A stretch of 64,000 nt of DNA from Octopus sinensis. Taxonomy: Eukaryota. The notes beneath the pieces were generated by a model. It had not been told where the DNA came from. It saw only the letters and a program-made list of their open reading frames with translations, and searched no databases. Positions 1 through 64,000 of this stretch are shown piece after piece. Numbering within the stretch: the first letter of the stretch is position 1; every line of letters starts with the position of its first letter. Where the stretch lies: contig NC_043002.1 in assembly GCF_006345805.1 (NCBI RefSeq), positions 7,254,001 through 7,318,000 on the forward strand. Direction: 5' to 3'. The position numbers and the translations under genes were made by a program.

Positions 1-353
1 CCAAGGACTCCAAATTTGCCATCAAGATGTAGGACAAGATACTGCGATAGCCTGGGCTTCAGAGGTCCACAGCTCTTCAATATCCTCCCGAAAGACCTGT
101 GAGACCTTCATGGGGTGGATGCAGATGTCTTCAAAATAAAGCTGGACCTCTTCCTGTTAGGTGTCCCAGATGAACCAACTTAACGACAGGAGGTTCAGAT
201 GAGGGCAGCTGCATCAAACTATCTCATGCATCAAATGTCGATTGCTAAAAAGCATTCGTGAAGTAAAATCATGTAGCAACACCGAATGGCGGTGCCCCAG
301 CATGGCCACAGCTCGTGAGCTGAAACTAGGTGAAGTGAAATGAAAAAATGAAA
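1..353 (+). mobile_element. 3' end of a CR1/L2-clade-like LINE (ORF2 C-terminus plus 3' tail), degenerate
   Basis: Frame 1 reads PRTPNLPSRCRTRYCDSLGFRGPQLFNILPKDL*DLHGVDADVFKIKLDLFLLGVPDEPT*RQEVQMRAAASNYLMHQ, resembling the FRGPxLFNxLP...FKxKLDxFLxxVPDEP C-terminus of CR1/L2/Crack-type ORF2. Followed by GGCGGTGCCCCAGCATGGCC, a stem-loop (309-322) and a TGAAA-like tail. Confidence 0.75.
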
Positions 354-1328
354 TATATGCTTGTCGCGACAAGGGAACATATGTTTAGGCATCCTATATT
401 CAAGAAACAAGAGACAAGTCTCTCTCAAATCAAGTACCACTCTCCTAAGCAAAAGTTCCAATGTGCTAACGGGGGTAACGCTATACGGCCACTCGAATCG
501 TAGAAATAGCCAATACCCGCTGAAGAACACCATAATGCATTCAATAATTTAAGATAAGACCACACTATTGTTGAGAATGAAATAGGAAGGTCATAGCTGG
601 AACGTCTGATCATTCGTTTTCCCGATGAGAGATATCTTGAGCTAAACAACACCAGCAATGGACAAGTAGTTGAAATTACCTATAAAATAAAGGTTTATGC
701 TTTTGACTATGGGTTAGCTTAATTAAGGAACTAAAAAACCAACAATAATCACCGCAACGCGCGTGCATGCATGCGTGTGTCTGTGTGTGTGTGTGTGTAA
801 AGAGATATGGGAAAGCGTCAATAAGAAAACATTCACACACGCGCGCAAGAGAGAGAGAGAAAATCAGAAAGAAAAACAAAGGAAGCACTATTTGATGACA
901 AACGTAAACAAGATGAGACTATTTAGTTAAAAGATACAAAACGAGTAAAGGAAAGCAAAACAGTAACAAGATAGCAGAAGATATGACGATGGGTGCGAGA
1001 AAGTGAGAATGAAATGATGAAAGCTGAGGTGGTAGCAGTAATACAGGAGTGGGAGGAGGAGGAGGAGACGGGGGGAAATAAAATCTCCTGGCACGTGCGG
1101 GCTTTAAATTTCAAACTGGAGAGAAAGGGTTATGATCTTATCTCATCTCATCCCATTCTCTCTCTCTGTCTCTTTATCTCTCTCTCCTTCTCTCTCTGTC
1201 TCTTTCTATCTATCTATCAATTTGTCTACGATAGAGGTAGATAGATCTATCTATTCCTATCGTATTAAGATAAAGCACTTTCATCGGTCCTGCTGTTTGT
1301 CCCCTTGTTTTATCAGGTGACAGAAGAA

Positions 1329-1366
<38 letters not shown>

Positions 1367-2711
1367 GGACTAGCATAAGCAGAACAAGGAAAAAATTCCA
1401 TTATAATATTAACCTGGTTTTTCTTTTGTTTGTATGTTTGTTTGATTTAGATTTTTTTTTTTACTTTCATATTAATAATATCAAGCAGCTGAGGAGAGAG
1501 TTATCTGATAAACATTTGAGGAGTGCATCATAATACAGAGATACACAAATTTGGTGGTGGAGGGGGATCCCTTGAACAGATATAACATTGAGAAAACATG
1601 ACGAAATATGGTCGACTTGAGCTGGCAAACTCATACGAAGGAAGACACTAGACGTGGCTGTTTCATTTGTATAGTATTTATTGTATAGCGGACGGTGTTT
1701 TCTTTGCATTCCAGTCAGATCAATGTATCCAAATATTGTTCTAAAATATAACACAATTGAGTCTCTCCATTTTCACTCCATCAACACTGTCATCTCTTAC
1801 ACGCCGAGAACAATACAAAATTGTTTTGCTTGATAATTTCTCCCACATCACTCCACCGAAAGATCAATAAACTCAACTATTTAAAGCCAAAGAAAATTCG
1901 TTCTTAAACTACCTTAAGTCGATTTCTCCCAAATATGTTTAACAAAACAGCTATAATAAAGTTTACAACTGGGGCATGTAATCATAGACACACGCTGGTG
2001 ACTTAGTTAAGCAAGTGGATCATCTAAAACCGACATGCACCGGTCCGTAAAGCAAACACGCGAAAGTGTAGTAATCTATAGAGATGCGTTAGATGCATAC
2101 TTCTGTTACTGTTTCTTTAAGCTTCAAAAGATTCATGATCATCATCTGTCTTGGTCATTTAAAATAAAATTCAAAAAATGAACCGAAAACCCGCCATTTA
2201 ATTGTATTTCGTTTCTATGGATGTAATGTACTCCCTCTTACACGTGACGAAGACTGTTCAAAAACTTTTTATTCAAACATTCGTGAAAGGAAATCAGCAA
2301 CCCGTACATAAATGTGTTTTGTTTTTGCTAGCAATTATAACACCAAACTTAATGTTTATTCTTGTCTTGACTCATTGAAACTCTCTCGCGTAGTCTCTGC
2401 TACAAATTCTTAGCTTTAAGGAGAAGCCAATGGAAAGTTTTCCATGAATGTAATATTGTTCATTCAACATTTATTTAAACTTGTGAATCTGGATCAGTGT
2501 ATGTATGTGTCTATGGCAGAGCCAGTGTGTATGGGTGCGTTTGCCATTTTATGCACTCTAGGAAGAGTACTCAATATATGTTACAGAGTATGTTCGATTT
2601 GTAGTCACCTAATGGATCGTATCGAGAAAATCTCTCTATTTCTCCTCACCTCTCTCTTTCATTCGATGCGCAAAGAAGCCTTGGGCATTGAAGTAATCTC
2701 TCTCTCTCTCC

Positions 2712-2762
<51 letters not shown>

Positions 2763-2763
<1 letters not shown>

Positions 2764-2821
2764 TGATTGATTGATTTTAGTTTCAGCTCATGAGCTGTGG
2801 CCATGCTGGGGCACCGCCATT
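2763..2821 (-). mobile_element. Tail-only copy of the LINE at 1-353
   Basis: Minus strand AATGGCGGTGCCCCAGCATGGCCACAGCTCATGAGCTGAAACTA matches 285-328 with one mismatch, followed by (ATCA)n; embedded in (TA)n. Confidence 0.85.
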
Positions 2822-2836
2822 TATATATATATATAT

Positions 2837-3358
2837 ATCGTCCCTTTCTTTCTCTCTCTCTTTGATTCCTTGCCCCCTGCTTTTCTTTCTCTCTCTTCCG
2901 TCCTCTCACGTGACTGCCTTCAAACTGGTCTTTTCGGCTTGACCGCTGCCATGTTAACACTGTTGTCTTCATTTGCCGCAAAGGCATTTTTTCAAAATAC
3001 GCCAGCCAAGATAAGTTAAAAATTGTCTGAAGTCGTAAGACACCCGCTGTTTTGTCCTGTTATTACTATTCTTGTTTTTTATTTCTATTTTTTGTTTCTT
3101 GTATTTATATTCGTGTGACATCCTGTCCTTGTTTCGTATACATTCGATTCTCTTTCCAAGAAATCTAATGCCCGTAGCTTAGTTTTTCTTTGGGGCTGGC
3201 CGTATCGGAGCGATATCAGGATTAATCAGCCGAAATTGCTAAGATGATCCGGTTCCCGACTAAAGATTAGAGGCTTCGAATGACCCGTCTGTTTTTTTGT
3301 GTCGTCTCTTTGTGTGTTTTGCGTTCTTGTCCCATTTTGTAATTTATATTTAATTTCT

Positions 3359-3360
<2 letters not shown>
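2837..3360. repeat. Unclassified ~520-bp interspersed repeat flanked by (TA)n on both sides
   Basis: Bounded by (TA)n tracts; 24 bp near its right end (TGTTTTGCGTTCTTGTCCCATTTT, 3315-3338) recur exactly at 19257-19280, again next to (TA)n. Confidence 0.45.
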
Positions 3361-3418
<58 letters not shown>

Positions 3419-3764
3419 GACACTCAACGACCGGAGTACTGGGATCGAATCTCTCTCTTTCTCCCCCACGTCTCGCTTCATAAATGGCTACGCTGGCCAA
3501 ATCCTCGTTAAACTTTGAGAATACAACGACAAAAGAAGTGAAACATTGTCAAAGAAATGGCATATTACCAACGTTATAAACGGACCCTGTTGTTAAGGTG
3601 GAGTAACTGCCAGGAATTACAAAGAAGTATGGGCAATGTTTCATTATATATTTCCATTCGTAAGGAGGCATTTTTAAAAATTGTTAAGTTTATAAATGGG
3701 ATATTAACAATTATAAAAATAGCTGAAAGAAAACGAGGCCCAAGGTAAATGAAGAATTTTTTAC

Positions 3765-4003
3765 CTGTATCTCCCGTATCATCTCGTTTCCGTTTCACGC
3801 TTCCATTGTTGAGATTTCCTGGATTTTGTGAACTGATTCCCAGAATGCCACTAATAGAATAGGAACCTGGTCGTGTCAGAGCTTCTGCTCCTGATGGCGT
3901 CTGCGACTGTGCAATTCCAGGATTTGGAGCTTCGACTTGAAGCGAAGGACTTGATTGAGGTGGTTGGCCTTTCGCCTTTTCTGCTGCTCGATTTCGGACT
4001 ATT
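3765..4003 (-). CDS. Pax2/5/8: Pax2/5/8 internal exon (239 bp): paired-domain tail, linker, octapeptide and basic NLS-like motif
   Basis: Acceptor T-tract+AG (AG at 4005-4004), phase 2. Hand translation: (R)IVRNRAAEKAKGQPPQSSPSLQVEAPNPGIAQSQTPSGAEALTRPGSYSISGILGISSQNPGNLNNGSVKRKRDDTGDT(G). Octapeptide YSISGILG at 3861-3838, KRKR at 3795-3784. Donor G|GTAAAA at 3764-3763, phase 1. Length 1+79x3+1 fits both phases. Confidence 0.93.
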
Positions 4004-4721
4004 CTAAAAAAATCGAAAAATTACATACATTATACATAAATATATAAACGGTCACGCGCGCACACAAATAGGCAGTTACCGCCCGATTAAGATCAAAGAA
4101 ATGTCTTACATGCAGAAGCATTATCAAGAAGAAACACGCGCACACACACACACGCATCATACACACATACACACTCACACACACACGAGTGCGCGTGGAC
4201 CCCGAAATTTCATATTTTACTAGACTCCAAAGGGATGAAATACTAAGTCAAATACGGTAAGAACTGCCGTAAAGGATCACATGAGAAAACATTTTGTCTA
4301 ATGTCCAAGGAATTCTGCCAATTCACCAATTTTAACTAGGTAGGATAAATTGAATATGACTATTCTTCGAACTAATTATTATTCTATATTTTTTTAAAGA
4401 CATTATCTTAAAACAAAAAACAAAAAATCTTTTTCTGCTGTCAATGAATCAACAAAGTGTTTACTAGAACTAAGTAAACAAACAACTCCAAAACAACAAG
4501 TGAATTACACAGTGAAAGGGAATACTAAGAGACAGACGAAGCAGCAACAGAAATCTACTCTCGGCAGATGAAAAGAAATATCTTTTCTTTTAATCCTTGA
4601 CAAAAAACAGCAGGAAGTAATCTTGTTAGAAGTAAAAACTGCCTAAAATATAGCAATCTCATCTGATAATATAAGAGTTATACCGGGGTAGTTTTTGACT
4701 CTTTGCTTAGTAATTTTATTA

Positions 4722-4757
<36 letters not shown>

Positions 4758-5548
4758 CATTATTGTTGTTATTATTGTTGTTGTAGTAGTAGTTGTTGTT
4801 GTTATAACATTGGCGCTTTTCCTCCCTTCTTATCATCAGCCAGCTCAAGTATTTGATGGGTTACAAGATAAAATGTACTTTCCTATCTCTCTCAGAAAAG
4901 AAATAACTTTCGGATCTTTCTTGTCGCTTTCTAGAAGTAGACCTTATTCTTAAAATTTCGCGATACTGTAAACGTATATTATTAAGTTTACGAACAAGAC
5001 ACGAGATGTTATTACTGTGTGTGTGTGTGTGTGTGTTTTTGTGTGTGTGTGTGATACACAGATTCATACATATATATTCAGATCTATGTGGGTCAATTGA
5101 AAATATAGGGTCACAAATACTACGAATACCATATTAAAGAATATGCAAATGTTCATAGATACACACACTTACACACACATATACATACATACACAAATAT
5201 ATGTATACAAAAATGCACACACATACTGTATGTATAAGTAAAAAGAGAGAGAGGAGAGAGAGTAAGAGAGATGTAAGGGGGAGTGTGTAGAGCGGGTACA
5301 TGTAAAAATAGAAGAAACTGTTGTGGCTGGGGAGTAGTATCTTGTTTTTAAACCAATGTGCTGTAAGTAAAGTAAAACATTACTTCAGTTCTTTTACTAA
5401 GGAAACGGATCATTGACGACAAAGAAATATATAAATAAAAAATAAAATAAAAACACTACACCGACCAGACTTTATGAGAATCTTTGATCACATTAATCAC
5501 TTATTTTCCATTAGTATATATATGTATATACATATATACGTGTGTGTC

Positions 5549-5607
<59 letters not shown>

Positions 5608-5661
5608 GTACTTAGGAATATTCAAATGGATTAGTTATATATATGCCAACATAGACATACA

Positions 5662-5702
<41 letters not shown>

Positions 5703-5909
5703 ATTATCTATATTACACACACACACACACACACACACCACACACACACACGAACTACAAATGGATTGCTTGTACACGCATATATATACACACACTCATA
5801 TATTTTAGTTCCGAAGTAATTTCTAAGTAGCAGCTAACAGCTAACGTGATAAAAACTTTGCAAGAGGGACAATCACTGGCTTTGATGTTGTTATTGTTAT
5901 ATATATACA

Positions 5910-5948
<39 letters not shown>

Positions 5949-7237
5949 TATATATATATGTAATTTTTTTCAATACTGTTATGGATGCACTTGAGTCGGA
6001 AGGCCACTTTATAATGTGTTCGGTGTGTATGCGCGTAGAAGAGACATATTGAATGGAATTCGCTGGAAGATGAGTGTGTCATTAAGAACAAGACCTAAAT
6101 TATATGTTTATTTATTGTGTGATGCTATTTTTGAATAAAAACAAGCATATGTCTACTTTTCGGTGGAAATATTATGGCTTGTTTCTTTGTTTCTTCTTTT
6201 TTTTCTTCTTTTTATATTGTTTCTCGAAACTCCCCCACCACCACTACCACCACCCTTCCTAAAACGAACTTTTTGTAATAGAAACAGCAATAGTAACGTG
6301 AATGTTACGTGTTTTGTCGGGTGACATGATTTTAAATATAGGCTAAATGTTGACTACTACTACTACCACACTTCTCGTGAGGCACTGATGGATTCTCTGT
6401 TCTGTCACTCACCCTGGTATTAGGAGCAACATGTCTCCCTCGAATAACATCCCGTCCATGTTAAAACTTGAATGAGTTGTAAAATGCTAAATAAAAGATA
6501 CATCTTATCTGCCGAAAAACAGTTTCTGTGGCTACAATGTTTGGTGAAAATAAATCATTTTGTTCAGAATTGATCTGTGGTTAAACTCCTATTTTTATTG
6601 GTTAGTAAGAAAGACGGATAGCACCCGTCCGCAGAATGTCAACTCATGACGCATTCGTCCGACGCTCTCCTAACTCGGCCAATTCGCCCCGCCACGAAGA
6701 AAATAGATAAGCTCTAGCAAAACTAGAAAAATTCAAATGTCTTAATTTTTTAATTAATAGTGAACGTGGGAAGAAACTTGAAGAACGAAGTTACTTAGAT
6801 CATCTAGCAGACTTTAAAAAATTAAATGCTTTCTTAAATGAAACAAGTTACCTATTCGGCTTACATTTGGACGGTCGTGGAATCCTAGTAATTTGTAATT
6901 AGCTGTTTGTTGGCTTGTCTTTTTGTTATAATCTTTAGTCATCAACAAAAGGGAAAGACAGGTAAAAGAAAAATACAGTGTCACAAGACTTAATGCGGGA
7001 AAAAAAAGCCTCAGAATACCAGGCATATTTGCTTAGCGAATGATTCCGATATACAGAAATAGTGTTGCTGAGTAAAATAAATTAGAAGCAAACAGATGGA
7101 TGGACGAAAAAAAAATACCTTATGACTGTCTATAAATCAAAAGCAGAAATAAATGCAACGGTCAGCAATAAATTTGAGATAAGCAAATAAAATTCTTATG
7201 GGAGTGATGTTTGTTCGTTCCGTTATGCCCATTATAC

Positions 7238-7284
<47 letters not shown>

Positions 7285-8089
7285 TGTATATATTATGTAC
7301 ATAAATGTGTACTTATGTATATGTACATAGATATATACATACATGTATATGTGTGAGTATATCTACATATATATTCATATGTATATATATATATATATAT
7401 ATACACACAGATATATATGAACGTAATATACTCGAACATATATTATGACAAGAAAATATTTTACCACACTCTGGAGACTACCATACCAAAATCAGGGGGC
7501 GGGAGGGGCGTATAATTTTTTTTTGTCACTCAGGAGTACACAATGTTATCTAATAAGAATGATTTTAGTTTCGTTTCGTTTTCGTATTTCAGTTTTGGCA
7601 CAAATGCAATAGCAACATAATTCAGCAACGCAAAGGAAGATTTACGAATGATGAGGATTTTTTGCTTGGCACACATCCATATTGTAACCACATATCGGAA
7701 TGAGTACATAAGGAGTATTTGTTTCATTGATTCTGGAAGTAAATATTATTCGGTGTTCAGCCATTTCTTATACAGTGGGTCAACAAGGGCACCATTATTT
7801 AGCCACTTAGGCGCAATGCAAATAGCAGTCAATTTTCCTCTTCAAATTACATCATACTGCCCCAAAAGAACACATTAGATAATTTGGTTCTCGGGTCCCT
7901 AAATATAGTAAAAACGACGAGATAATCAAAGATAATCAAAATTATTGTAAACAGGGATGTCCGGTTACGCCATAATGATGTTTAAGTAGCATAGATTCAT
8001 CTTTAGACTAATCAAAGGTCCCCTTAATCTTTCTTTTAAGGATTTTGCTATCTGTAAAGAAATAGACAACTATACACATTCACATATAT

Positions 8090-8254
8090 ATTTTTTTCTC
8101 TCCTTGTTTCTTCCTGTGTCCCTTTCTGTAGAAGAGCGTAGGCTCGAAACGTAAAAGACTTCTTCTATTCCTGAGCGTTATACTAATACATTTGTTTGTT
8201 TTGTACACCACCTGTCTTCGTCTTTTGATTTTTTTTTTCGTAAACTCTCCCTAT
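8090..8254 (+). mobile_element. Short (TA)n-flanked repeat with hammerhead-shaped motif (possible Penelope-like terminal derivative)
   Basis: Pyrimidine tract, then CTTT-CTGTAGA-A-GAGC-GTAG-GCTC-GAAAC-GTA-AAAG (8122-8157), then CCTGAGCG and a second pyrimidine tract. Same architecture as 21838-22030. Confidence 0.5.
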
Positions 8255-8648
8255 ATACATATATACATATGTGAGTGGATTCCAAAATGTGGGCGCGTGT
8301 ACGTCTATGTTCATACGTATGTGTATATGTTTCTTTATATCGGTAACCACTTGTAGAAGAGTGCCGGCGATGATGTTAGTTCATCCTGTCCACAAACTGT
8401 TTGTGTAAACAGCTAAAATACAAAAACAGGCTAGGATTAGTATCACAAACGGTCTGTAAAGCGAAGCCTCAAATAACGTACACATCTTTCGCATGCAAGC
8501 ATGGAAATACGAACATAGAGCGAAAGGACAAATGAACGAATGAGAGAGAGAGAGAGAGAATGAATGAATGTTGGTGCGTATGGTGTTTACAATATCACCA
8601 TTGTGTTTTCAATATGTACCTGTTAATCAATATGTACCTGTTAATCGA

Positions 8649-8813
8649 GGCAGCGAGTGGATAGAATCGTCAGCTCGCTGGGCGAAATGTTTCGCGTTCT
8701 GTGCGCAAATTCCGCCGAACACAACTTTGGCAGTTACGTACTGAGGTCGACGTACTCGACTTATCCCCTCCCCGGAAACTTCTGGACTTGTACTAAAATT
8801 TGAAATCGATATT
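8649..8813 (+). mobile_element. tRNA-derived SINE (family A, internally deleted) with 14-bp TSD overlapping the Pax exon donor
   Basis: Starts GGCAGCGAG (family head GGCGGCGAGCTGG) and ends AAAATTTGAAATCGATATT like other copies. Flanked by identical TACCTGTTAATCGA at 8635-8648 and 8814-8827. Confidence 0.85.
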
Positions 8814-8816
8814 TAC

Positions 8817-9014
8817 CTGTTAATCGAACTGACACTCGGTACGTTATCTTGGCTGCAAATATTCTCTGACAACAATCGGTCTCTGATTTCCCATGCAAAC
8901 ATTGTAGGATTTTCCTGTTTGTAACGAGCAATAGCTTCAACAACTTTTGGCGTTGCTACCTTCGGCTTGGAACCACCTATCACACCCGGCTTTATTGAGC
9001 CTGTTTCATAATAT
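8817..9014 (-). CDS. Pax2/5/8: Pax2/5/8 internal exon (198 bp), C-terminal (RED) half of the paired domain
   Basis: Translates (R)[65 protein letters not shown](R). Acceptor tttttcttcAG (9016-9015) joins in phase 2 to the previous exon (AG|A = Arg). Donor AG|GTAAAT at 8816-8815, phase 2. Confidence 0.97.
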
Positions 9015-9172
9015 CTGAAGAAAAAGGAATAAGAAACTTTATAACAATGATGCAAACAAGTAGATATATGCACACAAAAAAGAAATATACAAACATGCAA
9101 ATAAAGATATACATAAATGCATACATAAACACATATACACACACACACACGCATGTACACACACATATATGG

Positions 9173-9174
9173 AC

Positions 9175-9245
<71 letters not shown>

Positions 9246-9302
9246 CAAATAGACAGATAGACAAATAGATAGATAGACAAATAGACAGACAGACAGACAG
9301 AC

Positions 9303-9355
<53 letters not shown>

Positions 9356-9366
9356 TACAGACAGAC

Positions 9367-9440
<74 letters not shown>
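9173..9440. repeat. Compound (GATA)n/(GACA)n microsatellite
   Basis: Directly visible; ~160 bp upstream of the exon acceptor at 9015. Similar arrays at about 32640-32775, 39707-39785, 40250-40420 and 61557-61746. Confidence 0.95.
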
Positions 9441-9441
<1 letters not shown>

Positions 9442-10368
9442 AAATTCCGCTGTGAAAAGAGAAGTAGAGAAGAGAAAAATTAAAAATCAAATAAATTACA
9501 AAATTGTAGCAACATCAGATTAAAATAAAATAGCCATTTTTGTATTATACGTAACGAATATACACCGTTGACAGACTGATGATGCTGTCTCCGACCAAGA
9601 TAAAGCTCTTATATATGTCATGTGTTGAAAACCAAACAGCGAGATATATAAATCTATATTATATTATGTTTAATCTTTTGCTAATCTCTGCCTTGAATGA
9701 ATTTAAACGAAGAGACAGACCATAGGCAGTAGAGATTTCATACAACTAAAAGTTTTGATTTATTCTCTGAGCCAATGGTCTTAGAACCAACTGTATTCCA
9801 GTTAACCATCCCGTCTTTATTTCTTCGTATATTGTATATGAGTTCAGTGTGCGACCTTCTTTTTATTTGTTGAAGACCGTATGACGTGGTTTGATGAAGA
9901 TATGACAGTTATTTATAACAGGCCGTGCTACCAGGTAGAGGTTTCCTCATCGGCTTATTTAGGATATTTCAGTATTGTTTGTTGTTACTTCACGTGTGAG
10001 CGTTCGAATCTAACTCTGGTCGATTAAAAGCATGGATTTAATAACGAGATAGTCAAATCGCACAATTTCAGTAGAAAATATATAGACCATAACTACTACT
10101 ACTACTACTACTACTACATTATTTCGTTGCAAAATTGACTGTAGAATGTTGAAATTTTTGTCATACAGCTTATTCAATATCAAAATAAAGGATATACATA
10201 CGCAGGTATACACTTTATGTATATATATAGAGAGAGAGACATAGGGTAGATAGATGGATTGACAGACAGATAGATAGATAGATATCATCATGTCTCCATG
10301 GCATGAAACTATTAGTTGGTCTTATTTAAATACTGTGTACTGCTTTTTATTCATCCTAAATATAACGC

Positions 10369-10402
<34 letters not shown>

Positions 10403-11596
10403 TGCGTGTACTAAACTACATATATATATATATATATATACATATATATATTATGTATCTGTGTATGTATACATGCATATTTGCACACACTCATGCACTC
10501 CATTCTGTTGTGCGTATATGTGTGTATGTGTGTAATTTCCTTTACCCCTAATCTCAGTATAGTGAAAGCTTCAAAGCATTTTGTGAGGATAAGAGAAAAT
10601 CTGTATCCAATACTCGCTCACTCTTTAATGCATGCATGTATGTCGAACCCCCTCTCTCTCTCTCTCTCTCTCTACCTCTTTCTATCTAGGGAGAGAGAGA
10701 AAAAGAGAGAGGGAGTGTATGTGTGTGATACATTCAAATAAACGCAGTTAAAAACACTCTTCCACAAATATATAGAAACCATTTTAATTATGTGTGTATG
10801 AGTGTTCTTGAGGGACTAATCTACAAGAAGTTGACACAAAAGGAAAAATGTCAGCCCTACTTAGAATGTAATTTATCTTGAAGGACTTCTAAGGGACATC
10901 AAAGGAGCGAGAAAATGGAATAAGGTACTAAGAATGAAAGAGAGTGACAGAGCGAGAGAGAAAGCGGACTTATAAATAAAGAAATTAGGTAGCACCCGTT
11001 TTAGAAAATATTCACTAGTATAAACTTGATATACGTATTTGAAAGCGCATTAAGTTATTATCGCCATCTGTGTATCATACGAAATATACAAACATTGTTA
11101 GAATGCATGATATTGCGGAATTGTCTGAGATAAAATCTCCTCCATAGACTTGCTGTATTAAAAACCTAAAATATATCGCAGTGAAACGAACAACTTTGCG
11201 GCAGGGACTCACTCGAACGACAGACGCGTTTAGCCTTTCTGGCCAAAGTCGTGCACTTGATTGTTGTCTACTTAATCGAAATTCGGTCGTTGATATTGAT
11301 AGACAACGGCGAATAAAACTGGTACCGAATCAGTACTGGATGAAAATTGTCTCCTGTACAGCATGCTAAATGATGCCGTCTAACAGTGTGTATGTATTCA
11401 TCATGGTGCACAGATTATAATTGATTAGAATATTTGTTGTTGTTACTATTGTTATATTTGCCTTCTTTTTCTTTTTACATCTATATGTCTACCTACCCCC
11501 TCTCTCTCATATATATATATATGTATGTATGTATGCATGTATGTATGTATGTATGCTCCAGCATAGTCACAGTCTTAGGGCTGAAATGTAGAAAAG

Positions 11597-11631
<35 letters not shown>

Positions 11632-12294
11632 TTATCTATTTCTAAACACACACGACTAAGTTTCATTCACTGGACTTTGGGTATACTGGGGCACAACATT
11701 GAAGAGTCTCTTTATATATGAAAAATGTCTGCCCGTAATTGTATTGTCAACGAATAAAGAGTTTGGAGCGTATACGAAAGTCATAAAGTTGCTTTAGTGC
11801 ATTTATCTGTCAATCCATTTATTCATTATTGTAATGCAATAACAACTATATCAATAATCAACTTTGAAATGGTTAAAAATACAATTCTAAAATTAGAAAT
11901 TTTATGTACGTATCTCTAACTCTTTGTTATTTTACTCAAATTTCTGGGTAACGCATGCCCAAAGATCTGGTTATGATTTTTTTGATTATTAGGTATACAA
12001 ATGTTTCAACAGTATTTTACACGTCAATCAAATGAAACGACACGTGACTCACTATCAGTGAATTGAACTGAAATATGAATTTCTTTTAATAATCTTGGCT
12101 GGCAGCGTATTAGCAGAGTCGCCAAAGTATCGCTTAGAATTTCTCGCGGCATTCGTTCCGACATTCTGCGTCCAGTTGTGTGTTTTTTTTGGTTTTTTTT
12201 TTTTAATGAAACCGAGGTCAACATTGCTTCCCATCTCTTTTTAGGTTGAGAAATAAGCAGTGAAGTATTGTGAACAATTCTTCTTTCACTCTTC

Positions 12295-12336
<42 letters not shown>

Positions 12337-12829
12337 TTATCTATCTATCTATCTATCTCTATCTCTCTCTCTCTCTGTATTGGCTACAGCCAGCAACATG
12401 TTGCCCTGTGAAAAGAATTCTCTCGGAAATAGACAAAAAGAAGTAACTTTTAAATCATACTAAGAAAATTCCAAGCTTTTCTAATAAGTCACTGTGTAAT
12501 TTTTCGACATGCTAGAACAACTACAAAGGCTTAATATACCCCTCGTCAGTGTCAAGTATAATATGCTGAAGAAGCATTCAACAAATATACAGTTGACATT
12601 TACACTGGTGATTTGTACTCCCCTAATATACCTATTTCAATGAGCGCCACGATCGGAACTACAGAAATCAAACTGATATATATTAAGTATTAGCGTAGTA
12701 ATAGAAATTAAATGAACTACACTTATCAATCGATTTGTACGTTACTCTCTCTCTCTTATAATGGGGAAACATAAAATGTTCTCAACAATTGGACACAGCG
12801 ATTACGTAACTTAATATACGATAGCAAAT

Positions 12830-12860
<31 letters not shown>

Positions 12861-13200
12861 GGGTGTGTGTATATACATACATATATATATATACACATGT
12901 GTGTGTGTATATACATACATATATATATATACACATGCGTGTGTATATACATACATATATATATATATATACACATGTGTGTGTATATACATACATATAT
13001 ATATACACATGTGTGTGTATATACATACATATATACACATGTGTGTATATACATACATATATATATACACATGTGTGTGTGTATATACATATATATATAT
13101 ATACATGTGTGTGTATATACATATATATATATATATATATACACAGATGTGTGTGTGTGTATACATACATATATATATATATATATTATATATATATATA
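12830..13200. repeat. AT/CA minisatellite with quasi-palindromic unit (ATATACACATGTGTGTGTATAT core)
   Basis: About ten ~26-34-bp units with an ACACATGTGT core. Confidence 0.85.
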
Positions 13201-15419
13201 TGGTGGTGGTGGTAGAGAGAATAAAAGGAACTTGGCTTACAAGTTTCAGAATTAATTTGCTGATATTTTGTGGATTTCTGAAAAGAAAAGATTTCTAAAG
13301 CCATAAAAAGTTATCGATTTGTAGCTGTATTAGGCAAAAATGCATTTCGATTAACAAAGCAAATAATAATTTATAAAGTTCAATACTTGTAGGTATGTGA
13401 AATGCAGTTCACTCATATGTTTATTAACAAAGGAAACCGTATACTGGACCCAGTGAACGGGTTAAACATCTTGTCTCACGAGTAGAATTCATAAAATAGT
13501 CTCTATTAATACAACATATTTAAAACTGTTCATTGATCAGGTTTTGCTTGTATCTAGAACCATACCATTCTTATATATAGAAACCTTGCTGGACTTCTAT
13601 AGAAACAAAAGCTCGTTTAGTCAACAATTCTACTCTTAGTGCGAATAATAATTTTTTTTTTTAAGTATCCTTTGTCACTAATTCTTCATGCTTCAGTAGA
13701 TAAATCTAAAGTAATAACAAAAGATAGAATTCCTGAAATACCTTGGCTAGAATAGGGGCATTATCAGCTTTAAATGAGTACAATATTCTCGAATATTCGA
13801 CTAATAGAAGAGTGAAGGAAATAGTAATGGCTAGAATTAAGTTTTAAATTAACTCTTGTCTAAGGCGAAAATATTCCAAGTTTATTGAAATGAGAAGACC
13901 GAATAATAATGATAATAATAATAATAATAATAATAATAGTAATAATGATAATAATAATAATAATAATAATGAAGTGGTAGAAGAATTTGACCGACTAACC
14001 AGACTGCTGGAATTGGACTGACTAATGAAAGATTGCTTGGTGTAGTTAATTGTTTGGAAAGTTTAAGTAGACGTACACAAATCCTAGTTTTCTATAGGTT
14101 AACATTAAGTTTTCTTCGTCACACTGCACAGGTGCAATTGTGAAAATTATATTGCTCTTTTTCTTTCTTTTGTTCTCGAACGTAGATTTCTAGGAAACGA
14201 AAACAACGTTTATCTATGTCTCTGCCTGTCTTTATTTATTATTATTTCTTGTTTACTTTGTGTTGTTTAGCGATTAATTTCATTGGTGTCGAAAGCTCTC
14301 TCTCTTCCTCCCTCTCTCTCTCTGACTGTCTGCTGTAAAAGTTGTATAAACTTCCATTTTGTAAATAGCGCCACAAGAAGTGAGTATAGCAATATGCATT
14401 TACTAAATAAAAATGGAGAAAATGAACTTCCAAACTGACGGTGGATTGAAGTGAACGTTTTCTTAACATTAAAATAATCGCTCAGACATAACATAACGAA
14501 AAGTATGAATGTTTCTCTCCAGGCCTCCTACTTAACAGAGGATGAATATCGCCTCCATGAGGAATGTGTTAAAAACTATGAAAGCGGGTGGTAAGGACTA
14601 TATTTATTTTAAATTTTCACTCGGACATTACCTTTATAAATAATGGCAAAATGTGGATCTGGTGACTTGTATATTAAATTCTCTCAGCCTAATTCTATAT
14701 ATTGAAATTATAAACTGTATTGTCAAAACGGATATATTTCACGTGCGAAATTAAACTGGTCTTTTAAAGCTGCCTTTGTCTGACAAAGGACTTTCTTTGA
14801 AACGTCACTATTCTCATCACCCAACGCTGTACAAGATTATCGGAATTTATGAGGTTTCCTAAATCCACTTTTCTCTCACAAACCACATATTCTTTCGGAC
14901 TCCTATAATTCGTTCTCAAAAGGGTGTGTCTCTAGCCAATAATACTTCATGTCTGACCCTTTTCGAAACATCATGCCACATCTTTGGCCAAGACACATCA
15001 GCTTTTATTTGACAAGTTTTATTTAATACATATTTCTTTGTCATTGCTTTTTTTTCTTTGCTGTCTTAAAACTATGATTAGTTTCCTCGATCTTAAATTA
15101 TAAAACTTCGCCATTATTTTACATACAAAATGGAGATAAATCCTTCGAGGTACAGGTTTTTGCAACGAAAGGTTTGAGAAAGTATGGAAATCAAGCTTAA
15201 ACAGAGTAAAATACGTGTTTCTTAAACAAAAATGAGAACTGGCTGCCTGAATGAAGTCAGATACTTGGAGCGTTTATGTTTGAAATAACTATACACATCA
15301 TATAATAACAAACAATCCCATTGCTAATGTGCTTGGGTTGCTCATGGATCAATTAGAACCTGGCTCCAGAGATCTCTGATATTGATAGTGGCAATGAAGT
15401 AAAGGTGAACTAAATTGCT

Positions 15420-15724
15420 GCTCGTCTTTTGTTCCTTCTCGAGCCATGCCTGGCTCATAAGGGCCGGTTTCCCGGTTTCCTTGGCGTATAGGTTCCCACC
15501 TGGACGGGACCCCGGTCCGTCGCAGGTGAGCTACAAGATGCAGAAGGAAAGAGTGAGAGAAAGTTGTGGCGAAAAAGTCAGTAGAAGTTTCGCCATTACC
15601 TTCTGCGAGAGCCGCGTGGAGCTTAGGTGTTTATTCATAAACACACACATCGCCCGGTCTAAGATTCGAACCCGCGATCCCTCGATCGCGAGTCCGCTGC
15701 TCTAACCACTAGGCCATGTGCCTC
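15420..15724 (-). mobile_element. tRNA-derived SINE with V-domain-like centre
   Basis: Minus strand head GAGGCACATGGCCTAGTGGTTAGAG (A box) and GGTTCGAATC (B box). Central CCTGCGACGGACCGGGGTCCCGTCCAGG resembles the V-SINE domain (recalled, needs check). GC-rich against the background. Confidence 0.75.
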
Positions 15725-16948
15725 TAAATTGCTGCTCGCTCAGAAGCTGATGTTAGTTGTGGTTTTATTTACTCGAAATAAGTAGATAATAGTTAGTTAA
15801 AAATAAATAAATGAAAAAAAATGTTGAACAATGTTTCTAGATAATCAATTGACTGGAATGACACTAGAACCTAGCGGAACACATGCAAAATAATTAAGAG
15901 AAAAAAATAGCAGATGAGTATTAAAGTAACAATCAAATGGATTAATTTCTGTATCCTTTGCAACAGTCTAACAATGTTAACCAAGATTATTATGACTAAG
16001 TAGATTTAAGGACGTCAGAAAAAGAGACAATTGCCTGCACGTGATACTGTCGTAAAGATTTCAGAAAGTTTTTACTGCTGGAGTTTATCTTTTTACTTCT
16101 TTACTTAAGATTAATTCTCAACTATGAACGTCGGATAAACTGTTATACACATGATTTCTTTAAATATTTATAATCGCTAGCCTCACAATGGTTCGAAAAG
16201 GGAGCTTGTACGTAGCGGTTCATCTAGCTAGAAGTAGCTACAAAATCTCCCTCGAATCACTACCTGCCGTCTTAGAAAACAAAACAAGAACATTGGGACA
16301 AAGGAATAATGAATTTTAAAAAGGGATGAACAGAGCTAAAATATCTTTTATCAAAGGTCTGTATCATCATGGCCGATATGGAGGCGAAGTAACAGTAAAT
16401 TTCAAAATGGTTATCAAACTCTAAGTCAATGATTTTATTTGATTTTATTTATTCTGGCAGAGCCATTAGTGTCAGACAAAATTCTTCGCAGTACGTCTGC
16501 GATTCCTTATGTCCCGAATACGAATCCTGTCGTGGTCATCTTAGCCATTTATGTTTTGGGGGTCGAGAAATTAAGTACTATTTGAGTACTAGCGTCGATG
16601 AAATAAACTAACCACATCCATCAACATTTCAGTAAATCAGAAGCAATTATTTTTTATTTATCTGCAGTTTTAAAATATTTTATTTCAATTACTTTTGGTA
16701 ATCTTTGCCTAATAAAACTGGTTAGACGGTAGTCATTACTGATCAAACTTAATTTCGCTGATTTGGAATGCAATTAAGAAATGATATAATACAGGTAGAC
16801 AACATCAGAAAAGAATGTTGTACACTGAGGAGAGAGAAAGTGGGCAATATATATAGGTATATACATACATATATATACAGACACACACACATATCTATAT
16901 GCGCACATACATATTTATACATATATTTATATATACATACATACATAC

Positions 16949-17031
<83 letters not shown>

Positions 17032-17479
17032 TCCATTTAGATATCTATATTTAAATATACATACACACGCTCACACATACAGGTGTGTCAAATTCTACAG
17101 AACATAAAATCTTTATTTATCTAACGTAACTTTGCCACTAGATGTTGTGTCACAATGACCATCTACACTTGGAAAGTAGTGATAATCCCCAAATTTGACA
17201 TGCCTTTAAAGAAAAAAGTATGTTCAATGTCTGGGGTTAAGATGAGCCATGGACACGTACTTCTAGCTTAAAACCCCTTCATGAGCACGACAGTTGTTCA
17301 AAATTATTTTCAGTAGCCAAGGTATTTAAACATGCTAAAATGTGTAGGAGAGATTTATCTCCTAGGTTATTTGCATTGTTTTAACAAAAATGAGCAAAGA
17401 GAAATAATACAGAGTAGCCAGGCAAAAATATAGACAAATAGATTTATCCAACTAACTTCCCCGCCCACTATTTAGGGGA

Positions 17480-17810
17480 GAGTCAGGAAGTAGATTCCTC
17501 AAGGGCCCTACAAGAAGCAACCATCATAAGCTTCCGGTTGGATTCGCTAAGGTGACCAGCTGAGTCTGTGGATATTGTCCAACGATCAAGCCCAATCCGC
17601 CTTCCGATTCGTGTCCGTAGTATCAGAGCTGTGACCCCCTCAATGCACAGAGGTATCGGCTTCACCTGGAGAGATACTCTGATCTCCGAGAACGTACCCT
17701 GTCGAGTAACCTTACACCAGAGATCCTTGAGAGGTGCCATATTTCGGTCGCTATTGTTAGCGATCGGACTTCTTCGGTCATTACCCAGCATTGATGACAA
17801 ATGCAGGTAT
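17480..17810 (-). mobile_element. Degenerate RTE-clade LINE ORF2 fragment (post-RT region)
   Basis: With frameshifts reads CWVMTEEVRSLTIATEIWHLSRISGVRLLDRVRS / EIRVSLQVKPIPLCIE / GSQL*YYGH, matching the RTE pattern ExWxxT...EMxxLRxIxGVxxxDRxRxxxIR...L.WxGH. Confidence 0.7.
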
Positions 17811-18751
17811 GTACAAATCTACCTATCTATATGTTGGTAGATGTGTATGAGTGTGTATAATGTAGGCGTTAATGACAGGTTTCTCGATTTCTAATGTGTC
17901 AAAGTGACCAAAGACCTCAAAATATTCTATCACTCTAAAGTACAGGCTACAATATAAATGATGATAAGTTAAACCTCCTGAGATGCTAAATTGTAGCGAG
18001 TCTCGCGCCGAACAGCTTTTGGCTCTACTTTTGAGTACAAAAACAAATCATAATAATATATCAAGCAGTGGGAATTACACCCTTTCACTACATAGGGAGC
18101 AATTAGTGTGTTCCTATTATTAACTAACTGATAAGCGGTGTTTTAATTGCAGAATTACGTCATTCAATCACGAAATCCTCCTGTGTCAACGTCCTTATAC
18201 GCAGCATTTTTCCTAATCTTTCGAAGAGAGGTGAATTTTTGCTTTCTTTCCTCCTCTGTAAATTCATGTAGGCTTCTGAATATTTATGTATATTAAGTGT
18301 ATCTATCTATCTATCTATCTATATATATATATATATATCCCTGTCTGTCTACACACACACACACGCATAAATATATATATATATGAGAGGTAGGCCCCGA
18401 AACGGCGCGCATTCTCTCCTGATGACCTCATACACTTGCTAGCTTCCGGTATACTGAGCTTTTAACTGGTAGCACTTGCATGTGCAAGTTGTTTGCAAGA
18501 CATCTATATATTCCAGCCGTGCTTGGAAGGAAGGTGTGTAGCGTGTGATCGTCGCACTGACGAGTTCAAAGTCGATCTTTGACAAGCGACTTCACTCCAT
18601 ATGCTTTAGATTCTTCATTATGGCAACAGTCCGGATATTTATTGATCAGACTCCGTATATATATATTGACACATATATTGCAAACGTCTATACATTTATA
18701 CACACACATGGTGTGTATGTTGCACATACGCATGTCAATGTATATATAAAT

Positions 18752-18783
<32 letters not shown>

Positions 18784-18848
18784 TTACACACGTATACACC
18801 TATATAGGTATATATATATATATTTACACACACACACACTTATATTAG

Positions 18849-18885
<37 letters not shown>

Positions 18886-19037
18886 GCATAAATATATATA
18901 TATATGTATGTATATATATATATATATACACACACCACACTTATATTAGTATATATATATATATATATTTACACACACACACTTATATTAGTATATATAT
19001 ATATATATATATATACTAACATAAGTGTGTGTGTGTA

Positions 19038-19093
<56 letters not shown>

Positions 19094-19191
19094 TATATTA
19101 AATGTATATTATATATATATATAAAAATAGGGTTCAGTAAAATAATTTATTATTTTACTGACCCTAACGTATATATATATATATATATATG

Positions 19192-19236
<45 letters not shown>

Positions 19237-19445
19237 CTATACATAAGCTGTCTGGATGTTTTGCGTTCTTGTCCCATTTTTTGTATTCCTTTTTATATAC
19301 ATATGGCGGCGTACGTACAATTATTTGGTATTTGTACACTCAGTAGTGATAATTAATTTGAAACCCAAGTCCAGTAACTATATGGAAACCAGAGAGAGAA
19401 TATTCTTCTTTTATATTTTTGATTGTTATGGGAAAGTAACAAACA

Positions 19446-19565
19446 CCTAACGGTTCGGCAAAAGTGACCGATAGAATGAATACCAGGCTTTAAAAAAAAA
19501 CATAAGTACTGGGTCGATTCGTTCGACTAAAATTCTTCAAGGAGGTGCCCCAGCATAGCAAATGG
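19446..19565 (+). mobile_element. 3' fragment of the CORE-type SINE (family B)
   Basis: ACGGTTCGGCAAAAGTGACCGATAGAAT...GGGTCGATTCGTTCGACTAAA...GGTGCCCCAGCAT matches the 3' halves of the copies at 49129-49510 and 50961-51378. Confidence 0.75.
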
Positions 19566-19699
19566 TAAAAGATCCTAACGCCACATTTAAACTGTCTCGG
19601 TTAGTTTTATAACCTTCAAAATCGTTCTAAGCCTATTATTTGAAGATGGATAGTTTTCGAAATTAACAATCTTCAGGATAAAAAGTAATACAGTTACTT

Positions 19700-20121
19700 G
19701 GGAACTTTTCGGTTTGAACGGTGGTTTTTTCTAGCGGTGTCATATGAAATTGTCACCCATAATTATGACCCTAGTATCGATCTATTGCATCAATCTGTTT
19801 TAGGGTTAGGGTTAGTTAGGGTTAGGGGAAGGTATCTTTTTTCTTCACAAATGTAAATAAACCCAATCTGTTTCTTAAACGAGGAACATATTCATACGGC
19901 ACAGAATGTTTTTTTTAACTCAATGCACGTCATCGATTGGTTGAAATTGCAGAAATTGAAGAAAAAAAGACAGCAAATATCTTACAAACTATAGAATTTT
20001 CTCAATAAAGCCAAGAGAAAAAGATGTTTTATAAACATATTCTACCAGTATACGAAGTTTAAAATTTTTTATAGTTACCTAGAAATTATGTTAAAAACTG
20101 CCGTTCAAACCGAAAAAATCC
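19700..20121. mobile_element. MITE-like element with ~24-bp terminal inverted repeats and internal (TTAGGG)n
   Basis: TTTTCGGTTTGAACGGTGGTTTTT (19706-19729) vs AAAAACTGCCGTTCAAACCGAAAA (20093-20116), two mismatches; TTAGGG-type repeats at 19800-19827. Confidence 0.75.
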
Positions 20122-21479
20122 GTTACCTGATATAGTTGTTTGAAAGAAAAAAAAAATAGAGGGAGGCTAAATAAAAAACAAAAATGAAAGAAATTACTAG
20201 ATAAAAGAACAAAAACTAATGGACCATAATTTGTTGAAAACGTTGTATTCAAGTGGCTACCTTGACCAATGAGATAATTCCTACCAAGTTAGAAAGCAGA
20301 GCAGCTGAAGCAGTCGACAATATTTAGTAAACAAGTGGTGATTAAGAGGTCTGGTCTGATGTGAAAGCAACATTCTATAAGTCAGTGGCTGCTCTGTGGG
20401 CGGTAACAATAGCAACAGTGATTGTCCACAACTAACACAAAGCTTAGCTGACTGGGCTTAATAACGTGGAGGTAGCAGGTATTTTGTGACTAATCAACTA
20501 ATTCAAGCCTATTAATTAGTTTAAACTGTACTCAGTATGTAGAATGTCCGTTGTGAGACAAGTAGACAACCAGCTACTAGTGTTTGACACAAAAAGTTAT
20601 TTCTGAAGTGGACGAAACTGTTACGTTACTGGCTTAGGCTTGTACCAAAAATGAACCCCGTGACTGATGAGCCAAATATTTTCAGTTGAACAATAGACCC
20701 CCAAAATGTGCCACTTTTCCTCACAGAAATGAGATGTCATAATTTAAAAAGCCTAATTAATTTTCACTTCCTATTATTACTTTAGTTTACTTTCTGCACT
20801 CCAAATGAATTAATGAAGTGCAATGTTGAGAAAAATAATTATATCTACACGCGAGAGAGAGAGAGAGAGAGAGAGACAGATAGACAGACAGACAGACAGG
20901 CAGATGATGATGATGGTGCTGGAAACAGAATGCATCAATCCAAAACATTTTCTAGGTCTGGATTATAAAACGCTTAAATGATTCTCTCATTTGTATATGT
21001 AAGCATGTTTGTGATATACACACGTACTCCTAAGTGCTCGTGTATGTATTTATGTATGTATATAAATACACAGACATATCTGTGTGTATATATACATATG
21101 CATGTACACACTTCTACACTAGTAATAAAATATCGTGTAGCAGCAAAGTTCGTCTCATCAAGTTCGAATGTTAGGTGGTGCAACACTTAACATTCATAAT
21201 ACCCTAAAGATAGACATGAACATTACAACTTCCCACTTAAAAATGTCAAGTCATTTGGTTCTAAGCACTAGTCTTTCGCTAACCATTTTGATAAAGAATG
21301 GTATGCGTCACATTGTTCTTTCTTCATGCACTACAAGAAGATGGATTCTGCTACAGTATCTGATAAAAAAGCAAAATAGGCAGTGTACATTCCAACACAC
21401 ACACAAACCTCCTATTTGTGATATGTATGTATATGTACATATAATATATATGTACATATATATATATATATATATGTAC

Positions 21480-21835
21480 AAATATATATATATATATATT
21501 ACATAAGTAAATATATGTACGTATACACATATATATATATATACACACATGTGTGTATGCATATATATATATATATGTTTATATGTATGTATATGAATAT
21601 ATGTATATATATATATTACATAAGTAAATATATGTACGTATACACACATATATATACATGTGTGTATGTATGTATATATATATATGTCTATATATAAATG
21701 TATGTATATGAATATATATATATATATATTACATAAGTAAATATATGCACGTATATATATATATATATACATGTATGTATGTATATATATATGTCAATAT
21801 ATATGTATGTATATGAATATATGTATATATATATA
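21480..21835. repeat. ~115-bp tandem triplication within AT-rich microsatellite
   Basis: TACATAAGTAAATATATG(T/C)ACGTATA recurs at about 21500, 21617 and 21730. Confidence 0.75.
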
Positions 21836-21837
21836 AT

Positions 21838-22030
21838 TTTAATCCAAACGGGAAACAAAAAAACAACAACAATGGAACAATTACAGTATTATTATTAATA
21901 GGCGCTCAGGAAATGGAAGCAGGGAGGTATGACGTTTCGAGCGGAGCTCTTCGTCGGAAACATAAAGAAGGAAGAGAGAGGAAAGAAAGAAAGATCCCAG
22001 AGCGGGCAACAGGGAAAGAGAAAAAAGACG
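21838..22030 (-). mobile_element. Short (TA)n-flanked repeat with hammerhead-shaped motif (possible Penelope-like terminal derivative)
   Basis: Minus strand GTTT-CCGACGA-A-GAGC-TCC-GCTC-GAAAC-GTC-ATAC (21961-21927), then CCTGAGCG. Its 3' part is homologous to 60676-60780. Confidence 0.55.
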
Positions 22031-22520
22031 AATATATATATATATATATACACATACACAGTGAGTTATATATGAATGTCCCCATATATATATATATATA
22101 TATATATGTATGCATGTTTATGCACACCTACACCCACCCACACACACACATATATAATCATAAGTAGGGGACAAAGAAACGACATGGCAATTATTTTCTA
22201 TGAACACCGAAATGAGTATAAAAAAACAAAAGAGATGTAAAAAAAAGAAAAGCAATGGGTAAGAAGCAGATAGAAGAACAGAGCATTTCTAAATGGCTGT
22301 GTAAGATTCTAAAAAGATAGACAATTAGATATAGTTGTAAGATATTCTCGCCACCAACATAAACATGTTTATCTTTCCATATAACTGTAGTTCTGGGATT
22401 CTATCTATCACTAAAGAATTGGTTGCTTTACTAAGCAAACAAAATAGTCTTCGTAATAACTGACCCAGTTCAAAGAAAGGAATAATGTAAACCTGTACAC
22501 GAGTGTGTCTGTGTGTATGT

Positions 22521-22566
<46 letters not shown>

Positions 22567-22567
22567 G

Positions 22568-22602
<35 letters not shown>

Positions 22603-22681
22603 GTATATATATATGTGTGTGTATATATATATGTATATGTATATATATATATGTGTATATATAAATATGTGTATATATATA

Positions 22682-22739
<58 letters not shown>

Positions 22740-23260
22740 GTTTAGAAGTATAGTTATAGTTGTTGAGGTTCTCTCTTATTAATGGTGCACGCACCTGAAA
22801 CAAAAGAGAACATATTTTTTTATGCCGGCAGAGTCGTGAAGAATATCTTTCGACAATAATGTTTGGTTGTATTCTAAGCTGTTCCGCCACAACACAAAGA
22901 CGCACAGAAAGAAAAACAAAAAAAGAAGAAAAAAGAAAAAGACAGAGAGAGAATTATTGTAGTCCATAAGTCAGATTTGTAACGGCAGCTAAATTAACTA
23001 TTGCAAACAAGTGAATAATGAATGATGCAAGAAGCAGACTAACAGACAGACAGACAGACATGTCTTTCGACATTGCTCTACATAACATTATGCACCACAA
23101 ATACTCCTAGTGTAAATGAGTATACAAACGAGGCAGAAAGAAAGGAAGACACCCCAGACAGACATATATATGTAAAGAGATTTTTGTTTAATGGGAATAG
23201 ATTCTTAGAGCTTCTTTATACTTCACGCATTATAACAGACGAACACATAATAATAATAAC

Positions 23261-23292
<32 letters not shown>

Positions 23293-24281
23293 TAATAGCG
23301 AAGTGAAAAACGAAAGAATGTAAGTACAATATCCTATAGTCAGAAACATTATCCTGCTTAGGGAGTCAATTAAATCGTAAGAAGAAAATTAGATAGAACA
23401 ATTTGTCTTTTTCAGTCGTGCAGTTTCTTTGAACAATGCTATAAAACAAATAACACGCTTCTAAACTAACATCCCAAACAAAGAAGAAAAGCAAAGAAAA
23501 CTCTACTAAACACGTGTACTGGTTTGTATATACACGCACACATATACTCATAAGAAAACATGTTTATTGGTATATACAAAGCCTATATAAACTCATTAGT
23601 TGACGTTATGTAAACAAATACTTAACGTTGGGAAATGGCTGACGCGGGCAAAAATAAAATGCTGGATTTATATATCAATGCTATTTACATATATATATAT
23701 ATATATATATATATAAGTTAAATAATATGAAGTCACAGATTACTAAATATGAATACAAATATACTGTAGATTTTTTTTTTACTTAACTACGGTTGGGGAG
23801 CAGTTAGGTATGAATCATGGCGTCCTTGCTTTTAATTCTCCAAGCGTATTAAACATGTTGAGAGTGCTAACAGCAATATGGTTCCAAACGAAATCGAAAT
23901 AAGAATACTGAAATAAGCATTGTAGAAAGAAGCAGGTTGCAATCGATTATTTAGTACCCACTTGTACTTTATTTTATTGATCCTAGGAGGATGGAAGAGA
24001 AAGTGAAGATCGACTGGGAAATTCAAAATGGAAAAGTATTTAACTAAATACTAACAGCATTAAAGGTATTAGGGCGCTCAATCGGTGGCATGGATAGAGA
24101 GAGAGGGGAAGAGAGAGGGGGTGGGAGAGAGAGATCCAGACTAACTAGAAAAGAAAGAAAAATGAGAAAGAAATAGGTGGAGAGAGAGAGAGAGGGTTCG
24201 ATTTTCAAAGATACGGCACAAGAATTTCACTCCTGGATATTGAGATGGATCTCCCTACTTTTGGTGTAATATATAGCTGTG

Positions 24282-24315
<34 letters not shown>

Positions 24316-24606
24316 ATATTATATATATATATATATATATATGCGCTCACCCATCTACATATGTATGTATGTATGTATGTATGTGTATATATATATATAT
24401 ATACATGCTGTAATTGTTGGATATATTTTGGCGTATTAGTGGAACAATGTTTCATTTGTTATGGGTGTAACTAAGATCCATATTGCAAGTTAAACAGCTA
24501 AGAAGCAAACATGGTACTTGATAAGAAGCAAAGTTACGTACCTTGACCATTGGGGTAATACAATGGTCTTAGTGAAATTTGAACTCGTTGATATATAGTC
24601 ATACAT

Positions 24607-24985
24607 GTCATCATCATCATTGTTCGACCGTGGTCGAGACAATGGAATTTACCATGCTACGCCAGACTTCACGGTCCATCATGGCATTGTGGAGGTTCTG
24701 TTGCTGGATGCCTGTATCCCTGGAGATTACATCAGGGTAGGAAAGTGTGCGCCCTCTGGTATTGCGAGTAGATGGCTTCCAGAGGAGAAGAGGAGAAATT
24801 ACCTCTTTTTCAGCTCTACAACAATGTCCAGCAAACTGGACTCTCCTACCTTTCACAAGAGATGACACATGTGGTAGTTTCCCATATATTTGCATTTTGG
24901 TTGGATGGCGCTTCCACGAGATATTTTGAGCTCTCATAAGGAGGCGAGTGTAGGTTCCATCCAACCGCCTCTCAAGCTTCTTTAC
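24607..24985 (-). mobile_element. 5'-truncated RTE-clade LINE with intact ORF2 C-terminus and (TGA)n tail
   Basis: Stop-free KKLERRLDGTYTRLLMRAQNISWKRHPTKMQIYGKLPHVSSLVKGRRVQFAGHCCRAEKEVISPLLLW...DREVWRSMV...* has the typical RTE/RTE-X LDGxYTRxLR...RRLxFAGHCxR...DRxxWR motifs. Ends directly in TGATGATGATGA. Confidence 0.9.
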
Positions 24986-25276
24986 ATTCTCCTATGTATA
25001 CACTGTCATACTTATGTACACATATATACTTCCATACACATCTGCATAAGTATATAGAAATCATTAAAGGTGTCTCTTTGTCGTTGCTTCTCGTGCGAAA
25101 TTACTTTCTGACATTGTAAGAAGATAAGTATACATTCGCTAATATAATCTATAAACATTGTCTGAAAAAAAGAAGGACTGGATGGTCACAACTGGAACAG
25201 TTTTGATCATAGGGTTGACCTGATAGTAAACCAGTGACATAACAAATAGATATTATATATTGTTAATACGCCTTAC

Positions 25277-25442
25277 CTTCCAAGTATTTTACTGACACAG
25301 CCATGAGATACGCGGAGCTGTCGAGAGATATCACAAGGCCGTACCCCTTGGTGGGCCAATTCCACAATCCGCTGGCGAACGGCATCTGGTAGAGGTCGAC
25401 CATTTACAAATACCCCTCCTAATTGGTTAACACCTCCGTGAC
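25277..25442 (-). CDS. Pax2/5/8: Pax2/5/8 internal exon (166 bp), N-terminal (PAI) half of the paired domain
   Basis: Translates (G)[54 protein letters not shown](R), nearly identical to the vertebrate PAX2/5/8 paired domain. Acceptor ttttcctttctccgtAG (AG at 25444-25443, phase 1) and donor AG|GTAAGG (GT at 25276-25275, phase 2). Intron positions match PAX2/5/8 (established knowledge). Confidence 0.97.
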
Positions 25443-26679
25443 CTACGGAGAAAGGAAAAGAAGTAAAATCAATGTAAGTGCAAGTCAAATACTTTATTCT
25501 TTGTTTTTTTTCGTCATACTTATAAAAAAAAAAAAAGGATATTTCAAAAATTAATTAGAGTACAGAGTTCAAGAAAATGAAATTACTTCGAAAGAGTCTA
25601 ATCTAATGGAACCAGTTACATTTCAAATATCTCAGATGGACAGAATGAGATCTTGACGAAATTCATTAATGCTTTTTTTTTTCCATTATTAAGTGCATCC
25701 TAATCAACTATCAACGATTATATTCTCTTTTTTTTTTTTTTGATATTTTCACAAATATCCCCCTCCATGAGAGGGGGGGATTTTAGCTCCAAAGATGCAG
25801 GGAATTAATTATACGTTTAGAAATTAAATTTAGATTTGCATAGCACCAACGTTTACCAGCGTTGGATAAAAAGAAAACAAAAATTAAATATACAAACAAC
25901 ACTTATTCCATATTTCTGATGCAAATTATTACAAGTCAAACATTCCTTCAAGTAAATATTAACTTTATTATATTTTATCCAAATTCCAAATTGTAACTAG
26001 ATAAACACGGCTTATAGAAGAAATTTCCGATAACCCCCACACACCCACTGTCTGCGGAGATGTTAGAAATTTATCATAATGATGTTTGATGTTATAGCAA
26101 ATTTTCCCTCGTGTTCACAGTGAAGTATAAAAAGGTGGAGAGGGGGAGGTTTCTTTGATATTTATAAACTTTGTTGTATTTTCTTGAAACTTCATAACAT
26201 CATATTTATTTAGGTAATCCCGAAATTCGGGTGATAATTTCTTCTCAAAGCATTAGAAGTATAACTTTCGGTGCATGTTTAAATAGAGCAATAGTCCTTC
26301 CCAGTTTTTGTCTGTATTTATTGTTTTTATTATTTTTTTTTTCTTGAAACTTTACCACTGATAGATTTCAAGAAGTGATAAAGAAATATAGAACAGCAAT
26401 ATCTGCTTGTTCTGAATATAGCACTATCCAGATGAGTGACTTCAAAGCAATAGATGGCTGTTTAGCAAGCCCGGGAATACAACAAATCGCTTGGAGTAGA
26501 TTTTTTTTATCCGATATCCTTGAGTCAGGGGTTCAGCACAGTACCCTCTATCATATATTAATTGCAAATATAGTTACTAAAAACTAATTTAAATTTTGAG
26601 AGGGCTGACTATAAAGATGTGCAACACGTTGTTAACGGTTGGTGGTACTTAATTGTTATATACTCAAAGTATTTATAGA

Positions 26680-26860
26680 ACAGTTGGTGAACGCTGCCAT
26701 AATCCCTGCCTTCAGCTCATCTTTGGTAAGAAGTTTTGTTGGTCTCTCGCGCAATTGCGCCCCACACTTAATAAGGAAGTTGCAGTCTGGGGAGTTAATT
26801 GGCCACATCAGATGTTAGGGGTGATGTGGTCGCAGAAATTGTCTGACAGCCATAACTGAG
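26680..26860 (-). mobile_element. Degenerate Tc1/mariner-superfamily transposase C-terminal fragment
   Basis: With indels reads WLSDNFCDHITPNI(W)PINSPDCNF...GAIARETNKTS...KDELKAGIMAAFTN, matching the WPPNSPDLNPLDY-VWG-VE motif of Tc1/mariner transposases. Confidence 0.7.
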
Positions 26861-27934
26861 TTCACCATTTCAATATGTTTACTGTTTTTCATGATAAGAA
26901 TAGGGATTTTCTTGGTCATTCCTTACATGTCGATGTTTTATTAGAATTCTTTACAAGATGATTAATTCTACAAGAACAATAAAATCCTCTCTTTACGTTC
27001 TGATTTCAAATCTCGCCGAAGTCAACTTTGCTTTCCATTCTTCTGGGGTCAATAGGAATGGAGTAGATGAATTAACTACGTATGCCTTCTTGACTGAGAC
27101 AACTATCTATTTAATCCAATATGCTCAGATAATCTATTGCTGTTCAGCTAAGTTTACTGATGAATTCTGGGAAATGTAACCGTCGAGCAAAATACACAAA
27201 CATTCTGCAGCAGAATTGAATTAAATCCAGAAAAAGGTGGTCCAATACCTCATCTGTTCAACCATTTCACTTCAGAACACGCACATAACAGTAGTAATAC
27301 TACACAAAACGGTAATGTTAGGACTAATATGTATGTTCTATACTAAAAAGGATTTTAAAATAAATTTCAAAAGTCACACGTAATTTGTATCACGACACAC
27401 TGCTACGAAACTACCCTTCTATGAAATTCTGAAGAATTAGTGAGAAATAGTTTGCAATCGAACAGCTTTTAATAAGATTGATGTGATTCTCCAGAATTTC
27501 TGAGATTTGTAAATCTACATAACAATATACCCCTCTCTACGCCTCTACCTCTCCATCAGCCCCGAAGAAAATAAATTAAGACTTCAGTTGCCCATCTACA
27601 TAGTTTATGGCCGACAGCTTATCTTGGAGTCACACATGCTTGAAGCCTGTTAAATTCTGACACATTCATTATTGGTGATCTTTGAATTTTAACGACTCTA
27701 ATGCCATCATTTTAACTCGTTCATTCTATTTCTGGCATATAATATTTCATAAGTCCACATTCCGTTTATGCAAATATCCAATTAGATCCCAAATCATATC
27801 ATATCATACCAAACTATACAATTGTTCTCGTGCAAGCGGATATAGAGAGAAGCAGAAGAACGGAAGAAGGAATAATTTAAAATCAGAAGGGTTAATCAAC
27901 AGCAGTGTCCAGTACTGATGTTTCCGATGAACCA

Positions 27935-28110
27935 ACGAAGGAATCTTCTCTTCGTTCATCCTCGACCTGCTGAAAATGGTAGTCAAATTACTTCCAAATC
28001 ACGCCCTGTGGTTTCAAAACAATTAGAGCGCATTGGATAATTTAATCTTACATATACTATATCTGAGAGGCAAGAGAGATGGCATGGGTACGATTGGAAT
28101 ACTTCTGTTC
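27935..28110. repeat. Old interspersed repeat (family C)
   Basis: CTCGACCTGCTGAAAATGGTAGTCAAATTACTTCCAAATCACGCCCTG resembles stretches at about 16200-16340, 45870-45915 and, reversed, 9860-9950. Confidence 0.45.
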
Positions 28111-28253
28111 TTAGGTTTACACAACCATGTGAGACCAACAAAATCTAGTTAAACAACAAAAGCTACCTGTTTTCAATTATCAAACCATTTATATTTCTCT
28201 CTCACCGGCTTCACAGAGCAACAACAGCAATAATAATAATTGTTGTTATTAAA

Positions 28254-28390
28254 TCGTTAGTGCAACGAACAGAACGCTTAGCGACATTTCTTTTGGTTCT
28301 ACGTTCTGAGTTCAGATTTCGCCGAGGTTAATTTTGCCTTTCATTTTTTTCGGTATCAATAAAATAAGTGCTAGTTTCTCTTCGAAATAC
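28254..28390 (+). mobile_element. Degenerate family A SINE
   Basis: TACGTTCTGAGTTCAGATTTCGCCGAGGTTAATTTTGCCTTTCA matches the family core. Further degenerate copies at about 12095-12260, 16460-16615, 26990-27070, 41690-41800 and 56180-56620. Confidence 0.7.
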
Positions 28391-29049
28391 TGTTTAAAAA
28401 TTCAATATGGCAGAGTCTTCTTCGCCAAACGGAGAAGATGTTGGAAGGTAGTTTTGTAGGCGAAATTGCCTTTCGCAGTCAATCTTTTCCGGTTGATCTA
28501 ACAAGCATGGCAAGAGGTAGTATAAACAGAATCGACAGCAACAGCATCACCACCACTGACAAAAACAAAAGAAAAAAACAAGAGCACCAGTAGCACCACT
28601 GTCATTACAAAAACCAATCAAAACAACGAACGAGAAAAACAATGAAAGATAACATTTTTTTTTGTTTTACACAGAACACGTGCAAACTCAATTGCTGCCT
28701 CTACTACCAATGATGCGAACACAATCGCTGAAAACGACAAAAACCACAAATCAAGCGTTAACGGTTTGGCAACTCCAGTGCGTTGAACACAAGAAAATGT
28801 AAAGCAGTCAATGGACGATTTAAAATCTACAAGAAGCATATTATAAAAAAAGGAAGAAAGGTTACTCTCAACGCTCCTGCAGCCATTGTACAGGACACAG
28901 TCCGAAAAACGGGCGACACGAAATGAAAAGTGCTTACATCCAGTGTGAGACACGAAGACTTCAGTTGTAAGAGAGATCGATATGGCCCTATTGAGATGAG
29001 ATTTGCCATTGAGAAGGCGGTAAGGAAGTATTCCACTTTGACCTTAAAA

Positions 29050-29600
29050 AATGAAGACCCGTTTCTGTTACTAGTATATCTAAGTCGATATTTCCAGAGC
29101 TTCTTTGACAGTGAACAGGTTTTGTCACCGTTTGTCAAACTCCCTCTCACACAGCTCGTCTCTTTGGCTGAGCTGCATTCCTGGATCAAGCCTAGATCGA
29201 AGCAGAGCGCCTGGCACTTATAGTCTTGACAGGCGCTCACAGTCTACTGTCAGCCGGGCAATGCGGTCGGCGGAGAGAGGGAAGTGCTACCTCCCAGCAA
29301 TTTTGTTTATAGGTGGGTGAATGTAGCGCAAATGGGCCCGAGTGAACGGGCCTATCCCAAGCATGCTCTTCTTGGTTGGAAGTATATATAAAGGAGAAGA
29401 CACTTACCCAGGAGGACAAGGCGATCGTGTTTATTTTTGTGGCGTGTCCACGAGCAGCCCCAGGAAGTCTTCCTCTTTGGGGGATTTTGATTGTTATAGA
29501 TTTATTTATTGATTTTGTCTTTTGTTTACACGTTTTAATCCCATTTTATTTGTATTTCTTTTTATGTGAACCCTTAGAGGTTAATAAAGAAATTATTATT
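29050..29600 (+). mobile_element. 3' end of an L1/Tx1-clade-like LINE (degenerate ORF2 C-terminus plus 3' UTR)
   Basis: GC-rich island. One frame reads FFDSEQVLSPFVKLPLTQLVSLAELHSWIKPRSKQSAWHL*S*QALTVYCQPGNAVGGEREVLPPSNFVYRWVNVAQM, whose final F..RW segment is typical of L1/Tx1 ORF2 ends. T-rich UTR, AATAAA at 29583-29588, then (TTA)n. Clade assignment inferred. Confidence 0.55.
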
Positions 29601-29860
29601 ATCATTATTATTATTATTATTATTATTATTAATAATATTACTATTATTATCATCATCAGTAGAAGAGGTAGTAGTAGTAATAGTAGTAGAAGTAGTGGTG
29701 GTGGTGGTAGTAGTAGTATAGTTACATCTTGTACCAGATTTGTCTCAGAACACTGTATTTTGGGATATTTTATTGATAGTATGGAAAGTATGCTGCTAAA
29801 GTGGTTTATAATTGTATTAAACAGCTGTGGGTCAATTTTTCAGTAAATTTCTGGAACCAT

Positions 29861-29862
<2 letters not shown>

Positions 29863-29938
<76 letters not shown>
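29863..29938. repeat. (CT)n microsatellite
   Basis: About 38 uninterrupted CT units. Confidence 0.97.
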
Positions 29939-29941
<3 letters not shown>

Positions 29942-30535
29942 ATTTTTGTTTCGATGCCTTTTTTCCAATTTTGATAGGAAAAAATAATTTAGAAAAATAT
30001 TACTTATGGATTATTATATAACTTCAAAGTTAAATAAACGAAGATCTGAAAGACTGTGTAAATTAAAATTAACTAATTAACTGATATACCATAAGCAAGT
30101 AGTAATTCCACTGTATTGATTTCTTATGAAAAACATCTTCAAACGTTGTTTTTCACTGACTAGTAACATAGCCCTTTAGTTTTAGAGGAGACGATGGGAA
30201 ATTGAATTATGTGACCTTTTACGAATTTCACAAGTTCAATAGTAGTTTGATAGAGGGGGAATATAGTTTCAATCAAGAATCGAAATTGAATTATAGCCGC
30301 GGTTTAATGGGAGCTTAGCTTTCGGATGAAACCAATGTGACACTAGTGGTCACATAATTGAGCCAAAAATCTGCTATTAAGTTCCTGTTATATTGTCCAA
30401 CGAGATTTATTCCATTAGTTACTGTTACTTCTATTATTCACTGAATTGCGATGGAACGATTCCTAAAAGATTTTAATCACTCATATTGACTCCAATGCTA
30501 TTTCTGTGTGATTCTTATATTATCAACATATATAC

Positions 30536-30752
30536 ATTTCTTTATTGCCCACAAGGGGCTAAACATAGAGGGGACAAACAAGGACAGACAAACGGATTAA
30601 GTCGATTACATCGACCCCAGTGCGAAACTGGTACTTTATTTATCGACCCCGAAAGGATGAAAGGCAAAGTCGACCTCGGTGGAATTTGAACTCAGACGGA
30701 ATACCGCTAAGCATTTCGCCCGGGGTGCTAACGTGTTTACCAGCTCGCCACC
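30536..30752 (-). mobile_element. Family A tRNA-derived SINE, type-1 tail
   Basis: Head GGTGGCGAGCTGG, B-box-like GAGTTCAAATTCC, core GTCGACTTTGCCTTTCATCCTTTCGGGGTCGATAAA, tail TTTAGCCCCTTGTGGGCAATAAAGAAA. Confidence 0.92.
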
Positions 30753-32591
30753 TTCAAAATATATACGTCAAATAAATAAATTCGACTTTTTTACGTAAAA
30801 TACTGATTTTACATAGCACACATACGCCGGTGGCTTCCACTGAGGTTCCAACGACCTTATTACACTCGATATTGGTCACCATTGGTTAATCCGAGACGCA
30901 GTAGAAGGCACAAACCCATGACAACTGGTAATGGGTACGAACCTAGACCCATGTGGTTACGAAGCATATTTCTTAAAACCAGTCATAAATGTGCTCATAC
31001 TCTTATTATCACTTTAGGTTATTAACACACTCGCGCAACTGACCTCTGTAGTTTCAGGGTACATAGCTTGAAGTTGCACTCTCAAGCTCAGGGTGCGAAC
31101 TCTCCAACCGCACATCAATATTCGCACCGACATTCTTCACCGTCATTTTCTATTTCTACCTCACACCCCTTCTATTAACTATTATTAAAGTTCTCAAAAT
31201 TTCATGATCTAATCACTTTATCCAAAGACAAGTTTTAAATGGGAATTCATAAACAATATCGCGTTGTAAGTTCTGAAAAGATATTAACGATATATGAAGG
31301 GCTTTATAATGACAGATCGCTCAACAAATACTAAAGGAGAAGAAGATGATAAATATCACAAATGATAACAGAATTTATAGTCGATGATAAAAAAAAAAAT
31401 AAAAACATCAGCAACAGGAACAAGAACAAGAATAACAGCAGAAACAAGGAGGCTGCGAGAATAAAGAAAGTAATTTCGATGTTACGATAAAGCCAAGTGA
31501 TGTCAGCGATGAGAGAAACTTGCAGCTTTAACAAACATTAGGAAAATATTTTGTTTTCTTTTCATGTTTATTGTTATCTTTTCTGTCTGATAATATTTTT
31601 CTTGTCTTTTTTTATTTTCATCTATTTTTTACATTTTTTTAAATGCAATATGTATAATATTTACAATTCCGCGAATAATGCTAATGGTGAACGCATTGTG
31701 GGTATTCTTATACACTCGAAATAACGCACAATACTCATTATACACACACATACATACACACACATTCCGGAAGAAGTGCGTTAACGAGTAATTCGGCACA
31801 AGTATATTAGGAAATATTGGAGATAGTCAAAATAAGTAAAGAAACTTTGAGTGAAAGATTTTAGTCGACCTACGTAAGAGATGAACAGCTATAAAATAGG
31901 AAACTCAGCGACACCTACCGACACAAGAAAATACGCACGCACACGTATGCGTGCGTGTGTTTGTGTGTTTATCCAGAGAGAGAGAGGGGGGAGATGGAGA
32001 GGGAGAGAGAACGCGAATACATTTATATATCCTGAAATATATATTCACACACAAATGTGTCTGTGTGTTTAGAGAGCGATATATATAAAGATAGATAGAT
32101 AATCTGTCTCCTGCTAGCCTTTCTAACAAAGGAGAAATATATAAACAGAAGAATGAATCTGAGACAGTACACATTAGTCATTCAGTTTAAATGGGGGAGA
32201 GAGAGAGAAGTGTTTCATGCCATGAAAATCCCATGACTTCCTAGCAGATAATTTAGTTGCAGCAGGAGAAAGTGTAAAGGTATTTTAGATAGCCAGGGAA
32301 TGTAAGGCGGATTGTACTTGCGACGACTCTTCTCTGCATTCTGCCTGTTCTGTGTCTGTTTGCATGCGTGTATGTATATTACAATGGAAGAGCCTAATAT
32401 CTATCCGCAGGGATGAATATGTTTATATATATATATATATATAGTGTAAATGCGTAGATGGATGTCTTTTGTATTTTCTCTATATTTTCTAAAACCTTTT
32501 TGCAAGGACGAAAATAAATAACTCAAGCATAGACCTGGCAATATATTCTTCGCTTTACCATTGACAAAGTTTGTTCTTCATATATATGTCG

Positions 32592-32650
<59 letters not shown>

Positions 32651-32743
32651 TAGATAGATAGATATGTAGATAAATAGATAGATATGTAGATAAATAGATA
32701 GATATGTAGATAGATAGATAGATAGATAAATATGTAGATAGAG

Positions 32744-32775
<32 letters not shown>

Positions 32776-33329
32776 GTGTGCGTCGCATGTGTGAATTATG
32801 TATAAGAGCAATATTTCTGTCTGTGCCTGCATACATCTGTGCCTTCACGCATGTGTGTATGTAGGTGTGTGTTTATGTTTGGACGGTGTATATTGCCGAG
32901 AAAACCGATAAACCGGTGTTTCTGAATGATGTCCTTCGTGAAAATTGTTCCGCCTGAATTACAAACAATCCCAATTCATTCGCTGTATCGTAAAATGCAA
33001 TGAACCAGTAATTTATTCGTTAGAAGCCTGTAACCAAACTATTTTCCACAAATGCTATATAAAATAACATATAAATAAACACCCAATTATCAGCTACATA
33101 AGCACAAATAGTTAAATAAATGTTGTCCAACAAATGGAAGAGCTGTGGGTTAGTGTGACGATCAAAGTATTCTAGCCTTAGTTTTTCCCTCTTTACTTCA
33201 TGATGGTAGGTGTGGTCGTAATCATTTTATTCCTCACCTAACAGATATAACAGATATTTGTTGGTCCGGTCGTGACCCACTAATTTTTCTGTACTGCTCG
33301 AATGAATCGTTCGAATGATTTGTCTAAAT

Positions 33330-33597
33330 CAGTGGTTCGCATCCATTTTATTTTCTTTGTCTCTAGACCCATTTGTTTCATATTTTACTCAGGTGGAGGG
33401 ACTCTCATAGCCATTTCATGCCTAAAAAACCCTATTGTGTTTTTATGATTAAATATTATTAGGAATTATAATTTTAAAATGTTTAAATATTGTGTATTGT
33501 AGAAATATAACCAGTTTATTGCACATAAACTTTGACAACAATTATTATACCCCCTTTTAACAACAATTATTATAGGGACCCCCTTTCAGAACTACTG
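33330..33597. mobile_element. hAT (Charlie-like) MITE
   Basis: Termini CAGTGGTTC (33330-33338) and GAACTACTG (33589-33597). 8-bp flanks GTCTAAAT / ATCTATAT match 6/8 and resemble the NTCTAGAN hAT target preference. Confidence 0.6.
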
Positions 33598-33935
33598 ATC
33601 TATATCATCTTATAGAGGATGTAAGCTATCTCATCAACTTGTTGCAGTTCTTGTAGTTTACACGAAAGTCAGTCCCGAAAGAGCAGTCCCATTACCTACC
33701 ATCCGTTTCCTTATACGATAGAGAACATGATATAATGTATTTCACATATTATATAGTATATGATAAATTAATATCTGAAGTTAAATTTCTTGTGGGTATT
33801 GTTTAGTACCAGGTCAATTCTGATCAAGCAAAACTTACGATCAGGCCATTAAGAGTAATCACCAAGTACAGGAGCTCAGAACCACTTAATCCTACATGTT
33901 CTTTTTCTAAGATGGTGGAATGTACTTTAACAAAG

Positions 33936-33973
<38 letters not shown>

Positions 33974-33982
33974 TGGCTGAAA

Positions 33983-34083
33983 AGTACCAGTTTCGCACTA
34001 GGGTCGATGTAATCGACTTAATCCCTTTGTCTGTCTTTGTTTGCCCCCTCTATGTTTAGCCCCTTGTGGGCAGTAAAGAAATA
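33983..34083 (+). mobile_element. 5'-truncated family A SINE (3' half only)
   Basis: AAGTACCAGTTTCGCACTAGGGTCGATGTAATCGACTTAATCC...TTTAGCCCCTTGTGGGCAGTAAAGAAATA. Confidence 0.9.
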
Positions 34084-34674
34084 TATTTCAAGCAGATCGA
34101 ACAACCAAGGAGAAGTTTCAGTGATATACAAAAGTCAATGACCACTTTGTCAAAAAGTATAATGATCATAAGGAAATTTAAACATTGGTGTATCGTAATT
34201 TCTGTGTTTATATCAGAGATGTCCTTCTGACAAAATAGCAAGAAGATTGTTCACAATCCTCATTTTTCTACCTCCTCATCATCCTTATCATATATCAAAA
34301 TGGCGTCAAGTCAAGTGAAAAATTTTGGAGTATGTTTGTTTAGCATGAATCCGCTAGAAAATTTCCTGGAGAGTAAAAAAAAAAGGAAAATTTTACGATT
34401 GGACAAATACCAGGCCTACTAGATTTATGGGTGGGGGTGGGGAGGCGCACGCGCACGTGTGTACCTCCACGCCTGCTCTCACAAACATTCCAATATATTT
34501 TACTATCAAAGCAACTTTTTTTCTCGGAACTAGATGTGCCAGAAACTGATAACGATATTTATCTATGTTTGTGTATATATCTGAGTGTATGCGAGTGCGT
34601 CTGTATGTGTACACGTGAGGTAGGTGTGTGTGTGTGTGTGTGTGCGTATATATATATATGTGTGTGTGTGTGCG

Positions 34675-34705
<31 letters not shown>

Positions 34706-34879
34706 ATCTGTGTAAGTACGTTAGAATATGCCTAAGTATATAAGCCGAATCGAAAACAACGTATCAAGATAGTTTCATACGCATGCGAAGATACAAATTA
34801 CCTTGTTTAATACAATATAGAATTTGTACAGTTATTAATACACACATACACAGAAAACACGCAGAAGATAATACACAAT

Positions 34880-35130
34880 TGCGTGCGCGCGAAGGCAAAC
34901 ATGTCCTACCCTCCCATTCAACAAACCAAACACATATGAAAAATACGGTCTGACCTCAGCTCCTCGCCCCCCGCTGTCAGAGCTTGCCAATCACGTCAAC
35001 GAGATGTGGTCACGTTAATACAATAACAAGTCGGCTGAATTAGAAGCTGCTTATTTAATTTGCTTTCTAAAAGGATGAGGTGAGGCTGACAACAATAAAA
35101 ACATGGTGGATTTATTGCATTCATCGGCGA
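34880..35130. promoter_or_regulatory. Candidate promoter or enhancer (unique, GC-richer island)
   Basis: Non-repetitive island with CCAAT (34987-34991) abutting CACGTCA (34992-34998) and a C-rich GC-box-like tract. Motif-based inference only. Confidence 0.25.
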
Positions 35131-35532
35131 CTCTCTTGTTTAACAATCAATGTGTGCTGTGTGTGTCTGTGTGTGTGTAGATGTGACTGACTGTGTGTCA
35201 CTGTAAGGTGTTTGTGAGTTTATTTCTGTAGGATATGGTTGTGCCAGTTCATTGTATTATGTTTGCGAGTATGTGGGTTAATTTGTGAGTGTGTTTGTGA
35301 CTGAGATTGGTTGTTACAGTTCACAGTGTGTATAGTTTTGCACGTGTCTGAGTATATACATACAGTTCTGTATAAATCTGTGTGTGTGTGTGTGTCTGTG
35401 TAGTTGATTTTGTATTACTCTGTGGCTGCATTTGCGAGTTTGTCTTTCTATGGAGTATAATTGTATCAGCTATTTTTCTGCATATTCCTGCGTGTATTTG
35501 TATGTGTGTGTGTGTGTGTGTGCATGACAGAG

Positions 35533-35572
<40 letters not shown>

Positions 35573-35888
35573 TCTTGCTTTTGTACCAGTAAAGTGTGTA
35601 TATTTGTGAATATGCATATAATGATGCGTGCAAGTGTAATGTTCTGTCCATATACACGGTGTGTATTTGTGTACGTGAATGAGTTTGTGATCTTTCGTAA
35701 GTTTGCTTTATGGCTGCACCAGTGTGTACGCCTGTGATAGTGCACACAATTATGTGCCTTCACCGTCTATAAAATGTGTGTAAATTGTATAAGATACACG
35801 GTTGTGTGCATTTTGTACATACATGCGTTTCATATATATTTGCAAGCGTGTATTTGTACGTTTGTGTATGCATAAATTCAATCACTCA

Positions 35889-35955
<67 letters not shown>

Positions 35956-36849
35956 CTATATCCTAATATCTGGTGACAAATATGTATACTTGAGACCTAG
36001 TAGATTTCATTCATTCAGACATACGTATAAGCAAATATTTACAAATACATAGACACGCATTTACGCATTTACGGCAACATGAGTGGGCAAAACTATGATA
36101 AAAAACATAAATAAAACAAGCAGCAGCACTTAATGAGATTATTCAGTGAAATTTATATGTCCTTCTAGAGACAGATAAGGAGAGAGCGAGTGAGAAATAG
36201 AGAGAGAGCGAGTGAGAAAGAGAGAGAGAGCGAGAGATCAGATCCATATAAGATAACCTCAGTGGTGAGCAAAGACTCCAGGGAGATAATCTGTCCCCAA
36301 CAGCTCAAATGTTAACACAGTTAACAGTCTTCTTCCCGTCATTATTGAGGGACTGAGGATATATTGTCATTCCTAACAGAGATTGTGTGCCATAATTGCT
36401 AACCTTTAGCAATCCACTCTCGCCCATCAACGAAAAAAGATAAACAACAACAACAATAAGGCACACATGATATGAAGATGTGATGATAGCAATTAACATA
36501 ATGTAAATTATTGAAAAAGGATGAAAACAAATCAGAGATAGGCAGTAGTAGTAGTAGTGGCAGTGGTTTTGGTGGTGGTAATTCTTGATGAGGGAATAAT
36601 GTAATGGCTGCAGGAAGAAATATATTCAATTCTCTTATACTGTACGATTGCAGCCATATTGGTGTCACAACACACACACATATGTACACACATGTACACA
36701 CAAACATATTCACAAGAGAAGTAAATATATGTCAGAAGAGAAAAGAATTATGAGAGAAAGTAGGGGTGGGGTGGTGGTGGTGGAGAGACAGAAGAAGCAA
36801 ATGAAAGGCTGTCGGATATAAAAGTAAATATGGGGTAAGATGAGAAGAG

Positions 36850-36881
<32 letters not shown>

Positions 36882-36927
36882 ATGTATGTATGTATAGATA
36901 TATACATACATACACACATACTGAGAG

Positions 36928-37000
36928 GAAGAAGAAGAAGACGAAGAAGAAGAAGACGAAGAAGAAGACGAAGAAGAAGAAGAAGAAGAAGAAGAAGAAG
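36928..37000. repeat. (GAA)n/(GAC) purine-rich microsatellite
   Basis: Directly visible, within a larger purine-rich low-complexity block at about 36540-37560. Confidence 0.95.
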
Positions 37001-37591
37001 CGAAGGCGTTAATGAGTGGAAGACTGAAAAGGGAAAAAGAAAAATGTGAGGGAACGAAAAAAATAAAGATATGAGGAAATAGAAATAGTGGGAAGAGTAA
37101 GGGGCAGAGGAGGGAGAGAGAAAGATGGAAGTGGAAAAGGTGGCAGAGTAATGGAGGGAGTAAGATAACCTTAAATGAATGACAGAGATTGCTGTAAGAT
37201 TGAAAGGTTGTACAAATGACAATAATTCTATTAATGGAAACGCTGGTGGTAATTGTAGCCATGGTTTCTGCTGATAAAGGAGCCGCCTAGAGACTCTATG
37301 CAATATCTCGACCTATTAGAAATAGCAAACAAATCCCACCACCTAAAGTGTTTCTTATGTAGTGGTACTAGCAGTGGTGATGTTAATGGTGACGGTGGTA
37401 GTAGTATGGTGTTGGTATTGTTGGAGGGAGGGACAAAGGGGACGGTGTGATTAGATGACTGTAGTGGTGCTGGTATAGTAACAGACATGACGGAATGATC
37501 ATGATGGTTGGCACCTGCAGTGATTGCAATGATGGTAATATGGCGATGGTAGAATGGTGTTGACGAAGTTGGTGGTTGCTGAGATTATTCA

Positions 37592-38032
37592 TTTAAAATT
37601 TTGGCACAAGGCCAATAATTTCTAAGGAGGGTGTAAGTTAAATACATCCACCCCCGTGTTCAACTGGTACTTTATTTTATCGACCCGGCAAGAATGAATG
37701 GTAAAGTCGACCTCAGCAAAATTTGAACTTAGAAGGTAAATACGAATGAAACGTTGCTGGCATTTTGCAGGAAGTTCTAAAAGTTCTGCCAGTTCGCCGC
37801 CTTCTTTATAATAATGTTTTCAAATTTTGCCACAAAGGTAGCAATTTTGTGAGAAGGGGATGAGTCGATTACATCGACCCCAGTTTTAACAACTGGTACT
37901 TATTTTATCGACTCCGAAAGGATGAAAGGCAAAGTTGACATCGGTGGAATTTGAATTCAGAACGTAAAGACAGACAAAATGCCGCCAAGCAGTTTTGCCC
38001 AGCATGCGAACAATCCTGGTAGCTCACCGCCC
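37592..38032 (-). mobile_element. Tandem pair of family A SINEs (type-2 tail)
   Basis: Two same-orientation copies (37592-37801, 37817-38032), each with a GGCGG(C/T)GA head and a ...CC(T)TTGTG(G/C)CAAAATTT tail. Confidence 0.85.
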
Positions 38033-38387
38033 TGATGGCTGTGATTATTGTAGTTATGGTTGGGCAACAACATCGGTGGAATGGATACGACGGTGAGACA
38101 ATTGCAGTAACGATGGTGTGACTATGTTTGCAGAAGATAGGACGATTATGGTCGGATGGCTGTTGCAGTTCTGGTTTCGATGATTGTGATGATTCTTCAG
38201 TGTATATGATGGCAGAATGAGTATAATGGGGGTGTCGGTAAAATGATGATTGTTTGGCTCTGTTCGTTGACGAAGTAAGAATAAACGTTTCGGGTAGTGT
38301 AGTCAAGATGAAGGCAGTGCTGGCTGCGATGTGTTGGAGTTGGTGGTTGTTGCATTACTGAACACCACAACAGTGGATGTTATTATA

Positions 38388-38630
38388 GACGGCGAGCTGG
38401 CAGAAATGTTAGCACGCCGGGCGGAACGCGTAGCCGTATTTCGTCTACCGTTACGTTCGGAGTTCAAATTCCGCCGAGGTCGGCTTTGCTTTTCATCCTT
38501 TCGGGGTCGATAAATTAAGTACCAGTTACGCACCAGTGCGTAACTGATACTTAATGTAATCGACTTAATCCGTTTGTCTGTCCTTGTTTGTCCCATCTGT
38601 GTTTAGCCCCTTGTGGGTAGTAAAGAAATA
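38388..38630 (+). mobile_element. Family A SINE (type-1 tail) with internal inverted duplication
   Basis: Full head, core and tail; hairpin at 38514-38555. Confidence 0.92.
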
Positions 38631-38663
38631 TATTATAGAAGTAGTTGCTTTTGCGATTGATGA

Positions 38664-38711
<48 letters not shown>

Positions 38712-39208
38712 AAGCAGCGGCAGAAAGAGGAGGAGACTTGGTAAAAATTGAAGTTCATATGCAGTTGTGGTGTATTAGTTGTTGCTGTTGTTCAGCTAAA
38801 TTAGATAAGGATGTCAGCGACCTTAAACTAGAAGGTATACGAAAGACCAATAGCGACAGCGACAACAAGAACAAATTAAGTTAGAGAGAGAAAGAAAGAG
38901 AGAGAAAGGGGGAAATTAGAGAGCGGCGGGAGAGCGGAAATGAATGAGGACCAATAAACGTGAATGAGTTATAAATATTAAAACTAGAAATACATCTCTA
39001 TAATAGTAAAATAAAATCATTGAAATAATTAAGTACTTGTCCAAAAACACAGCTCGAGGGGATGTGTGTGTGTGTGTGGTGTGTGTGTGTGTGTGTATGT
39101 GTGTGTGTGTGTGTATGTGTGCGTGTGTGTGTATATGTGTGTGTATGTGTGTGTGTGTGTGTGCGTGTGTGTGTATGTGTGTGTGTGTATGTGTGCGTGT
39201 ATATGTGT

Positions 39209-39240
<32 letters not shown>

Positions 39241-39706
39241 CTGTGTGTGTGTGTGTATGTGTGTGTGGAATATTTATTTCTGGTTTTATTTCATTTTGCT
39301 TTCTCGTTACTGCAACCACAATAATTAAATTTACTTGTATTTAATCTAATAATAGCGAAATTAATTGGTTGCTGCTTATTTTTGTTGTTGCTTTTGCTGT
39401 CATCATTATTATTATTGTTGTTGTTGTTGTTGTTGTGAATAATAATGATGATGATGATGTATAACATCCCTAAGCGCCTTATTCGAATCGTAGGGGCTGA
39501 GCAAACGATATATTCAGCATATGGATATGTATCTCTCTACAGTGTGTGTGGTGTATGCGTATGTAGTAAACTGCAGAGTTGCCTCTGGGTACGAGATTTA
39601 AGTACGAAAAGCACAAAAGTAAATTTTCACATGAACCAAAAAGTACCAACTTTTCAAACAAGTTATGAACATGCATACACACATATGAACGCGTGTATAT
39701 ATATAT

Positions 39707-39785
<79 letters not shown>

Positions 39786-40322
39786 TACATACATACAGAC
39801 ACACATATATATACACACACAAACTCTCATACACTCACACATATTTATTAATAATTATTGGCGCTTAGGAAGGAACGATTAAAATTGAATTACATCCTCC
39901 ATATCCAGACAAGTTATTCTACAGTGAAGATATGCAAAACAATGTAAAGATTTAACACCTGAGATTCCGATATCAGATATATGCACACCTGAAATGCATA
40001 AAACCAATCTGTCAATCATTAGGTGAAGCAAGTACTTACATACACGCGAAGAGATTCAGAGATGTTTTAAATGCTTTGCCAATAGGTAACATATCGTCTC
40101 GGATTTTAAAAATCCGAAATGTCTCGAAGAAAATTTATATTGCACGCACGCACACGTGCGCGCACCCACACATACAAATAAAAATAACTAAAAACACAAA
40201 CGCTAATAAATATACATCATATATGTTAGATAGATAAACTAGATAGATAAACAGAGAGAGAGAGAAAGAGAGATAGACAGACAGATAGATAGATAGACAG
40301 ACAGACAGATGGACAGGCAAAC

Positions 40323-40353
<31 letters not shown>

Positions 40354-40366
40354 TGGACAGGCAAAC

Positions 40367-40421
<55 letters not shown>

Positions 40422-42299
40422 ATATTGTCTGAAAAGATACGTGTCAGTGAGTATACGTGAGTGCGTGTGTACATACGCACGCAGAGTACGGTCTATATAT
40501 ATGTGCGTGTGAGCTCTGTCTCGTTACGTGAAAAAACGGGACTCAGCTACATTGTATAATAAAGTGATCGCTAAAATAAAGAAAAGACTGAAATAATTAG
40601 CTTGTTGAAAATGATCAACTGATCAACTAAAAAACTGAAAGCGGTGCTCCATGCTGGTAAGCATCTTCTCTCTGTCTCTGTCTGTCTGTCTGTCTACACG
40701 TATTTGTAGGCATATACACACACGTATACATACACATAGACAGACATATTTAAGCAGACGTGTGTACGTTAGCATTTGTTATATTGCACTTCAATATTTC
40801 ATGAACTCTAGATCAAAGAGTTTCCTAGCAACTTTAACTTCAAATGCATCATCTACATATGATACCATAAATTGCACACCTGTTACTTGTATTTCAAAAT
40901 CAAATAATACTTTATTTACAATACAGGTTAATGGAATAGTTAAATTTTCGCTATTGAATGGCCGACAATAGTCACACGGGTACGAGCGTCAAGAGTTCAT
41001 ACCTTAAAAAATCATATCTGTCTAATAGCATACATGTGTTTTGAGAGCCAGTTCCTCAAATGAATGTGTGTGTGTGTGTGTGTGTGAAATAAAACAGGAA
41101 GTTGGGAAATATTATGGTATTATTTATCCACCATTACACATGTTTCATTTGCTAACAGGAATCACATACATACATACACACATATGCATACATACATACA
41201 TACATACATACATAAACACACACATACATACATAGACATGTGTGTGTTTGTTCGTGAGAAAAAGACTTTCGCAAATCGGCGTTAAGTGATGGATTTCAAC
41301 AGCTATTCTTTAAATGCTGTTCAGGAGCAAAAAGTGCCAGATAGCTTGTCTTTCTTGTTCCGTTCCGTTTGGCACAACACTAGATGCGCATCAAGTAACT
41401 AGTCTGTCAGTCCTAATAAAAAGAATTAATGTGATTAAATGCTAAGATAAGTAACCGAGGAAAGACTGTTTACAGTTGAATACCCATCCCTGATTCGATC
41501 ATATCATACGTAATTACACACTGGTTAGCTGAACTTGTTTTCACATTTATTAGAAAATCAAAAGCTATGCAAATTGAATTATTAAAATATAACAGATTGC
41601 TAAAAGGGAACCGTGACAGAAACGATACCAGAAGTCGTACACACCTAAGTCAAATGGTTTTTGCAGTAGTTTCGCCATTTTATATTTTCAATGTAATTCA
41701 GATTTTCTATTCCTCACTGGATGGTCGATAAAAAACGTACCAGTCAGATACTGGAGCAAGATTTAATCGACTCCTCTCGGAAATTGTGATTTCATGCAAA
41801 TATCAAAACCTTGATATCAAGCAGAAATTAAATTAACAAAAAATCTAAAATTTAACTCACTCCAAAAAGGTACACAAAAAGAGTCACTTCTAAGATAAAT
41901 ACCTGAAACCATAGGTTAAGTAAATGAACAATATTTTGACATCAGTTGCTAACAATATACGACTTGTACGCAATAATAGTACAGTTTACATAGCGCATCA
42001 CATATATATATCTGCCCAGTTGAAGAAATCAGAATTTAACAGGAGTCTTAAGTTTAGACTGCCACGGGTAAAATACTTTGAATTTGTAGAAATGGAAGTT
42101 ACAAAGCCTGTTTGTGATTATTCGTTTTTTTAAATTCTTCCTGTTTCTTTTTAAGTTAAGTTATAAAACTATGTGTGGGCATTTTGCGAAGATTTCATTT
42201 TCGAGATTGAGTCACTTCGGCTGAACTGAATTTCCTCAATTCTTATTGATTAATATAGCACAATGCACGCGCACATATGCACACTTACACATTATATAT

Positions 42300-42480
42300 T
42301 CCTTGATTGCACCTGCGAAGGCTATTGACGTCTCATTTGCATAAGGCCAAACTAATGAAAGGGCAAGGGCAATTATATGCCTTTGTTATAAGACAGTAGG
42401 CTGTCATCTGAGGGCTTGTGGGCTGCTACTGCTTCCAGTAGCTTGAGCAACCACATAGAGGTCTTCTTGTTAACGGTGAA
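42300..42480. promoter_or_regulatory. Candidate enhancer (CRE-like and octamer composite)
   Basis: TGACGTC (42326-42332) directly followed by ATTTGCAT (42335-42342) in unique sequence. Motif-based inference only. Confidence 0.2.
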
Positions 42481-42682
42481 TGTCCCGAGCTAAGGAATAC
42501 ATAAAATTAATATATTCCTTTCCATTTGAATCATTCGCTACGTCATCATCTCAATTGTTAAAGATTACAGTTTATTTTTAATTATCGGTAGCCATTCAGC
42601 TGATAATCCACCCATGACCTTAACTATGACATTAGTATATTGCTCTTTAAGCCCCATAATACTGTGTTCTTTACAATAGTAT

Positions 42683-42718
<36 letters not shown>

Positions 42719-43690
42719 ATATAGATGTACACATCACTTTCCTCACTAGTACAGGTAAGGATTCAGTTCCCTTTTTCACAAGCGCACACACACGCAAGCA
42801 CAAATATACACACAGAGTATTATATATATATAGTTTATAGTATTGAACTATGAGAAAATGATATAGGGGCCTGATGATTGGGGTTATATTTTAAGAATGG
42901 TTTCAGCAAAACATAGAGTGGTTTAGGAACCGGGAAATGTACCTCATGAAACACGTGTAGCCAAGTTATAAAATAGTAGGTATTTAAAACAAAAATTCTT
43001 TTTTATATGGTGAGATGAAGGGGCCTACTATCTCTAAATGAATATAAATGTGTATATATATATATATATATAAAAGGATGTGTGAGTGTGTGTGTGGAAT
43101 GCTAGGTGAACGTGTAATACGTTTTTAATTCCCGTCACCATTGTCAAAAATGCAGCATCTGGTCAAATTTATTCCGAATGGTAACATATGTATTAACTGT
43201 TGCCCTCATGGATGAATAATCTTTTACAAATATGACTTCTGTTTCTGGTTTGTTTGTTTGCTCTTGTTTGTAGATTTTATCAACGTCATTTTATTTTTAT
43301 TTTTTTATTTTTACTTCGTTCACTTTTGTAGTCTCATATGACCGCGCACCCAACTCACAACCATCTACGCAACGTTTATTGATTTTTGTTTGTTCTTTCT
43401 TTTTTATTTTCACTTACGTTTCTGATTTGGAAAATGATAAGCAAAAACATTTAATAATAGAAATATTAATTTTTCTGAAGTAGAAAAAAAATATATAATT
43501 AAAAAATTTCAACACTGAAAAATATAAGAAATATGAATGAGAGAGATACTGGGTTTAAAGTGGCATGTGCACCGGTAGGAAAACGTACGTAAGAAATTTG
43601 CTTAGCCTCCACGTAGTCCCCTGTTGAAACCCAATGAGTGGGCAAGAGCGTTCTAATGCTGCTAAGCATTTTGCCTGCCTTAACAATAAT

Positions 43691-44094
43691 CCTTTCTACG
43701 ATAGGCACAAGGCTTGAAATTGTTGGGGAAGGGATAAGTGGATTACATCGACCCCAGTGCATAACTGGTACTTAATTTATTGACCCGGAAAGGATGAAAG
43801 GCAAAGTCGACCTCGCTGGAATTTGGACTCAGAAGGTAATGACAAACAAAACGCCGCTAAGCATTATGCCCGACGTGCTAACGATTCTGCCAGCTCCCCG
43901 CCTTAATAGTAATAATCATTTCTACTAACGGTACAAGGCCTGAAATTTGTCGGGAGGAGACTAGTCGATAACATCAACCCTAGTGTTTCACTGGTACTTA
44001 ATTTATTACCCCGAAAGGATGAAAGGTAAAGTCAACCTCAGCAGAATTTGAACGTAAAACGTAAACAAGAACGAAATGCCGCCAGCTCGCAGCC
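43691..44094 (-). mobile_element. Tandem pair of family A SINEs
   Basis: Copies at 43691-43902 and 43919-44094 (the second internally deleted), separated by an AAT-rich spacer. Confidence 0.85.
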
Positions 44095-44297
44095 AATTAA
44101 TATTGATAATAATAACCTTAATCACAATCGGCAGATGCACACATTTGCCAATGAAACTGAAATGTTTTTCATTATTACTGAACTTCACATTACTGATTGC
44201 TCAAACGTCTGAATATTTGCTAACGTGAAATTCGGAGTTCAGTTACAATTTACGAAGCTTCACATCCTAATAAATATACACAAACTCTTTTACATAT

Positions 44298-44748
44298 TCA
44301 AGGAAGAAAATGCTAAAATAATTTTATAAAAAACATTTCAGAACCGGTTTCGGTCATTGAGACCTTTCCAACTGTAAGTATGGAAAACAAATTTCGGAAA
44401 AATTAAATGTTGGAAAATTTAAATGCAACATTTTTTTAAAAGAGTATTTGTATAGTATTCAAATACAAGGGGCATTTTCCTTGTTTCTTCCCGTCTCTCT
44501 GTCTCTTGTAGGTTCGAGGTCAACCCATAAGAGTAAACAAGAAACACAGAGACAGTAAGAAACAAGGAAAATGCCCCTTGTATTTGAATACTATACAAAT
44601 ATTCTTTTAAAAAAATTTTGCATTTAAATTTTCCAACATTTAATTTTTCCAAAATTTGTTTTCCATACTTACAGTTGGAAAGGTTTCAATGACCGAAACC
44701 GGTTCTGAAATGTTTTTTATAAAATTATTTTAACATTTTCTACCTTGA
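44298..44748. repeat. ~450-bp foldback (long inverted repeat, arms >200 bp)
   Basis: TCAAGGAAGAAAATGCTAAAATAATTTTATAAAAAACATTTCAGAACCGGTTTCGGTCATTGA... is the reverse complement of the right arm ending ...TTTTAACATTTTCTACCTTGA with few mismatches; centre near 44515-44521. Confidence 0.95.
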
Positions 44749-44789
44749 CAGCGAAATTTATCTCAGATCACCCCTTCTTCGTTTCCTTC

Positions 44790-45170
44790 AGTGTTAGCGA
44801 CACTGAGCAACCACTTTAGTTATCCTCGAAAATATCCTTGGAACTATGCACGCAAAACAGTAGCCATGGTTTCGTCACTAAGGTGAGAGGCGGCTGTTGC
44901 TGATATTGATGCTGCCCCTGGTTCGGACCACCGCACTCTCTTTTTCTTTTTGTTCCCTTCTTCTGGGCAGATAGGCTTCAAGTATTTTTGCCACCATACG
45001 AGTAGCACCTGGGCCTTCTGCTTTGTGTCACCTATTTGCTTGACTTATTCTCTAATTCCTCAATAGAGAATAGCTTCATTGTAGTCTTGCCGTCATTGAA
45101 GATTATCAAGAGCTACTTGTCTCTGAAGACTCGACCTGACCACATGTTGCAGCGAGGTGCAAGCAGATTT
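44790..45170 (-). mobile_element. Possible degenerate LINE ORF1 (gag-like zinc knuckle) remnant
   Basis: GC-richer island. With one frameshift reads VTQSRRPRCYSYGGK(N)YLKPICP, a decayed CX2CX4HX4C-like knuckle. Inference only. Confidence 0.35.
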
Positions 45171-45179
45171 TATTAACTC

Positions 45180-45570
45180 CAGTGATCAACCGGTACTTAT
45201 TCTATCGATACAGGGCGGTGAGATGGCAGAAACTTTAGCACGCCGGGCGATATGGTTAGCAGTATTTCGTCTGCTGCTACGTTCTGAGTTCAAATTCCGC
45301 TGAGGTCGACTTTGCCTTTCATCCTTTCTGGGTCGATTAAGTAAGTACCAGTTAGGCACTGGGATCGATGTGATCGACTTAATCCGTTTGCCTGTCATTG
45401 TTTAGCCCCTTGTGGGTAGTAAAAAAATAGGTACTTATTTTATCGATACTGACAGGATGAAACACCAAGTCGACCTCAGCGAAATTTTAAAGTCAGAAAG
45501 TAAAAACTCGAAGAAATGCCGCTAAGTATTTTGTCCAACATGATAGCGATTCTTCCGGCTCACCACCTTA
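45180..45570. mobile_element. Nested SINEs: plus-strand family A copy (45212-45429) inside an older minus-strand copy
   Basis: 20-bp TSD GGTACTTATT(C/T)TATCGATAC at 45192-45211 and 45430-45449; the host SINE continues on both sides. Confidence 0.88.
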
Positions 45571-46492
45571 ATTATAATAATTATCATTGCTCACTTCGGA
45601 TATGAGATCACCAATTTTGGTTAATGATCGTAATCGATGAAACAGGTATTTTATTTTATCGATCTCGGACGGTTAGAAATCACGCGTTTCGGAGACTTGT
45701 CCATCTTTTAAAAGAAAATGGCAGGGTTGCTAAAGTGAAAGATACGGTTGACTTATGCGGGATTTAAACTCAGAATGTAAAGGACGATAACTAAATATCT
45801 CCAGTCACTTATATCGATGGTCCACCGATTCTGACATTTATTGATATTCAATCCAGTGGGAGCCTATATATTATGTATTCGACCTGCTAGAGTTGGTTAT
45901 CAAAATCCCGCTAAATCATTCCCTGCTCTCTTAAATAAATAAAAGAGCACTAGATTGTGTAGTCCGACATTAACGTAAAAGACAGTATGGTCACGGTTGG
46001 AGTGCATTTGGACATCAGTCTTCACAAAGTTTAACCTGGAGCTAAACAATGATAGCAACGAAAGCAATGTCGACCATGACATATCCTAAGTGAAACGAAA
46101 CAAACGAGTGACAATATTACTATGCGTTGTTACAATATTTCTATGCCTTGTTACAATATTACTATGCGTTGTTACAATACTACTATACGTCCACGCTGAT
46201 AAATATCCAAGGAGCAGAGTATTGTTAACAAGCTCTTTGATTTGGCAGGAGAAAAATCAGAAGAGACAATTCAAAATATAAAACAACGTAATTTGTGCAT
46301 GTTAGAAATGCAGTCTTATCAATATATTTTTAGAAATAACGTTTTATTTTTCTTTCTTTTTTGCTTATACTGTGAATTTTTCTTTTATCTGACTACATGT
46401 CAGTGAAAAGTGGTTATTAAAATAACTAGGCTACAAGTATAGGCAAACAAATAAAACTTTCATTCTGCTCACGCAAACACGGATTGGTGTTT

Positions 46493-46532
<40 letters not shown>

Positions 46533-46989
46533 AAACACCAAATATATATATGTATGTATGTATGTATGTATTTGTGGAAAGCAAAAAAGAAATGTGGTGA
46601 AAAGCGACTTAAGATTTTGTAAATAAATTCTAATAAATAAAGAAAACAACTGCATCTGAAATATAAATTTAAGAAAATATTTATATTTCAAGAAATGAGA
46701 AAAAAAAAGGGCGGGGAGAGAAAATAGAGAGTAGAACTCCAACAACTTTTATTTAATAAAATATATAGCAGAAACAACGAGAAGAGATAATGTCACGTGA
46801 GAATCAATATAAAGAAAATCTGTACAAATTTATAATTTAAAAAAAGTATAATACATTCCTTGATTTGCAGACGATGTTCTCTTAATTTCATTTAAAATTC
46901 AGAGCAATTTTACCCGAGAATAACTTTTTTGAAATTGCTAAAATTCATTTTAATCTAACACTCACGTATCCAATATTCGCATGCATGTA

Positions 46990-47571
46990 TGTATATATGT
47001 ATGTATGTATGTATGCGTAAACATATGCATATATCTATCTATATATATCTTATATATATATATATATATATAATATTATATATATATATATTATCTATCT
47101 ATATATATATATATATATATTATATCTATATATATACTATATCTATATATATTATATATATATATATATAGATATATATATATTATATATATATTATATC
47201 TATCTATATATATATTATATATATATATATATATATCTATATTATATATATATATATCTATCTATATATATGTATATATCTATATCTATCTATCTATATA
47301 TCTATATCTATCTATATAATATATATATATATTATATATTATATATATATATAATATATCTATATCTATTCTATATATATCTATATCTATCTATATATAT
47401 ATATCTATATCTATATATCTATCTATATCTATATCTATTATCTATATATCTATCTATCTATCTATCTATATATATCTATATATATATATATATCATCTAT
47501 ATATATCTATATCTATATATCTATCTATCTATATATATCTATATCTATATATCTATCTCTATATATATATA

Positions 47572-47614
<43 letters not shown>

Positions 47615-47775
47615 CTATATATACCTATCTATATCTATAATATATATATCTATCTATCTATCTATATCTATATATATTCTATATATATCTAATCTATCTA
47701 TCTATCTATCTATAATCTATATATAATATATATTATATATATATATATATATACATATATATACATATATATATA
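46990..47775. repeat. ~780-bp TA/TCTA low-complexity tract
   Basis: Directly visible; the plus strand is almost devoid of G after about 47030. Confidence 0.95.
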
Positions 47776-49003
47776 CACGCAACTATATCTCTATACAATA
47801 CAATAATAGCGGATATAAATTTTGGTTGGTTGGTTGGTTCTTTTCTTTAGCCATGCTTTACAACGAATAGAGAGAGGAGGTGCGAGAATAATTGAAAGAG
47901 AGGGAATTCATACAAGAGGAGAGGGATGAGTACACATAGTAGGCTTGATAGCAGGTAATGGGCAAAGGAACGTTACTCCACACAATGAGAAAGAATCATA
48001 AAGGAGGGGAGAAGAGGCAAATAATAAGGTAGTTATGGAAAAACATATACAACTGAGTAATTTGTTTCAGTTAAATCCATGTTAGCTTTCCCTTTTAAAA
48101 ATTGGTATTCAAATCATCATATTGAATAAGCACCAAGAAATTAAGTAAATGTTGATTATAATTATTGCATGTATACCATGTTTCCTGATATAACCCATAG
48201 CGGCGAAGGGTATACATCCAAAGTTACTTGACGTAAGACGGTTAAATGAAGAATTTGTCTTGTAGGTTGATTACTATAGCCTTCTTCGTCTTCGTTGTTC
48301 AAATACATGCCCGATTTCGTTTCACTTATGCAAATTTCGTAGGCCCTAAGTGTCTTGCTTGTTGATGAGATTGTTAAGTCAGAAATACACGTTCACAGTC
48401 GCCTTCTAGTCTACAGAATATATTTTCCCTAATGTCAGATCAGTATTAGAGAATCCCTACTTCTTGCGATTGTCTCGTTTTTCTCATTTGGAGAATTGTT
48501 ACAATGCTATTTGTCTACTCTCTGAGGAAGCTAAGATACTTTCTGAAAGACAAATCTTGTATGTTCTTTCACATTATCTTATTGTTCAAATACATATCAC
48601 TAGATACTGAGTTATTTTTCTTAGCTCATTTTTATTTCTCACACACACGCATACACACACACACACAAACATTATATATACACACTCTCAAATCGATATA
48701 CATGTGATTTTGTGAGTCAAAGTTCATCTTCCAATGTTCAAATATCTGTGAGATTTTCATAACAAATGCACTCACCATAAGTTATACTCACAAATACTTG
48801 GCATACATAAATAGGGGAAAACAAAAATGCCGAGTCAGATTATTCTTATATACAGTGGCTTTTTCAAACTAATTACTATTTTGTGACAAGGGATATAATT
48901 TTGTCAAAATTTTAGCCACAGATCAGTCCCATCCTGCAGTTCTAATGATAAAAGTCATCTAGCTATGAAAATATGAGGATGTATCAAGAACTAGCAATAT
49001 ATA

Positions 49004-49035
<32 letters not shown>

Positions 49036-49128
49036 CTTTGATAGGTTTCGGCCATTATTGGCCCAGGCCATGTCTAACTTAATAGCACCACCTGGTAAAC
49101 ATGCGTTCCCATGCCGGGAATCGAACCC

Positions 49129-49510
49129 GAGTGGCTGTGCGGTGGCAAATATTTATGAAATAAAGTAGCTTGCTTATCAACCACATGGGCAAGTGTCTTC
49201 TACTATAACCTCGGGCTGACCAAAGCCTTGTGAGTGGATTTGATAGACGGAAACTGAAAGAAGCCCGTCGTGTATATGTAGATATATATATGTATATATG
49301 TGTGTGTATATGTTTGTGTGTCTGTGTTTGTGCCCCCAACATCGCTTCACAATCGATGGTGGTGTGTTTACGTCCCCGTAACTTAGCGGTTCGGCAAAAG
49401 TGACCGATAGAATACATACTAGGCTTCCAAAGAATAAGTCCTGGGGTCGATTTGCTCGACTAAAGGTGGTGCACCAGCATGGCCGCAGTCAAATGACTGA
49501 CACAAATAAA
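49129..49510 (+). mobile_element. CORE-type tRNA-derived SINE (family B), rearranged head
   Basis: GAGTGGCTGTGCGG...AAGTAGCTTGCTT...GGGCAAGTGTCTTCTACTATA...GGAAACTGAAAGAAGCCCGTCG...CCAGCATGGCCGCAGTCAAATGACTGA; lacks the B-box segment present in the 50961 copy. Confidence 0.88.
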
Positions 49511-49511
49511 G

Positions 49512-49546
<35 letters not shown>

Positions 49547-50088
49547 GTCATTTTGTCATTTAAGATGGTTGATTGTGGTTAGGATTATTTCACTACAATT
49601 TGCCGAAAGCTCAGCAACCACGGAGGCTCTTTCGTTGACTCATCAGAGTGTTAGCTGGTCAATGACATCAGTCTTATTTTTGATTATATCTTACATTAGT
49701 CATATATTTCGTCATATCATAAGTCGTATAGTTGATCATATATTTTATATTTAGATGGTTAAATAGTCAAGTCTGTTTTGGTTCTATTCCTATAATAGCA
49801 AAGTTAGCCGACGTCCAAGCCAACCATGACCATCTTGTCTCTTACTCAGTATTTCTATAACTACTACTTTATTTCGTGTCCTTATTTCTAGGACGATAGA
49901 ACACATTTTAAAATAAGGCAATAATTCATTCTCAAACGATAACCATCATAAAAACACGTGGCAGAGATTTACTGTTTTAATTATACAAGTACACATTGTA
50001 CGCACAGATACACAGACACATATATATTATATATATGTACAGGCATATATGTATAGATACATAAACACACACACACACACACACACAC

Positions 50089-50148
<60 letters not shown>

Positions 50149-50475
50149 ATGTATCTATACATATATGCCTGTATATATATGTGTACATATATGTGTGTAT
50201 GTGTACATATGTGTGTGTATGAGTGTTATGTGTGTGGCGAGAGAAGGAGAGAAAGAGAGGGTGAAACACAGAGCAGTAAACTGAGTAACAAAGAAAAGAG
50301 CGAACATATAAGGAGTATGTGTAAGTTTGTGTCACTTTGGACTTGTCGAAATGCGTATATGTATGTGCTCAATACAGATTATTCTATTTTGACTTTTTTT
50401 TACTACTATCATCATTACCATAATCATCATCATCATCATTATTATTATTATTATTATGATTTGTAGTAGTAGTTT

Positions 50476-50520
<45 letters not shown>

Positions 50521-50960
50521 CAGCCACATCAGCAGCAGTAGTAGTAGTAGTAGCAGCAGCAGCTGTAGTAGTAGCAATAAATAGTAGTAGTAGTAGTAGT
50601 AGTAGTAGTAGAAGTAGCAGCAGCGGCAGCAGTAGCACTAGTAGTTAATTTTGTTGTTGTTAGGAACACATTTGCGTAATTATTTTCAGAAATATCTAAA
50701 AACAAAATGACCTCCAGAAATAGAAAAAAACCTGTTGTTGACGTCATAATATCAGCAACCAGCGCCGACACGAGAGGCAAGTGATGAAATTAAGTACAGC
50801 AAACAAACCTAAACACATGGTTTTTCTTATGAAGGAAGGATTGTCTCGAAAAAAAAAGACCAAGCAACTTCACTCTATTTGTTTCGCTATCTTCAAGATG
50901 AAGGCCAATGTGTTATTGGGGTTGAGTATAATAGAGCTTCCCAGGCGGGATGTCAGAAGA

Positions 50961-51378
50961 AGGCGCAGGAGTGGCTGTGTGGTAAGTAGCTTGCTTACGA
51001 ACCACATGGTTCCGGGTTCAGTTCCCACTGCGTGGCACCTTGGGCAAGTGTCTTCTACTATAGCCTCGGGCCGACCAAAGCCTCGTGAGTGGATTTGGTA
51101 GACGGAAACTGAAAGAAGCCCGTCGTATATATGTATGTATATAAATATATATATGTGTGTGTGTTTGTGTGTCTGTGTTTGTTCCCCCATGATCGCTTGA
51201 CATCCGATGGTTGTGTGTTTACCTCCCCGTAACTTAGAGGTTCAGCAAAAGAGACCGATGGTATAAGTACTAGGCTTACAAAGAATAAATCCTGGGGTCG
51301 ATTAGCTCGACTAAAGGCGGTGCTCCAGCATGGCCGCAGTCAAATGACTGAAACAAGTAAAAGAGTAAAAAGAGTAAA
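50961..51378 (+). mobile_element. Full-length CORE-type tRNA-derived SINE (family B; probably the octopus OR-type)
   Basis: A box GTGGCTGTGTGG, B-box-like GGTTCAGTTCC, CORE-like ACCTTGGGCAAGTG, internal (TA/TG)n, LINE-like 3' tail with CAGTC-AAAT-GACTG hairpin (51337-51350) and (GTAAAAGA)-like end. Confidence 0.92.
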
Positions 51379-52403
51379 GTGTAAACCGATGCTGTGAAAG
51401 TGCATCGCAATCATGATGCTAGCATTGTCGGGTCCTTCATCAAGACACTTCATTTCATATTGTTCCATTCTACTCAGCTATAATAACTATCAAGTGAGGA
51501 CTGGTGCAGCTCCAACGCTCCCTTCTCCATCTTTCTCTCTCACTAGCTTTCTATCTCTTTTACTCTTCTCTCTCTCCGTCTCTCACCCTCTCTCCTTCTA
51601 TCTGTCTATCTATGTGTTACACTCCAGATGTTTTGTTTTGCCAAGGTTGAAGGGAGAGAGATGGCACCTCTGCTCTCGATTACACGGGCAACTAAAAGAA
51701 ATAACGGAAGTAGGGTACATGTTATAAGGCCCACGCGCTGATTGTACTTGTAAGTGAGATTGGTCCTACTTATTAGTTGCTACAATAGGAATCAGTGCAA
51801 GTGGCGTCGAACAGTACGGGGACAACGTGTAGATAGAAATGATCAAGATGATTTCATATTTAATTACAGATTTCTAAATAACTGGCCGTACTTATTGTAG
51901 TTAGAATAAAAACTTGTGTATAACAATCTAACTTGGAAATCGATATAATAAGGGTTTCCAAAATTGGCGTGTGTGTGTGAGAGAGAGAGGGGGGGGGCAG
52001 TCGATTCCATTAACTTCAGTACTTGGCTCTTACTGTACAGAACCTAGGGAAAATTGAACGCGAAATGCAAAGGAGCAACAAGAAAATCCTTGATATAAAT
52101 TCGAAGATTTTACTCGTCGATGATGCCAAACTACAAAGAAATTAATATAGAAATTAACAAAGACATACTTTCCTTTTAGACACACACACACACACACTAT
52201 TCTTCATGATGCATATTGCTCAAAATTAGCGTAAACAAAAAAAGTATTTGACACAGTCAGCGGTAACATAATATCGATTTATTATTTATTGATTGATGCT
52301 ATTATCGATCGATAAATACTGAACCTGGCAAAATTCGCCGATGTTATCGTGTAAGTTTATAACCGAGTAACATACACATACACACACTCACATACTATCT
52401 ACA

Positions 52404-52434
<31 letters not shown>

Positions 52435-52714
52435 ATATAAACATCAAAGGCCTACCATGGTAAAATGGACTGCGTGAATAAATCTGAATAATAACAGGAA
52501 ATATAGTTTACACGAGGTAAGTAATCCATGTAGAATACACTGGAAATAATTTAAGATGATTGTAAAAAACTAATTGACACTATTAACCACTACAAATGCG
52601 TTTCGAGGTGTTCTGGAAGTTCATATTCTGGCAAAGTAGCTTTTAAATGTGGTATTTAGTTGCACCGTTTTACCTTAAACCGATTAGCTATAAAATATTG
52701 TTGGTATTATTAAC

Positions 52715-52928
52715 GCAGCAGGTTGGAAGAATCGTTAGCACGCTGAGCAGATTGCCGAGCGGTTTTTCGTCCGTCTCACGCTCTAAGTTCAAATTGCACC
52801 GAGGTCGACTGCCTTTCGTCCTTTCGAGGTCGATGCAATAAATGCTAGTTGAGCACTGTGGTCGATGTAATCGACTTATTACCGTCCCCGAAATTGCTGG
52901 CTTTATGCCAAAATTTGAAACCATTATT
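52715..52928 (+). mobile_element. Family A SINE, type-2 tail
   Basis: Core GAGGTCGACTGCCTTTCGTCCTTTCGAGGTCGAT; tail CCCCGAAATTGCTGGCTTTATGCCAAAATTTGAAACC. Confidence 0.85.
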
Positions 52929-53235
52929 GTTATTATTGAGCGATGAGATAGGTGAGTGCAAACCTATTTAGCCAGCCCCAAATATTTCTCAAGTATTGAC
53001 TTGACTTCTTGCAGGAACCGAATTATCTAAGTCAAGTTGTAAGTAGCAACAGCGTTGCACCCGAAATAATGCACATATTTACAATACAGTAAAGCAGCTA
53101 TGCTGTTGGTTTTACAGTTACCCTTGTGTCAGAAGATGTTCTCCTACCACAGTGACACAAAGTTTAATAGCCAGATGATAATGAGAATATACACGCATGC
53201 ACACACACACACACATAAATCACGAAATACATACC

Positions 53236-53443
53236 TATTTCTTTACTACCCACAAGGGGCTAAACACAGAGAGGACAAACAAGGACAGACAAACGGATTA
53301 AGTGCGTAACTGGTACTTATTTAATCGACCCCGAAAGGATGAAAGGCAAAGTCGACCTCGGCGGAACCTGAATCCAGAACGCAGAGGAAATACTGCTCAG
53401 CATTTCAGCCAGCGTGCTAACGTTTCTGCCAGCTCGCCGCCTT
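53236..53443 (-). mobile_element. Family A SINE, type-1 tail, with 20-bp TSD
   Basis: TAAATCACGAAATACATACC at 53216-53235 and 53444-53463. Confidence 0.93.
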
Positions 53444-54338
53444 TAAATCACGAAATACATACCGTCATTTTACAGAGGATCTTCGCCAGCCTCAATTTTG
53501 ATAACGGATTAAATGAGTCAAAATTGCTTTAAAAAGAGCACTCATTCTTATAAAGCCACATAACTTGTCATTCAGAAATCCTGTATATCAGGAGTTATAT
53601 AAATTAAATTTTTATTAAATTTTATTAAAATATTGTTGTATTTAGGAATAGTCATTTTGCCAGTTTAGCCAATAAAAACACACGCACTATATATTTGGTG
53701 TTACAGTGTCCTTCAGCTCCTTGCTATGGCTCACGTTGTTACGTTTATATATTTGTTTTGCACGATTTTTGATGTGAAATCGTGTGTTGAATAATAATAA
53801 TAATAATAATAATAATATAATAATAATAATAATAATAATAATTGTTCGTAAATAACTTTTGTAGACATGAAGTTTGTTATTCAGTCAATATGCTACACAC
53901 GAATCTTTAAATATTAAAATACAATATTTCATGGGATCCCAGAAATTTCTCACAGAGACCACATAGTGAGACAGTGTTCTAAATAGATACCTAATAAAAG
54001 TAACTATATATCGATGATGAAATAAATGACTCATTCTGGGATATGCCAACCCACACAGACAGAATGATAAAGGTTATTCACCCAATTTTAGAAATAATCG
54101 GGGAAAATAAAAAGAATAAGGAAGTATTTCCTAATCAATATGACAGTCCAAGTAGATATTATAATTCTCAGTGAAGTGTAGAAATTATCCACATTATAAA
54201 AATAAGTAAATGGAGTTATCGGGAATGTGAAGCTAAAAAGCGAATTTATCAATAAAAACAAGTGCCTTAAGAATTATGAAAAATCTATCGTTAAAGTTCC
54301 AGGACTTATAATATGCAGAAAGATACATAATAATGATA

Positions 54339-54495
54339 TTTTCTAAACTTGGCACAAAGCAATGGATAAGACGATTACATCGACCCCATTGTTTCAGTGG
54401 TACTTAATTTATCGACCCCGAAAGGATGTAAAACAAAGTCGGCCTCGGCGGAATTTGAACTCAGAATGTGAATAATAATAATAATAATAATAATA

Positions 54496-54531
<36 letters not shown>

Positions 54532-54938
54532 AATATTATTATTATTTCTACTGGAAGCACAAGGCCTCAAATTTTGTGGGAAGGGATTAATTCGATTACA
54601 TCGACCCCAGTGTGTAACTGGTACTTACTTAATCGACCCCGAAAGGATGAAAATCAAGGTCGACCTCGATGGAATTTGAACTCCGAATGTAGCAACAGGC
54701 GAAATACCTATTTCTTTATTACCCACAAGGGGCTAAACACAGAGGGGACAAACAAGGAAAGACATAGGAATTAAGTCGATTACATCGACCCCAATGCGTA
54801 ACTGGTACTTAATTTATCGACCCCGAAAGGATGAAAGGCAAAGTCGACCTCGGCGGAATTTGAACTCACAACGTAACGCAGACGAAATACCGCTAGGCAT
54901 TTCGCCCGGCGTGCTAACGTTTCTGCCAGCTCGCCGTC
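54339..54938 (-). mobile_element. Cluster of three same-orientation family A SINEs separated by (AAT/TTA)n
   Basis: Copies at about 54339-54470, 54545-54705 and 54708-54938. Confidence 0.88.
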
Positions 54939-54986
54939 TTAATAATAATAATCATGAAAACAACAACAACAACAATAATAATAATA

Positions 54987-55017
<31 letters not shown>

Positions 55018-55930
55018 AATGATAATAATAATAATAATAATAATTGTTCGTAAATAAACTTTTGTAGACATGATGTTTGTTATTCAGTCAATATGCTACA
55101 CACGAATCTTTCTACTTTTTTTTATAGGTCAATCAGTGAATAAGCATTTGTTTGATCATTCATACATTATTTGTTAGCTGTCACCCGATTTTTCAACTTG
55201 CATTCTAATCGGTTGCCTACTTATTTCTAGTTGATTGCTTTCAAAGTATTCTTACATACAATGTAAATATGCCAAATAAGCATTATTACAGTTTTATCAA
55301 CCACAAAAACTTATGTTAACGATATAAAAAGAATTGTTATTTTGTTGGTGCTTTTTAATATTACTAACGAAAAGTATTAACAAAAAATACAGTGATCTTA
55401 TGCAATAATTTAATATATGTTGCTATGTAGATCTGAAAAGATTAACATTTAAATTCGAGGTTGTTTAACGTTCATCAACAGGTTTATGCATTCATGTACG
55501 TATTTATCTGACTTACGGAAACAACTGAAGACGAAACTAATATATGTTTACATTTTGCAGTTTAGTTACAGAGGAAACGACAGCACCCATGAGTCAGGGT
55601 CTCCATAACCGGTACCAGGATGGAAATTTTCCTCAAACTGGATAACGAGTCCAAAGGCTTGCAATAGACTAAAGTCCACTCCGACATAAATCACCCAAAA
55701 TCAGGCGGTGTTGTCAAATCGGATGAATGATTACATCTGCCAGAGAAAAACTCAGAATGCAAGTATCTGCAATAAATACGACTTCTAACAATTCCGCCAT
55801 TCCACTGCCCAGGAGCTGTACTTTAAGATATAGCTGACCTCAGTGAGATTTGAACGCATGCGTAGAGAGCCGGTACAAAGACCGCAATATATGTTAACAC
55901 AAGCTTTAACGACTCTGCTAATTCGACGCT

Positions 55931-56073
55931 TGGCGTTAAGAAGGGCATCCAGCTGTAGAAACACTGCCAGATCAGATAGAAGCCTGGTGCAGCCTCCTGG
56001 CTTCCCAGACCCCGGTCAAACCGTCTAGCCCATGCCAGCATGGAAAACGGACGTTAAACGATGATGATGATGA
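55931..56073 (+). mobile_element. 3' part of a SINE or LINE with (GAT)n tail (family D)
   Basis: TGGCGTTAAGAAGGGCATCCAGCTGTAGAAAC...CCCATGCCAGCATGGAAAACGGACGTTAAACGATGATGATG; the tail recurs at 63790-63834. Confidence 0.8.
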
Positions 56074-56894
56074 GATGCACCATTGAGACTATTATTGGGG
56101 AAGCTGGATTTTTAAAACTACTTAGAAGAGTTGCATTTGTTGAAGATTATTAGTGTTATCATCATCATCAAGATAAGGGTGACGAGTTGGCAGAATCGTT
56201 AGAGCGGTAGAAAAAAATATTTTCAGTATTTCAACCGGCTATCTTCCTTCTGAGTTCAAATTCTTTCGATGTCAGCTTTGCGTCTCACACTACTGGCTCG
56301 ATAAAACAAAGAACAAATTTTGTACTGAGGTCGATGGTATCTACAAAACTTCTATCCTCAAAACTGCAGGCTTTGCGTCTAAAGTAGAAATAATTATAAC
56401 CAGATAAGATAATAATAATATGCCGCGGTTGATGATAGGCAGTGAAAATATCTTGTGGAATTTAGTTACAGCTCTTTAGCTTCTGAGATCAAATCACGAT
56501 GAGGTTGACTTTTCCTTTTGTGGTTGGTTGATAAAACACGTACTAGTCATGTACTAGAGCCAACGGGCTCGATTAAAAGCCTCCAATCAAAACTGTTGGC
56601 CTTGAGCCTGAATTGGAAGCCATTATTAATATTGAATTCCTATACTAGTACAGTGCCGCAACACATTGAAATGAGCGGAGTGTGTATTCAGTTGTATTGA
56701 CACAGGGTTGATAGTCTACCTTGGAGGTGGGGGATGAAATATAGGAAAACTCAAAGCTGATTCCAGCGGAATTTAAATTCAAGATGTATAAGACTGAGAG
56801 TTAACCAGGCGTTCTATCACCATATGTTTTGCTTAATATTGATCGATTGATTAATTGATTAGCCTTGTAAATAGACGGTGGCACATGAATCTTA

Positions 56895-56957
56895 GGTATG
56901 TATGTATATACGCATATATATATATATACACGTGTATATATATACATATACATACAC

Positions 56958-57013
<56 letters not shown>

Positions 57014-57170
57014 GTGTATATATATATATATATATATATATACACGTGTGTATATATATATATACATACACGTGTATATATATATATATAATATATATAT
57101 ATATATATACACGTGTATATATATATATATACACGTGTATATATATATTATATATATATATTTATATATA
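56895..57170. repeat. (TA)n minisatellite punctuated by ACACGTGT
   Basis: ACACGTGT or TACACGTG recurs about seven times between (TA)n runs. Confidence 0.85.
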
Positions 57171-57557
57171 TTTGTGTGTGTGTGCGCGCGCTAGTAGATG
57201 CGCATATACACATACATTCATAGATGTGTGTATATATTAATTCAGCTAAATATAAATTTTGGTATCTTTTTTTGATTATGGCTTACTTAGTTCTCTCACT
57301 CACTAACTGCGAGTGTGTGCGTGCTCGAGCGCATGCGCACTTATGTATATGACTTGAAATAGAGTAACTCCTCGACAAAATTATTAACAAAATATATTGA
57401 ACGAACAATTTGAACGTGAGTGTTGTTGAACTTCAACACCTGGAAGAGAGGTGAAATTTTCACGGCGAAAAAAAAACAACTTTTTAATGAGATATTGGGG
57501 CTGTCATACAGAAGTAGATCGGTTGTTCACAATGCAAGTATTAGTACCTAAACATAT

Positions 57558-57996
57558 GCGTTGGCAATGATTTGAGATGTTTTAGAGTATTTAATAGTTA
57601 TTCTTTTCGTGGTCGTCTTTACGTTCTGAGTTCAAATTCCGCCGAGGTCGACTTTGCCTTTCATTATTTTGGGGTCAATAAAACTAGTATCAGTTGAATA
57701 CTAGGGTCAATGTAGTCGACTAGCTTCTCCCCGAAATTGCTGGATTGTGTCAAAATTTGAAACCAATATTTTGCAGGTTTAAGGTTGCGAGCTAGAAGAA
57801 TCGTTAGCACGCCAGGCAAAATGCACAGAGGAATTCGGTCTGTTTTTACGCTGAGCTAAAATGCTGTTGAGATCTACTTTGCCTTTCATCCTTTTGGGGT
57901 TGAAAAAAATACCATTTGAGTATTGGGGGTCGATATAATCAACTTAGACCCTGCTTCGAAAATACTAGCCCTGTATCAAAATTTGAAAGCAATATT
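57558..57996 (+). mobile_element. Tandem pair of degenerate family A SINEs (type-2 tail)
   Basis: Two cores (TACGTTCTGAGTTCAAATTCCGCCGAGGTCGACTTTGCC; CTACTTTGCCTTTCATCC), each ending CAAAATTTGAAA(C/G)CAATATT. Confidence 0.8.
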
Positions 57997-58564
57997 TTAT
58001 TGGTTTTACTCAATGGATTGTGGCACTTTCAGGCAACAGATTAAAGGGTTTAACCCATATAAGATCATAATATTTTGCTTAATTATTGTTTAGTTGCGGT
58101 CTTCGACCCGAGTGGGATTTGAACTAAGAAAGAGAAGGACTGTATTCAAATATAACAAGTTATTTTAGTTACTAAACTCTAAGTTTAACCCACAAAGTTT
58201 TGTTCAACGTGAAACATTGGCAGATGTCGCGTAGTAAGATCGAAGACAGATACACATGAAGTGAACTCCATTTTATCGGGTAATCTAGAATTAATTTAAG
58301 AACTCCGAGCCGCCCATGAACAAACAAGAGTATTTTCATACATGAACGCAATTCATTTGGTCCTGTTATAATTTTACAGAATAAACTCGAACTAGGTACA
58401 GCAAGTTACTTATAAAAACCTTGACAATTGCACAAGACCCAAATTATCTGCAATGACGGGTCGAACTTGATAAACAGTGCATATTTTTCAGTTAGGCAAG
58501 TCCTTGTATTTGTGAATAATGCGTTGTACCGATGGCGGAATACATATAAACAACGCTTCGATTG

Positions 58565-58595
<31 letters not shown>

Positions 58596-59763
58596 CATAT
58601 TTGAAGCAAATGAGTTATATCAACAATATGTTGTAGCCAATATTACAAGAATATGTAGAATTACATTATAACATGTCTAAGTCTCGAAAATTGATACATT
58701 TTTACGACAAAACGAAAATCTAGTTCGTATTTCTATTGCTTTTAGATTATTGACTTTTATAAATTAAATAGTTTGAATTATTCAAATGGCAGAGACAAGA
58801 AGAACCTTATTTCCTTAATGTAATCGCATTGAGTATGGTGTCCTTCAGACGTAACATCATATCATCGATTTTTATAGTTTTGCTGGAAGTAAATATTTAT
58901 AAAGATCACAGGAATTCATACTTCAAAAGACAGAGACATCGTCATCAAACGTCACTATTGAGAATTGTAATAACATCAATCTTGCTGATCTTCTAGCAGT
59001 ACGAATCCCTTCATCCTCTCCCCCAACATTATCGCGAGACTTAATACTTTTTCTCTGCAAATCATGTTTGATCTTCACCAGAGATCTCTCCTGCACATGA
59101 CAGACAGACAGAGAGAGAAGAGGGTGGACTGTCCCCCTTCAACCATACGTGATCTCGTGTACTTTTACATTCCCTATACGGTTACCTCCACGTTCACTAA
59201 TTTACAATTTTTCCTATACGTTTCACAACTGTTACTAGATGCTACATGCATTTAGTACGCCTGTGTGCGTGCATATGTTTTACTCAAGTACCAGAAACAA
59301 ATATAGATATGAACAGAATACCTAATTTTTATTTAGCGAATGCATCTCTCTTTTTTTGCCATATTTTATCTCTATGCCGTGGTAGAATCTTTTTTCCAGT
59401 GCACAGAAACCAACTTTTTATCAACCGATTGCAACAACAAATTCCCAAGTATAAAAGCTTTGAAATTGTCATTAAGAAACCAAACGTTTTTGCAAGACGA
59501 AGACGAAATCTTATCAAGTATCTGATTCAGATGTTAGCTTTATAATTACGTGGTTCCGGATTCGGTTCCATTATAATACATTTTGAACCAATGTATTCTT
59601 CTATAATATATGCAAAGATAACGGCACTGTTTCGCTGTCTTCGACTATCTCTACGTACGGAGTGCTTTAGCAACAGACATTAGTAGACGTGTTACAGGAG
59701 TACAGCCTGAATTTTGTTTCGGGGCCTAACACAATGAATACCTCAGTTATATATATATACACA

Positions 59764-60631
59764 CACGTGGGGGTACCCAAAAGAAATCGGAATTTTGCAA
59801 TGTTATTTTATTTACTTAGTTTTACATTCTTACACTTTTATTGCATTTAAAGTATCCTCCATTTGAACCAATGCCTCTGTCCAGATGCGTTTTCCTCTGT
59901 TTGAAGCAATGCTGGAACTCTTGCGAAGTGATGCCTTTTAATGCCTCCGTCGTTTTCTTTCTTCATCTCTTCCACATCTGCAAATTCCTTTCCACCACCT
60001 TTTATCACCAGTGATGACCTTCGAAAAAAGGCCCAGATCAACCTCCAACTGTTCTTGCAGCTCCCGACACGTATTTAGTCGTGACTATTTTTGATCTTCC
60101 GTGAGCAGGCGAGATACAAATTTGCTGCAACTCGTTTCATTCGTCATTTCTCGCTCAAAATTCGATGGAAGAGCTACAGGACACACCAATCAAAACAAGT
60201 TCGTCATCTGTTCGGTGACGGTGCTTTCATTCGTTGGGAGGTCGACAGTCGCCCTGAACGAGGCTGGTCTTCAAGTGACAAATGACCACTCCTAAATCGT
60301 GAAAACCATTCGTAAACGTGTTTTACTCATGGCAGCGTGCTTGTAAGTTGTTTGAAGCATTACAACTATTTCGGCCGCCGTTTCCCTCAGCAGAAAACAG
60401 ACTTTTACGGAAGCACGCTTTTTGTACGTTTCAGGAATCGCAAAAATCAACGAACAGGAAAGCACTGCAAAACAAAGACACGTCACGAAGCAGTACGACG
60501 TAAGTCAACGACACCGGTGGGTAGACTGATGCTCGAGGGTAGCATCAAGTAGATACTTCTAGCAGAAACCCGAAATACAACGGGCTTGTCTCACAGACAC
60601 GATTTCCGGTAGATTTTGGGTACCACTCCTA
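59764..60631 (-). mobile_element. Internally deleted mariner transposon with degenerate TIRs
   Basis: Minus strand with frameshifts: ASVKVCFLLRETAAEIVVMLQTTYKHAAMSKTR(V)YEWFSRFRSGHLSLEDQPRSGR...LFSKVITGD...FADVEEMKK(K)TTEALKGITSQEFQHCF...LDRGIGSNGGYF (mariner N-terminal HTH and C-terminus). Ends GGGGGTACCCAAAAGAAATCGGAAT (59769-59793) vs ATTTCCGGTAGATTTTGGGTACCACTCC (60602-60629). Confidence 0.88.
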
Positions 60632-60675
60632 AATATATATATATATCTATATATATATATATATATATATATATA

Positions 60676-60780
60676 AGTTAATCCAAACAAGAAAACACAG
60701 AAAAAAAGAGAAAACCACAGCAACGCAGGACGTGGAACAATTAAAGTATTATTGACGCTCAGGAAAGAAGGGAATGTATG
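60676..60780 (-). mobile_element. Truncated member of the (TA)n-flanked CCTGAGCG family, without the hammerhead-like part
   Basis: TTCCTGAGCGTCAATAATACTTTAATTGTTCCA...TTTGGATTAA matches 21838-21910. Confidence 0.7.
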
Positions 60781-60939
60781 CGATGAATTGAGAACCGATG
60801 ACGAGTGATAATTCTGTAAATAACAATAATAGTCTAATATTGGGGCATATAAGCCCTCGACGGAAGAAAGTGGGATTTTCCGTATGCATGGGACTCGAAC
60901 ACACAGCTATATATATTTGCGATGATGGTAGCACACTTA

Positions 60940-61152
60940 TCGCGAAATTGGGGTCGTTAGCATCCCGGGGATAATACTTAGCGGTATTTCATCCGTCTTT
61001 ACGTCCTGAGTTCAAATCCCACCAAGGTCGACTTTGTCTTTTATCCTTTTCGAGTCGATAAAATAAGTATCAGTTGCACACTGGAGTCGCTGTCATCGAC
61101 TTACGCTCTCCTTCGAAATTGCTGGCCTTGTGCCAAAATATAAAAGCAATAT
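60940..61152 (+). mobile_element. Family A SINE, type-2 tail
   Basis: TACGTCCTGAGTTCAAATCCCACCAAGGTCGACTTTGTC...GAAATTGCTGGCCTTGTGCCAAAAT. Confidence 0.85.
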
Positions 61153-61556
61153 TTGTAACTTCTGCATTCTGTCCATCAATTGACTCTGAGAAATGACTGT
61201 CATGTTATAAGAAACATTTTGAGTAAAATGAATTGCCCGAAATGTTGATAAGTTAGGAATCTATAATTAACCTGGTGATCTTTTTTGAAAGCGAACTCTA
61301 CATACCATCATTAGATACTATCTACTCAGAACACACACACATACATACATATATACAACAAAGAAAATATTCGAAGAAATAGAAATTAGCTCTTTTACTC
61401 TGGTGTCATACAAAGCATGTAATCATATTCAACTCTCTTAAGAATATTATGCTTTCTACTTTGTAAATTGCCTTATTTCTACTTAATTAATTTCGCATAA
61501 GACACACACTATACATACATACAGACAGACAGAGAGGGTAAATAGAGAGAGAGTAA

Positions 61557-61588
<32 letters not shown>

Positions 61589-61609
61589 GCAGGTAGGTTG
61601 GTAGGTATG

Positions 61610-61648
<39 letters not shown>

Positions 61649-61661
61649 GCAGGTAGGTATG

Positions 61662-61746
<85 letters not shown>

Positions 61747-62591
61747 TACTTTCGGTCTCACGACTGAATAAAAAGTCTCAAATTCACATGGCCGACAAAC
61801 CAGAATTCCAAAAGAATGAAAGACCAAATGTTCAGGACATCAACATTTTGGACTAAAATCTAAAAATCTGTTTTAAAAACATTTAATCATAATTCGAGAA
61901 ACATAGTAACATGTTTGCCTTTTCTTAATATGAGATTAGTTTTAAAATAATGTGTATTTGAGAAATAAAGCTGATTTATCCTGTTTATTATATTATCTCA
62001 GTTTAAAGGTTTTTCAGGAAAATAACAGGTTAAATGGTCTAAACACACTTTTATTTAAGAAACATTTCATATAAATATTTTTCTTATTATCCCGTGTCAA
62101 AATAAGAAAAGCAAGCGAGATACAGTGAGCACATTTAAGTAATAATAATAATAATAATAATATAATAATAGTAATATAGATTAGGGATTCTATGTCGATG
62201 ACAAAAGCAAAAATTGAAATATTGTATTTAATCGAAAACTTCGTTCTTTAAATTCTTACGTTATTGAATGTTTTTGCTTTTCTTTGAATACAAAATATGA
62301 AAATGCAAAACGATTATGAATATTGATAGACGAAGATGAATATTGATAGACTCGTGCACTTGTTTTATCTGCCTTTGCCTTCATTCTTTCGCTTCATAAT
62401 ACCGACATATAAAATCCGGTCTTTTAATCATTATCTACGTTTCTATTAAAAGAATGGAGAATATTCAACAAGGAGAAAAAGATGGAAATATTCAATAAAT
62501 AAACTTTTCAGATTTTGCTTTTATCTTTGATGTCGTATCCCTGCTCTAAACGATTCTTATTCTTTCTTCTTCTTATTATTATTATCACTGA

Positions 62592-62806
62592 AAGGCGGGT
62601 GAGCAGACAGGATCGTTAAGATGGCGGACGAAATGCTTAGCGACATTCCGTCCATCTTTAAGAGTTTAAATTCCACCGAGGTCGACTTTGCTTTACATAC
62701 TTTCTGGGGTGGTAAAATAAGTACAAGTCAAGCACTGGCGTCGACGAAGACGACTTACCCACTCCCCCGAAATTGCTGGTCTTGTGCCAAAATTTGAAAG
62801 CATTAT
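62592..62806 (+). mobile_element. Family A SINE, type-2 tail
   Basis: AAGGCGGGTGAG head, GAGGTCGACTTTGC core, CCCCGAAATTGCTGGTCTTGTGCCAAAATTTGAAAG tail. Confidence 0.85.
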
Positions 62807-63789
62807 TATTATTAAGTAAATATGCACATTGTATCTCGCTGCTCGTTGTTATTCTGACGTAGCGCACTAAAAGTATTTGTTATAATAAACTGCTTTTCAA
62901 AATCCTAAAGAACGTTTAATACATTATTTTACACAAATCATTTTAAAAATATTCGGTCTACTGAGTATTCGACCTTTCAGTGTTTAAGTATTCTAATTTT
63001 TAGGTCATTTCAATTTGGCCTTCTCGTGTTCCCCCAAAACGGCACCTATGTTATAAACATATACATCCGTTAGTGCACATATAATACCGGAGCGTAGAAG
63101 ATTTTCTTTTACTCAAGACATATCTATTCGATCAGTTTCTCAGCAGGAGAGATTACCTCAATTTACCTTTTATGTGTGAAACTGATTGTGCGTCGAGCAA
63201 ACAATGAGCAGAGTTTTCTGGTTCAGCGAAAATATAAAACGTGTGTGTATGTGTGTGTGTGTGTGTGTGTCTGTGTCTGTGTGTATGTGTGCATCCAATT
63301 GCATTTGTGTGCTTTTAGTCTCATTTCAGAACAATAACATCTTCGATATTCATTCCCGCAAAAGCAGTATGGCGACAAAAGAGATAAAAATTATGAAAAT
63401 ATATATACATAGACAAATGGCGAATCACTGCTTCAGTGAATTGTTCTTGGTGAAAATATCTCACAACCAGATATATATTACAAACACATAAATATGTGTG
63501 TGTGTATGTATGCGCGCGCAAGTATATGTCTGTGTGTGTTAAGTAGGAACACCTCTCTTTTCGGACACTTGGTGTAAGACGCGAGTGCGTTGGAGTTTCC
63601 TATTTGTCTATGACATATAATTTGTATGCTCTTGTTTTATTTTAAATAAAAAAAATTAAATATTAAAATAAAACAGTGTTCTATCATGTTTATGCATATA
63701 TTTATATTATATCATATCAAATATATATATATACACACATAATATATATACACACATATATATATATATATATACATACACATAGTTAT

Positions 63790-63834
63790 AACCCATGCTA
63801 GCATGGAGAACGGACGTTAAACGATGATGATGAT
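63790..63834 (+). mobile_element. Tail-only copy of family D inside (TA)n
   Basis: ACCCATGCTAGCATGGAGAACGGACGTTAAACGATGATGATGAT, near-identical to the last ~45 bp of the 55931-56073 copy. Confidence 0.85.

Positions 63835-64000: not shown

What the first reader, a model, noticed from the sequence alone, without database searches (positions are those of the whole stretch)
8635..8827. SINE insertion whose target-site duplication copied the Pax2/5/8 paired-box splice donor
Seen: the 165-bp SINE at 8649-8813 is flanked by a perfect 14-bp repeat, TACCTGTTAATCGA. On the gene strand this reads TCGATTAACAG|GTA, i.e. the last 11 coding nucleotides of the paired-box exon plus GTA. Inference: the element inserted at the exon end, and the donor now adjoining the exon (AG|GTAAAT) is a chimera of the TSD and the SINE tail, while the ancestral donor (AG|GTACAT) was displaced 179 nt into the intron. 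An ATAT microhomology between SINE tail and flank fits target-primed insertion. Tolerance of such an insertion at the most conserved exon boundary of a developmental regulator is unusual.
Basis: partly seen in the sequence, partly recalled or inferred. Interest (0 to 1): 0.8.

Follow-up and report, generated by a model that had tools for sequence, protein, structure and literature searches.

The report
SINE insertion duplicating a Pax2/5/8 splice donor
A short mobile element landed a few bases into the intron after a conserved exon of the octopus Pax2/5/8 gene and duplicated the splice signal, leaving the working copy on the exon: a tidy but ordinary retrotransposon insertion.

Summary
TACCTGTTAATCGA occurs perfectly at 8635-8648 and 8814-8827, exactly bracketing a 165-bp element. 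That element belongs to a SINE family with 29 hits in the window (nhmmer E=5.8e-23), and its head and tail match the family ends. On the minus strand the repeat is the last 11 nt of Pax2/5/8 paired-box exon 3 (9014..8817) plus GTA. Exons 2-3-4 spliced at 8817 reproduce annotated Octopus vulgaris and O. sinensis proteins exactly.

The flanking repeat extends beyond 14 nt: 18/19 and 21/23 in register. The target-site duplication is therefore more likely about 19 nt, covering 11 exon and 8 intron bases. In that case the working donor GTAAAT is wholly target-derived, not a chimera with the SINE tail. The A/C difference at donor +4 would then be one later substitution, of unknown direction. The only SINE-free cephalopod ortholog I could reach, a Sepia-like contig, reads AG|GTAAAT. 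More distant animals read GTAY at the same junction, so this does not settle it.

An 18-bp tandem duplication gives two decoy donors. Using either one puts a TAA stop straight after the exon. Octopod orthologous DNA could not be retrieved. The closest known case is the dog merle SINE in PMEL. Interest is low to moderate.

The parts
8817..9014 (-). Pax2/5/8 exon 3, the second paired-box exon (198 nt). It encodes (R)YYETGS...PSVSSIN(R) and ends ...TCGATTAACAG.
   Evidence: tblastn with PAX2 and with O. sinensis XP_036359507. Splice-site mapping, and the joined ORF of exons 2-3-4, is 100% identical to the O. vulgaris and O. sinensis proteins. Pfam PAX E=4e-72.
8811..8816 (-). Working splice donor GTAAAT, directly after exon 3. 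The only donor that keeps the reading frame into exon 4 (AG|A = Arg, then IVRNR...).
   Evidence: The SSINR|IVRNR junction is present in annotated O. vulgaris, O. sinensis and Argonauta proteins and in decapodiform transcripts.
8814..8827 (.). Exon-side copy of the perfect 14-nt flanking repeat TACCTGTTAATCGA (11 exon nt plus GTA). The in-register match extends to 8809 (18/19).
8649..8813 (+). SINE copy, antisense to the gene. Head GGCAGCGAGTGG..., tail ...AAAATTTGAAATCGATATT, with two internal deletions relative to the other window copies. Its last 5 nt (8809-8813, ATATT) may instead be target-derived.
   Evidence: nhmmer E=5.8e-23 against the family profile, which has 29 hits in the window. 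Alignments. 82% identity to the family consensus.
8635..8648 (.). Intron-side copy of the 14-nt repeat. With 8630-8634 (ATATG) it forms the 19-nt copy. On the gene strand it is decoy donor 1: CAG|GTACAT, with the junction at 8638.
8609..8646 (.). Perfect 18-bp tandem duplication (units 8609-8628 and 8627-8646, overlapping by TC). It creates decoy donor 2, with the junction at 8620.
8813..8815 (-). In-frame TAA stop immediately after the exon (AAC AGG TAA). It terminates any transcript that reads through the working donor or uses a decoy donor.
   Evidence: ORF 8813..9490 ends ...SSINR. O. bimaculoides models XP_014769898 and A0A0L8HRW6 both end at SSINR.
25277..25442 (-). Pax2/5/8 exon 2, the first paired-box exon. 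Donor AAG|GTAAGG.
3765..4003 (-). Pax2/5/8 exon 4 (IVRNRAAEKAK...YSISGILG...KRKRDDTGDT), containing the octapeptide. Donor CAG|GTAAAA.

Best explanation
A short tRNA-type SINE RNA was copied into the genome by a LINE's target-primed reverse transcription. It landed in the first bases of the intron after the second paired-box exon of an Octopus Pax2/5/8 gene, antisense to the gene with its tail toward the exon.

The two staggered nicks straddled the exon-intron junction. Fill-in therefore duplicated the last 11 exon bases plus the start of the intron. One copy stayed attached to the exon and is the working donor (AG|GTAAAT, junction at 8817). The other copy lies 179 nt downstream, beyond the SINE, as a decoy (AG|GTACAT). 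It was later doubled by an 18-bp slippage duplication.

I favour a duplication of about 19 nt (gene strand TCGATTAACAG|GTAAATAT), primed by pairing of the nicked target end ...AATAT-3' with the SINE RNA's terminal AUAUU-3'. On this reading the element sits at intron +8/+9, and the whole donor (-11 to +8) was regenerated from the target rather than patched together from the SINE tail. The one difference between the copies (donor +4: A by the exon, C in the decoys) is then a later substitution. I lean slightly towards A being ancestral, with the decoy having changed.

Shown:
- the exon and its boundaries;
- SINE family membership and element boundaries;
- the repeats;
- the frame and stop consequences of each donor;
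- the normal exon 3-exon 4 junction in octopod protein models.

Inferred:
- the duplication length;
- the priming register;
- the order and direction of the substitution and the tandem duplication;
- that splicing is unaffected in this animal.

The confidence given (0.55) is for the 19-nt variant. That this is a SINE insertion whose target-site duplication spans the donor I hold at about 0.9.
For: - Perfect 14-mer at both element boundaries, with a chance of about 1e-6 or less.
- The element is a family member with canonical head and tail.
- The flanks match 18/19 and 21/23 in register. A random window 5-mer matches the tail end at 4/5 or better only 5.4% of the time, and an 8-mer at 6/8 or better only 0.8%. 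Exactly one mismatch in 19 nt has probability 0.26-0.38 at 2-10% divergence.
- A related SINE at 53236-53443 has a perfect 19-20-nt duplication, so long duplications occur in this genome.
- New copies often sit directly on the tails of older copies: five same-orientation pairs with a gap of 84 nt or less. This fits tail-homology-guided priming.
- The SINE-free Sepia-like ortholog has AG|GTAAAT.
- All three authentic donors in the window are GTAA.
- Exons 2-3-4 joined at 8817 give 100% identity to the O. vulgaris and O. sinensis proteins.
Against: - No octopod empty site could be retrieved, so both the duplication length and the ancestral +4 base are inferred.
- A 14-nt duplication needs no substitution at all, and T at 8813 is what the family tail (..TATT) predicts.
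- At the same junction, more distant invertebrates have GTATGA, GTACGG and GTATAT. A pyrimidine at +4, as in GTACAT, is therefore plausible as the ancestral state.
- The Sepia lineage is too distant to weigh heavily.
- The tail of this copy's own subfamily is unknown: no second copy with the same deletions is in the window, and G at 8808 is unique.
- The likelihood figures are crude and were computed after the pattern was noticed.
Confidence: 0.55

Rival explanations
1. The duplication is exactly 14 nt and the SINE sits at intron +3/+4. The working donor GTA+AAT is a chimera of target and SINE tail, and the ancestral donor GTACAT was displaced 179 nt into the intron.
For: - The 14-mer is perfect, and no later substitution is needed.
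- ATCGATATT aligns with the family tail A(C/G)CA(A/T)TATT through its last T.
- GTAY donors occur at this same junction in other invertebrates.
Against: - It requires the 5 to 10 bases upstream of the 5' repeat copy to resemble the SINE tail by coincidence (5.4% for 4/5 or better, 0.8% for 6/8 or better).
- In the standard priming geometry, homology upstream of the duplication plays no role.
- The nearest SINE-free ortholog available has GTAAAT.
Confidence: 0.3
2. The duplication is 19 nt but the ancestral donor was GTACAT. After insertion, the exon-side copy changed C to A at +4, strengthening the working donor over its identical decoy. (This is a sub-variant of the 19-nt reading, differing only in which copy changed.)
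For: - The 18/19 repeat.
- GTAY donors at this junction in other animals.
- A at +4 pairs with U1 snRNA and C does not (established 5' splice site consensus).
Against: - The new base would have to coincide with the base that the SINE tail consensus has at that position.
- The Sepia-like ortholog already has A at +4.
- It needs a specific substitution rather than any substitution.
Confidence: 0.15
3. This is not a retrotransposition footprint. The duplicated junction is an assembly or polishing artefact, or a segmental duplication that happens to enclose a SINE.
For: The extra 18-bp tandem copy shows that this stretch is prone to slippage. No independent assembly of the site could be fetched.
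Against: - The repeat ends coincide, to the base, with the family-defined head and tail of the SINE.
- O. bimaculoides gene models end at SSINR followed by a stop. This fits AGG TAA after the exon in at least that assembly.
Confidence: 0.04

Closest known systems
Merle SINE insertion in dog PMEL (SILV), at the intron 10 / exon 11 boundary
   Same: A tRNA-derived SINE in reverse orientation at an exon-intron boundary. It is flanked by a 15-bp target-site duplication that contains the original splice site, so the authentic site stays next to the exon (PMC7349775).
   Different: Merle sits at a splice acceptor. Its long poly(T) pushes the branch point away and shifts splicing to a cryptic site, giving a phenotype. 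The octopus case is at a donor, the tail is short (..ATATT), nothing separates the exon from its donor, and no splicing change is shown.
Octopus tRNA-derived SINE families (OK, OR1 and OR2 of Ohshima and Okada 1994, cited from memory; SINEs are 11.6% of the O. vulgaris genome, PMC13282606)
   Same: The same kind of element: about 160-250 bp, a head resembling a tRNA, a conserved core (GAGGTCGAC...), an A/T-rich tail, and many copies (29 profile hits in 64 kb).
   Different: This copy lacks two internal blocks (about 23 and 34 nt) that the other window copies have, and its B-box-like motif is altered (GCGCAAATTCC against GTTCAAATTCC). I could not assign it to a named family, and ARAGORN and Rfam detect no tRNA.
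LINE-mediated target-primed reverse transcription with microhomology priming (L1/Alu model, TT|AAAA)
   Same: A target-site duplication of 14 to 19 nt. The tail-side start of the duplication resembles the element's 3' end. Insertions also occur onto the tails of older copies.
   Different: The tail is not poly(A), the partner LINE is unidentified, and the priming register is inferred only.

Membership tests
Octopus SINE family present in the window | Sequence homology to other genomic copies over most of its length | tested here: met
   nhmmer E=5.8e-23, model positions 33-254 of 258. 82% identity to the consensus over 164 columns.
Octopus SINE family present in the window | Element ends coincide with the family head and tail | tested here: met
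   The head GGCAGCGAG aligns with GGCGG(T/C)GAG, and the tail TTTGAAATCGATATT aligns with TTTGAAA(C/G)CA(A/T)TATT.
Octopus SINE family present in the window | tRNA-derived head with pol III A and B boxes | tested here: inconclusive
   ARAGORN and Rfam find nothing in the window. The family has a B-box-like GTTCAAATTCC, but this copy reads GCGCAAATTCC.
Retrotransposed insertion (TPRT) | Direct target-site duplication abutting both ends | tested here: met
   14/14 perfect, and 18/19 when extended.
Retrotransposed insertion (TPRT) | Empty (pre-insertion) site in related genomes | tested here: inconclusive
   A Sepia-like ortholog lacks the SINE, but it is too diverged for the intron to align. Octopod loci could not be retrieved.
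Pax2/5/8 | Paired domain | tested here: met
   Pfam PF00292 E=4e-72 over residues 1-122.
Pax2/5/8 | Octapeptide after the paired domain | tested here: met
   YSISGILG in exon 4.
Pax2/5/8 | Orthology to annotated cephalopod Pax2/5/8 | tested here: met
   100% identity over 201 aa to O. vulgaris CAI9724962 and O. sinensis XP_036359507, and 99% to Argonauta hians.
Pax2/5/8 | Partial homeodomain and C-terminal transactivation region | not testable with these tools
   The downstream exons lie outside the window.
Splice-altering boundary SINE (merle type) | Antisense SINE at an exon-intron boundary, with the splice site inside the target-site duplication | tested here: met
   Comparison with PMC7349775.
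Splice-altering boundary SINE (merle type) | Measurable shift of splicing to a cryptic site | not testable with these tools
   No RNA-seq is available. Protein models from other Octopus species show the normal SSINR|IVRNR junction.

The most novel reading that the evidence does not exclude
The insertion first created a perfect second copy of the donor (11 exon and 8 intron bases) 179 nt downstream. Selection for splicing fidelity then disabled the decoy through the A-to-C change at +4. Alternatively, read-through or decoy use, which meets TAA straight after SSINR, gives a regulated Pax2/5/8 isoform containing only the paired domain. The O. bimaculoides gene models that stop at SSINR would be a hint of this.
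Probability: 0.08. Interest if true: 0.55.

Novelty: new member of a known kind. Interest (0 to 1): 0.3.

Why it matters
Mobile elements are strongly depleted within a few bases of splice sites. This case shows concretely how such an insertion can be harmless: the staggered cut spans the junction, so the duplication hands the exon back a complete donor.

It also leaves two natural decoy donors and an immediate stop codon. That makes it a small natural experiment in splice-site choice in a conserved developmental regulator, and a possible presence/absence marker among octopods.

It does not change what is known about Pax2/5/8 or about SINE biology.

Tried and rejected
1. Fetching octopod orthologous DNA failed.
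- The Argonauta gene spans 201 kb, so no DNA was returned.
- The O. vulgaris and O. sinensis isoforms are not on record, nor is O. bimaculoides A0A0L8HRW6.
- Window ORFs spanning each SINE junction are not on record either.

2. The JGI metagenome scan for the exon end found nothing. A 17-mer specific to this SINE subfamily gave 76 hits, all chance matches, with none extending beyond 20 nt. The subfamily tail therefore remains unknown.

3. ARAGORN and Rfam found no tRNA or RNA family in the window.

4. CpG content as an age proxy did not work. This copy has an observed/expected ratio of 1.57, but the other copies range from 0.44 to 1.88.

5. Automatic detection of target-site duplications for the other copies was unreliable because head-finding failed, and no significant duplications were found apart from this one. 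I therefore do not claim a family-wide pattern.

6. The pre-mRNA fold of 8590-8850 shows no significant structure (z = -0.36), so I dropped the idea that the decoy donors are sequestered.

7. I could not identify the window's species. The mariner-like N-terminus of the O. bimaculoides model is not in the window, and the proteins are identical across the three Octopus species.

8. Outgroup donors at this junction vary at +4, so I withdrew my initial weight on Sepia's GTAAAT.

Full report
**What is at the coordinates.** The + strand reads ...TTTTCAATATGTACCTGTTAATCAATATGTACCTGTTAATCGA|GGCAGCGAG...(SINE)...AAAATTTGAAATCGATATT|TACCTGTTAATCGA|ACTGAC.... The 14-mer TACCTGTTAATCGA is perfect at 8635-8648 and 8814-8827. 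With a per-base match probability of 0.273, a 14-mer match at the element's boundaries has a chance of about 1e-8, or about 1.5e-6 with 5 nt of slack at each end. In a scan of the window for perfect direct repeats of 14 nt or more at 30-400 nt spacing, nearly all hits are microsatellites or SINE-to-SINE matches. This pair is one of a handful in unique sequence.

**The gene.**
- The minus strand carries three exons of a Pax2/5/8 gene: exon 2 at 25442..25277, exon 3 at 9014..8817 and exon 4 at 4003..3765.
- The paired domain scores E=4e-72 against Pfam PF00292, and exon 4 contains the octapeptide YSISGILG.
- Joined at the mapped splice sites, the three exons give a 201-aa open frame. It is 100% identical to O. 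vulgaris CAI9724962 and O. sinensis XP_036359507, and 99% identical to an Argonauta hians model. This includes the SSINR|IVRNR junction.
- Exon 3 ends ...TCGATTAACAG, followed by GTAAAT.
- The intron position is old. A Sepia-like contig and several unidentified invertebrate contigs all break at ...AACAG|GT.

**The element.**
- A profile built from six other copies finds 29 hits in the 64-kb window. It hits 8646-8814 with E=5.8e-23 across model positions 33-254.
- The element begins GGCAGCGAGTGGATAGAATCG, against the family's GGCGG(T/C)GAGCTGGCAGAATCG. It ends AAAATTTGAAATCGATATT, against the family's AAAATTTGAAA(C/G)CA(A/T)TATT. Both repeat copies therefore abut family-defined ends.
- It lies on the + strand, antisense to the gene, with its tail toward the exon.
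- It lacks two internal blocks that the other copies have, and it is 82% identical to a crude family consensus. Other copies with similar divergence have no detectable flanking repeats. This copy is therefore probably from a younger, distinct subfamily. No second member is in the window, so I could not show this.
- ARAGORN and Rfam report nothing. The tRNA ancestry rests on the published description of octopus SINEs, recalled from memory.

- The flanking match does not stop at 14 nt. In register, 8630-8648 (ATATGTACCTGTTAATCGA) against 8809-8827 (ATATTTACCTGTTAATCGA) is 18/19. 8626-8648 against 8805-8827 is 21/23.
- A perfect 18-bp tandem duplication (8609-8628 and 8627-8646, overlapping by TC) gives a third copy of TACCTGTTAATC. 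This makes a second decoy donor at 8620.

**How long is the duplication?** In target-primed reverse transcription, the nicked bottom strand pairs with the 3' end of the RNA. The bases that do so become the tail-side start of the duplication. This is established for L1/Alu (TT|AAAA).

If the duplication instead starts at ATAT, it is 19 nt: on the gene strand, TCGATTAACAG|GTAAATAT. The target end ...AATAT-3' would then pair perfectly with the RNA's terminal AUAUU-3'. The only mismatch between the copies is 8813 T against 8634 G, which is the +4 base of the donor (A by the exon, C in the decoys).

Supporting figures:
- A random window 5-mer matches the tail end at 4/5 or better in 5.4% of positions, and an 8-mer at 6/8 or better in 0.8%.
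- Exactly one mismatch in 19 nt has probability 0.26-0.38 for 2-10% divergence between the copies.
- A related SINE at 53236-53443 (minus strand) has a perfect 19-20-nt duplication, GGTATGTATTTCGTGATTTA.
- Five same-orientation pairs of copies sit head-to-tail, which fits priming on tail-like sequence.

I therefore favour the 19-nt reading. In it the element sits at intron +8/+9, and the working donor is entirely target-derived. This remains an inference. The 14-nt reading needs no substitution, and T at 8813 is what the family tail predicts.

**Which +4 base is ancestral?** The only SINE-free cephalopod ortholog I could reach is L001, from ENA assembly ERZ21867824.
- Its exon is 97% identical in protein and 79% in DNA.
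- It contains an exact 20/20 match to the published Sepia officinalis pax2/5/8 primer GACCATGTTTGCCTGGGAGA (PMC5333810).
- Its protein segment VEAISKYKQ matches decapodiform transcripts P0245 and P0246.
- It reads AACAG|GTAAATGTTTCC, with no SINE.

That lineage is very distant, however. Three more distant, unidentified animals read GTATGA, GTACGG and GTATAT at the same junction. The +4 base is therefore labile, and the question stays open.

**Consequences for splicing.**
- Only the donor at 8817 keeps the frame into exon 4.
- Reading past it gives AAC AGG TAA, a stop directly after SSINR. The decoys at 8638 and 8620 would add 179 or 197 nt, both a frameshift and both behind that stop.
- The working donor CAG|GTAAAT departs from the U1-complementary consensus CAG|GTAAGT only at +5. 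The decoys CAG|GTACAT depart at +4 and +5. All three authentic donors in the window have GTAA.
- Two O. bimaculoides gene models (XP_014769898 and A0A0L8HRW6) end at SSINR, and the rest of the gene is annotated separately. This fits AGG TAA after the exon in that assembly. It more likely reflects prediction stopping at the stop codon than a real isoform.
- The pre-mRNA around the element has no significant predicted structure (z = -0.36).

**Comparison with what is known.** The closest described case is the merle allele of dog PMEL. There, a tRNA-derived SINE in reverse orientation sits at the intron 10 / exon 11 boundary, flanked by a 15-bp duplication that contains the original splice acceptor (PMC7349775). 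Its long poly(T) displaces the branch point and causes cryptic splicing. In the octopus case the site is a donor, the tail is short, and nothing comes between the exon and its donor. SINEs make up 11.6% of the O. vulgaris genome, with a burst at a Jukes-Cantor distance of about 0.065 (PMC13282606). Among that many insertions, a few at exon boundaries are to be expected.

**What could not be done.**
- Octopod genomic orthologs were out of reach.
- The subfamily consensus could not be built.
- The species of the window could not be fixed.

**Verdict.** This is a genuine SINE insertion whose target-site duplication spans the exon 3 donor of Pax2/5/8. It is a new example of a known kind of event, probably neutral, and of low to moderate interest.

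Noticed in passing
window 37586-38057, 43681-44085, 54330-54957, 56158-56628, 57524-57999: SINE copies of this family repeatedly sit head-to-tail in the same orientation: five pairs with gaps from -2 to 84 nt. New copies appear to insert onto the tails of older ones, or else the family amplifies as arrays.
   Followed up: partly
window 53216-53463 (minus strand): A related SINE shares the same head and core but has a different 3' module (...GTTTAGCCCCTTGTGGGTAGTAAAGAAATAG). It is flanked by a perfect 19-20-nt duplication, GGTATGTATTTCGTGATTTA. This looks like a second young insertion in the window.
   Followed up: partly
window 9140-9490 and 8543-8560: Long (CA)n and (CTAT)n/(CTGT)n microsatellites begin about 125 nt upstream of the exon 3 acceptor. 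A (GA)n run lies just beyond the decoy donors, so the exon is boxed in by repeats on both sides.
   Followed up: no
proteins P0359, P0002, P0365, P0366 (O. bimaculoides models): In the older O. bimaculoides annotations the gene is split. One model ends at SSINR followed by a stop, another starts further downstream, and exon 4 is in neither. O. vulgaris, O. sinensis and Argonauta have continuous models.
   Followed up: partly
protein P0242 (O. sinensis isoform X8) against window exon 2, 25442-25419: This isoform lacks HGGVNQLG at the start of the paired domain. It appears to use an alternative acceptor 24 nt inside exon 2, which would trim the first beta-hairpin of the paired domain.
   Followed up: no
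window 15410/15724, 26179/26339, 48295/48582, 46111/46153: Further non-repetitive perfect direct repeats of 14-27 nt at 42-314 nt spacing. These may be target-site duplications of other insertions.
   Followed up: no
The search for homologous proteins behaviour: Listed hits never exceeded about 1.75 times the query length. Padding the 201-aa query with X residues to 339 aa was needed before the full-length octopod Pax2/5/8 proteins appeared.
   Followed up: yes
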